From positions 123,994 to 187,993 of the forward strand of contig CBDCEW010000102.1 in NCBI GenBank assembly GCA_965215885.1: DNA of 64,000 nt, in the 5' to 3' direction. The stretch comes from Candidatus Moanibacter sp. GTDB lineage: Bacteria; Verrucomicrobiota; Verrucomicrobiia; Opitutales; UBA2987. A program made the position numbers and the translations under genes. Of the stretch, positions 1 to 64,000 are shown piece by piece. Position 1 is the first letter of the stretch. Each line of letters opens with the position of its first letter. The notes under the pieces are model-generated. The model was given only the letters and a program-made list of their open reading frames with translations, was not told the DNA's origin and searched no databases.

Positions 1-14532: not shown

Positions 14533-15819
14533 TTGAAAAAGCTTCCCCAGGGAGCCCTCAGTTGGGCATTCTACGATTGGGCGAACTCCGCCTTCGCCCT
14601 GACGATATTAGCAGGTTTCTTTGGCCCCTTCTTTAAGAGCTATTGGACCGATGGATCGAGCGCCGCTCTCTCCTGGCAGGGCTATACGGTATCGCTTGCC
14701 AGCCTGATTGCCGCTCTTCTCGCACCCTTTCTCGGAGCCCTCGCCGATCACGGGAAGGCGAGAAAGAGATTCCTCACCTTCTTCATGCTTGTGGGCTCTT
14801 TAGCCAGCGCCGGTCTCGCTCTTATCAAGATGGGACAATGGCGGCTTGCGTGCGTCGTATATATTATCGCGTCGATCGGATTCTATTGTGGGAACATCTT
14901 TTACGATTCTCTGCTCCCTAACGTCAGTAGCGAACGTAATCGACACTACGTTTCGGGACTGGGATTCTCCATCGGTTACTTTGGTAGCGTCTTGCTGTTT
15001 TGCCTCCAGGTCCTCGCCGTGATCAAACCCGACCTCGTTGGATTGCCCGATAGTGCCGCCGCCATCAAATTGTCCTTTCTCTCCGTGGCCTTCTGGTGGA
15101 TCTTGTTCTCCATCCCCCTTTTGAAAAACGTTCCCGAAAGTGAGGCAAACAGCATGGAGGTGACGAGAATGGCGATCGGGGAAAGTCTAAACGAACTGAA
15201 GAAAACCGTCTCCGAAATTGCCACCCGGCGGCCCGTCATTCTCTGGTTTCTTCTTGCCTACTGGTTCTACATCGATGGCGCCTACACTTTGATCACTATG
15301 TCGACCGGGTACGGTGCCGCTCTCGGATTCTCGCAGACCGATCTGATGGGAACTCTTATCCTTGTTCAATTTGTAGGGGTGCCCTGTGCTCTGCTTTTTG
15401 GCTGGGCAGGTCAGCGATTCGGCCCCAGGCTATTTATCTTCATTGCAATTGTTATCTACCTGGGGGTTACCCTCTTCTCTTCCCGTCTCGACGTTGAACC
15501 ACGGATGTTTTTCGGCAAACCAGTATCGGAAATATACGTTCTGGGGTTACTCATAGGCCTCGTTCAAGGCGGCCTGCAAAGCCTCAGCCGCTCTCTTTAT
15601 ATCACTCTCATTCCCGTTGAAAAAGCCGCTGCCTATTTTGGCCTCTACAATATGGTTGGAAAAGGTGCAGCCATCCTCGGTCCAGCCCTGCTTGCACTTA
15701 CGGTTCAATTTACTGGCTCTGCCCGTGCCGGACCGTTAGCAATCTCGCTTCTTTTCCTATTGGGCGCAAGTTTCCTTTTGAAAGTAAAAACAGTCGCGCA
15801 GCCAAATTCCTTAGAGTAA
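14533..15819 (+). CDS. MFS transporter, UMF1/ATG22-like family
   Basis: SWAFYDWANSAF, FYDSLL, QSLSRS motifs. Confidence 0.88.
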   Translation: MKKLPQGALSWAFYDWANSAFALTILAGFFGPFFKSYWTDGSSAALSWQGYTVSLASLIAALLAPFLGALADHGKARKRFLTFFMLVGSLASAGLALIKMGQWRLACVVYIIASIGFYCGNIFYDSLLPNVSSERNRHYVSGLGFSIGYFGSVLLFCLQVLAVIKPDLVGLPDSAAAIKLSFLSVAFWWILFSIPLLKNVPESEANSMEVTRMAIGESLNELKKTVSEIATRRPVILWFLLAYWFYIDGAYTLITMSTGYGAALGFSQTDLMGTLILVQFVGVPCALLFGWAGQRFGPRLFIFIAIVIYLGVTLFSSRLDVEPRMFFGKPVSEIYVLGLLIGLVQGGLQSLSRSLYITLIPVEKAAAYFGLYNMVGKGAAILGPALLALTVQFTGSARAGPLAISLLFLLGASFLLKVKTVAQPNSLE

Positions 15820-16580
15820 TGAGCGCCGGGAACATTTTCCGTCTGTCCAACCTTTTAGAGGAGGGACGCGAAATTCTCATCTTTACGGGAGCGGGAATTT
15901 CCACCGGCAGCGGTATCCCTGACTTTCGGGGTCCCGGCGGGGTATGGTCGCGCAGACAGCCGGTCTACTACGACGATTTCATGACTTCCGAAGCCGCTCG
16001 TATCGAGCATTGGGACTATAAACTGGAATCGTGGGAATCTTTCCGGGACGCCGTGCCTAACGCAGTGCACAACGCCTGCGTCGAATTGGAGAAGTCCGGA
16101 AGACTGCTCAAGCTCGTCACGCAGAATATTGACGGTCTCCACCAAAAGGCCGGCACTTCGAGAGATCTGCTCGTCGAACTTCACGGGACCAATGCGCAGG
16201 TGGAATGTCAAAGATGCTTAAAGCGCAGTAACCCGGACGATCATTTCCGGAAGTTTGCCAAAACGAAAAGCCCACCTTTCTGCGAGTGTGGAGGGTTTCT
16301 GAAGCAGGCCACTATCAGCTTCGGCCAAAACCTGAGGCAGGAAGACATCAACGCTGCCGAAAAAGCCGCCATGGCATGCGATCTCGTCATCGCTCTCGGC
16401 TCCAGTCTCTCTGTCTACCCGGCCGCTTCTTTCCCTCTGATCGCGGCCCAGAGAAGTGTCCCTTACGTCGTTATTAACCGCGGGACCACCGAGCATGACG
16501 GTAATCCCGCCGTGACACTTCGTCTCGAAGGCGATGTCGTGGATATCTTCCCCGCCGCCGTCGAGCATTCGCTAGCCTGA
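15819..16580 (+). CDS. cobB: Sir2-family NAD-dependent deacylase
   Basis: FTGAGISTGSGIPDFRG, TQNIDGLHQKAG, ELHG, Zn-binding Cys pairs. Confidence 0.93.
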   Translation: MSAGNIFRLSNLLEEGREILIFTGAGISTGSGIPDFRGPGGVWSRRQPVYYDDFMTSEAARIEHWDYKLESWESFRDAVPNAVHNACVELEKSGRLLKLVTQNIDGLHQKAGTSRDLLVELHGTNAQVECQRCLKRSNPDDHFRKFAKTKSPPFCECGGFLKQATISFGQNLRQEDINAAEKAAMACDLVIALGSSLSVYPAASFPLIAAQRSVPYVVINRGTTEHDGNPAVTLRLEGDVVDIFPAAVEHSLA

Positions 16581-16595
16581 AAATCCTACGGATTT

Positions 16596-17852
16596 TCAGG
16601 CTAAGGGCACTTCGTTCTCCAAAATCTGATCCAACGTCTGGCGTTTGCGGATCGCAGCGATGCGGCCCGATTCGCGCAATAGGGCCTCGGAGGCTTCTGG
16701 GAAGGAATTATAGTTTTTCGCTGGCATTGAGGAACAGTAGGCCCCCGCGCCCTCAATAACGCAGAGGTCCCCGATCGAAGCATCCGCCAGCTCCCGCGGT
16801 GCCAGCAACTCAGGATCACCCTGGGCCGTAGTAAGTAGGTCACCCGATTCGCAACAATGACCCACTACAACATATTCTCGGGTCTCTCCGGTGGGATTCG
16901 CGGAAATCACAATTATGGGGTGCTCCGCTCCGTAGTGGCTGGGCCTCAGAATTTCGCTCATTCCGGAATCCAGCTTCAAAAAGGTGTAACCCTCCTCACC
17001 AGTAGTCACGATATCTTGAATCGTGGTGAGCAGGGAACAGGCGTTGGCTACCAGATAGGTGCCTGGTTCTATTTCGAGTTGGAGCTTCCTGCCCGTCTCC
17101 TCGAAAAGACTAACGAATGCCTCTCGTACTGAGCGCCCGATTTCGATCAAGTCCGAGTGTTCCTCATGTGCCATTCGCGCAACCTTGTATCCCCCTCCCA
17201 GGTTCAGCGTGTCTACTGCGGGAAAATGAGCTGCCAGATCGAGACTCAAGCGAGCGGCGCGCTGCCATGCTGTCGGATCTACTCCGGAACCGATATGTGT
17301 GTGCAAGCGAACCGCTGTCAGGTTAAATTCGTTGAGCAGGGCATGGACTTCATCGACATACTCATACCAAATCCCGAAACTGGAGGATGGGCCTCCCGTA
17401 TTTGTGCGATTCGTGCTGCCTGACCCTAATCCTGGGTTAAGCCGGATACCGAGCTCTCCGCCCGGATGCAGTTCGCCGAAACGACTGATCTGGTTCAATG
17501 ATGAGGCGTTGAAGGAAATTCCCTTCTCACAAAGCTCGCCTAGATTTCGCGGAATTTCCTGACTGCTCAGGCTTATCTTCTCAGGCGCAATTTCCGCCCT
17601 CAATGCCCGCTCAACTTCAAAACCACTACTCGCGTCAATATATAGACCGAGATCCTCAAATGTCTTCAATATTGCGGCATTGGAGCTGGCCTTCATGGCG
17701 TAGCGGACGGTCAGTCCATAAGCATTGGGAAATCTCAAACAGTTCTCTGCATTCTTTTTCAGCGTCCGCTCGTCGTACACGAAAACGGGTGTGCCGAATT
17801 GATCAGAGATCGTTCCTGCCTGCTCAGGAGTGAGAAATCGGAGAGTTTCCAT
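16596..17852 (-). CDS. lysA: Diaminopimelate decarboxylase
   Basis: YAMKA PLP lysine, HTHIGS, NLGGG, EPG, CESGD, GAY; probable start METLRFL at 17852. Confidence 0.92.
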   Translation of the reverse strand: METLRFLTPEQAGTISDQFGTPVFVYDERTLKKNAENCLRFPNAYGLTVRYAMKASSNAAILKTFEDLGLYIDASSGFEVERALRAEIAPEKISLSSQEIPRNLGELCEKGISFNASSLNQISRFGELHPGGELGIRLNPGLGSGSTNRTNTGGPSSSFGIWYEYVDEVHALLNEFNLTAVRLHTHIGSGVDPTAWQRAARLSLDLAAHFPAVDTLNLGGGYKVARMAHEEHSDLIEIGRSVREAFVSLFEETGRKLQLEIEPGTYLVANACSLLTTIQDIVTTGEEGYTFLKLDSGMSEILRPSHYGAEHPIIVISANPTGETREYVVVGHCCESGDLLTTAQGDPELLAPRELADASIGDLCVIEGAGAYCSSMPAKNYNSFPEASEALLRESGRIAAIRKRQTLDQILENEVPLA

Positions 17853-17928
17853 TGCGGTTGTCTCAAGGAGCTTGCCGGACCTTGTTGTCGGATTGCTGTG
17901 CAAGTGCCAAAATTCGACCGGCAGGCTC

Positions 17929-18324
17929 CTAGACTGGTCGACCCAACGATCGGGGATTCTCTCCCGCTCGAAGCGACAAGAGGGAGCCCTCCTGACCCCT
18001 TTCAAGGCATTCGAATAAGTTGCGGACACACTGACCGATACGATCGCTGCCAAGTTCGTTTCTCTCAATTTCTTCAACCACCGCCCGGCCCAGTCCAGCG
18101 GCTCGGACCGCGATGCCAGAACTCTCGGGAGATCGCGGGTTTTCGCCTACTTCGTAAACGGGCATCAGCAGATGAAAGAGCTGATTGCAAGTAAAGATCA
18201 GTCTCCGATGTTCCGGATTTTCCGGATTCACCCTTCTATTGAGCAGGGTATTTAATCGATTGCTGATCTTACCGGCATGAGGCAAGTTCAGCGGTATCTT
18301 AAACTGCGGTACTTCCGGCGTCAT
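17929..18324 (-). CDS. Hypothetical protein
   Basis: 131-aa ORF filling the gap co-directionally between lysA and the methyltransferase. Confidence 0.55.
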   Translation of the reverse strand: MTPEVPQFKIPLNLPHAGKISNRLNTLLNRRVNPENPEHRRLIFTCNQLFHLLMPVYEVGENPRSPESSGIAVRAAGLGRAVVEEIERNELGSDRIGQCVRNLFECLERGQEGSLLSLRAGENPRSLGRPV

Positions 18325-18339
18325 TTGGAAAGGAATCCA

Positions 18340-19041
18340 TCATACTTCGCCACACCGAGATGACAAGCCTCTAGGTAATTTCCTGGCAAGCGTAACACCG
18401 TCACCGACCGACAGCATGCTCACACAGACCCGCGTGTCCTTATGAAGTTTTGCATTCATCACGCGTATCGCTTCCGTGTCCTCGTCCTTCGATTCTGCCT
18501 GAGTTACACGTCCACCCCATAGCATGTTGTCAAAGATGATCAGACCGCCCCTTCGCACCAGTTCTAAGGAACGCTCGTAATAATGGGCGTAGTTCGTCTT
18601 GTCCGCGTCAATGAAGGCAATGTCAAATTTGCCGCTTTCACCTCCTGCGATAAGATTTTCGAGGGTGGCGAGCGCTGGTCCTAATCGCAGATCAATTTTG
18701 TTCGCCACACCCGCTTCGTTCCAATACCGGCGTGCTACCCTGGTCCACTCCTCACTTTCGTCGAGAGCGACTAGTTGTCCGTCCTCTGGAAGATTCAGAG
18801 CAAAACAAAGAGAACTGTAGCCGGTAAAGACACCAATTTCGAGGATCCTGCGGGCTTCCAGAATTCCCGCCAGCATAGCCATGAATTGCCCCTGATCGGG
18901 TGAGATCTGCATGCCGCGCTCCGGCATTATTGCAGTTTCTTCGCGCAGCCGTCTCAGTATATCCGGTTCATGCAACGAAACCGAGAGAAGATACTCGTAA
19001 AGATCGGAATCCAGGGAAATGAATTTGTCAGTCACTGCCAC
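18340..19041 (-). CDS. Caffeoyl-CoA-type class I SAM O-methyltransferase
   Basis: ILEIGVFTGYS, FIDADK, FDNMLWGG. Confidence 0.92.
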   Translation of the reverse strand: MAVTDKFISLDSDLYEYLLSVSLHEPDILRRLREETAIMPERGMQISPDQGQFMAMLAGILEARRILEIGVFTGYSSLCFALNLPEDGQLVALDESEEWTRVARRYWNEAGVANKIDLRLGPALATLENLIAGGESGKFDIAFIDADKTNYAHYYERSLELVRRGGLIIFDNMLWGGRVTQAESKDEDTEAIRVMNAKLHKDTRVCVSMLSVGDGVTLARKLPRGLSSRCGEV

Positions 19042-19123
19042 AGTGCAGGTTTGAAGAGCTTGAGAGGTAAGACAAGCGCGAACCTATCACTTTTCCAGCG
19101 CGTGAGCTTGGTCCGAAGCCGAG

Positions 19124-19483
19124 TTAATCGGTTTCGCGCATTTGAGAAATGCTCAAGGCAACTCCGTCGGGATCGGTTGTGGTGGCTAATGTGCCCAGGC
19201 CTCGGTATTCCTCCGGACCCTCCACTTTGTAGCCCTGCCTTCGTAGCTTCCGGCATGTGTCAGCGAGAGAACTCACCTCGATGCACAGGACGACTACCCT
19301 TGACGCCTTGTCGCCCGCACCCGAATCCTGGATGTGAAGACCGAGCTTGATCCCTCCCTCATCAAACTCGCTCCAGCGATTTCCTGTCTTAATGCAGGGC
19401 AGGCCAAGGATGTCCCTGTATAGCTCGATCGATGCTTTCATGTCGTCAACACAGACTAGTACCGTGGGTATTCTCGATTTCAT
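19124..19483 (-). CDS. VOC/glyoxalase family protein
   Basis: VDDM..S..LYRDILGL ... DPDG pattern. Confidence 0.8.
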   Translation of the reverse strand: MKSRIPTVLVCVDDMKASIELYRDILGLPCIKTGNRWSEFDEGGIKLGLHIQDSGAGDKASRVVVLCIEVSSLADTCRKLRRQGYKVEGPEEYRGLGTLATTTDPDGVALSISQMRETD

Positions 19484-19485
19484 CC

Positions 19486-20004
19486 TTACTCCCTCCTATC
19501 ATATTCATCCAGTTCAACGAGGCGGTCTTCCGGATCGCGCACCTTTGCGGAACGCCCGTAAGCGACGTCGACGATTGGATCTTCTACCGTAGCTCCAGCC
19601 TCGGTAAACGCTCGAACCCCCGCCTCCAGATTTCCAAAGTGAAATCCGAATTTGGCCGTGTCTTTGTCCCCGTGCTGGGTTTCTGTAACTCTATGGAGAG
19701 CAAATACTGCGTTTGGCGCTATCGAATATGCGCACCAGTTCTTTCCTTTCTTGCCGGGAATCCCCAAGGCAATCTCATAAAATGCACAAAGGGCGTCATA
19801 TTGATCCGTCATGTAAAACACTGTCATGCCCGTCTCTTTCAAGCCGACTTCGGTTCGACCCCGTCTCGAGAGATACTCGCCTAAGATCTCTTCCACCAGG
19901 TGATTCAAACGAACGTCTTCTTCGATGCATGCATGCTTGATTTCCCGAATCAAATGGCGGTCCAAGTAAACGTTGAATTGCTTTCGGTTCTTTTTCTTTT
20001 CCAT
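19486..20004 (-). CDS. Ribbon-helix-helix (CopG-like) domain fused to VOC/glyoxalase domain
   Basis: KQFNVYLDRHLIREIKHAC N-terminus; FYEIALG ... YGRSAKVRDPED C-terminus. Confidence 0.7.
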   Translation of the reverse strand: MEKKKNRKQFNVYLDRHLIREIKHACIEEDVRLNHLVEEILGEYLSRRGRTEVGLKETGMTVFYMTDQYDALCAFYEIALGIPGKKGKNWCAYSIAPNAVFALHRVTETQHGDKDTAKFGFHFGNLEAGVRAFTEAGATVEDPIVDVAYGRSAKVRDPEDRLVELDEYDRRE

Positions 20005-20182
20005 TTTTAATTACTATAATCCTAGAATTCTATTATTCAAGTATTACTTGGCACTTTTTACAGGTGCTACTGATAATGCCGGGATTTACCCCGGACATTA
20101 CACGCTCGGATCGTAGTAGAAAGTCTGTAGAATTCTCGGATTGGCCTCGCAATTTTTTGAAAATGGGTGAATTTATGTTCAC

Positions 20183-21259
20183 ATGAACCGGAAAATATCA
20201 TCCCCTCTCTTTCCGCCTGGCCCGCGCGGTCGCGGAGCGGCGTCAAATCCGCGTGTTCGTTTCGAGAAGCTGGAGATGGTTCCGGATCCTGAATTCGATG
20301 AACTTGTCCGTCCCCAACCCACCCAATACCTGGCTGACCATTCCGTAAGTATCATTGCCCAGAATAACAGTCCCGACATCAATTTCGACAAGAGCATCAA
20401 TCCCTATCGTGGCTGTGAACATGGATGTATCTACTGCTACGCGCGTCCCACGCATGAGTATCTGGGATTCTCGGCGGGGCTGGATTTCGAAACAAAAATT
20501 GTGGTCAAGCGAGATGCCTCACAGTTACTGGAAAGAGCCCTCTCATCACCCCGCTGGAAACCGGAAGTCCTGGCCATGAGCGGAGTTACCGATCCCTACC
20601 AGCCAATCGAGAGAAAGCTCCAGCTGACTCGCCAATGTCTCATAATCCTGGAACGTTACCGGAATCCGGTGCAGATCGTGACTAAGAACAGTCTCGTCAC
20701 CCGAGACATCGACATTCTTGAGAAGCTGGCGGAGTCTGAGGCCGCCTCTGTTACCCTTTCCATAACCTCTCTGCGCGAGGAACTTACTCGAATCATGGAA
20801 CCTCGAACCGCCGCGCCGCGCCGACGACTGAGAGCCGTTTCTGAATTGGTGGCAGCCGGCATTCCTGTTGGTGTAATGATAGCTCCGGTCATACCCGGTC
20901 TTAACGATGAGGAAATCCCCGCCATCCTGGCTGCCGCAAAGGAAGCGGGCGCTTCCTACGCGAGCTACACTGCGCTTCGGTTGCCTTATGGTGTCAAAGA
21001 TCTCTTTCTCGAGTGGCTGGAAAGGCACTTTCCCGGGAAAATGGAGAAGGTCGTATCGCGGATTCTGGAGATGAGAGGAGGAGCGCTCAATCAAAACGAG
21101 TTCGGACTGCGGATGCGTGGCGAAGGAATCTGGGCAGACCAGATGAGAGCCGTCTTTGAAATGGGCTGCCGGCGCTGCTGTTTTGAAAATAAGGCTCCCA
21201 TGCTTACCACGAAAGGATTTCGGCGGCCGGGCGGAAACCAATTAGAGCTATTCAGTTGA
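20183..21259 (+). CDS. PA0069-family radical SAM protein
   Basis: SINPYRGCEHGCIYCYARP, TDPYQPIER, C-terminal QLELF. Confidence 0.92.
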   Translation: MNRKISSPLFPPGPRGRGAASNPRVRFEKLEMVPDPEFDELVRPQPTQYLADHSVSIIAQNNSPDINFDKSINPYRGCEHGCIYCYARPTHEYLGFSAGLDFETKIVVKRDASQLLERALSSPRWKPEVLAMSGVTDPYQPIERKLQLTRQCLIILERYRNPVQIVTKNSLVTRDIDILEKLAESEAASVTLSITSLREELTRIMEPRTAAPRRRLRAVSELVAAGIPVGVMIAPVIPGLNDEEIPAILAAAKEAGASYASYTALRLPYGVKDLFLEWLERHFPGKMEKVVSRILEMRGGALNQNEFGLRMRGEGIWADQMRAVFEMGCRRCCFENKAPMLTTKGFRRPGGNQLELFS

Positions 21260-21392
21260 GTCCACGCACTGCCACTCCCGGCTTGCGGGTATTAGGAAGA
21301 TGTCGGTGGTCGAAACCGCGGCAGTGCGGAATCACACCCGGACAGTGGAATCTTTCCGCGAATTCCGAGAACTTGATCCGACAGATTCCTGG

Positions 21393-21866
21393 TCACACCC
21401 CGACTTCCAACGGGCGCTCCGGCGGACCACTTCGCGCGATGGAGTCCAGCAGTTCCGCGATCCGTCTCGGCGCAAAGATCTCCGAAGAGGCCTTTATCTC
21501 GGCAATTGACCACCATCGAAAACCGCGAAAGGCTGATTTTTCTCCCATTGCCGGGTTGCCATCCATGGTCGGTTCGAATCTTTCCGTTTTAACGACGTAG
21601 AATTGCTCGTGTTGACGGACTTCATTGCCATTCCACTCGAAGGTATGCCTTCGCTTCCAAATGAGCGGTCCTACGCGAACGTCTCGAAGACCCGTTTCCT
21701 CATCCAGTTCCCGGATTAGACACGCTACAACACCTTCACCTGTATTGCGGGCGCCCCCTGGCGTGATCCAGAACTGCCGGCGGCTCGCCGGCTCTTCAAA
21801 CTTCATCAACAGAATCTCATTTTCCGATGTCAAAAGCACCGCCCGCACCGCTTCTCGTATCCTCAT
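21393..21866 (-). CDS. NUDIX hydrolase
   Basis: PGG....GE......RELDEETGL Nudix box. Confidence 0.88.
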   Translation of the reverse strand: MRIREAVRAVLLTSENEILLMKFEEPASRRQFWITPGGARNTGEGVVACLIRELDEETGLRDVRVGPLIWKRRHTFEWNGNEVRQHEQFYVVKTERFEPTMDGNPAMGEKSAFRGFRWWSIAEIKASSEIFAPRRIAELLDSIARSGPPERPLEVGV

Positions 21867-21926
21867 TGGATTATTCGACGGATATTAGATGTGTGATGCC
21901 AACATCAAATTTTCCGACACTATCCG

Positions 21927-23867
21927 CTACTGCAGGACACGAGCGTCCCCGTGGCGCTGGGTGAGGCCGTCGCGGTCGAATTTTTCCAGGAGAGGCACCA
22001 CAATGCGGCGGCTTGAACCGAGTTCCTGGCGGATTTGGCTCACCGTAGCCGGTCCTTGCCTTCGCAGGAAATCGACTACCTTCTCCCGGGCCTGGGAATA
22101 CGCTCTTTCTGAAATCACGACAGATTCGCTGATTTCGACGGCTTCGCCGGTTTGGAGTAGGAAGCGCAAGGCCTGTTGAGTAAGAGGCTCGGGTGCCAAC
22201 TGCTTTATAGAAGGGGGATCAAGAGTTCGTTTGTTGAGCACTGCGCGAATCCTGGTAGCGGCATCTTCAAGATGTGGTGGCAGAGAGGGGCGATGTGATT
22301 CTCTTTGGAAAAAGATCCCCATTTTGCGGAACCCATGTTCGATGAGGTGCGAGACCAAGGCATTGAATGTAGGGGAGGTGAGGCGTTCGTTCTGCAATTC
22401 CTTGCGAAACTTGCTTAGGGTCAATCCTGCCCGTTCCGGATGCTCCCTGTGTTCTGCGTCTATGGCGTCAGCAGCCCGTTTCCGCAGTGTCTTCCACCAT
22501 TCTCCATCAACAATAAGATCGTCAACGATGATCAAATGATCCGATTCATCGAATGACTCTAATGCGCCTGAGATTTCTGATTCGCTGAAAACGGTTTGAA
22601 CGAGAAGCTCCGATCGCGATACCGCCTTGGCACGCGAGATCTGAGTTTCAATCCAGGTTTGAACGCTCGCGAGGTTTTCCGCCCGCTCGGTCAAGAACGT
22701 AATATTGGCGCTGTCTCGATGAGGTCGGGCGTCGGCAGCTACATTAAGGACGATACCCCCGGCGAGAGTGGCCTGTTCTGACCAGTCGCGCAAGATGAAG
22801 TGATCGCCCTCATAGGCGAATAAAGGCGCCTCCATGCGCAGTTGTGCGAGCGCATTCTGACCCGGATGGAGTTTCTCACACTGCCGGAGAAGGACACGTG
22901 CCGGAATGTTGCTTGTGCCGTGATGGATGCGGACGCGCGTCCCACTCTTGAGTGGTCGTGCCGCCTTCGTTTTCGCCGTCTTGAGACGCGTCGATTTCTG
23001 GAGTATCACGTCGACAATCTCAAAAGGGCTTCCCAGACCGGGCAGGGTGATGACGTCGCCACGTCGGATTTCATCCATCTGTTCTGTCGAAGCTCTGGAG
23101 ACTTTCGGCAGGTTCAATGCCGTGCGTGTGCCTGGATTACTGAGTTCAACATCTTGACCGTGGGACTGCAGATTACGTATCCGGATCTCTCTCCCACGCG
23201 GTTGTATCACGACCGACTGACCGCGACGGAACGAGCCACCGGTGAGAGTTCCGGTAACGACTGTTCCAATACCATGCATGGAAAAGACACGGTCTACCGA
23301 AAGTCGTGGTTTACCGATGTCGCAGGCAGGCGTAATCGCAGTCAGAACCTCAGCGATGGTGGATTTTAATTCCTCTAAACCCTCTCCGGTCTCGGTCGAT
23401 GTCTTTACGATTGGTGAACCGGCTAACGGAGTGTCGTGGAGGCGCTCTTGCAGTCTCATGACCAGAGGGCCTTCCTTACCGTCCACAATATCCCATTTCG
23501 TCAGTGCGATAACTGCGTGCTTCACACCGAGATAGGTGAGGATTTGAAGATGCTCTTCACTCTGCGGCATCCATTCGTCGTCAGCCGCCACGACGAAAAG
23601 CGCCAGGTCTACGGAGCCGACACCCGCTACCATGTTTTTGACGAAATCCTCGTGGCCGGGCACGTCTACGATACCTAGACGAAATAGCGTTGAAGGATCA
23701 TGAGGCGATCGAACTTCGAGATGGGCAAAGCCGAGATCGATAGTAAGACCCCGTTTCTTTTCCTCAGGTAGCCGATCAGGATCGGTCCCGGAGAGCGCTT
23801 TAATCAGGGAACTCTTGCCGTGGTCGACGTGACCGGCGGTGGCGAGGATGTGATGCTTGGTCGGCAT
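21927..23867 (-). CDS. selB: Selenocysteine-specific elongation factor SelB
   Basis: [27 protein letters not shown]-terminal winged helices with SRR..VPLLE. Confidence 0.96.
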
Positions 23868-23927
23868 GTGACGTTGAATCTACTCTAGCAGCCAGATGAA
23901 ACGAGTCCGAATTAGTCCGGCTGGCTG

Positions 23928-25301
23928 CTAGGGTTCTACAGCTTCCCGTTCAAGAACTGAGCGGATGGCGTGGATCAATTCGTGGTCCTGCTCCAGAAAA
24001 ATCGTGCGCAGATCGAGTCTATAGCAACCATCTGATATGTATCCGATGACCGGCGGGATTCCGGTTCGCAACTGCATGGCTAACTCATCCAACTCGATAT
24101 GCTGAGGAACGAGGTCGACAGTGACTGAGGAGATAACTGAGCGTGGCAAGGCACCGCCCCCAATTTGCGCTTCACCTTTCCCGACGCTTGTCTTCAAAGG
24201 CAGACCCTTGAGGGCACCGACAATATTCTCGGCGCGGGATTTTAATTCATCGTTCGATACCCTCAACATGGTGAGGAGAGGAATGTTTTCATTGGCACTA
24301 TTACTAAGATAGAGATCAACCGTGGTTTGCAAAGTGGAGAGAATCAGTTTGTCACACCGGAGAGCTCGAAAGAATGGTTCGCTCTTGAGGGCGGCCACGA
24401 GGTTCGCTCCCCCGGCTATGATGCCGGCCTGGGGGCCCCCCAGAAGTTTATCTCCGCTGAAGCAGACTAGATCTACTCCACTTCTCAGAGTCTCTTCGGG
24501 AGTCGGCTCATGCTCCAGGCAGGCGTAGTTTTCGGTGGCGATTACAGCGCCGCTCCCCAGGTCTTCGACAAAGGGAATGCGCTTCTCATTTGCGAGTGCG
24601 CTGATCTCCTTTGTGGACGGCGATTGGACAAAACCATCCATTGAGAAGTTACTGCGATGTACTTTCAGGATCAGCGCGGTCTTGCGGTTAATGGCCTTTT
24701 CATAGTCGGAGAGAGAAGTCTTGTTTGTGGTGCCGACTTCGTGGAGAACCGCCCCTGTGGATTCCAGAATGTCCGGTATACAAAATCCTCCTCCGATCTG
24801 AATGAGTTCCCCGCGTGAAATAACGACTTCCCTATTTTTTCCGGAAGTAAAATGGCGCAGAATCAAAACGAGGGCGGCAGCGCAGTTGTTTACCGCAGTG
24901 GCGGATTCTGCGCCACAGAGAAGAGCAAGATTGTTCTCGAGGTATTCGGCGCGTTTGCCGCGTTTGCCTGTGGCGAGATCGATTTCCAGATTGTTGTAGT
25001 TCGAGGCAATAGCGTTGAGCTCCGCCACTGCGGTTGCGGCGATGGGAGCGCGGCCCAGATTCGTGTGAACGAGTATGCCGGTTCCATTTATTACTGCTTG
25101 AATGCGTCTTTGGCAGAGGGTATCCAGGGAGGCGCGGACCCGTTTGAGCACTTCTTTGAAATCTGGAATAGCCTCACGCTTCCGCAAAGAAGCCAGTTCG
25201 CTGCGAACCGTAGCGACTACGGTAGGGCGCGGTAGGTCACACTGACTGAGCGCTTGTAATACCTTCTCAACAGATGGGATTGCACGTCGCGATTCTCTCA
25301 T
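23928..25301 (-). CDS. selA: L-seryl-tRNA(Sec) selenium transferase
   Basis: HTNLGRAP, SRGELIQIGG, FSGDKLLGGPQAG. Confidence 0.96.
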   Translation of the reverse strand: MRESRRAIPSVEKVLQALSQCDLPRPTVVATVRSELASLRKREAIPDFKEVLKRVRASLDTLCQRRIQAVINGTGILVHTNLGRAPIAATAVAELNAIASNYNNLEIDLATGKRGKRAEYLENNLALLCGAESATAVNNCAAALVLILRHFTSGKNREVVISRGELIQIGGGFCIPDILESTGAVLHEVGTTNKTSLSDYEKAINRKTALILKVHRSNFSMDGFVQSPSTKEISALANEKRIPFVEDLGSGAVIATENYACLEHEPTPEETLRSGVDLVCFSGDKLLGGPQAGIIAGGANLVAALKSEPFFRALRCDKLILSTLQTTVDLYLSNSANENIPLLTMLRVSNDELKSRAENIVGALKGLPLKTSVGKGEAQIGGGALPRSVISSVTVDLVPQHIELDELAMQLRTGIPPVIGYISDGCYRLDLRTIFLEQDHELIHAIRSVLEREAVEP

Positions 25302-26347
25302 AGGATTTGAATTTCCGCTTTCGGCGAATGGACGATTCGGCCGATGACGGTGGCACAGGGAGTGCGGTGCTTTCTGAGGATCTTCAGGACCCTATGCAGA
25401 TTCCTGGAGGAGACACATAGAAGAAGGCCGCCGCTCGTTTGCGCATCTGTTAAGAGGACTTTTTCCGAATCCGTAGCGTTGCCCCAATCCGTGAAGGCGT
25501 CGGCGGTTGATTGATTTTCGCGGCTTCCCCCAGGTATGCAGTCCTCTTCCATTAATTTGTAGACTCCCATACCGATTGCAGGGACACGTGGGGAAGTGAT
25601 TTCAGCGCCAACGCCACTAGCCTGGCACATCGATCGGAGATGGCCCAGAAGGCCGAAACCGGTGATGTCAATGCCGGCGCGGACCAGGCCGCGTTCCGCT
25701 ACTTCCGCACCGACAGTATTGAGATGACGCATGCTCGTTATCGCTTTTTTTGCCAGGTAAGGCGTTGTGCGGTCACGTTTGATTCCGGTCGTGACAATAC
25801 CGGTTCCGAGCGGTTTCGTGAGGACGAGCAGGTCCTCAGGTCTCGCGGCGGCGTTTGTGATTATTCGGCTCTGTGATACCAGTCCTGTTACTGCCAATCC
25901 GTAGATCGGTTCCGGGTTGCGAATCGTGTGGCCGCCCACTATTGTGCACTTCGCCCTTTTCGCTGTGGCGGCGCCTCCACGCAGGATAGACACAACTGTC
26001 TTCTCAGAGACGGTATCCTTCGGTATCCCAAGGAGATTCAAAGCGGTAATCGGACGGCCACCCATAGCGAATACGTCCGAGAGTGCGTTCGCGGCGGCAA
26101 TCTGCCCATAGGTCCTAGGGTCGTCCACAATGGGCGTAAAAAAGTCCACCGTCTGAACGAGCGCACGGTCGCGGTCGATGCGATAGACGCCCGCGTCATC
26201 CGATAAAACGGAACCGACCAGTAAGTTCTGGTCATCCGTAGTTGGTAACTGGCGCAAGACTTGCCCCAGAGCCTTTTGGCTGAGCTTAGATGCTCACCCG
26301 GCAAAGGATGAAAGCGAAGTCAGCTTGAGAATCTCCTCGCGCGACAT
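25298..26347 (-). CDS. selD: Selenide,water dikinase, selenocysteine-containing (UGA at 26294-26296)
   Basis: Reading through TGA gives MSREEILKLTSLSSFAG-U-ASKLS, in frame with DDAGVY, QTVDFFTP, DAQTSGGLL; GGAGG upstream. Confidence 0.93.
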
Positions 26348-26374
26348 ATCCTTCACCTCCTTTCTCTAAATGGG

Positions 26375-26468
26375 CGGAGAGGGTAAGAATCGAACTTACC
26401 TCGACCTGCGAAACAGACCGACAACGGTTTTGAAGACCGCGGAGGCCACCAGGCACCCTTCACTCTCC
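26375..26468 (-). tRNA. selC: tRNA-Sec(TCA)
   Basis: GGAGAGTG...CTTCAAAAC anticodon loop, long variable arm, GTTCGATTC T-loop, 8-bp acceptor stem, adjacent to selD. Confidence 0.95.
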
Positions 26469-26538
26469 GGTAAAATGCTACCAAATTCAGCAAAAAAAGT
26501 TGACCTCTTGATTGGCGGATTGCGCCCTGTGAGGATGA

Positions 26539-26582
26539 AATTGCCGGTTCCCCCCAGCCTCGCGCCGGGGGAACCGGCAATT
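26539..26582. terminator. Strong 16-bp hairpin (probable terminator)
   Basis: aattgccggttccccc / gggggaaccggcaatt perfect inverted repeat. Confidence 0.6.
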
Positions 26583-26686
26583 GGTTAGACAGGCACCTCA
26601 GAATACCAGGAGAGAAAGTAATAGGAGGAACGGGAGGGCTACACCGCCTCAGGAACCCGTACCTAACAAAACTGTCAGTCGCAAAT

Positions 26687-26917
26687 TTAGAGTCTCTTCT
26701 TGACCGTTTGGAAGATCGAATCCGGATCGGGGAATTCTCCCGTCTCCAGCTTGGAGTATATTTTATCTCCATCGACACTGACTTCAAAGGCGCCTCCGCT
26801 GGACGGAACCAGCTTAAGTGCAGCTATATCCTGCTTGAGAGTCAAAAGTCTCTCCGCCAGACCGACGGCTTTTGGCTCATAGCTTCAAGCTGCGCAATAT
26901 TCGATCCTTATCTCCAT
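26687..26917 (-). CDS. SelW/Rdx-family selenoprotein (CxxU; UGA at 26885-26887), 76 aa
   Basis: MEIRIEYCAA-U-SYEPKAVGLAERLL...PSSGGAFEVSVDGDKIYSKLETGEFPD; absent from the ORF track. Confidence 0.9.
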
Positions 26918-26976
26918 TTCTCTTTCCCGGGCTACAGTGGTAACAGTGCCCTCATGAGTCAAGATTGCATTTACGC

Positions 26977-28432
26977 TCAGCTCGGCCTACTATGAAACTC
27001 GGAACCGCGTAGTATGATGTTTCCGGCCAACACCAGAGCGACGAGCACCGCGACAAAGTACCAGGGAAACCAAAGGAGCGCCGCTTCAAAGGCCTCCTCC
27101 TCGCCGCCTCCCAGTGATGCGGCCCTGCTTTCGGTGTGTCGCATGACGATGGCGAACATAATTCCGATTGCGCCGTAGCCGAAGTTCATCGCCAATCCCT
27201 TAAAACTCAGAATTGTGGCGCGTTTCGATGAGTCGACGACCGCGTTGAGATAGTGGGATGCGAAGAAGCTGAGCAGTGACATGCATACGAAGATGAGGAC
27301 AACGAAAGCGAGTCCGAAATGCCCATTTTGGACGGCTCCACCTTCACCTTCGACGCCATGCATAATCAAAAAGAAACTGCCCACATCGTCGTCGAAGGGT
27401 CCACGCCCGGGCCGCTCCGAATAGGCCGACCAGGAGAATTATCGCCATCAACCAGAAGTTGAAGAGCGGAGACCGGTTTTGAGCCATGTTCCGCGCGATC
27501 GAAGGTACAAAGAATCCCATCAGCGCGAGGCCGGCGTTGATGAGACCGAAAGAAGCCTCCGGAAGCTCGATGAGCCGGAAAAAGTTACTCGAGACCGTGA
27601 TGAAGAGTCGAATGATGCTGTCGAAGCCGATCACGGATAGGATTATTATGAAAGCCGGCGGAGTCTTCAGAATCCACATGCCCGCTCGCAATGTTTGCAG
27701 CCAGGTCTCCTTCACAGAGGGTGATCGCACGAATGATCGCACTCCGGAGTCGGTGGAGTCCCTTGGTGGCACTCCGGAGTCGGTGGAGTCCCTTGGGGAA
27801 GCAGTCTCTTTGAGCTGCAAGGCTGCAATGAAGGTAAGTGCTGCAGTCACGAAATTCAGGTATAAGGGAAAGCGCATCGTGATCTGTTGATTCAGTTCCA
27901 CGTCGATTCCCAATGAGATCGCGCATCTCTGCATCACCTGAGGATCGTAGAGGACCGCTCCGATTCCCATGGCGACGAGAAATCCAATCGATTGAGCGCG
28001 CATGAGAAACTCCAGCACGCGAGGCCACAGTTCCTCTCTCTCGCTTTCCGGCATGGAATCATAGGCCAGTGCCTCATCCGCCCCGCTCGCAGCGGCTTCC
28101 GAAACTCCACTGATGATGCGGTTTACGAGAAAGGCGCAGAAGACGAGAGATACGTTGCCTAGTGGGACAAAGCACAACACGGCCATTTCAATAACCATCA
28201 ATCCCGCCGAAATCAGAACGAGACGCCGGCGCCCGATGAGATCTGCCAGGGCGCCTGAAGGCACTTCGAGCAAAACAATCGTCACCGCCCACGCCACGTT
28301 GAGGAGCGCAAATTGCTCCATGCTCAGGCCGAAGTCCAGAAAGAGAATAGCAAATACCGGGTAGTAAAAGCGAGAATTGAAGAGAATTCTAAATGCGATA
28401 AACCACCGGATGTTTCTAGGAAATTGGTTCAT
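26977..28432 (-). pseudogene. MFS transporter frameshifted by a 76-bp insertion (27322-27397)
   Basis: ORFs 27344..28432 and 26977..27384 join in frame (ARAWT-HFGLAFVV) once the insert is removed; EVPSGALADLIGRR motif. Confidence 0.8.
27739..27796. repeat. 30-bp in-frame tandem duplication (PRDSTDSGV x2) in the MFS central loop
   Basis: gcactccggagtcggtggagtcccttgg repeated with period 30. Confidence 0.9.
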
Positions 28433-28700
28433 GTCGAGCGCTCGATTCGGGGCCTGATTCTTTCCGAAACGGGACTAGACAGAATCCGATGGCGAATGGC
28501 AACCGCTGAGCGGGACTATTGCAGATCGGCGAGTGCGGTTGTGCAAAGGAGAAATATGAGGTGGAGGAGATATCCGGGTGGTCGTGTAAATGGCATGGGA
28601 GTCAGATTTTACTTGGGAACTTGAGGGAATTACAATTATTGCATGGAATTTTAGCCCATAATTGTTGTCAGGGCATCCTTGATGCGTGCATGATCGGGCT

Positions 28701-29474
28701 ATGAAGCTGAAAAATCGAGTCGCGATAATAACCGGGGGCAGTTCGGGTATCGGCCGTGGGATTGCATTGGAGTTTGCTCGAGAGGGAGCGAGGGTGTGCA
28801 TAGCGGATATTCAAGAGGAGCCGAAACGTGGAATATACCATGAGCAGGAAACTGTTATTCCTACTGTTGAGGAAGTCGAGAAATTGGGTGGCGAAGGCTA
28901 TTTTGTGCAGACGGATATCGGTCAGGAAGAAGCCGTCCAAAGTATGGTCGATGAGACCATGGAGCGCTTTGGAGGGATCGATATTCTTGTGAATAACGCG
29001 GGTATCTACAAGGTAGGCGACAGTCAGGAAATCTCTCTCCGGGATTGGGATCGGATTATCGGAGTCAATTTGCGAGGGGTCTTTGTGGCGATAAAGTTCG
29101 CTCTTCCCCTTTTGAGAAGTTCACAGTACGGACGAATCATCAACATTGCATCGGTGCATGCATTCGGCGGGGGCGGCGGTCCTCCCTACGCATCGGCTAA
29201 GGCTGCCGTTGTTAACCTGACCCGCGACGTCGCCATCGAAGCGGCCGGAGACGAAGTCACGGCAAACGCAATTTGTCCCGGATACATCGAGACCGCGATC
29301 CAGGATTACTTGACGGAAGAACAGATCTCCTGGGCCCGCGAACACACTCCTTTACCCCGTTTCGGAACGCCCGCCGATATCGGCCGAGCGACGGTCTTTC
29401 TAGCATCGGATGATGCCGCCTGGATCACAGGCGTTGCCCTTCCCGTAGATGGTGGCTGGTTGGCTCCGGTATAA
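28701..29474 (+). CDS. SDR oxidoreductase (FabG-like)
   Basis: ITGGSSGIG, VNNAG, YASAK, VDGG. Confidence 0.92.
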   Translation: MKLKNRVAIITGGSSGIGRGIALEFAREGARVCIADIQEEPKRGIYHEQETVIPTVEEVEKLGGEGYFVQTDIGQEEAVQSMVDETMERFGGIDILVNNAGIYKVGDSQEISLRDWDRIIGVNLRGVFVAIKFALPLLRSSQYGRIINIASVHAFGGGGGPPYASAKAAVVNLTRDVAIEAAGDEVTANAICPGYIETAIQDYLTEEQISWAREHTPLPRFGTPADIGRATVFLASDDAAWITGVALPVDGGWLAPV

Positions 29475-29478
29475 CCCG

Positions 29479-30261
29479 TCAGGTCTTTTGGATGGAGCGG
29501 ATAAAGAACCTGAAGATTACGGAATTGAGATAGCGGGGAAGGAGGCGGGCGGTGAAGGCGGCGAGTTTACTGGGAATGCCGGGTATAAGAAGCGACTTTT
29601 TCCCGAGACTCTTGATAGCGGATTCAACGACCTTTTCGGCTTTCATTGAGACCACCCTTCCGAATGCCGTTACATTCATAAACTCAGTAAGGGTAGTTCC
29701 AGGGCAGACGGCGAGGACGTCAACGTTGTCGGATTTCAATTCGTGAGCCAGGCCTTCGGCGAGGAGGAGAGCGTAGGCTTTGGTGGCTGCGTAGTTTGAC
29801 CAAACAGGAATTCCGGCGAATGCGGTAATAGAGGAGAGGAAGATTATACCTCCCTTTCGGCGCTTGCGCATCCGCGACCCATAGGCATGGGCCAACTGCA
29901 TGGAGGCCTCGCTATTGAGGCGAAGCATCTCCAATTCAATCTGCGGATCGTTATCGAGAAAATCCCCGGTGAGTCCCCTGCCAGCGTTATTTACGAGCAA
30001 GCCGATTTCGATGTCGCTGGTCGCTTCTGCTATTTTGTCCAGGAATCCGGTTTTGGTGAGATCCGCAACAGCGATCCGCACTTCCACACCGGAGGAGAAT
30101 TCGAGCTCTTGGGCGAGGTTTTCAAGATTCTCTTTACGCCTTGCCACAAGGACGAGATTGAGTCCAATTGCTGCAAGCTGACGGGCAAATTGCTCACCCA
30201 TTCCAGAAGAGGCACCTGTTACCAGAGCCCATGGACCATATTTCTCGGTGTGGTAATTCAT
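29479..30261 (-). CDS. SDR oxidoreductase (17-beta-HSD/KAR-like)
   Basis: GPWALVTGASSGMG, LVNNAG, YAATK. Confidence 0.92.
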   Translation of the reverse strand: MNYHTEKYGPWALVTGASSGMGEQFARQLAAIGLNLVLVARRKENLENLAQELEFSSGVEVRIAVADLTKTGFLDKIAEATSDIEIGLLVNNAGRGLTGDFLDNDPQIELEMLRLNSEASMQLAHAYGSRMRKRRKGGIIFLSSITAFAGIPVWSNYAATKAYALLLAEGLAHELKSDNVDVLAVCPGTTLTEFMNVTAFGRVVSMKAEKVVESAIKSLGKKSLLIPGIPSKLAAFTARLLPRYLNSVIFRFFIRSIQKT

Positions 30262-30545
30262 ACTACAATCCGGCAGAATCTTCTTTTTCTAGCAAGTTTC
30301 TGCGTAGAAGAAGTTGGTATTCAATGAAATGCAGTCGACCCGTCGCCGCTTCGCTTTGCCGAGGCAGGCAAGGTTTGGGATCCCGCTCAGCGGGATTCGC
30401 GACGAGGTTTCCAAGGGAAGTAGGAATTTCCTTCTGCATTCGCGTCCATCTGCGTGGTCTGCCGTACGGCAGACCGGTTCTCTTTTTCCTTTTTGGTTGC
30501 GGCTTTGCTTCCCTAAAATTTCCGTGTCATATTCAGGAAACGCTA

Positions 30546-30641
30546 TTAATCGCTTCGGGTTTAATTCCCCGAAGCTTGCTTCGTTTCTAATTCATAAAGT
30601 CTAATATCAAATGCCTCGGGGCTTGCCCCGAGGATCTTTAC
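30546..30641. mobile_element. Small palindrome-ended element resembling an IS200/IS605-type non-autonomous element
   Basis: Subterminal hairpins gcttcggg..cccgaagc and cctcggggc-tt-gccccgagg; ends in TTAC abutting the aldolase stop codon. Confidence 0.5.
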
Positions 30642-31418
30642 TCATTTTTTGAATTTCTCAAAGGCCGCCGCAATGTTCATCATCCCGTTTGTCACCAAAG
30701 CACCGTCCGAGCCAAGGGCGACGAAGGTGAAACCCGTTTCCAGGGTACTCTCAATCTGGTCGATGCTCGCGAGGAGGATGCCTGCCGCCTTTCCCGCCTT
30801 TCGAGCGCTTTCCACGACCTTTGCGTATGCCTCCCGCTGAAGAGGGTGGTCGAACTGTCCGGGGTTTCCCAGGCTGACGCTTAGATCCATCGGTCCGATA
30901 AAGAGGACGTCAACACCGTCGATGGCCGCGATTCGATCGATATCCTCGATGGCCTCAGCGCGTTCGATCTGGATCACGGTCAGGAGCAGTTCGTGGTTTC
31001 TTGCGAAATAATCGTCGAAGTTACGGCCGAAGCCTATCGCTCGCGGCGACTTCGCGACACCTCGAATTCCCCGTGGTGGATAACGCATGGCTGCGACTGC
31101 CGCCTCCGCCTCCTCGGCATTGCGGACCCAGGGCACCATGATGCCGGAGGCTCCCAGATCGAGGGCCTTTTTGAAGCGGGTGGGTTCGTTGAATGCGATG
31201 CGAACAATTGGCGCTGCGGGTGTAGCTGAAGCCGCCTGCAGGTGGTGCACAAGGCTGTCGTGGTCGCCGGGACCGTGTTCCAGATCGATTAATATCCAGT
31301 CGAATCCGCTGTCACCTGCTATTTCTACGGTGAGGCTGGATCCGATATTGAGAAAGGTCCCTGTGAGCAGTTCTCCATTGAGGACTCGATCCCGTATACT
31401 TTTTACCTCGACTGCCAT
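30642..31418 (-). CDS. HpcH/HpaI aldolase family (GarL/RhmA-like)
   Basis: FDWILIDLEHG, RYPPRGIRG, QIE, FIGPMDLS. Confidence 0.92.
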   Translation of the reverse strand: MAVEVKSIRDRVLNGELLTGTFLNIGSSLTVEIAGDSGFDWILIDLEHGPGDHDSLVHHLQAASATPAAPIVRIAFNEPTRFKKALDLGASGIMVPWVRNAEEAEAAVAAMRYPPRGIRGVAKSPRAIGFGRNFDDYFARNHELLLTVIQIERAEAIEDIDRIAAIDGVDVLFIGPMDLSVSLGNPGQFDHPLQREAYAKVVESARKAGKAAGILLASIDQIESTLETGFTFVALGSDGALVTNGMMNIAAAFEKFKK

Positions 31419-31467
31419 GGAACGGAGCCTAGGGAAACTTCCCCGTTCCGGTCAACCCGACAGTTTC

Positions 31468-31648
31468 CTAGCCCGGACATTTCACACACTGCGTAGCGAG
31501 ACGGCGTAGATCGCTGCGTGTCGATGCCTTTCCGATGCACGGCGGGCGACAGTGTGTTAAGACCCTCTGAGGTCGCCGGGGAAGGGAAGGCATTGACACG
31601 CGGTGAGATCCGTCGTCGTAGCAGAATATTTGTGAAATGTTCGGGCTA
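31468..31648. mobile_element. MITE family A, full-length copy
   Basis: TIR tagcccggacatttcaca / tgtgaaatgttcgggcta; homologous copies at 44999 and 38905. Confidence 0.85.
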
Positions 31649-32137
31649 AATATCGCGCCCCTCTGCATCGTCGGGCTCTACGATCCAGATAATTGTGAGG
31701 CCCGTCTCGCTGTCCACGTATACAACCGGCGTTGCGTCGGGAATCTCGGTCTCGACGTATTCCACCCTGGTGATTCCGTATTCGATTTCCTGTTCGTCCG
31801 TCCGATTTGAAATCCAGAAATATACCCCGGTACTAAATACGAGGAGAGCCGCGGCGGCCCCTGACCATACGAGATTCCCTCCGCCCGGAATGGAGGATCG
31901 CGTTGACGAACGCTCCTCGTCGATGCGTTCGCGAATCTCCGCCCAGGCGCCGGTCGAATCAACATTTTTCGGAACAGGGGAGGCTCTAAGGAGCGAGCCG
32001 TATTCTCGCCACTCTTCGAGTTGCTCCCGACATGCGGCACATTCGGCAAGATGCTCCTGCATCTGCAGTCTGTCGGACTCCGCAATTTCGTCATCCAGCA
32101 GTGCACTTAATTTCTGTTCGGCCTCAGCGCAGTTCAT
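31646..32137 (-). CDS. Zinc-finger (zf-HC2) anti-sigma factor, single TM
   Basis: MNC...LSALLDDEI...HLAECAAC and a TM helix. Confidence 0.88.
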   Translation of the reverse strand: MNCAEAEQKLSALLDDEIAESDRLQMQEHLAECAACREQLEEWREYGSLLRASPVPKNVDSTGAWAEIRERIDEERSSTRSSIPGGGNLVWSGAAAALLVFSTGVYFWISNRTDEQEIEYGITRVEYVETEIPDATPVVYVDSETGLTIIWIVEPDDAEGRDI

Positions 32138-32150
32138 ATTTCCTGAGTCT

Positions 32151-32250
32151 CCAGGAATCTGTCGGTCTCATCTGCGTTGGAATGTCGATCTGCCATAATG
32201 ACATTTTCACCACTGGGATGTTAGGATTTCTAAGTCCGACAGATTCCTAG
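32151..32250. mobile_element. MITE family B (~100 bp; TIR AGGAATCTGTCGG)
   Basis: aggaatctgtcgg ... ccgacagattcct; related copies at 38807 and 50534. Confidence 0.75.
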
Positions 32251-32666
32251 TAACGTCTCCTGTAGTTCGTCGCGTAGTGGTCACCACGATAGTGATCCAC
32301 CCAGACCCTGGTTTTCCGATAGACGTAGTGGCTTGGTTTCCAATACCTGGTTGTGTACCCGCATTCATCGGTTTCGTAAATCCAGCGACCGGAGATCCAA
32401 GTCTTGACCGAACGGTATTCGTAATGACCCGATGGCCTCTTGTGGTAGGACGACCTCGAATCACGATAGGTATCGCACTGCCGATAGGATCCTCTGTATC
32501 GTTGCCCTTTACCGTAGTTATTTTGGTGCTTGATGCTGGTCACGATCGAACCTGCGATGAACCCACCCAACGCGGCCCAACCTTCGTCGCCCGCCCGTGC
32601 CACTGGCGCTGTGCCGGCAAATTCAGCCGCTGCGATCAGAATCCATGCTATTTTTTTCATTTTCAT
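32247..32666 (-). CDS. Secreted Tyr/Arg/Trp-rich protein (YXWGXW-repeat-like)
   Basis: Signal peptide, glycine-zipper-like GWAALGGFIAG, PSGHYEY...WISGRW...WKPSHY. Confidence 0.7.
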   Translation of the reverse strand: MKMKKIAWILIAAAEFAGTAPVARAGDEGWAALGGFIAGSIVTSIKHQNNYGKGQRYRGSYRQCDTYRDSRSSYHKRPSGHYEYRSVKTWISGRWIYETDECGYTTRYWKPSHYVYRKTRVWVDHYRGDHYATNYRRRY

Positions 32667-32763
32667 TCTCCTCCTCTCAGTGATTCTTCGATTGTTATGG
32701 CACCTGAATGCCTTACCTCTTCAGCCGTATAGACGAAACTAAGCTGTACTTATTCATCTTTTT

Positions 32764-33213
32764 TTATTCCGCCTCCAGGACGAGAATCAGGTTTCCCCGT
32801 TCGAAGGATGGGCCACCCAGAATCGCCGGAGTTTCTCTACCCATGACGATTGTCGTTTGAATCAATGCTTTTCCGCCCTTGAGCCATCGAACCCTGGCTC
32901 TGACCTTATTCCGTTCCACCGCTGATGCCTGAATCTTGACGCGATGAGCCTTGCCCAACGAGAGCGTTAATTGACCGGGCAGATTCGTGCTGCCCGTGCC
33001 CTCAGTAAGGTACCTGTATGACTTGAAGCGAAAGATCTTTCGGAGCTTCCGCTCGTATCGCCCATCGCGACTGGTGGAGGTCGAGGCATCGTTAGATGCG
33101 ATGATCAGGATGGCTTTGAACGTGACCCTGTTCTCCCCGGGTGGTTGGGCGGCCAAAGAAATCAAGCAGATGAAATTTATCAGGGCGATGCCGATCAGAT
33201 GTAAACGCTTCAT
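32764..33213 (-). CDS. Secreted hypothetical protein
   Basis: Signal peptide; ATGA overlap with the sigma gene. Confidence 0.7.
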   Translation of the reverse strand: MKRLHLIGIALINFICLISLAAQPPGENRVTFKAILIIASNDASTSTSRDGRYERKLRKIFRFKSYRYLTEGTGSTNLPGQLTLSLGKAHRVKIQASAVERNKVRARVRWLKGGKALIQTTIVMGRETPAILGGPSFERGNLILVLEAE

Positions 33214-33776
33214 CGAAAATCCTTCATGTGAGTTTGTATTCGCTTGCGGGCGTTAAAGATTCGCGACATCACGGTACCAGTCCGGCAGTTCATAATTCGT
33301 GCGATTTCGCCGTATGACAATCCCTCAATTTCTCTGAGGACGAGGGCCGTCCGATGTTTCTCTGAGAGAGAGTTGAGCGCCAGTTGAAAGTGCTCCATGA
33401 TCTCCTTGCGTTCAAAGAGTATGTTGGGTTCGGGGCTTTTGGATGTGGATATTTCGTGCTCAACGGCGCCGAATATGTCGCTCTCCTGGAAAGGAATTAC
33501 GTCTGCCTGTCGGTTCTTTTTTCTAAGAAAGTCCCAGGCCGTAAAGGTTGCGATTCGGTAGACCCAGGTTTGAAAGGATGCCTCGCCTCGAAAAGATCTC
33601 AGGCTCTTCCAGACCTTGATCCAGGTCTGTTGAGAGAGGTCTTTAGCATCCGCGTCGTTCCTGACGATTTGAAAGATCAATCGGTAGACGCTCTCGTACT
33701 GGGATTTGACCAGTTCTCCAAACGCCTCCTCATTGCCCCTCTGTGCTTTGGCTACAAGGCGACGGCTCTCGTCCAT
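33210..33776 (-). CDS. ECF sigma-70 factor (RpoE-like)
   Basis: FRGEASFQTWVYRIA; LREIEGLSYGEIA..GTVMSRIFNAR. Confidence 0.93.
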   Translation of the reverse strand: MDESRRLVAKAQRGNEEAFGELVKSQYESVYRLIFQIVRNDADAKDLSQQTWIKVWKSLRSFRGEASFQTWVYRIATFTAWDFLRKKNRQADVIPFQESDIFGAVEHEISTSKSPEPNILFERKEIMEHFQLALNSLSEKHRTALVLREIEGLSYGEIARIMNCRTGTVMSRIFNARKRIQTHMKDFR

Positions 33777-33858
33777 CGTACTGACTTACTAACAGAGCTC
33801 GTCTTTCGTCAAGTAGCGAGTACCTAGCCCGCTTTTCCAAACTTGTGAGATTTCCGGG

Positions 33859-35058
33859 CTAGTCCATCTGTGCCCCGAAGCGCACGACTAAACGTTCATT
33901 TTCATAGCTGGCGTTGTCGATGTCGACGCGGGACAGAGTATCAGGGAGCTGAAGAACCCGGGTGTAACCTCCCGCTTTTATAATGAGTTCACCCTCTTTC
34001 CTGCCGATGTCGAGGCTCTCCCTGTCAAGATTCGGCAGAGTGAACGTCAGGAGGACGCGATCGTCCTCCTTTTCGAATCTGACCGCATTCGGTTCGGAGA
34101 GTACATCGAGGGGCATCTCGTCACCGTAGATTGTCTCTCCGAACCCCCTTAGCATGTTGTGGCCGAGAGGTGCATTATCGAGATAGGGAATAAGAAAAAT
34201 ACGCGTCTCCATAAACGACGAGTGTATCGCCATCAATTCTCTTTGCTGGTGCCGATACGTCTCGCTGAAGTAGCCTGCGGATACTTCTTCCGGTAGGAGC
34301 TTGTTTACGAATATGCCGTCGACTGGAAATCCGAATAGCGCCAGGTAGATATAGGTGCGCCGGGTTTCCGCGATTGCGATCGGATCGGGATTCAAGACCA
34401 GCCTGATTGAGGATTTCCCGGCGTCTTTAAGGAGATCCCCCAGGCGACCGATCTTTTGAATTATGGTTCCGAACGTTTCGTAGAGCTCGTCTTCAGGGAG
34501 TAACTCTCTTCCCAGTTGCGTGCGGCGCGCAAATGGTCGAACCAGTTTCAATATTTGTCTTTCCCAGTTGAGAATCCGATTGAGCTTCTTCGTGGATGAA
34601 TCGCTGAAAGTGAGAAGTCGGAGGGTGCCCGCGGTAGGGGCGGCATCAATGATCACCGCGTCGTAGTTACCGCCCTCGATTTCCCGCAGAATTCGAGTCA
34701 AAAGAAACAGCTCCTCAATGCCTGGAATAAGCGCTACCTCCTCTGCTATGACCGCTTCGACGCCCAGATATGCCATGAATTGTGTGAGGTAACTTTGCAC
34801 CGAATCCCAGTTCTCCGTGATCTCGTCCAGAATGTTCACTTCGAGAAGCGACAGGTTTTCGGACACCTCTATGGCCCGATCGGCCAGGTCTATTTGAAAG
34901 ATGTCGCTGAGATTGTGAGCAAAGTCGGAACTCACGAGCAGAGTCTTTGCTCCGCCAACTGCCGATTTTGCCGCTGTCGCCGCCGCAATACTCGTTTTGC
35001 CAACGCCTCCCTTGCCTGTGAAGAGGAGCACTCGACCTGACGAATCCTGCTCGCTCAT
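33859..35058 (-). CDS. ArsA/GET3-family ATPase with C-terminal HSP20-like domain
   Basis: FTGKGGVGKTS, SSDFAHNL, DAAPTAGTLRLL, C-terminal beta-rich domain. Confidence 0.9.
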   Translation of the reverse strand: MSEQDSSGRVLLFTGKGGVGKTSIAAATAAKSAVGGAKTLLVSSDFAHNLSDIFQIDLADRAIEVSENLSLLEVNILDEITENWDSVQSYLTQFMAYLGVEAVIAEEVALIPGIEELFLLTRILREIEGGNYDAVIIDAAPTAGTLRLLTFSDSSTKKLNRILNWERQILKLVRPFARRTQLGRELLPEDELYETFGTIIQKIGRLGDLLKDAGKSSIRLVLNPDPIAIAETRRTYIYLALFGFPVDGIFVNKLLPEEVSAGYFSETYRHQQRELMAIHSSFMETRIFLIPYLDNAPLGHNMLRGFGETIYGDEMPLDVLSEPNAVRFEKEDDRVLLTFTLPNLDRESLDIGRKEGELIIKAGGYTRVLQLPDTLSRVDIDNASYENERLVVRFGAQMD

Positions 35059-35585
35059 ACTATCTGGATCTTCTTTACGATCGCTGAGGTGATCTTGCCC
35101 TTCTGCATCAGTAGACCGAGGAAATAGTCGACCGCTTCAAGATACTCCTTGATCTCAGCGAATCGCGCCTTGATTTGGGTGATGTCCTTTTTCTCTTCGC
35201 TGCTCTTACCTTCGATACCCTTCAGGTCCACTTCGCCTCTCGCGATCAGCTTGTTGAAGCGGTCCAGTTCGTCCCGTACCAGTGTCGATACGATCTCCGT
35301 CTCAATCTCCCATATGTCTCCCGCAATCTCGTAAAAATTCTTCCGCTCTCCACGGTGATATATCCTGCGGACTACTTTCCAGCGCTCCAAGTACCGGATG
35401 TTCGTCGATACCGACGCTTTCGATACTTCCAGCCGCGCTGCCATGTCGTCCAGCGACATCGCTTCGCGTGATAAATATAACAGCCCTTCCAGTTGGCCCG
35501 CTATTCTTGGGAATCCAAACTTCTCCGCCTTTTCTCCTATGTGGTCAATCCACTCGTTCTTTATGTCTTCCAGTATTCTTGCCAT
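35055..35585 (-). CDS. GbsR/MarR-family transcriptional regulator
   Basis: FGFPRIAGQLEGLLYLS...MSLDDMAARLEVSKASVSTNIRYL...GERK. Confidence 0.88.
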   Translation of the reverse strand: MARILEDIKNEWIDHIGEKAEKFGFPRIAGQLEGLLYLSREAMSLDDMAARLEVSKASVSTNIRYLERWKVVRRIYHRGERKNFYEIAGDIWEIETEIVSTLVRDELDRFNKLIARGEVDLKGIEGKSSEEKKDITQIKARFAEIKEYLEAVDYFLGLLMQKGKITSAIVKKIQIV

Positions 35586-35622
35586 CGCTTTCTCCTCTCC
35601 TTAGCATTAAAAATATTCGGTT

Positions 35623-35672
35623 TGTTAAATATATATTGAACATACTATACGCCATTGAATTTGAATTGTCAA
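35623..35672 (-). promoter_or_regulatory. sigma70 promoter (TTGACA-17-TATAGT) with a palindromic operator immediately downstream
   Basis: -35 at 35667-35672, -10 at 35644-35649; near-palindrome TGTTAAATATATATTGAACA at 35623-35642. Confidence 0.75.
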
Positions 35673-35868
35673 GGAAAGTCCGATAATTTACTTTTGGGCA
35701 AGGACCGGTGGAGGGGTTAGTAGAGGCACACGGTTTATAGCAGGGAACGCGCACCACCCCGGCACAAGACCCATCGTTCTGAATTTCGGTTGGCACGCAA
35801 ATTGCGTGGAGTTCTCTGGTTAGAGCATGAAGAAAATGGGGAGCAGAGGGAGGGCACTGGAGTCGTTG

Positions 35869-37701
35869 TCAGGAGGCAATCCGATGGGGTTGCGGGTTTA
35901 AGGATTGATCCTGGCGATTACAGACTTCGAAGAGTTCCTCAAGGAAGTTTTCTTTTCGCAGGAGCTTTTTGGGCAATCGACCCACGGCGAGGGTTTTTCT
36001 GTTCGCCCGCCAGTGACTGAAGGGGGGTGCTTTCTGTGCAGCCTGGGCAAGCTTTTGGGGCAGATTATCGATACTGCCTAAAACCAGCTCCACATAGCGG
36101 GGATTGTGTAAGTTGGGCAGGAGCATGTATTCTTCGGGGAGCGCTTCAAAGTCGCGCGTCAGATTTTTGCGCCCGTGGGTTTGACGGCGTTTGCGCTTGG
36201 AGGTGCGCCAGGTGCCTTCCAGCTCATTGGTCGTGCGTACGCTGTCTGGATGGGCCGGTGGGGGAAGCAGCCGCTGCCAGTATTTGTCCAGATGAGTGAC
36301 CACGGTGCGGTAGAGTTTGGCTTTCGAGGGGTTGGTCAGGGAGGCGCCTTTTTGGCGATATTGGGCACGCAGCAACTGGAGAGCCTCGGTGAGCTCAGCG
36401 GCTTGTCCTGCTTGCAACAGATAAGGGTCGCTTAAAGGGCAGGGGCCGCTGGCGCTGAGCCAAAGGGCATCGCGCAAAGCGCTGAAAATGCAAAAAGCGT
36501 TTTCATAGATAGTAGCGGCTTCGATGACGAGGGCATCAGCCAGATACTGCTTCAACCCGGTCGAAAGATGAAAGAAGCTTCGCAGAACAGAGCAACTGGC
36601 AGGAGCGCGGGCAAGCCACTGCTCCAGGGCGGCATGGGCGCGCACGACCCGCCGATGCCAATAAAGCAGGTAAGGATCGAAGGGAAAGCCCTGGCGGTGA
36701 CCGTCGCAGGGATAATCCAAAATCCACAATTGCAGGGCCATGAGCAGTTCCCGTGCAAGGGTGCCCAACCCATCCCTTGGATCGAAGGGCACTGCGAGCG
36801 CTTTGGCGGTGAGCAAATCGGCCAGGACGAGGGCGTGTTTTTCACGGAGGGCGTCACGGAGCTTTGCGGTGATGTGTTTGCGTTGCTCGCGCATGCGCTC
36901 CATGAGCTTCAATTGCCGCAAGCGCCCGTTGAGCATCTGCTGGGGTTTTCGATAAAGCTGTTCGCCCACATTGCGGGCGAAATGATAATGGCAGACGCCA
37001 TGGGGGGCCTGGAAGGTTTCGCTCTCGCAGGCCTTGCTGATCTGAGCGCTTAAATCATGATAGACATGGTGGGGTTGGCCAAAAGCCCGGGCCGCCCGGG
37101 CAAAACAGCCACTGATCGTTTCGCTCTGTTCGGAAGGCATTTTCCAGCTGCCCAAAAGGATCCCTTCGTCGGCTTCCTGAACAGCGAAGAAAACCGGCGT
37201 CTGCGGTTCCACGGTCCCATCCACCAGCCAGCGCAGGCAAGGGCGAGCGCTCAGGTAATCTTTAAGCACCGGAGCGGCCGCGGCGTGCAGCCGACCCAGA
37301 TAAAAAAGAAACTTCTGCTGCATCTCATAGAGGCTGCTTTGAGCAATCTGCAGCTGCCCCGGGCCCTCGCGCAGTTCCCTGTGCACCTCTTTGAGGGTGG
37401 CGCTTTCGCACAAACATCGCTTGCCCACATAGGCAATCAGATCGTAAGCGTAGCGACTATGCGAGGGCACGATCTGTTCCAGGCGAGCAGAACGGTAGCT
37501 GTTGCGGTGGCTCCCTTGCCCCTGCTCGCGCACAACTTCCACCGCCTGGAAGCATCCATAGGAGAAACTGACCACCTTGCGGCGCAGGGTCTTGCGCACC
37601 TCTGAAGGACCCTCTTCGTCCTCCCGGGCATCGAAGCGATAACTCGTTTGCGCAGGCACAGCCCCCACCGTTTGCAGGGCCCGTTCAGCCTCTGCCCGCA
37701 A
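35869..37701 (-). CDS. DDE transposase catalytic part (Mutator/IS256/ISL3-like CxxH type)
   Basis: LVDGT, YHDLS, VCHYHFARNVG, HLDKYWQRL, RTTNELE. Confidence 0.75.
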   Translation of the reverse strand: MRAEAERALQTVGAVPAQTSYRFDAREDEEGPSEVRKTLRRKVVSFSYGCFQAVEVVREQGQGSHRNSYRSARLEQIVPSHSRYAYDLIAYVGKRCLCESATLKEVHRELREGPGQLQIAQSSLYEMQQKFLFYLGRLHAAAAPVLKDYLSARPCLRWLVDGTVEPQTPVFFAVQEADEGILLGSWKMPSEQSETISGCFARAARAFGQPHHVYHDLSAQISKACESETFQAPHGVCHYHFARNVGEQLYRKPQQMLNGRLRQLKLMERMREQRKHITAKLRDALREKHALVLADLLTAKALAVPFDPRDGLGTLARELLMALQLWILDYPCDGHRQGFPFDPYLLYWHRRVVRAHAALEQWLARAPASCSVLRSFFHLSTGLKQYLADALVIEAATIYENAFCIFSALRDALWLSASGPCPLSDPYLLQAGQAAELTEALQLLRAQYRQKGASLTNPSKAKLYRTVVTHLDKYWQRLLPPPAHPDSVRTTNELEGTWRTSKRKRRQTHGRKNLTRDFEALPEEYMLLPNLHNPRYVELVLGSIDNLPQKLAQAAQKAPPFSHWRANRKTLAVGRLPKKLLRKENFLEELFEVCNRQDQSLNPQPHRIAS

Positions 37702-37702
37702 A

Positions 37703-38419
37703 TCATGTAACAGCTCCGCTACCGCGATCGGTCCGGTTTTTTTTGAGCGAGTAAAACGCCATCACCCGCTCAATTTGCTCCCCGCTCAGCTCTACTCCCT
37801 GCTCTTGCATAAGCTCGACAAGCTCCTTGACCCCGGCCTCGGGATGGCCGATACAGGCGACCAGCAAAGCGATCACGACCATCGTTTCGAGCCCTTCGGG
37901 AGCTGCCTGCAAAGCGCCCCCGGGGTCCCCTGCCTGAACTTGTGCCGCTGTTCTTCGCCCTTGCCGCCGCTTTTTCTGTTCGGCCCCGCCCTGTTCCCCG
38001 GCCGAGACATACACGCAGTGACGCCCTTCATAGTATCGACTCAACCGCTTCTTTCTACAAAGCACGCTTATGGGGTTGTGCACCCGTACCCCAAGGAGGG
38101 TCTCCAACTCAGCCACCGTGTAGCCGCAAAGCGAAGCTCCCACCACCGCCTCCACGGTCTCCTCCAAGGTGCCGTGGCGCGAAAAGCGCCCCTTGCGAAA
38201 ACGCCACAAACCGGCCCCGTCAAAGCGCGGAATGTCTTTCAAGCTCAGGTAGCCACAATTGGCATTGTAACTGGAGTAATGGCCATATTTTTGCAAAGCC
38301 CGATAGACCGTTCGCCGCGACACCCTCTGCTCCTTCATCAGCCTCCACACCGTGCTTACCCGATCCCGCCGTACCGCTTCGACCACCTCCCTCTCTTTAC
38401 GCGAAAGCTCTTCTTGCAT
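37703..38419 (-). CDS. Transposase-associated N-terminal ORF (HTH-like), ending just after an A8 run
   Basis: VSRRTVYRAL HTH-like segment; YSLKKN at the A8 tract 37737-37744. Confidence 0.65.
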   Translation of the reverse strand: MQEELSRKEREVVEAVRRDRVSTVWRLMKEQRVSRRTVYRALQKYGHYSSYNANCGYLSLKDIPRFDGAGLWRFRKGRFSRHGTLEETVEAVVGASLCGYTVAELETLLGVRVHNPISVLCRKKRLSRYYEGRHCVYVSAGEQGGAEQKKRRQGRRTAAQVQAGDPGGALQAAPEGLETMVVIALLVACIGHPEAGVKELVELMQEQGVELSGEQIERVMAFYSLKKNRTDRGSGAVT

Positions 38420-38806
38420 GCACCGGCACAGTATGGAAAGGAGGCAAAACTGCAAACTCTATTTTACATACAATGCCAATACCAACTTTCTCCAGCTCCC
38501 TTCGCTTCTACTCAATTGCCACCAGAAATCAACTCCCCGTTCAAAGCGCTTTTGTAACTGATTAATACTCAACAAGTTTCTAACTGAAAACAAACCTGCA
38601 GGAAAAGCTCTCTACCTCTAACGAACCCACACACAACAATCGTTGAAACTCCATTCTGGCATACTATGTAATCAATAGAATCTTGCAAGTGCCTGAATAA
38701 CATTTACTTTGGGTTCTCCAACCCAATTTCGTAATTATGGGCACAAGACCGGGGCAGCCAGCAATCAAAGAAACACTAAGTACGTACCTGCCGCTCGGCA
38801 GAGCGC

Positions 38807-38908
38807 CTAGGAATATGTCGGTGGTCGAATCCCCCCGCAATGCACCATCCCACCTGAATAGTGGATTATCTCCGCGAGCTAAGACAGCTAAGTCCGACAG
38901 ATTTCTAG
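38807..38908. mobile_element. MITE family B copy
   Basis: ctaggaatatgtcgg...ccgacagatttctag; aligns over its length with the reverse complement of 50534-50634. Confidence 0.8.
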
Positions 38909-38990
38909 CCCGGACATTTCAGACACATCGTAGCGAGACTGTCCCGGCTCGCCGGGATCGCAGCAGATGGTTTGTGAGATGTTCGGGCTA
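38905..38990. mobile_element. MITE family A, internally shortened copy, sharing CTAG with the family B copy
   Basis: ctagcccggacatttca...tgtgagatgttcgggcta. Confidence 0.8.
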
Positions 38991-39467
38991 AGGGCTCTTA
39001 TGATATTCCTCGACGACGCCGGAGCCTTTGCTAAATGCCGCCATCCCGTAATTTATCATGGCGACGCAACAGGACGTGACGGCAAAAGTGAGGAGGAGAG
39101 CAATTAGTGTCTGAATCCATTGCACGTCGAGGAGCTTGCGGCCGAGCAGGACTCCGGAAAGGAGAAGGAGGACCAGTGGGACTGCGATTTGGACGGTAGT
39201 CTGAGCCGCTTTTGAAGAGATCTGATCCAGGATGTAGAGATCAGATGCGGCCAGCCCGACAATGGCGATCAAAGCGGGCAGAAGCATGCCAAGAAAAACC
39301 GGGATCCATCCTCTTTTGCTTTGGACGATGTGAGTCGCGATGATCTTACCGAAAAGGAAGAGCGAACTGACAGCGGCAATGATAAGGACGGTAAAGGCGG
39401 TGCTTCCGGCTTCCGCGCGCAGGATGGTGCTCAACGCCTGCTTTGACGCTTCAATCCAAGTCTCCAT
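38988..39467 (-). CDS. Hypothetical membrane protein (~4 TM)
   Basis: Four hydrophobic segments. Confidence 0.7.
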   Translation of the reverse strand: METWIEASKQALSTILRAEAGSTAFTVLIIAAVSSLFLFGKIIATHIVQSKRGWIPVFLGMLLPALIAIVGLAASDLYILDQISSKAAQTTVQIAVPLVLLLLSGVLLGRKLLDVQWIQTLIALLLTFAVTSCCVAMINYGMAAFSKGSGVVEEYHKSP

Positions 39468-39569
39468 GGTTATTAAGTGAATTGATAGGGCAGGTTAACC
39501 GGAAAAGCAACACCGACTTATTCTTGCAGGTTGCACCGACTTAAGATTGTGAGATAAGCGGGTTAGCCG

Positions 39570-39695
39570 ATGAAGGATAAGAAGAAAAATAGAGGGAGCC
39601 TTTTCCAACTGAAGTACCTCCCATTTTTGATTCTGATTGCTCTCGCGATCATGTCGATTGTGTCACGCCTCTACCTCGTCTGGAAAAATCTGTGA
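39570..39695 (+). CDS. Putative 41-aa single-TM small protein
   Basis: MKDKKKNRGSLFQLKYLPFLILIALAIMSIVSRLYLVWKNL; GTGA overlap with the next gene. Confidence 0.45.
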   Translation: MKDKKKNRGSLFQLKYLPFLILIALAIMSIVSRLYLVWKNL

Positions 39696-41737
39696 GAGTT
39701 TCAATTAGAGACCGGCTTCGGGGGGAGCTGGAGAGGAACGACCTTTTGACGGTGCTGGCGATGCTGGCCTGCGGCTTCGTTCTGAGCTATTGGTTTGTCT
39801 ATGCGCTGGTTGTGCCGGTGACCACCTATGATTCTCATGTTTACAATATGGCCCGTCTCCTGCTTGTGGAGCGTGATGGTCTTTTTGGAAACAGACTGTG
39901 GAACGATACTCGCCAGGTGTCTTTTCCCTGGAGTTTTGACGCTGTGCATTATCCATTGCTCAAACTCGGATGGGGGGTGGCGCTTCCAAGTTTTTCCTGC
40001 TTCGTTGGTCTTCTCTTTATCATTTTCAGGATTTCGAGGAGAGCAATCAATGCCGCGGCCGGATGGTGGTGCTGTTTAGCGCTCCTCGCCCTGCCACTGC
40101 TCGTTTTCCAGGCCACGGCAACCAAGAATGATGTCGCCGTGCTCTTTGGAGGAGCGTGTTGGTACTATGCGGTGTGGCTCTGGAAGAGAGAGAAGAGGGT
40201 TTTTCATGTGACATTTATGGCAATATCGCTGAGTTTCATGGCGGGATCGAAGACGAGTGGGTTGCCCTTGCTCGGCCTCCTCGGTTGCTACACCCTCTGG
40301 ACCCTCAGAAGATTTCCAGGCGAATGGAAAATCTTCCTCTCGACTGGGGTTCTTTCGTTTGCGCTCTTGGGCAGCGTTGAAACCTATGCGAACAACTGGA
40401 TCGCCTATGCTAATCCTTTGGGTGATGCGGACTTTGTAAACTATCATCGCAATCTGGACGGCTTCAAGGGGGCCGTGGCCAACTTCATTCGTTATATTTT
40501 CGGAAGTATCAGCGTACCGGTGGAAATATGGCCGAAAGACTCCGCCTTCATCAGTTGGCTGGAGGATGTATGCCGGAGTGTGCTCCAAACCTTCGGGTTG
40601 ATCGACGCGGGTCACCGCCCGGGATATAGTGACGAGCATCTCAGATTCTTAAAGACGGGTCGGGAGGCCTCATCCGATTTTGGTGTCTTGGGGACCGTCG
40701 CACTACTCTCCTCCTGTTTGATCCTAGTTTCACAGAACTGGAAGAAACCGACCTGGCGTCTTACCCTGGCGGGCTTTCTTTCCATGAGTCTGACCTGTTA
40801 CTTCGTATGCTGGATGCCGTGGAACAATCGATTTCTGCTCATCCCCTTTGTCCTTTTCACCTTGGCTCTGACGCTTACGGTTTTCGGGTTCTCGCGGTGC
40901 GTTTTCGGGGTTCGCTTCGTTTATCTGGGCCTCCTTCTTTTCGGCGCCTTGGTGTATCCCCTCTATTCATTCAACAAGAGTCCTTTCGACCTCATGCGAT
41001 CGATTACAGAGCGCGAGGAGATCTTCTTCAAAGAACGCATCGTTACAAAGGAAGTGCGGGATCACGTGGTGAGATCGATGAGAGAACGGGGTGCGGAAAT
41101 GCTTTTCTTGCGTGCTGGGAGCGATGCCTGGGTGCTGCCCTTTCTCTTACTCGACGATATCGAAGTTGAGCCGGTACCTGAACTGAGTCCGGAGGTATTC
41201 GATGCTTACGTAAGGAACAACCCGGGGGAAAGGCTCTTCTTCTTAACCCTCAAACGCCGGATCAATGAACGGCACTATCCGGGACTCTACAAGTATAAGA
41301 GCTATCGGGATCCAAGTAGCCAGTTATACGTTACTGGAATTGACGAATCGCGGTTGCTGGACTTTTCCCAGGACGAATTGCCCGCACTCTCGGAGGGATG
41401 GTTCGAGGTAGAGAAGGATGGACGTTGGTCTGGTGCGACGGCGGAAGTGATGCTTCCTCTACCTGAAGGGAAGTCACAGACGGTCAAATTCGATGCAAAG
41501 GCAGTCGAAAAAATGAAAGTGCTTGTGAGACTGAATGGTAATTTAGTGACAACGATTGAGATTCCTGGTAGAGGGTATCGATTGTATGAAGTGGAGCTAC
41601 CGGGAGAATTTGTTGAGGGTGAAGACACCCTGCGCCTGGAAATGCAGGATCGGCGATCGCCGGATGATTCAGGAATGAGCACCGGCAGTCGCGAGATTGG
41701 AATTTTCGTTAGGTATTTATATTGGGAGGATTCATGA
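39692..41737 (+). CDS. GT-C fold (ArnT/PMT-like) membrane glycosyltransferase with C-terminal beta domain
   Basis: DSHVYNMAR, QATATKND, GSKTSG, many TM helices. Confidence 0.7.
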   Translation: MRVSIRDRLRGELERNDLLTVLAMLACGFVLSYWFVYALVVPVTTYDSHVYNMARLLLVERDGLFGNRLWNDTRQVSFPWSFDAVHYPLLKLGWGVALPSFSCFVGLLFIIFRISRRAINAAAGWWCCLALLALPLLVFQATATKNDVAVLFGGACWYYAVWLWKREKRVFHVTFMAISLSFMAGSKTSGLPLLGLLGCYTLWTLRRFPGEWKIFLSTGVLSFALLGSVETYANNWIAYANPLGDADFVNYHRNLDGFKGAVANFIRYIFGSISVPVEIWPKDSAFISWLEDVCRSVLQTFGLIDAGHRPGYSDEHLRFLKTGREASSDFGVLGTVALLSSCLILVSQNWKKPTWRLTLAGFLSMSLTCYFVCWMPWNNRFLLIPFVLFTLALTLTVFGFSRCVFGVRFVYLGLLLFGALVYPLYSFNKSPFDLMRSITEREEIFFKERIVTKEVRDHVVRSMRERGAEMLFLRAGSDAWVLPFLLLDDIEVEPVPELSPEVFDAYVRNNPGERLFFLTLKRRINERHYPGLYKYKSYRDPSSQLYVTGIDESRLLDFSQDELPALSEGWFEVEKDGRWSGATAEVMLPLPEGKSQTVKFDAKAVEKMKVLVRLNGNLVTTIEIPGRGYRLYEVELPGEFVEGEDTLRLEMQDRRSPDDSGMSTGSREIGIFVRYLYWEDS

Positions 41738-41832
41738 TAGGAGGGTGGCTTGATGTGGACTCAGGAAAAAATCGAGACAAAGTAAGAATTTGACTTTGAC
41801 ACGAGTGAACTTCTCGGTCGATTAATATAGTA

Positions 41833-42741
41833 ATGAGGAATTTTGAATATCGGGCTCCGGGTAGTCTTGCCGAAGCGGTAGAGCTATTAGGCGAGGATGG
41901 TGTTTCTGCCCGGGCACTGGCAGGTGGAACGGACCTGCTGGTTCAATTGAGAGCAGGCCGTTGGGTTGTCGACCGTATTGTGGATGTGAAGGGCGTTCCC
42001 GAACTCAACGAATTGACCCTTGATCCCGAGAATGGTTTGAGGATCGGGGCGAGTGTTCCCTGTCATCGGATATATGAAAACGATGAAATCCGTTCAGCTT
42101 ACCCGGGTTTAATAGACGCGGTGGCAATCATCGGTGGCATACAGATACAGGGTCGTGCCAGTGTCGGCGGCAATATCTGCAATGCGTCGCCCAGCGCCGA
42201 CACGACGCCAATACTGATTGCTTACAGGGCAAGCTGTATTGTGAGCGGACCTTCCGGGGAACGTCGAGTCGCCGCGGAGGATTTTTGCACGGGTCCTGGT
42301 AAGTCGGTCTTGGAGAATGGAGAGGTATTGGTGGCGATTGATATGCCGGCCCCAGCCCAGAATTCCGGAGCCCACTATTTGCGTTTTATCCCGAGAAATG
42401 AAATGGATATTGCGGTTGTGGGTGTGGGATCTTCGGTGGAGCTCAATGCGGATAAGACCGTCTTCGAGCGTGTGCGAATTGGCCTCGGGGCAGTTGCACC
42501 GACCCCGCTTTTGGCGAGTGAGGCAGGGGCAGCGTTGGAGGGGCGAGAGGTGACGGATGCGGCTATTGAGGAGGCATGTGGGTTGGCTCGTGGCATTACA
42601 AAACCAATCACCGACATGCGTGGGCCAAAGGATTATCGAGTACATCTTACCGGCGTTTTGACAAAGAGAACTCTGACTGGGGCGGTGGAGCGCGCCCGGG
42701 GAAATTTCGTTCCCAATGCGGTGGAAGAGTCGGTGGCGTGA
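41833..42741 (+). CDS. Xanthine/CO dehydrogenase family FAD-binding subunit (CoxM-like)
   Basis: LAGGTDL, ASVGGNICNASPSAD, GAVAPTP. Confidence 0.92.
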   Translation: MRNFEYRAPGSLAEAVELLGEDGVSARALAGGTDLLVQLRAGRWVVDRIVDVKGVPELNELTLDPENGLRIGASVPCHRIYENDEIRSAYPGLIDAVAIIGGIQIQGRASVGGNICNASPSADTTPILIAYRASCIVSGPSGERRVAAEDFCTGPGKSVLENGEVLVAIDMPAPAQNSGAHYLRFIPRNEMDIAVVGVGSSVELNADKTVFERVRIGLGAVAPTPLLASEAGAALEGREVTDAAIEEACGLARGITKPITDMRGPKDYRVHLTGVLTKRTLTGAVERARGNFVPNAVEESVA

Positions 42742-42783
42742 TTGAATTTGTTTGAGGAGCTAAGATCGAAATATAGAGAAACT

Positions 42784-43257
42784 ATGGCGCGAAGAATACA
42801 TGTTGAGGCGAAGATAAACGGAGAAGATATCGACTTCCTCTGTGAAGCGCGGCAGAGCTTGCTCGAGGTTTTGCGGGAGGAACTTGGCTTTACCGGAACT
42901 AAGGAAGGGTGCAATGACGGCAACTGTGGCGCCTGCACTGTAATATTGGATGGGGTGCTGGTAGACTCCTGTCTTGTCCTCGCACTGGAGATCGAAGGAA
43001 AAGAGGTAGTCACTGTAGAGGGCATTGCGACTCCTGAGGGTCTTCACCCATTGCAACAGAAGTTCCTTGAACACGCCGCTCTCCAATGTGGAATCTGCAC
43101 ACCAGGCTTTTTGGTAGCGGCAAAGGCATTACTGGATAAGAATCCGCAGCCCAACGAGCACCAGATTCGACACTGGTTATCCGGAAATCTCTGCCGTTGT
43201 ACAGGATACGATAAGATCGTAAAGGCGGTCTTGGATACGGCTGACCAAGTCGTTTAA
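42784..43257 (+). CDS. (2Fe-2S) subunit (CoxS-like)
   Basis: GTKEGCNDGNCGACTV, QCGICTPG, GNLCRCTGY. Confidence 0.95.
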   Translation: MARRIHVEAKINGEDIDFLCEARQSLLEVLREELGFTGTKEGCNDGNCGACTVILDGVLVDSCLVLALEIEGKEVVTVEGIATPEGLHPLQQKFLEHAALQCGICTPGFLVAAKALLDKNPQPNEHQIRHWLSGNLCRCTGYDKIVKAVLDTADQVV

Positions 43258-43271
43258 GTAATCTTAAGAAA

Positions 43272-43535
43272 GTGCCTACCGTTTTCGTTCCGCCGCTTCT
43301 TCAGCCTCTCACGGAGGGCAGAGAGACTATTGATATTGAGGGGCGTACCCTTCGCGAGGTTATTGAAGAACTGGATTCTGCGTTTCCCGGTCTAAAAGAC
43401 AGGTTGTGTGATGAGGACCGGATTCGCCCCACTATTGCGGTCGCTGTTGATGGGCAGATTTCCAATGAGGGCATGCGTAGAAAAGTGGAGGCGGAGAGTG
43501 AGGTGCATTTTCTTCCTGCAATTGGGGGAGGTTGA
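43272..43535 (+). CDS. MoaD/ThiS-family sulfur carrier
   Basis: Ubiquitin-like size; C-terminal PAIGGG. Confidence 0.88.
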   Translation: MPTVFVPPLLQPLTEGRETIDIEGRTLREVIEELDSAFPGLKDRLCDEDRIRPTIAVAVDGQISNEGMRRKVEAESEVHFLPAIGGG

Positions 43536-43633
43536 ACAAAGTCGTGTTTTCGGGTGTCGCTTTTACTGGACAATTTCGGAATATGAGGTTTCTTCTGCGT
43601 GATATTCGCATCTCTTGAGAAGGAAAGGGAACA

Positions 43634-44152
43634 ATGAGAAATTACAGTCTTTGGGCAATAGCTACAATGAATTGTGCTGTTTTGGGAGTTAGAAGAGTTT
43701 TGAGTATTACATTCTTCTTCTTGAGCCTTTTCCTATCCATCGTGACTCCGGTCGCCTACGGTGAGTCGCACGATGTTAAAACGATTACTATTACCTGTAA
43801 TGATACCATGCGGTACGATACCACGGCTTTCGAGGTCAATGCCGGAGAGAAAGTTCGGATTGTTCTTAAGAATGTCGGAACGTTGCCTAAAGCGGCTATG
43901 GGGCACAACTTCATCATCCTCAAGCAGGGTGTCAATATGGCCGAATTCGCTCAAGCTGCAATGACCGCTGCGGCCACCGATTATATTCCCGAGGACAAAA
44001 AAGACGATATTATTGTCCATACCAAGCTCCTCGGTCCCGGTGAATCTGATACCATAGAATTCTCTGCCCCTGACTCTGCCGGATCTTTTGAATTCCTCTG
44101 CTCCTTCCCTGGCCATTGGGCCCTCATGAAGGGCGTAATGACCGTAAAGTAG
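43634..44152 (+). CDS. Azurin/auracyanin-like blue copper protein
   Basis: MGHN and CSFPGHWALM type-1 copper ligands; signal peptide. Confidence 0.9.
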   Translation: MRNYSLWAIATMNCAVLGVRRVLSITFFFLSLFLSIVTPVAYGESHDVKTITITCNDTMRYDTTAFEVNAGEKVRIVLKNVGTLPKAAMGHNFIILKQGVNMAEFAQAAMTAAATDYIPEDKKDDIIVHTKLLGPGESDTIEFSAPDSAGSFEFLCSFPGHWALMKGVMTVK

Positions 44153-44249
44153 GTCGCAAAGACCATACATCGATCCTAAATCCGGTTAGCGCGGGAATTT
44201 GCGAGGATCCCCAAGGATTATCGCTGCGCCAAGCTTTAGATTCTCCATT

Positions 44250-44556
44250 CTTCACGAATACAGCGGTCATTACAGAAAGTTGCTACCTGCTGCGCGGCAC
44301 GCATAACGGGGTAAGTCGCATCCTGAGCATGATTCACCGAGGCAGTTTACGGATCGAGTTTAGTTTGAGAATTGAGGTTTCTCGGGTTATGAAATTGATG
44401 AAGCAATACGAGGATTTGCCGATGTCTTTCGCTGAAGCCTGTGTGGTACGGATGGCGGAGAATATTGCCGATTCGAAAGTATTTACTCTCGACGAGGATT
44501 TTTCGGTCTTCCGAAAACTCGGTCGGCAAGTGATTCCCCTGATCGCTCCATTTTAG
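44250..44556 (+). pseudogene. 5'-truncated PIN-domain (VapC-like) toxin remnant
   Basis: VITESCYLL...YEDLPMSFAEAC...FTLDEDFSVFR; first acidic motif and antitoxin missing. Confidence 0.65.
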
Positions 44557-44998
44557 GAGCCATTCGCGCAATTGGTCGTATAAGCAACGCCTTCTTAACC
44601 CGCACCGAGAAATGCTCTCTAACCATTGCCTTCACAAAATTCGGCCCTGCCGTCTCTTGTGTGAGGCTGACGTTATGCAATTGGCAAAGCCCTTCGTCGA
44701 AGTTTGAAAAGGAGAACCCACCGCACGCGCAAGCGCACAGAAATTTCGCGTCTTTAGCGGGCAGAAAAAATCAGATATGCTAGAGATATAGTACAGACGA
44801 TCCCTGTGTCGAAGAGCACGCGGAAACAAACGTAAAGCTAAGATTTGGCCCGCGAAACACGCCAAACACGCTAAAAATATCTTTGGGCGCAATCCCGGCA
44901 GGCCGGGAAAAGGACAGCAATCGCGACAGGCTGGGAAAAGAACCTGTCCTTTAAAAGGTGGGCTCCTGTGTTGAGGGAGAGCTATAGAGGAGAGAATT

Positions 44999-45180
44999 CT
45001 AGCCCGGACATTTCACACACTTCGTAGCGAGACAGCGTAGATTGCTGCATATCAGAGCCTTTCCGCAGGGCGGCGGGCGACAATGTGTTGGAACCCTCTG
45101 AGGTCGGCGGGCAAGGGAAGGCTTTGATATGTAGTGAGATCCGCGGTCGTAGTAGAAGGTTTGTGAGATGTTCGGGCTAG
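44999..45180. mobile_element. MITE family A, full-length copy
   Basis: Aligns end to end with 31468-31648; CTAG at both ends. Confidence 0.85.
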
Positions 45181-45713
45181 AATCTATTTTTCCACATCAT
45201 CGACTCAATGGGAATGGATGAGCGGATGGCGTATTTTGCTGAATCCTTGCGATTGTAGGGGGTAATGACGTTTCCGCTGACTTCAAAATAGATGAGCTGA
45301 CCGATCGGCATTCCGGCGTAAACACGAACGGGCTGGTGAACGGAGATTTCGAGCGTCCAATGATTACAAAATCCGACATCGCCTTTGCCGGCGGTGGCAT
45401 GGATATCGATTCCAAGGCGGCCGACGCTTGATTTACCCTCAAGAAAGGGAACGTGTCGATGTGTTTCGGTGTACTCCGTGGTTATGCCGAGATATATCTT
45501 ACCTGGGCAAAGGACGATCCCTTCGGCAGGGATGGAGAGCCGTTCGACATCGTTATGCTTCCTGGCGTCGAGGATCTCGTCTCGATAGAGAGCGAGTTGA
45601 TCGCTGAGGTGGACGTCGTAGCTGTTAGTACCGAGGCAATCGCCGCAGAAGGGCTCGATCACAATGTCACCTTTCTTAAGCGATTCAAGAATGGCCTGAT
45701 CGGAAAGAATCAT
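45177..45713 (-). CDS. dcd: dCTP deaminase
   Basis: MILSD, EGKSSVGRLG, TLEI, GMPIGQL. Confidence 0.93.
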   Translation of the reverse strand: MILSDQAILESLKKGDIVIEPFCGDCLGTNSYDVHLSDQLALYRDEILDARKHNDVERLSIPAEGIVLCPGKIYLGITTEYTETHRHVPFLEGKSSVGRLGIDIHATAGKGDVGFCNHWTLEISVHQPVRVYAGMPIGQLIYFEVSGNVITPYNRKDSAKYAIRSSIPIESMMWKNRF

Positions 45714-45739
45714 GAGTTCGGAAATCTCTTACAATGCGG

Positions 45740-46042
45740 TTAGGGGTTGAGCAATTCCGGAGCTCTTTTGTCTTTTCCTGCCGTCTTGTGATACCGACCC
45801 GTTAGCTTGTCGCGTTCGTAGCGTGTAAATCCGGCATTCTCGACGCTCTTGCTACCGGTCAATTTGGCGGTGCGTCCCGGGGTGTACTTGGCGGAGACGT
45901 TTGGGGGAGAATAGACGCGTCGAACCTCCTGACCGGTCTTGGGATGCTGAGTCAAGGCCGGTTCCGACATGGATTGCTGGACCTCGAATATCTCACCGTC
46001 GGTCCCGTCGTCGTTGACTATCTGGTAGACGTAGGTAGGCAT
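45740..46042 (-). CDS. FmdB-like family protein (Cys-less PVC variant)
   Basis: MPTYVY...FEVQQSMSEPALTQHP...GFTRYER. Confidence 0.75.
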   Translation of the reverse strand: MPTYVYQIVNDDGTDGEIFEVQQSMSEPALTQHPKTGQEVRRVYSPPNVSAKYTPGRTAKLTGSKSVENAGFTRYERDKLTGRYHKTAGKDKRAPELLNP

Positions 46043-46187
46043 ATCTGTGTAAGCGGAGTAGTTCTTTAATCGGATGAATAATTCGAAAAGTAAACTGTAT
46101 TGAGCGGGCGCCCAACGAAGCCTGCAGGTAGACGCTACGGGATTCAATTGAATAAAGATGGAGAATCCGCCGAAAGTCAAAATCGGG

Positions 46188-46214
46188 TGTCGAATTTAGA
46201 TGCCTGGATTCGTC
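46188..46214 (+). promoter_or_regulatory. ECF42-type promoter TGTCGA-17-CGTC
   Basis: Matches the ECF42 consensus, directly upstream of the DGPF gene. Confidence 0.7.
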
Positions 46215-46268
46215 TTATTCATTAGGCAAACGGAATAGACTCGAAAGGAAATAAGGTTTAGGGGAAGA

Positions 46269-46625
46269 GTGATGGATGAGTATATGATGATGTTGCGTGG
46301 CGGGTATGACGAATTTAACAGGATGACACCGGAAGAAACGCAGCGTTCTCTCGAAGAGTACCGAGCGTGGACGCAGCGCCTCATCGACAAGGGGAGGTTT
46401 GTTAGGGCCGAGAAACTGGGTTCGGACGGGGTTAGATACCTTAGAACAGATCGCGACCGAATCGTCGTTGATGGACCATTTGCCGAGACAAAGGAGACAA
46501 TTGGGGGCTTAATAATCGTGAAGGCAGCCGATCTCGAAGATTTACAGGAAATTGCTGACGGGTGTCCGATATTCGGCCACGGAGGCGATATCGAAGTGAG
46601 AAGAATCGAGAAGATAGAGATTTAA
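46269..46625 (+). CDS. YciI/DGPF-domain protein
   Basis: VDGPFAETKETIGG. Confidence 0.9.
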   Translation: MMDEYMMMLRGGYDEFNRMTPEETQRSLEEYRAWTQRLIDKGRFVRAEKLGSDGVRYLRTDRDRIVVDGPFAETKETIGGLIIVKAADLEDLQEIADGCPIFGHGGDIEVRRIEKIEI

Positions 46626-46683
46626 GCAGAGCTCGCCAGAAATTCGTCCGACAATTGGGCAGTAGATTGCGAAATTTTCATCA

Positions 46684-48027
46684 ATGAAGGAAAAGAATGA
46701 AGGGGTGCGAGGAGCGAATGATTTGGTTGCGACACTCGTCGAGCATTTCTTCCGGTACCGTTCAGGGCAGCTCGTCGCCAGTCTCACGCGGATATTTGGT
46801 GTCGAGAATATAGGTCTCGCCGAGGACGTCGTGCAGGAGACCCTCCTGAAAGCTCTCCGACTGTGGCCGTTCAAAGGTATTCCGGATGCACCGAGTGCAT
46901 GGCTGACAAGAGTGGCTCGAAATCTTGCTATCGACCAGATACGGCGAAATGGACGACTTCAAGAGATTGCTGCTGAAGGAGACCCAGCGGGCAATTCATG
47001 GAGGTGCAGTGATCCGCTGATGGCGCTGGATGATCCGACAGGGGACGATCAGCTGACAATGATATTCCTGTGTTGCCACCCACTTCTTTCACAGGAGGTG
47101 CAGACCACGCTGGCTTTGCGATACGTGGGTGGACTTGGAAATTCGGAGATCGCGCAGGCTTTTCTGGTCAGGGAGGAGGCCATTGCACAGCGGATTGTCC
47201 GAGCGAAGCGGAAGTTGATCGATGCCGATATCTCGTTTAAACTGCCGGTTGAGAAGGAATTGGGGGAGCGTATCGAAGCGGTCTTGTCTGTCATTTATCT
47301 CCTCTTCAATGAGGGATATCTCGCAACTGCGGGGGAGTCGCTGGTTCGACGGGAAATGTGTGATGAGGCTGTGCGGCTCGCCTCGATCATGGCGTCGCAT
47401 CCGAGGGTCTCGAGGCCAGAAGTTCACGCATTACTCGCCTTAATGAAATTTCAGAGCTCGCGAGTGGAGGCGCGAGTTGATCCGGCCGGTAATCTGCTTC
47501 TTCTTTCACAGCAGGATCGGCGGAGGTGGGACCGGAAGTCGATTGAGGAGGGCCTGCACCATCTGAGACTTGCGGCTGCGGGCGAGCAATTGAGCACCTA
47601 TCACTTGCTCGCCGGAATTGCATCCTGTCATGCCGTTGCAGAGACCGTTAAAGAGACAGATTGGAATGCTGTCCTCTTCTATTATGATGAGCTGTATAGG
47701 CGGACGGACTCGCCCATCGTCGGTCTGAATCGCACGGTAGCAATCATGAGAGTGAAGGGACCTGAGGCCGGTATGATTGAGGCGGAAAGACTGGCCAAGG
47801 AATCTGTTCTTCAAAGGTACTATTTGTTGCCTGCTCTATTAGGGGAGATTCGCTTCAGAATGGGTCAATGCGATGATTCTATTCGGGATTTTGAAAGGGC
47901 ACTCTGTCTGACCGAGAATAAGGTGGAGAAACGATTTATCAGAAGAAAGTTGGACGAAATTTGGAAAGAGCAGGAACGGGTGCGGTGCATTTCCGGTTCA
48001 GAGATGATCTCCACAACCCGGGTATAA
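46684..48027 (+). CDS. ECF42 sigma factor with TPR-like C-terminal extension
   Basis: AEDVVQE..WP..GIPD.PSAWL, IFLCCHP, YLLFNEGY, QDRRRWDR. Confidence 0.92.
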   Translation: MKEKNEGVRGANDLVATLVEHFFRYRSGQLVASLTRIFGVENIGLAEDVVQETLLKALRLWPFKGIPDAPSAWLTRVARNLAIDQIRRNGRLQEIAAEGDPAGNSWRCSDPLMALDDPTGDDQLTMIFLCCHPLLSQEVQTTLALRYVGGLGNSEIAQAFLVREEAIAQRIVRAKRKLIDADISFKLPVEKELGERIEAVLSVIYLLFNEGYLATAGESLVRREMCDEAVRLASIMASHPRVSRPEVHALLALMKFQSSRVEARVDPAGNLLLLSQQDRRRWDRKSIEEGLHHLRLAAAGEQLSTYHLLAGIASCHAVAETVKETDWNAVLFYYDELYRRTDSPIVGLNRTVAIMRVKGPEAGMIEAERLAKESVLQRYYLLPALLGEIRFRMGQCDDSIRDFERALCLTENKVEKRFIRRKLDEIWKEQERVRCISGSEMISTTRV

Positions 48028-48028
48028 T

Positions 48029-48526
48029 ATGAGGAGATTTCGGTCGGCAGGCAGAGTTTCGGGATGGGTGACATTGCTCTCCGTGTTGGGCGCTGCGAAT
48101 TTAACCTCGAATGAGAAGGAAGTAAGCATGAGCAAAATTGAAGATATTCATAAGAGCTACCGCTTCGATCAATCGCCGGAGCGTGTCTTCGAGGCGTGGA
48201 CGTCCAGCGACACGGTTGTTGAACCAGTGACTCGTCATGAGGTTGATCTCCGGGTAGGTGGAAAGATCCGCCTCTTTATCGAGACCGAAGAGATGACGTC
48301 TGTGATGGAGGGAGAATTCAAGGAGACCTCAAAGCCGGATAAGCTTATTTACACTTGGGAGTGGGTGGGAAGCGGAGAAGTGACGACGGTGGAGGTTCGG
48401 TTCGAGGCGACAGAGGGTGGGACGGAAGTGACTGTGGTTCATACCGGCTTCACTTCGCAGGATAGCAAAGAGACTCACGATAGCGGCTGGGACTCTTATC
48501 TGGAGCAGCTCGCGGAGCGGCTTTAG
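48029..48526 (+). CDS. SRPBCC/AHSA1-domain protein
   Basis: PERVFEAWT, DLRVGG, HDSGW; start may be 48128. Confidence 0.85.
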   Translation: MRRFRSAGRVSGWVTLLSVLGAANLTSNEKEVSMSKIEDIHKSYRFDQSPERVFEAWTSSDTVVEPVTRHEVDLRVGGKIRLFIETEEMTSVMEGEFKETSKPDKLIYTWEWVGSGEVTTVEVRFEATEGGTEVTVVHTGFTSQDSKETHDSGWDSYLEQLAERL

Positions 48527-48622
48527 CGCGAAGATTCCAAAAATCTTCGGGCTAGAAAACGAAACTGCATTGAAACAGGTACTGTCACGCGGGCTTGCGC
48601 GTGGAGTTCTTATCCACAGGAT

Positions 48623-48752
48623 TGATTCTGCTGAAAAAGTCGTCGTATCGGGATCTTCGACCACGTTCTTGCGAACGCGGCTACAGATATCAACGATTTA
48701 CGAAACGTTGTAGCCGCGTTCGCAAGAACGTGGGGGTTTTTCAGCAGAATCA
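48623..48752. mobile_element. MITE-like element (TIR TGATTCTGCTGAAAAA) carrying a REPIN
   Basis: 16-bp perfect TIR around the same REP pair as 6983-7055. Confidence 0.75.
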
Positions 48753-48758
48753 GGATTT

Positions 48759-50537
48759 GTGAATATGGATAAGAACAGCATTGCTGAGATCTTGAACGAG
48801 ATTGGAGTTCTCCTCGAACTGAAGGGTGAGAATGCGTTCAAGATAAGGGCATATCAATCAGGCGCGCGCGCGCTGGAAAGTCTCGACGAGGATATCTCCG
48901 ATGTGGTCAACGAAAGCCGCCTGAATTCGATAAAGGGTATCGGGAAGGCATTGGCGGAGAAAATCGAGACTCTGCATAGATCGGGAAAGCTGGAGTATTA
49001 TGACAAGCTGAGGTCTTCTGTACCGAAAGGTCTGATTGAAATGCTGGAAATCGCCGGGATGGGTGCGAAAAAGATCAGGGCGGTGCATCAATCTCTCGAG
49101 ATTGATTCCATCAGCGAGTTGGAAAAAGCGTGTAGGGAGGGGAGAATAGCGAACCTTACCGGATTCGGGGCGAAGTCACAAGAGAAGATCCTCACCGGCA
49201 TCAGAAATCGCGAGATTTATAGTAAGCGGCACATCTGGTGGGATGCACGGAGTGTGGCGCAGCCGATATTGGATGGATTGCGTAAACTACCGGAGGTAAC
49301 AAGAGCGGAACACGCGGGAAGCCTGCGTCGCGGTTGTGAGACGGTTGGAGATCTCGATTTTATCGTCGCCTCCTCAAATTCCGGCCCGATCATGGAATGG
49401 TTTACGGAGCAGGGTGGAATCGCGGAAGTAACCGCGAAGGGAGAAACGAAGTCCAGCGTACGATTGGAAGGCGGAATTCAGGCGGACCTTCGGGTAGTGC
49501 CTGAAGAGCAGTTTTACTTCGCGCTACACCACTTTACCGGATCGAAAGATCACAACGTGCTGATGAGACAACGTGCCATAAGTCGAGGGTACAGTCTCAG
49601 TGAATGGGGAATCACGGAAAGGAGTGAGCCGTCTTCGCTACGCTGCGCCGAGCCAGGGAGTGATGGTGAAGGGGAGAGGAAGGAATTGAGAACGATACGG
49701 TCGGAGAAGGACCTTTTCGGCTTTCTGGGATTAGCCTACATCATGCCGGAACTGCGGGAAGGTCTTGATGAAATCGAAGAGGCGGAGAAGCTCGGAATGC
49801 CGAACCTGGTAAAGGAAGAAGATATTCGAGGAGTTTTTCACAATCACACAACGGCGTCAGACGGGCACAATACACTGGAAGAAATGGCAGAGGCGGCGGA
49901 GAATCTGGGTTGGGAATATCTGGGCATTGCGGATCATTCCAAGGCGAGTTTTCAGGCGAATGGTTTGGACGAGGAACGCCTCTCGAGCCAGATCAGACAG
50001 ATAGAAAGACTGAATCAATCCGGAAGGTTTCAAATCAGAATATTCAGTGGAGTGGAGTGTGACATTCTACCCAATGGCGATCTCGATCTGGCCGATGCGG
50101 TTCTGGAGGAACTCGATTATGTGGTCGTTTCCGTGCATTCTTCATTCAGTCAGAGCGAAGAGGAGATGACGGCCCGTATCATCAAAGGGATCGAGCACCC
50201 CTGTTCCACGATGTTGGCGCATATGACGGGACGAATACTCCTGAGGCGCGAAGGTTATCGAGTAAACGAGGAAAAAGTGATCGATGCGGCGATCGCGAAC
50301 AAAAAGATCATTGAACTTAATGGGAATCCCTATCGACTCGATATGGACTGGCGGTTTTGGAAAAAGGCGGCTACAAAAGGCCTTAAGTGTGCGATTAATC
50401 CGGATGCGCACAGCACAGGAGGCCTCGAGTACTTCCGCGCCGGGGTAGTGGCAGCGAGAAAGGGCTGGCTAACGGCGGCGGATATCCTCAATACGAGCGC
50501 GGTGGAAAGGGTGGAGACTCATTTTGGCCGTCGCTAG
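48759..50537 (+). CDS. polX: DNA polymerase X / PHP 3'-5' exonuclease
   Basis: [37 protein letters not shown]. Confidence 0.95.
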
Positions 50538-50634
50538 GAATCTGTCGGATTCAGCTTTCTAGATTCGCGGAATGATTCAGCTATCTGGGTGCGTTCGTGG
50601 AATGCGGGCAATTTGACCACCGACATCTTCCTGG
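50534..50634. mobile_element. MITE family B copy on the polX TAG stop
   Basis: ctaggaatctgtcgg...ccgacatcttcctgg. Confidence 0.8.
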
Positions 50635-50721
50635 TCGCTCTGCCGAGTGGCAGAGCGGGAGAGGCAGAGTGTGGAAAAAGAGAGTATCGACAGAGAGTGT
50701 AGATTTGAGGAACATAAGGGC

Positions 50722-51100
50722 GTGAAAATAGACTGCATCATTCTATTGATGGTGTTTGCGGTGACCATTTTCGGATACGCGAAAGAGGCGGGGCAAGGGG
50801 ATTCTTTCCCTTCAGGAAAGTGGGTCGACTTATCCCATGACTACTCGGAAGAAACACCCTATTGGCCGACGGCAGATGGATTCAAGCTGACGGTTGATTT
50901 TAATGGGATGACTGAGGGCGGCTATTACTACGCGGCCAATTCGTTTTGCGGCGCTGAGCATGGGGGCACCCATATTGACGCGCCGATACATTTTGCACGC
51001 GATCGATTGACGGTGGATCGGATACCCTTGGAGCAGCTGGTGGGTGAGGGCGTTGTCCTGGATGTTTCGGAGAACGCGTTGGGAAATCCTGATTATCTAG
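50722..51100 (+). pseudogene. Cyclase / kynurenine formamidase family protein truncated by IS
   Basis: VDLSH, AEHGGTHIDAPIHF; homology stops at the IS end. Confidence 0.85.
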
Positions 51101-53019
51101 ACCTTATCCGAAAAGCTACTGATTGGCCGCAAAGAGGCGCAAAAGGCGCAAGAAAAACTTGAGAAAAATCATTTTGTGGCTTGATAAAAAGTGTCGCAAC
51201 ATGCTAGTGTTTAACAACCTAAGATTAAGAAAGGAGTTAAACATGCCAACATGTGCGACAGAGGAGAACAAAAGCGATAAGACGCCCCTTAGCAACCTCA
51301 TTCTGCCGGTTCCAGACACGGATTTCCGTGATTTTCTGGATGAAGTTGAAGAATTGGCCGGGTTCGCGGCGCAAATCATCGAGGCGATCGAGAAGGATCT
51401 GGACGCCCATGCGCGTGAGAAGAAGAAACTTCGATTGGAAGATCGCAGGTTCTTTGAAGGGCGCACAGCGGAGCTGCCGGAGCTGGACATCGAGGAGGAG
51501 AATATTCTGGCTGCTGAATTGAATCTTGGGGCAGGCCGGCCGCGGATGCCGGCTTATGCGGTATACGTGTTCGTGATGATTCGAGGGTTTCTGGGTTCGT
51601 TGACCACGAAACCGGCACGGCGGTTTGTGCGCGAGTCGATGAGCTTGTACGGATTTTTGCAGAGCGGGGGACTGAGAATGCCGGCGGTGACGACGATTCT
51701 GGAGAACGTGAACCTGGTCAGCCATACGACCCGCGAGTTGATCTTTGATAAACAGATTGGGTTTATCCTCCAGGAGCAATGGGACGATTTCGGGAAGCTG
51801 ACGATCGACAGCACCTCGGTGAAAGCAAACAGCTGCTGGCCCACCGATGGGAAGATTCTGAGCGGTCTTTTGATGCGGGCCAATCGTTTGGGTCAGAAGT
51901 TGCATGTCTTCGGGCTGGAGGATTTTCGCAAGGGATGGGTTGGGCGTTGGCTGGAGGAAATGGACAAGCTGGAGTTTCAGATTTGTCTGGCCGCGGGCAA
52001 ACCGAAGTCGAAGGGCAAGCTGAAGAAACACTACCGGCGGTTGCTCAAGCGGGGCCGCAAGGCGGCCGACTCACTAACGGGGGAACTGAGCCATCTTGAA
52101 GAGGGCCTGTCGATGGATTCACTGCCTCCCACTCGCCGGGAGCTTCTGGAGCGGGCATTGAGCCAGATCAGGGGCGATATTGCCGACGCCAAGCGGGTTG
52201 TTGAGTATGCTCATGATCGGGTGTTTCACGAAAAGAAGCTACCGTCCACACAGAAGGTCCTGAGCCTCTCGGACGGATCGGCGGCCTACATCAAGAAGGG
52301 CAGCCGCAATCCAGTGATCGGGTACAAGCCACAACTGGTTCGCAGCGAAAACGGTTTTGTCACCAGCCTGATCGTACCGCAAGGCAACGCGGCAGACTCC
52401 ATTGAGCTGGCGCCGGCCATCGGCGATTCGATCAAGCGCACCGGTGTCATTGCTGAACTGGTCAGCACCGATGACGGATATGCTTCGGCGAAGGGACGCA
52501 AGGAGGTGCTGAGCATGGGGGTAAAGCAGATCAGTATCAGTGGGGCGAAGGGCAAGAAGTTGACCACCCCCGAGGACTGGGAGAGCGAGGCGTATCGCGA
52601 GGCACGCCGCGATCGCTCCGCAGTGGAGTCGCTGATGTTCACGATTAAAGATGGATTTGCCTTTGGCGAACTCGGCCGCCGCGGCATCGATGCGGTAGGC
52701 GATGAACTGCTCGAGAAGGTTCTGGCCTACAACTTCTGCCGCATCATACTGATGAAGAAACGCCGAGGGGAGGAACTGGAACAGGCAGCCTGAATCTGAC
52801 CGCTTTGAAGCTCAGAGAAAAAAGCACCACGGGATGAGTATGCCTCCAGACAGCGGCAAATATACGTATTGTGCAGCAAGCCACGCCGATGGCCGCTCAA
52901 TACCTGCTCATCGGCAGCGCCGGCAGCCTAAAACCCGAAACCTGCCAGCCATAGGCTGGTCCGCCCGTGGCGGAGAACCTTAAACCGCCCGCTCGAAAGG
53001 CTTTTCGAATGGGGTCTAG
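51097..53019 (+). mobile_element. IS5-like insertion sequence flanked by CTAG
   Basis: Imperfect TIR ctagaccttatccgaaaagc / gcttttcgaatggggtctag. Confidence 0.85.
51243..52793 (+). CDS. DDE transposase (IS5/ISNCY-like)
   Basis: IDSTSVKAN..WPTD, STDDGY, RSAVES; AGGAG before the ATG. Confidence 0.88.
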   Translation: MPTCATEENKSDKTPLSNLILPVPDTDFRDFLDEVEELAGFAAQIIEAIEKDLDAHAREKKKLRLEDRRFFEGRTAELPELDIEEENILAAELNLGAGRPRMPAYAVYVFVMIRGFLGSLTTKPARRFVRESMSLYGFLQSGGLRMPAVTTILENVNLVSHTTRELIFDKQIGFILQEQWDDFGKLTIDSTSVKANSCWPTDGKILSGLLMRANRLGQKLHVFGLEDFRKGWVGRWLEEMDKLEFQICLAAGKPKSKGKLKKHYRRLLKRGRKAADSLTGELSHLEEGLSMDSLPPTRRELLERALSQIRGDIADAKRVVEYAHDRVFHEKKLPSTQKVLSLSDGSAAYIKKGSRNPVIGYKPQLVRSENGFVTSLIVPQGNAADSIELAPAIGDSIKRTGVIAELVSTDDGYASAKGRKEVLSMGVKQISISGAKGKKLTTPEDWESEAYREARRDRSAVESLMFTIKDGFAFGELGRRGIDAVGDELLEKVLAYNFCRIILMKKRRGEELEQAA

Positions 53020-53029
53020 ATACTCTGGC

Positions 53030-54117
53030 ATGATCACCTACCGCACAGCAATCATCGGCTGCAGCCGGATGGGCGCCTTTATCGATAATGAGGTAGGAGA
53101 CCTCGCAGCCGTTATGCGCCCGTTTTCTCACGCGGCCGGTTACCGGGCCTGCCCGCGCACCCGGATCGTGGCCTGTTCCGATGTCCGTGAAGAGGTTATG
53201 GTGTGTTTCGGTGAGGAATATGATGTTCCCGGAGAGAAACGGTATTCCGACTATCGCGACATGATAAAAAGAGAGTCTCCGGACATCGTTAGCGTCGCGA
53301 CCCAGCCCGAACAACGGGCCGAAATCGTTATCCACGCCGCGAACTATGGCGTCAAAGCGATCTACGCTGAGAAGGCGCTGGCGGCTTCCCTGGAAGAAGC
53401 CGACGCCATGCGCAATGCCATCGAAGGGAATGGAACAGTTTTTAATATGGGAACCAACCGGCGTTGGGAGGTGGGTTATTTGGAGTTGAAAGCCCTCATC
53501 GAGAGCGGAAAATACGGCGCTCTCGAATCATTCATCATCTACGGTAACGGGACGCTCTTCAACACCGCCAGCCACACTCTCGACCTCATGCTCACGATGG
53601 CCGGCGATGTCGCTCCCGAATGGGTGCAGGCCACCCTCAGAGAAGGCGATAACAAGCTCTATCGTGACGGTGATCTCGCGATCGATCCGGTCGGGGAAGG
53701 CATCGTTCAATTTCCCGGCGGGGTTCGCGGGTACGCTCTCCATACCGCCCGCCGAGTCGATTTTGAGGCCATTTGCGAATCCGGGACGGTCACGGCCCGC
53801 AATAACGGTCAGAAATGGGAAGTCTACGAGCGCCACAGCGTCGCAGGTGCCCGGTATCCCATCTACCGACCCGGATCGTTTCCCGAATTCGAAAGGCGCA
53901 GTTCGACCTTGACGCTGATTGAGGATATCGTGCGGGCCCTTGATAGCGGCCGTCCTACCCGGGGGGGATTCGCGTGGCCTGCATCAACCTCGAGATTATC
54001 TTTGCCTTCATCGAATCCCACCGTCTTGGAGGCGCCCGCGTCGCCCTCCCCCTGGAAACCCGGGATCTGAAACTGAATCGCAAATTCGCGCCGAAGCAGC
54101 CAATATTCGAAGCGTAA
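53030..54117 (+). pseudogene. Gfo/Idh/MocA oxidoreductase with a frameshift at G7 (53961-53967); possibly a sequencing error
   Basis: AIIGCSRMG, IYAEKALA; one extra G restores RGGIRVACINLEIIFAFIESHRLGGARVALP. Confidence 0.8.
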
Positions 54118-54258
54118 GTATGACGGCGAAGGCGAGGCATGTAGGACCGCGCTTCCATCTTTCGTCCCAGCGGGCCGGGACTTCGGAGGACAGGTGCGCG
54201 GGATGAACATTGTTGTCGTCATCGGTGATCTACTTGATCAGGATGTGGTGGGAAACCG

Positions 54259-54471
54259 ATGATGTTCGATGTCTGTGTGGTTGGCCACGTAACGAAGGAC
54301 CTCGTGCGCACCGCAGAGGGTGAATTCGAGATGCCCGGGGGCACGGCCTATTATACGGCCATTGCTCTTAAGAATCTCGGCATGCGCGTTGCGGTAATTA
54401 CGAAACTGCTCGAACAGGACGTAAGAGATATTGCCCATGCCGTCGGACAGCCTTTGCCTGAAAGGGCCTGA
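54259..54471 (+). pseudogene. PfkB-family kinase N-terminal fragment
   Basis: VVGHVTKD...PGGTAYY...LG; ends after 70 aa. Confidence 0.65.
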
Positions 54472-54688
54472 TCTGAGACTTTACTGCCGGTGAGGGTCTC
54501 CGGGCGGTTCGCAGACACTTCTTAGGACCGAAAACCACGCCCGTAGGTGCGAGTTTATCTTACCCTTTGTCTACCATCTTTTGTGTAGCTCGACAAGGTT
54601 CGGGACGAGGTTCGCGACAAGGTTACCAGGGATTTCGGAACTATCTTCTGGATTCAATCCAACGGCGCCGAAAAGCTCCCGCTTTCCG

Positions 54689-56878
54689 CTACATTTCCCG
54701 ATCACAAGCGTAGTCCCGGCGCGCCGGGACGGAAGCATTTCGTCCTCCTTTGGTCTCGGAATCCACCCGATGTTGGGCGATGATTTTGAGGAAAGCCGGG
54801 AGGACGGTACGCGCTCTTACTTTGCCGATTCCTGGGATAGCCATGGCTTCTTCCACCGTCAACGGTTTCATCGAGGCTAATCCGAGCAGGGAGCGGTTGG
54901 AAAAAATTGTATATGCCGGAACATTGCCGCGGGCTTTGGCGAGTTGGAGGCGCTTTGATTTGAGCGCTTCGTAGAGTTCTTTACCGACTTCGGTCTCGGA
55001 TGAGGTTGTTTCGGCCACGGGTGATGCATGCTTTTTTGGACGGCGCGCCTTTCGCTCGGGCCAATCGAGTTTGACGGTGGACTGCCCCTTCATCACCTGC
55101 TCCCCCAGGGAGGTAAGGGTGATCATGCGGTATTGATCGTCGGTCGCTTGAACGAGGCCGGCCCTTTCCATTGCGGCAAAGAGGGATTTAACATAGGGGA
55201 GACCCTCTTCCTTTAAGAGACCGTAGGTGGAGAGTGTATCGAGACGGGCATCGAGCACATTCCGGCTGCGGCTGCCGACTAACATCTGGACAATGCGATT
55301 AAGACCGTAGCGGGCCTGCCATCTTGATGAAGATCCCCCACGCCACGAGGCGCGGGCGACACCGCTCAGCGCTTTCTGCAAAATAACCGCTTCATCGTTA
55401 GTCGGTTCACGCAAGTCTTTCGGAGGCGCCTCGTTACAACGGTCGCAGCAACCACAGGGCTGTGCGTCTCTTTCGCCAAAATAATGCAATATCCAGGCCT
55501 GTCGGCATCGTTCGGCGTAGCCGTATTGGATCATAGCTTGAAGTTTGCCGCGATCGCGCTGTTCCTTTTCAGCCAGAGCAGCCGCATCGAGATTGAGCGC
55601 ATGGGGTTGTAAGTCGGGTTGCCGAAGACGCGTGCCCCGGATTCGGTCTCCGGGAATATCGAAGCGCTCGATCACGCCCATGCGGTTCAGGATGGTGAGG
55701 GAAGCGTTCACCTGCAGAGAATTATTGCCGTAGCTCATCTCTGACGTGAGGTCCCTTATCGACCGCCGTACTTCGCTATGGCTATCAGCCAATCGACGCA
55801 AATGAGTGTAAACATCCACGATCACAGCCTTGCTCGGATTGTTGCCTTCGATGAAGAATTCCTGCACGCGCTTATCCGCGTAATTGAACAGCAGTTCGCA
55901 GACTGCCGGTTTTCCATCGCGGCCCGCGCGACCCCCTTCCTGGTAATAGGCTTCAACACTGCCCGGCATCTCGAAGTGCGCCAGAAACCGAATGTCGGCC
56001 CGGTCGATTCCCATCCCGAATGCGTTTGTGGCCACGGCCACGTCGGATTTTCTTTGCAGAAATCTCTCCTGGGCACGTTTCCGTTCCGCATCATCCAACC
56101 CGGCGTGATAGGCGATATGGGCGATGTCCCAGCTTTTCAGACGCTCCGCGACCTCCTCGACGCGCTTTCGGGTCGCGCAATAGATTATGCCGGTTCGATT
56201 TCCGTCGATTAACTCGCTCAGCCTCAGGTATTTCTCAGCGGTCGAGCTAACCTGGGTCACTCGAAACTCGAGGTTCGGGCGTGCGAAACCGGTAACGCAC
56301 TCTCGCGGGTCGTGGAGGCGGAGGAGGTCCCTTATGTCCTGCCGCACTTCCGGAGTAGCGGTAGCCGTAAAGGCTGCCACCGGGGGGCGACCCAGCGCTT
56401 CAAACGTGCCACCGAGCCGAAGATAGTCGGGACGGAAATCGTGTCCCCACATCGAGACGCAATGAGCTTCGTCGACAGCGAAAAATGAAATTGTTACCTT
56501 CTTCAGTGCCTCTACAAAGCGGGCCTGCCGAAAACGTTCCGGTGCGATATAGACCAGCCGGATTCGCCCTTGCCTCACCGCATCGATCCTCTCGCGCTGT
56601 TCTCTCCCGCTTAGGCTACTGTTTATAAACGTGGCCTCTATTTTCTGCTCTCTCAACGAGTCGACCTGATCTTTCATTAGAGCGATCAGTGGAGAGACAA
56701 TCACTGCGACTCCCTCCATCATCAGAGCCGGCAGCTGGTAGCAGAGCGACTTTCCTCCGCCCGTCGGCATAACTACCATGGCATCAGTCCCACTCAGAAT
56801 GGCGGCCGCTACTTCCTCCTGCCCAGGCCGAAACCTATCGAAATGGAAGTATTGTTTTAACGCCTTGTGCAGCTCCAT
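54689..56878 (-). CDS. recQ: RecQ-family DNA helicase (with RQC and HRDC domains)
   Basis: MPTGGGKSLCYQLP, VDEAHC, QEGGRAGRDG. Confidence 0.95.
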   Translation of the reverse strand: MELHKALKQYFHFDRFRPGQEEVAAAILSGTDAMVVMPTGGGKSLCYQLPALMMEGVAVIVSPLIALMKDQVDSLREQKIEATFINSSLSGREQRERIDAVRQGRIRLVYIAPERFRQARFVEALKKVTISFFAVDEAHCVSMWGHDFRPDYLRLGGTFEALGRPPVAAFTATATPEVRQDIRDLLRLHDPRECVTGFARPNLEFRVTQVSSTAEKYLRLSELIDGNRTGIIYCATRKRVEEVAERLKSWDIAHIAYHAGLDDAERKRAQERFLQRKSDVAVATNAFGMGIDRADIRFLAHFEMPGSVEAYYQEGGRAGRDGKPAVCELLFNYADKRVQEFFIEGNNPSKAVIVDVYTHLRRLADSHSEVRRSIRDLTSEMSYGNNSLQVNASLTILNRMGVIERFDIPGDRIRGTRLRQPDLQPHALNLDAAALAEKEQRDRGKLQAMIQYGYAERCRQAWILHYFGERDAQPCGCCDRCNEAPPKDLREPTNDEAVILQKALSGVARASWRGGSSSRWQARYGLNRIVQMLVGSRSRNVLDARLDTLSTYGLLKEEGLPYVKSLFAAMERAGLVQATDDQYRMITLTSLGEQVMKGQSTVKLDWPERKARRPKKHASPVAETTSSETEVGKELYEALKSKRLQLAKARGNVPAYTIFSNRSLLGLASMKPLTVEEAMAIPGIGKVRARTVLPAFLKIIAQHRVDSETKGGRNASVPARRDYACDREM

Positions 56879-56924
56879 CGCCGAGTAAAGGTAAACTTCA
56901 CCGCCCTCAGCGCAAGTGCGGAGA

Positions 56925-57288
56925 TCAGAATAAGGGACAGGCAATTTATACCGATTCGCAGGCGAAAAATCGAATTAGGAGCTATGAATAAGCAATCTAT
57001 GAATTTAAGGGGTGTTGATGCAGTGTATCACTGGATGTTCTGGGGTCAGAATAAGGGACAGGCTATTTATACCTAGCAGATGGTAGAAGTTTGAGATGGG
57101 AGATATGAATAAGTAGTTTATAAGAATAAGAGGGCATAAACGCAGACTACCATTGGAATTCCTGGGGGCTGATTGTGGAGAATTCGGGACTGTGAAGCTG
57201 GCAAATGTGCGATAGAATAGGGATCTGCCGAGAATTTCCGCATTTGAGATCCGCCGGAGCGGAATCAGATAAATTACCTGTCCCTAAT
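56925..57288. repeat. Two degenerate 121-bp tandem units headed by AATAAGGGACAGG..ATTTATACC plus one inverted copy of the head
   Basis: Heads at ~56925 and ~57046; inverted ataaattacctgtccctaat at 57269-57288. Confidence 0.7.
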
Positions 57289-57464
57289 AAATGGGCGGTT
57301 GGGTTCATAAGCGTTCGGCAAGGGTGGAAATGGGCCGTGACAGGGGCGGATAAGAGATCGGAGAATCGACAATGTCGCAGGCACCGGAATTTTCTAGGGG
57401 ACATTTTAGAGTGGTCATGCCGGCAAGGGTGTTGTAGCGTGAGTGGATAAGATACCGAACTCCG

Positions 57465-60284
57465 ATGTCCCGACGCGTGTATCGAAGAATCGCCCTGCTG
57501 CCGCACCGATGGATGCCCCTGTCTTTTTGGGTGTGGGCATTGGCCATCCCGATTGCCGGGGCGGATGAGGAGAGGGAGAAGCAGGCCCCGACGGCCGAAG
57601 AGAAGGTCGAGGTGGAGGACAAGGAGGATGAGCTCGAAGAATTTGAGCGATTTGTTGTGACGGGGACGCGAATCAAGGAGATCGATCTCGAAAACGAGGT
57701 GCCGATAATCGCCCTGGATCGGCGGCAGATCGAAGAGAGTGGAGTCACTCAGCTCTCGGAGTTGATCGGGCAGTTGCCGATTACTTCAGGAGCGTCGGAA
57801 TCAGGGCAGATCGGTTCCTTTGCGGGAGATGGGGCGCAGGCGAATCTGAGGGGAACCGGGGTAGCAGGGACTTTGGTGCTGTTGAACGGTCGCCGTATGG
57901 TGCCCTACGCTTTTTCGACGGGGCGAGGAGAAAACTTCGTCGATTTGAACGCAATCCCGGTGGGCGCGATTGAAAGGATCGAGATTCTGAAAGATGGAGG
58001 GTCGGCCATATACGGGTCCGATGCGCTCTCCGGGGTGATTAACTTCATCTTACGAAAGGATTACGAAGAAGGGGAGATAAGGGTCTATTATGAAGGTACG
58101 ACACGGGAAGATGATGTCGCAATCTGGGGAACAGACGTTACCTGGGGCAAGACAACTGAGCGGTCGAGCATCATAATACACGTGAACTACTATCAGAGAG
58201 ATCCTTTGATGCGGCGCGACCGGTCCTTCTCGGCCAGTCCGGATCAGTCGGATAAAGGCGGGTTTAACCTTCTGGGGTGGGACAGCTATCCCGGGTTTTT
58301 TGAGTTTCTCGGGTTGCGACGAAATCCGGCTGATTTCACCCGGCTTGAGAATCACTTATTCGTTTTTTTTGGGGACGGTTCTACGGAAGATATGGAAGGT
58401 TTTGAGCGGTTCAACTATAACACCGAGGCCACCCTGGTGAGTGGAGCGGAACGCTACGGGATTAGCTTTTTAGGAAGCTACGAAATCAACAACTCACTGG
58501 AATTTTTCGGGGAATTCAGTTACCAGGACAACGCCGCGAACTACCAGCTGGCCTCTGCTCCACTGAACCGCGGTTACATTATCCCCGCGTCCAATCCGTT
58601 CAATCCTACCCCTTCATTCGACAACTTCTTCAGTGGCCCGCTTGTCCCCCCCGGTGGACTGGACATTACGGACTCCCTGTTGCGGCCGCTCGATCCGGGC
58701 CCACGAAAGAATGAGACCGATTCGGAGCTGATTCGACTAGTGGCGGGACTGAAGGGGGAATGGGGTGGAGCCCAATGGGAGCTATCTTTACTCTACGGAA
58801 AAAGTGTGGTAAAGGAGGTCACGAAAAACCTCATCCGGGTCGATCTCTTTCAAGAAGCTCTCAATGCCACTGGAGCGGATGCCTTGAATCCCTTCGCCTC
58901 GGCTCCCGGCGAGGACAATAACGCCGCCATTTACAACCGGATCACGACCGACGATGTGCGTTCGGGCAATCGTGAATTCTTTCAGATCAATGCCGGGATG
59001 AGCAAGGAGTTGTTCAGTCTGCCGGCCGGCCCTGCGATCGGTCATTTCGGTGTAGAGTTTCGCGATGAATCAATGAATCGATTGCAGTCGGAATTGGCTG
59101 GGAATTTCCTATTATTCGGATCGGGAGGGACGTCGGCGGAAGGCAGCCGCAACGTATATGGCCTTTATGGAGAGATGATTATTCCCCTTCACAAGTTCCT
59201 CGAAGGCCATTTCGCGGCGCGCTGGGAGGAATACAGCGATTTTGGCGACACCGTAAATCCCAAGGTAGGAATAAAAATGCGGCCGTTTCCCAGTGTGCTG
59301 CTGCGCGCGTCCTACTCCGAAGCGTTTCGAGCACCGTCTCTCGAACAGGCCTTCGGCGGCATCACCCGCGGCTTCGTGCAGGAGCGAGATTTTCTCCGCA
59401 CAAACTTTACATTCGGTGTCTTCGATGAGGGGACGCCCTGGCCCTTTGACGATTTTCGATCCCGCGAAGTACGCCGTCAGGGAAATCCGGACCTCAGGCC
59501 GGAAGGCTCCAGGTATTTCAACGCGGGAATAGTCTACAGTCCCAAGTTCCTGGAGGATCTGGCAATCGGGTTCGACGTCTGGCGGCTGGAAATCGACAAT
59601 GTGATCGCGACGCGGTCTATCCCTTCACTATTGTCAGCGGAAGAGGACTTCTACTTTGAGGATCCAGTCAACTACCTTTTCCTCTTGGACCGTGAGACCC
59701 GGGGAGCGATGACGGGTGTGTTTCGCGACCCGAATGGGCCCTGGGTGCGTCCGGAAACACCGCAGATCACATTTATTATTCCCGGAAAGATCGATTATGT
59801 TGTGAGTGAATTCAGGAATTTTGAAGGGGTCACACTGGAGGGGCTGGATTTCGAGATATTTTACCGCTTCAAGACGGAGACGTTTGGGGATTTCTGGATT
59901 CGACATTATTCCGTATACGTCGATCGTTACGTTACGGGGGGTTTCAATCTCGTCGGGTTTATCGGTCTCCCTCGATATCAAGCCTACAGCACGTTTCGAT
60001 GGTCCAGCAGCAACCGTAATCTTCGCCTTGCCCTGGTGTCGCGTTATACCTCCGGGTATAAGACTGAATTTGTCGGGGTGCCCAGGGTGAACAGTCATAC
60101 CGTTTTCGACCTGCAGCTGACCTATGCTGGCCTTTTTGATACCGAGGTAATATTCGGCATCAAGAATCTGACCGACCGCGATCCTCCCGCCAATGTGACG
60201 GAGGAGGAAGGCTACGATACTAATCTCGGCGCCTATAATCCGTACGGAAGAACGGTTACGGTTTCACTGAAGAGGACGTTTTAG
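57465..60284 (+). CDS. TonB-dependent receptor
   Basis: VVTGTRI TonB box, IERIEILKDGGSAIYGSDALSGVINFI plug, C-terminal Phe. Confidence 0.95.
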   Translation: MSRRVYRRIALLPHRWMPLSFWVWALAIPIAGADEEREKQAPTAEEKVEVEDKEDELEEFERFVVTGTRIKEIDLENEVPIIALDRRQIEESGVTQLSELIGQLPITSGASESGQIGSFAGDGAQANLRGTGVAGTLVLLNGRRMVPYAFSTGRGENFVDLNAIPVGAIERIEILKDGGSAIYGSDALSGVINFILRKDYEEGEIRVYYEGTTREDDVAIWGTDVTWGKTTERSSIIIHVNYYQRDPLMRRDRSFSASPDQSDKGGFNLLGWDSYPGFFEFLGLRRNPADFTRLENHLFVFFGDGSTEDMEGFERFNYNTEATLVSGAERYGISFLGSYEINNSLEFFGEFSYQDNAANYQLASAPLNRGYIIPASNPFNPTPSFDNFFSGPLVPPGGLDITDSLLRPLDPGPRKNETDSELIRLVAGLKGEWGGAQWELSLLYGKSVVKEVTKNLIRVDLFQEALNATGADALNPFASAPGEDNNAAIYNRITTDDVRSGNREFFQINAGMSKELFSLPAGPAIGHFGVEFRDESMNRLQSELAGNFLLFGSGGTSAEGSRNVYGLYGEMIIPLHKFLEGHFAARWEEYSDFGDTVNPKVGIKMRPFPSVLLRASYSEAFRAPSLEQAFGGITRGFVQERDFLRTNFTFGVFDEGTPWPFDDFRSREVRRQGNPDLRPEGSRYFNAGIVYSPKFLEDLAIGFDVWRLEIDNVIATRSIPSLLSAEEDFYFEDPVNYLFLLDRETRGAMTGVFRDPNGPWVRPETPQITFIIPGKIDYVVSEFRNFEGVTLEGLDFEIFYRFKTETFGDFWIRHYSVYVDRYVTGGFNLVGFIGLPRYQAYSTFRWSSSNRNLRLALVSRYTSGYKTEFVGVPRVNSHTVFDLQLTYAGLFDTEVIFGIKNLTDRDPPANVTEEEGYDTNLGAYNPYGRTVTVSLKRTF

Positions 60285-60373
60285 CCCGCCAGCATGTAGA
60301 TGCACCTCTTTCGAATTCAGATTACGATTATGATCACGACGGGAAGTTTTCATGGGGCTACTCTCTTTTAATC

Positions 60374-62398
60374 GTGACTCTCAATCGTGACCTGCGGTCG
60401 ACCGTGCACGACTCGCTCCCCCACACCTCATCGTATTTGCAAATTGGAGTAATAAGAATCCTCCGAGCTCTCTTTTTTCTGATTGGTTTGGTCGCCGCTC
60501 TTGTGGCACAGGCGGAAGAGATACCGGTGGAGTCTTTTTTCCGCAGTCCTGGGTTTACCCGGTTTCGGATTTCCCCGAGTGGAGAATATCTTTCGGCCCT
60601 CGGGAGTTGGAAGGACGGAATGAATCTCTACGTCATCGACCTGAAGTTGGGCACTTCCACCCGGATAACGGCGACAACCGACCAGACCATAAACCACTAT
60701 CTGTGGGCGAGCAAAGAACGGATATTGTTTACCATGGATCAGAATGGCAATGAGTCATGGGGACTTTTCGCCGTTAATCGTGATGGCTCGAATCTTCGAA
60801 CACTCGTTCCACCTCTGGGAAGCACCGGTAGCTTTGTATTTCGCTACTCGCGACCGCTGGATCTGCTCGGAGACCATCCCGATGAGATCTTAATTCTGAA
60901 TAACGAGAGGCGGGTCGATTATCCCGATGTGTATCGGATGAATATCAACAATGGCGTGAGACGTTTAGCGGTTAGAAATCCGGGCAATTTTACGGGGTGG
61001 CGCACAGATCAGGATGGCGAAGTTCGTTTGGGCGAGGCGAGGGATCATGATGGTGGAGTGACGTATTATTTTCGCGAGAAAGGGAAGAAGGATTGGGGTG
61101 AAATTGCCTATTTCCCTTTTGGAAAGGCGAAGTGGCGCCCGGTTGGACCTCCCGAATTTGACCAGATGCCGATCCTGGTCCCTCCTCCCCAACCGTTCAG
61201 CTATGATCACTTGAAACTGTATGTGGCGAGCGAAATCGGGCGAACGGTATCGGCAATTTTCGAATTTGACCCGCAAGCGAAAGAGATGGGGCGAATGCTT
61301 TTCCAGACTCCCTCACATGATGTCGTCGACCTCCAACTATCGGACTTTTTGGAGAGACCACTTGGTGTATATTACGAAACCGAAAAGCCCGAAGTCTTCT
61401 GGTTTGATGAGGAGAAGCGGATTATTCAGGCGTATCTGGAGAGGAAGTTTCCAGGGTTCCACAGTCGAGTCGTAAACACGAGTGATGATCATACAAAAAT
61501 GGTGGTAGCGAGCTACTCCGATCGCCACCCCGTGGTTTATTCATTACTCAGTATCGATAAGGGTGAGTTGAATCTGGAGATTCTCGCCGACAACCGGGTC
61601 ATCGAGACCTCCATGCTGGGAGAGATGAGGCCGATCCGCTTTGAAGCTCGAGATGGAACACCCTTGCATGGCTATCTAACCCTTCCAACAGATCAGGAAC
61701 CCCGCAACCTACCGCTTATTGTTCACCCGCATGGAGGCCCGTGGGTGCGTGATTCATGGGGATATAATCCCGTGGTGCAGTTTCTCGCCAATCGGGGATT
61801 TGCCGTCCTTCAGATAGATTTCCGTTCATCGTTGGGATATGGGTGGGCTTTCCTCCATGCCGGTGACAAACTATGGGGCTCGAATATGCAGACTGATCTT
61901 GTCGATGGAGTGAAATGGGCAACGGAACGAGGAATCGCCGACCCAAATTCTATTGGGATCTATGGATCCAGCTACGGCGGGTATGCCGCATTAGCGCAGC
62001 TTACGAAATTCCCGGAGATCTATAAGTTTGGTATCAGCGCATTTGGCCCAGTCGATCTCATAGAGCTGATCAACTGGAGGAGAAAATGGAAACAGGAGAT
62101 GGTCTACGGTTTTTATTGCCGAACGATTGGACATCCCGAAAATGACAGGGATCTCCTGGCGCGCTTCTCTCCCATTAATTACATCGAGAGGATCCAAGCA
62201 CCGATATTCATCGTACACGGCAGTCAAGATCCGCGAGTCCCCATCGATCATGCGAAGGTGCTCCGCCGGGAGCTGAGAAAGAGGGGAAAGGATTTTGTCT
62301 GGTTGGTGAAAAAAGACGAAGGACATGGTTTTCGCAAGGTTGAAAACCAGATAGAGCTCTATACCATGATGGATGCTTTTCTGAAACGGTTTCGTTAA
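60374..62398 (+). CDS. S9 family (prolyl oligopeptidase / acylaminoacyl) peptidase
   Basis: PHGGP, GSSYGG, DPRV, EGHGF. Confidence 0.93.
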   Translation: MTLNRDLRSTVHDSLPHTSSYLQIGVIRILRALFFLIGLVAALVAQAEEIPVESFFRSPGFTRFRISPSGEYLSALGSWKDGMNLYVIDLKLGTSTRITATTDQTINHYLWASKERILFTMDQNGNESWGLFAVNRDGSNLRTLVPPLGSTGSFVFRYSRPLDLLGDHPDEILILNNERRVDYPDVYRMNINNGVRRLAVRNPGNFTGWRTDQDGEVRLGEARDHDGGVTYYFREKGKKDWGEIAYFPFGKAKWRPVGPPEFDQMPILVPPPQPFSYDHLKLYVASEIGRTVSAIFEFDPQAKEMGRMLFQTPSHDVVDLQLSDFLERPLGVYYETEKPEVFWFDEEKRIIQAYLERKFPGFHSRVVNTSDDHTKMVVASYSDRHPVVYSLLSIDKGELNLEILADNRVIETSMLGEMRPIRFEARDGTPLHGYLTLPTDQEPRNLPLIVHPHGGPWVRDSWGYNPVVQFLANRGFAVLQIDFRSSLGYGWAFLHAGDKLWGSNMQTDLVDGVKWATERGIADPNSIGIYGSSYGGYAALAQLTKFPEIYKFGISAFGPVDLIELINWRRKWKQEMVYGFYCRTIGHPENDRDLLARFSPINYIERIQAPIFIVHGSQDPRVPIDHAKVLRRELRKRGKDFVWLVKKDEGHGFRKVENQIELYTMMDAFLKRFR

Positions 62399-62463
62399 TA
62401 TGGCGAAGGTAGAACCGTTCTGTTGTTCAAAGAGCTTCGAATATTCGTGGGGAAAGCGGACTA

Positions 62464-63582
62464 ATGAGTAGTGAAACTGAAGAGACGGGACCGAAGAAGG
62501 GGCGAAGCAAGAAGTGTATCTTTTGCATCTGCTCGTGCGGATGTGTAGGGTTAGGCCTGTCTATAGTCGCCTTCGCAGTCTTGTGGGGCAGAGAGTATTT
62601 GAAGATCCGTGATGAGTTCGAAGGCACAGCGGCAGTGGTAGTGGTGGCGCTTGGAGAGGCCGCTAGAAATAATGTAAGGGAACTTGAAACGGCAGCTGTA
62701 CTTTTGGGGCAGAGCCTTCCTTTTGGTCGTGAGGTGTTCAAGGAAGTTGCAGGTCCGATCGTAAAAGCCAATACGGGATTGGCAGCTATGAATTGGGTGC
62801 CACGGATTAGCCACGAAGAGCGCGAAAGTTGGGAAGCATTCGGGCGAAGAGAGTACTCTCCAGATTTTCAGTTCCTCGATGAGGGACGTATACGAACCCA
62901 CAGCCGGGCGGCCCTTCGCAAAGAGTATTTTCCCATTCTCTTTACCGAACCGATCGAAGGAAACAGATCCGCCCTCGGATTGGATATCAGCTCGAATGAG
63001 AGGCAGCACAACGCTTTGGAGAGAGCTCGCGATTCCGGGGAGGTAGTTATCTCCCTGCCATTCCGTCTCAAACAGGAGGCGGGCTTGCAGAATTCCTACA
63101 CACTGCTCACTCCCATCTATTCGGGCGGCTCTACACCCCATACGAAAGAACAGCGCCAAGAGCAACTGTTGGGCTATCTGGAAGGTGCGTATCGATCTGG
63201 AGACATGGTTCTGTCGGCGCTGGAGTTTGTCGCCCTGGATGATATTCAGTTATGGTTTTACGACTTGATGGACAGGAATAAACAGCCGTTTGTCTTTGTC
63301 GAGGTTATAGAATGGGAGCCGCGGGTATCATTTGCTTCATTTGGGGAAGCGGCTGCTGCCCTGAAAGGGTTGAGTATTAAAGAGAAGGTCGCCCACGCAG
63401 GTCACGATTGGGGGATTGTGGTTAAGGCGAGTCCGGGTTATATTTGGTCTCACAGCAGCTTGGAGCCAGTGGGTGTTCTCGCAGTTGGATTGTTATTAAC
63501 GGTTTTGGTTTCGCGGATTCTAATTCGACGGACAAGAGTCGAGGAGGGAGTGGTCCCAGCACCGGTCGTAGAGTCCCGCTGA
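62464..63582 (+). CDS. Membrane protein with a CHASE sensor domain and no output domain
   Basis: WVPRI, EYFPILFTEP..GNRSALGLD...ALERARDSG between two TM helices. Confidence 0.8.
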   Translation: MSSETEETGPKKGRSKKCIFCICSCGCVGLGLSIVAFAVLWGREYLKIRDEFEGTAAVVVVALGEAARNNVRELETAAVLLGQSLPFGREVFKEVAGPIVKANTGLAAMNWVPRISHEERESWEAFGRREYSPDFQFLDEGRIRTHSRAALRKEYFPILFTEPIEGNRSALGLDISSNERQHNALERARDSGEVVISLPFRLKQEAGLQNSYTLLTPIYSGGSTPHTKEQRQEQLLGYLEGAYRSGDMVLSALEFVALDDIQLWFYDLMDRNKQPFVFVEVIEWEPRVSFASFGEAAAALKGLSIKEKVAHAGHDWGIVVKASPGYIWSHSSLEPVGVLAVGLLLTVLVSRILIRRTRVEEGVVPAPVVESR

Positions 63583-63882
63583 CTCGAGACTTCAATGTAG
63601 ATGGGGGTTTCCGGGCCATAATTCTAGGTGTTTTCGAGTGGGAAAATTGCCAGTTGGCGGATTAGATATCGTCCTCGTCCTCGGAGCGCAGCGATCTTTA
63701 TCGAACGATCTATCCGAGAAATCACTCGTACCACTCTCCGATTCACTTTGATCGAGCGTCAACTTCAGAACTCGCTATCATGCGGGTTGGCGGGCAGGGG
63801 GCAATCGCAGATACAATTCCCGGCTTTTAAGAGCTAAAGAAAACGGTAGGCTTCATCTTCGAACCATCAAATTCGAAGAAAA

Positions 63883-64000
63883 ATGGAGAAACCTACCGTC
63901 AAAGAAGAGACCTTCTTACAGTGCATCCTTGGAGTGGACAAGGGTAATCCCTCGATCACGGTCTATCGGGATCTGAGGGAAGGCAAACTGCACGTCTATT
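63883..64000 (+). CDS. Partial ORF running off the window, possibly a transposase N-terminus
   Basis: MEKPTVKEETFLQCILGVDKGNPSITVYRDLREGKLHVY; family call is from recollection only. Confidence 0.35.
   Translation, partial: MEKPTVKEETFLQCILGVDKGNPSITVYRDLREGKLHVY

Follow-up and report, generated by a model that had tools for sequence, protein, structure and literature searches.

A multicopy IS256/Mutator-group insertion sequence lodged in REP-like palindromes of Candidatus Moanibacter sp.

We analysed a stretch of 64,000 nucleotides (the window) in which an insertion sequence, read on the reverse strand, interrupts a dispersed REP-like repeat of the host. The following features were identified.

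35700–35770 (+): host REP-like repeat (the target), its left half with the inner arm, with 38 genome matches covering at least 70%
35762–35770 (+): 9-bp target duplication GCACAAGAC, first copy
35771–38740 (-): insertion sequence, 5'-CCAT...ATGG-3', with 33 left and 33 right ends in the genome
35771–35793 (+): right terminal inverted repeat, 23 bp
35869–37736 (-): orfB frame, with an RNase H-like DDE domain, CxxH and a long helical insertion
36765–36779 (-): 15 nt (5 codons) in the window copy, lacking in contigs of all eight public runs
37703–38419 (-): orfA, 238 aa, ATG at 38419, a predicted tandem winged-helix/HTH protein and N-terminal part of the fusion
37737–37744 (-): A8 run at the orfA/orfB junction, a likely slippage site, with orfB in +1 in the window copy
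38424–38438 (-): box 3, just before the orfA start, weakest in the window copy (about 8 bits)
38464–38478 (+): box 2, in the opposite orientation to boxes 1 and 3
38657–38671 (-): box 1, first of the three conserved 15-bp boxes, lying 70 bp in from the left end
38718–38740 (-): left terminal inverted repeat, 23 bp, upstream of orfA, its motif kept in relatives
38741–38749 (+): 9-bp target duplication, second copy
38741–38779 (+): the same host repeat, its right half with the outer arm

The element is 2970 bp long in the window and about 2955 bp in most copies. Its genome (G000) contains 33 left and 33 right ends, 30 of them paired and about 99% identical, for a copy number of roughly 30. A contig of run X3 that exits the element after 38740 supports the outermost base. 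An earlier reading of this DNA from the sequence only had found no terminal inverted repeats, yet 35771–35793 and 38718–38740 match as 23-bp inverted repeats (17/23 identical) that are conserved across the family, and the ends read 5'-C...G-3' at all 66 ends in G000 and at 130/133 family ends. A direct 9-mer within one mismatch flanks 16 of the 30 paired copies, including one at a non-REP site (C105:15923), and an empty allele on another contig (C38) carries the target site once. Among 51 related loci with both ends, exact direct flank matches were found at 9 bp (10 loci) and 11 bp (5 loci), and none at 8 or 10 bp. We discarded a duplication of 11 bp with CAT ends: 130/133 family ends have G as their first outward base while the eleventh is C in only 69, and five loci match exactly at 9 bp and not at 11. 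The five residues encoded by 36765–36779 are absent from protein P0001. A query of genome contigs with the single protein returned nothing, and a search of 40 relatives, none of the same genus, had 0 matches and gave no outgroup empty site for the window locus. No circle junction (the end-to-end joint of the circular intermediate expected for p-MULT elements) was listed in the contigs of the eight runs, a form of data that drops rare forms. Skip joints seen in runs X2 and X11 may derive from other copies of the host repeat. We read the element as an insertion sequence that has multiplied recently, has ordinary inverted ends and duplicates 9 bp of its target, with the good confidence that we place in our best explanation as a whole.

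The host repeat is abundant, with 86 unoccupied cores in the genome, 51 of them exact. A REP half-site within 3 mismatches was found at 59/66 ends in G000 (background 4.5e-5 per position), always at one fixed position; two further ends are variants by eye and five lie at other sites. The repeat is thus broken at one fixed position, as in the type 1 association of REP-targeting insertion sequences. Across 133 distinct family ends, the flanks have a palindromic GC consensus in common; in two other genomes, too, the target is a repeat with dispersed copies (47 and 31 matches), and relatives target similar palindromes in five other phyla. A second, IS4-family element, which we take to resemble IS186, inserts at the same spot of the repeat; blastn found no match to it in E. 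coli genomes. We considered a REP-associated tyrosine transposase cognate to the repeat as its mobiliser and rejected it, as 28 of 29 Y1 loci are not within 1 kb of a core (the exception is a 152-codon IS200-like gene on C101).

On balance, a symmetric transpososome would read a palindromic double-stranded consensus of about 21 bp, which REP-like repeats happen to fit; recognition of a folded hairpin instead is possible, and we give it lesser weight. The arms of ten reconstructed targets, several of which come from one element, pair at 4.7/8 positions within sites vs 3.6/8 across sites (permutation p 0.007), a result that leans towards the hairpin reading, but the targets of L147, L122, and L123 are poor hairpins.

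A matching 9-mer was absent from 14 of the 30 paired copies in G000 (inverted in 9, other in 5) and from 8 of 16 relatives with at least 300 bp of flank on both sides. Most such copies fit rearrangement or mis-assembly, but in several the inside of a palindrome pair looks to have been replaced. We propose that these flanks would post-date insertion, through recombination between copies, adjacent deletion or assembly mis-joins. Alternatively, the transposase could recognise an extruded hairpin or cruciform and its ends join both palindromes of an inverted pair, or later strike the sister palindrome, so that the element replaces the pair's inside and leaves inverted 9-mers. Both sister-element copies in G045, and in G043 the one full copy, lie between the outer arms of a repeat pair whose inside is gone and point this way, as do two to three copies in G000, the co-variation of target arms within sites and the spot shared with the IS4-family element. 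Yet among the inverted copies in G000 three have two arms of the same type and two carry inner arms on both sides, arrangements that a single pair could not produce, whereas like-arm pairs number 0/18 among intact typed pairs. Identical flanks also recur on different contigs with different partners, repeat pairs are found collapsed where no insertion sequence is present, some targets make poor hairpins, and recombination and adjacent deletion are known, from the sections available of one account, to erase target duplications (PMC11708052). We therefore consider pair replacement unlikely and retain later change of the flanks as our explanation.

The two genes are probably expressed as one protein. 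The sequence-only reading had rightly placed an HTH-type ORF before a 610-aa ORF: as called, this upstream ORF spans 37703–38455 (-), and the predicted OrfA structure (pLDDT 90.7) has winged-helix matches. orfA lies upstream of orfB in 83 of the 84 related loci with room for it. A run of 7–10 A is present in 89/89 relatives examined, with the orfB frame uninterrupted up to the run in every case; relative to orfA, this frame is -1 in 69, +1 in 19 and 0 in 1. In 28 matched G000 copies the run is A8 in 13 (+1) and A9 in 15. L141 carries an in-frame ORF of 829 codons, and most or all of OrfA is fused to OrfB in 8/150 representatives among the matches listed. A word search for long fused forms returned a single, internally deleted protein. 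In-frame fusions could be sequencing or replication indels. Because the A run is conserved, the frames are mixed and natural fusions exist, an OrfA-OrfB fusion of about 850 residues, as the earlier reading had supposed, is likely made through slippage at the run. This slippage is probably transcriptional; mixed frame directions are a published sign of transcriptional realignment, in the portion of the source consulted (PMC3711429). The alternative, -1 ribosomal frameshifting as in IS1/IS3/ISMich2, with +1 copies dead or complemented in trans, seems improbable to us. The -1 layout is the commonest (69/89) and A_AAA_AAA is a known ribosomal shift site according to the same portion (PMC3711429), but +1 is found in 19/89 relatives and 13/28 G000 copies, in several lineages, and A8 is the sole form in the contigs of runs X3 and X11.

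The 610-codon ORF (35869–37701, (-)) does contain the D/D/E triad and CxxH motif attributed to it. Numbering residues from 37701, D161, D216, C237, and E495 are invariant in 114/114 aligned sequences and H240 in 113/114. The CxxH (C237, H240) comes 21 residues after D216, the D2–E distance is 247–310 residues (median 279), and the insertion domain appears about twice as long as described. Foldseek with the predicted OrfB structure (pLDDT 85.7) gave ISCth4 as best match (E 1.1e-5) and Hermes as next; a structural comparison of the model gave VIA Z 12.7 and rmsd 7.4 over 316 residues, and the likeness to ISCth4 is modest (TM 0.23–0.33, identity 10–11%). Judged from the model, the transposase belongs to the DDE enzymes with an IS256/Mutator fold.

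As had been suspected, the element is poorly classified: no Pfam or NCBIfam family reached its cut-off, all scores being far below, no NCBIfam model did so in 59 members and 33 more distant ones, and a PDB sequence search gave no real match. The IS256 model (NF033543) scored 27.9 bits against a cut-off of 150, with a best of 42.3 among the 33 more distant members; the IS66 model (NF033517; cut-off 180 bits) matched 11 of the 59 members weakly (best E 2.2e-7) and reached at most 34.6 bits among the 33. The family comprises 434 clusters at 50% identity (E 1e-30 or better), and its proteins carry the label 'hypothetical'. It could already be catalogued in ISfinder among the unclassified (ISNCY) groups, with only details new. 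The fifth Atlas match, a cluster of 506 aa, is auto-named 'ISNCY family transposase', and the IS892 group has two ORFs and is MULE-like. Nevertheless, the three nearest Atlas clusters are unnamed or named only 'MULE domain', all 59 + 33 members fall below the NCBIfam cut-offs, plasmid and phage collections have no tblastn match, and the motif of the inverted repeats is absent from the accessible part of the p-MULT table; we regard prior cataloguing as rather unlikely. A literature search, its coverage lying outside subscription journals and ISfinder, returned no description of the family. We conclude that the element is a family-level variant within the Mutator/IS256 group, of a widespread branch named by no protein-family library searched.

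Upstream of orfA, all three boxes score above 8 bits in 46/58 non-redundant left ends, compared with 0/58 reversed controls and 0/85 right ends. The gaps between boxes 2 and 3 cluster at 18–19 and 25–31 bp, and box 1, although unpaired, tracks box 2 by lineage. An RNA stem was considered for the conserved inverted pair in this end, where both-sided changes affect 9/17 predicted pairs, and was set aside: the pair consists of two of the three boxes, one box has no partner, and they are better read as DNA boxes. The boxes are likely an operator for OrfA, and it is quite plausible that unfused OrfA would bind them and repress its own promoter. A promoter scan of the left end gave nothing at threshold.

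The motifs of the sequence-only reading are where they had been reported (TGGGCAAGGACCGG at 35695, GGCACAAGACC at 35761 and 38740, TTTACTTTTGGG at 35687, and TTTACTTTGGG at 38703), but the apparent direct repeats are the duplicated centre of the REP-like palindrome hit by the insertion. The pair TTTACTTT(T)GGG is due to chance, its 38703 copy being inside the element and its 35687 copy in unique flank; an 11-mer within one edit common to the 321-nt end occurs in 115/300 random 180-nt genome stretches. The boundary set at 35690 belongs at 35771. Long non-coding ends hold for the 5' side (321 bp to the ATG at 38419), but as 35700–35770 belongs to a dispersed host repeat, the 3' end has 98 bp, not ~180. 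Asymmetry exists inside the inverted repeats, with three boxes in left ends and none in right ends, while the inverted repeats themselves are conventional. A multi-copy alignment, set beforehand as the refuting test, returned conventional inverted repeats and a target duplication, with an empty allele. An element bounded by direct repeats, with non-standard excision/integration chemistry or an end-encoded RNA, had in its favour the same 11-mer in the same direction on both sides and a long left end with a conserved inverted pair changing on both sides, but the empty allele refutes it, as does the non-REP copy, which has a duplication of its own, and it is further contradicted by the inverted repeats and 9-bp duplication, a flanking 9-mer that differs between sites and reverses with orientation, 86 unoccupied 'repeat' copies elsewhere, and an inverted pair that is two of three boxes, leaving it next to no credibility. 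The RNA found no support in Rfam (no match for the element ends, up to E 1) or in folding of the ends (z-scores -1.3 to +0.9), nor did a different chemistry; that of the element looks conventional.

IS186 is placed in IS4. We then compared the element with known systems. With IS256/ISCth4 (p-MULT 1) it shares an RNase H-like DDE core, helical insertion, CxxH, short inverted repeats and an 8–9 bp duplication. However, ISCth4 is 1.5 kb long with one ORF (47 kDa) and prefers A/T-rich targets (PMC7780238, as far as available; PDB 6xg8, 6xgx), and IS256 has a single ORF and no target consensus or A/T-rich targets, whereas our element has 2.95 kb, two ORFs (83/84 loci), a predicted fusion of ~850 aa and GC-palindrome specificity. 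The published parts at hand describe p-MULT elements with terminal repeats of 18–39 bp, duplications of 8–9 bp, a C/D(2)H 11–19 aa after D2 and a helical insert of 99–138 residues (PMC3942029). The element has the superfamily's DDE triad with an alpha-helical insert, a 23-bp repeat and a 9-bp duplication, and resembles p-MULT 2–5 (ISH6, ISLre2/TnGBS, ISKra4/ISMich2/ISAzba1, Mycoplasma ICE) in triad, C(2)H and both lengths; its C(2)H, 21 residues after D2, is at or just past the published range, while its D2–E spacing of 247–310 lies outside that of the insert. Its ends are 5'-C...G-3', against 5'-G...C-3' in the opening rows of Table S1, which are p-MULT 1 throughout, so that the terminal cytosine (3'-terminal C) conserved in p-MULT 1–5 is absent by comparison with those rows. 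From the same parts, it differs from p-MULT 2–5 in targeting palindromes rather than promoters, in +1 and -1 junctions and in a tandem winged-helix OrfA. ISLre2/ISKra4 elements insert 13–17 bp upstream of a sigma-A -35 box, whereas 59/66 ends here are in the repeat and the nearest -35 match, in the window copy, is about 99 bp from the end. Compared by description, ISMich2 also joins two ORFs by frameshift, with -1 conserved in the account available (PMC3942029), against -1 in 69, +1 in 19 and in frame in 1 of 89 relatives here.

Like the REP-targeting elements (IS1397, ISKpn1, IS621, ISPsy8, ISPa11, ISPpu9/10, ISRm19, ISRm22), our element enters a dispersed palindromic repeat at a single set position on its symmetry axis. 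Within the sections available, the fixed-site inserters among those elements belong to IS3, IS110, and IS4, and ISRm5, the one IS256 member listed, is found simply near REPs (PMC1525189); here, by comparison with those sections, a Mutator-like clade spanning several phyla has kept the preference. IS186, in the excerpt available, is also a DDE element with GC-rich palindromic flanks around a variable core in either orientation (PMC5009759), but belongs to another family with another consensus. Elements using slippage (IS630, DDE_Tnp_1 clusters) likewise have a conserved A8–10 run joining orfA and orfB in both frame directions, but the portions consulted name no Mutator-like two-ORF family among them (PMC1088944, PMC3711429).

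Collectively, our best explanation, which we hold with good confidence, is a targeted insertion sequence with an IS256/Mutator-fold transposase, likely fused by slippage and likely moving through a circle. RNA polymerase would slip on the A8–9 run to yield the fused OrfA-OrfB (~850 residues), which would insert the element at the centre of the GC-rich palindrome of the dispersed host repeat with a 9-bp duplication. Movement by copy-out/paste-in through a circle is reasonably likely by analogy to IS256/ISCth4. A bolder view, which we think unlikely, places the element in a sixth Mutator-like family of prokaryotes. Its transposase, produced by slippage and equipped with three winged-helix domains and an insertion domain of double length, would recognise folded hairpins across phyla and place its ends in both hairpins of an inverted pair, replacing the inside instead of duplicating the target. 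If true, the reaction would be a site-directed deletion-insertion, and the enzyme a natural safe-harbour integrase.

In our preferred explanation of conventional, targeted insertion, ends, duplication, expression trick and target are now defined for a large unnamed transposase family. The element's clade has 9-bp duplications and palindrome targets, and sister clades with a zinc-finger-like motif have 8-bp duplications at unrelated sites or a different repeat, in a quick tree from which L064 dropped out; the 9-bp group had been picked with the alignment behind this tree, which makes its clustering partly a product of construction. With this natural contrast within the family, domain swaps can test an old question, what leads DDE transposases to select REP repeats, and a DDE enzyme with palindrome specificity could be used as a tool for integration at non-coding sites.

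The element at window 35771-38740 (minus strand; left end upstream of orfA, right end at 35771) is a real insertion sequence of ordinary chemistry. Both ORFs and the motifs named in the sequence-only reading were found where that reading placed them. Its picture of a DDE element bounded by direct repeats, with no terminal inverted repeats, was wrong: 23-bp inverted repeats, identical at 17 positions, lie at the ends of 35771-38740. The element has 33 left and 33 right ends in its host genome, an assembly of 6.36 Mb in 105 contigs (completeness 90.3%, contamination 5.5%); the copies are about 99% identical, 30 can be paired, and the sequence common to them spans 35771 to 38740. The supposed boundary motif is GCACAAGAC, at 35762-35770 and 38741-38749, a target duplication lying at the centre of a host palindrome. 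At 35695 the motif is unique flank adjoining the inner arm of the host repeat, and the TTTACTTT(T)GGG pair is a chance resemblance. The termini are 5'-C...G-3', with a 9-bp duplication.

Surroundings of the window copy (window coordinates)
33859-35672: neighbourhood placing the element in an intergenic gap, with no gene disrupted
33859-35058: ORF after the MarR regulator gene, with an ArsA-type ATPase look (by eye)
35055-35585 (-): CudC/GbsR-like MarR regulator, 75.6 bits, under the cut-off
35644-35672: strong sigma-70-like promoter for this regulator
38788-38909: dispersed non-coding repeat to the right of the element; 31 genome hits at 70% coverage or more
38905-38990: second dispersed non-coding repeat; 10 genome hits at 70% coverage or more, 282 hits for its ends; the arms at 38906-38926 and 38970-38990 are inverted

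The palindrome centred on GCACAAGAC, CCCCGGCACAAGACCGGGG, occurs in 86 uninterrupted copies (51 exact) elsewhere in the host genome, many of them paired head to head as part of a larger fold-back structure (18 pairs under 200 bp). Element ends lie at the palindrome site within three mismatches in 59 of 66 cases, the background rate being 4.5e-5 per position and strand, and both orientations are present there. The REP-like target repeat folds back on itself and measures about 250 bp: its two palindromes are arranged head to head on either side of a long inner hairpin, and a TAG(C) motif stands before each; collapsed forms exist. No mobiliser of this repeat was found in the host genome, where 39 Y1_Tnp matches (L021-L050) include nine IS200-like genes of 152 codons, nearly identical to one another, and many longer frames of 290-440 codons. 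Among element copies on C105, C99, C96, C79, C72 and C89, several are interrupted at recurrent positions by nested insertions (about 1.9 kb or more); others are broken near codons 397 and 521. In one repeat cluster (L059:1499-4468), neighbouring palindromes hold the element, a second copy's left end 80 bp from it, and an end of a sister-clade element; on this short-read contig the arrangement may be chimeric.

The palindrome site draws more than one DDE enzyme, since an unrelated IS4-family element (131.6 bits against an NCBIfam cut-off of 115) has six full copies at the same spot, each at the palindrome centre and with about 10-12 bp duplicated. Five are on contigs C38, C44, C71, C81 and C85, and the sixth is as follows.

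Representative IS4-family copy (host contig coordinates)
C96:58973-60346 (L242, genome G000): 1375 bp; transposase of 371 aa, above the NCBIfam cut-off

The palindromic target makes duplications of 7, 9 and 11 bp each compatible with most host sites, and the length was decided from 105 related loci (25 genomic and the best 80 of 136 metagenomic). Among their 133 distinct ends, the base outside NAT was G in 130 and position 11 was C in only 69. The 51 loci with both ends gave exact direct matches of 9 bp with a terminal C (n = 10), 11 bp (n = 5) and a nested 7 bp (n = 11), and none at other lengths; chance matching across loci, the control, was 10/2550. A contig from public run X3 departs from the element after 38740 into non-REP flank, a copy at C105:15923 lies outside the repeat with its own target duplication, and contig C38 carries the C81:19154 site once, in an allele lacking the element.

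Thermodesulfobacteriota, Planctomycetota, Acidobacteriota, Pseudomonadota, Chloroflexota and others contribute family ends whose flanks follow one palindromic GC consensus; outward positions 12 and 15 are G in 112/133 and 109/133 ends. In a Pirellulaceae genome (G043, L212-L241) 31 matches to the target occur, in a fold-back layout like that of the host repeat, and in a further genome, G045, a sister element sits at a different repeat (47 matches). Three other G045 sister elements duplicate 8 bp exactly and do so at unrelated sites (seen by eye in 5 of the 6 copies that have both flanks); they share a cysteine cluster absent from the 59 close members. A quick tree, with group labels partly by construction, splits the 9-bp palindrome group from them. 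REP targeting is documented for members of IS3, IS110 and IS4 (PMC1525189).

Not all flanks fit this picture: among the 30 paired host copies, only 16 have a direct 9-mer, with nine inverted and five of another arrangement. Relatives with at least 300 bp on both sides were direct in 8/16, inverted in two and neither in six, and 38 shorter contigs of relatives, where collapsed assembly is expected, yielded five direct cases. Five inverted host copies are incompatible with an origin from one repeat pair, and an identical flank recurs from contig to contig, each time opposite another partner. Both findings suggest that the non-matching flanks come from exchange between copies by recombination, or from mis-joins; such recombination is a known cause of missing duplications (PMC11708052). 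Yet the inside of the repeat pair is replaced at both copies of the G045 sister element and at the single full G043 copy; a reading in which the element itself replaces the inside of a palindrome pair would fit these sites but seems unlikely. No circle junction was listed in the contigs of eight public runs, and a copy-out/paste-in route through a circle is proposed by analogy with ISCth4 (PMC7780238).

No Pfam family passes its cut-off for the orfB protein, and the NCBIfam IS256 model scores 27.9 bits against the 150 required. Weak matches among 59 aligned members were to IS256 (37), MULE (26) and IS66 (11), and no cut-off was reached by any of 33 more distant members. The 120 of 282 homologues listed carry either no name or the label 'hypothetical', and outside the element's own cluster they are 41–48% identical; a profile search returned 434 clusters at or below E 1e-30 and 1673 at 0.001. 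D161, D216, C237 and E495 (numbered in orfB from 37701) are invariant in 114/114 long members, in which the second D lies 247-310 residues from the E, whereas the families of the prokaryotic Mutator-like superfamily (p-MULT) described in PMC3942029 have inserts of 99-138 residues. The best Foldseek match of the model (pLDDT 85.7) is ISCth4 of the IS256 family (E 1.1e-5), followed by Hermes and, more weakly, the P element; a VIA comparison gave Z 12.7 and rmsd 7.4 over 316 aligned positions. The transposase is predicted to act like a Mutator/IS256 enzyme, yet is outside the described families by membership criteria.

Upstream of orfB in 83 of 84 loci with room lies orfA, whose product is modelled as tandem winged-helix domains (pLDDT 90.7). 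All 89 readable loci have a run of 7-10 A at the junction, back to which the orfB frame stays open; relative to orfA this frame is -1 in 69 loci and +1 in 19, and one locus (L141, 829 codons) is in frame. The 28 matched host copies divide into A9 (-1; 15) and A8 (+1; 13), and both forms occur in contigs of public runs. The window copy is A8, and loss of one A would give 849 residues (2548 nt). Natural OrfA-OrfB fusions account for 8 of the 150 representatives listed. Mixed frame directions on a poly-A run are a published criterion for transcriptional realignment (PMC3711429; PMC1088944). Slippage at the run would make one protein from the two ORFs, and we infer that this fused product arises by transcriptional realignment.

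An RNA encoded in the ends had also been suggested; the long left end has no Rfam match and its folding is nothing unusual, which speaks against this idea. A 15-bp box came up repeatedly when 14 left ends were aligned. Three boxes, all above 8 bits, occur in 46/58 non-redundant left ends vs 0/58 reversed controls, and none in 85 right ends. Within the inverted pair the boxes are spaced by either 18-19 or 25-31 bp, two size classes that differ by roughly one turn of the helix. Box 1, which has no partner, is closer to its own box 2 than to others (4.65 vs 3.88 of the last five bases, kin not being independent). The three boxes fit protein-binding sites and may most simply be viewed as a candidate OrfA operator at the transposase promoter.

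We found no description of the family in the literature searched, one Atlas cluster, at rank 5, is auto-named ISNCY, and the available part of the p-MULT supplement (PMC3942029) does not contain the TIR motif. Judged by these sources, the element apparently represents an unnamed Mutator-like family, notable for its conserved palindrome targeting, ORFs probably joined by slippage, enlarged insertion domain and three-box left end.
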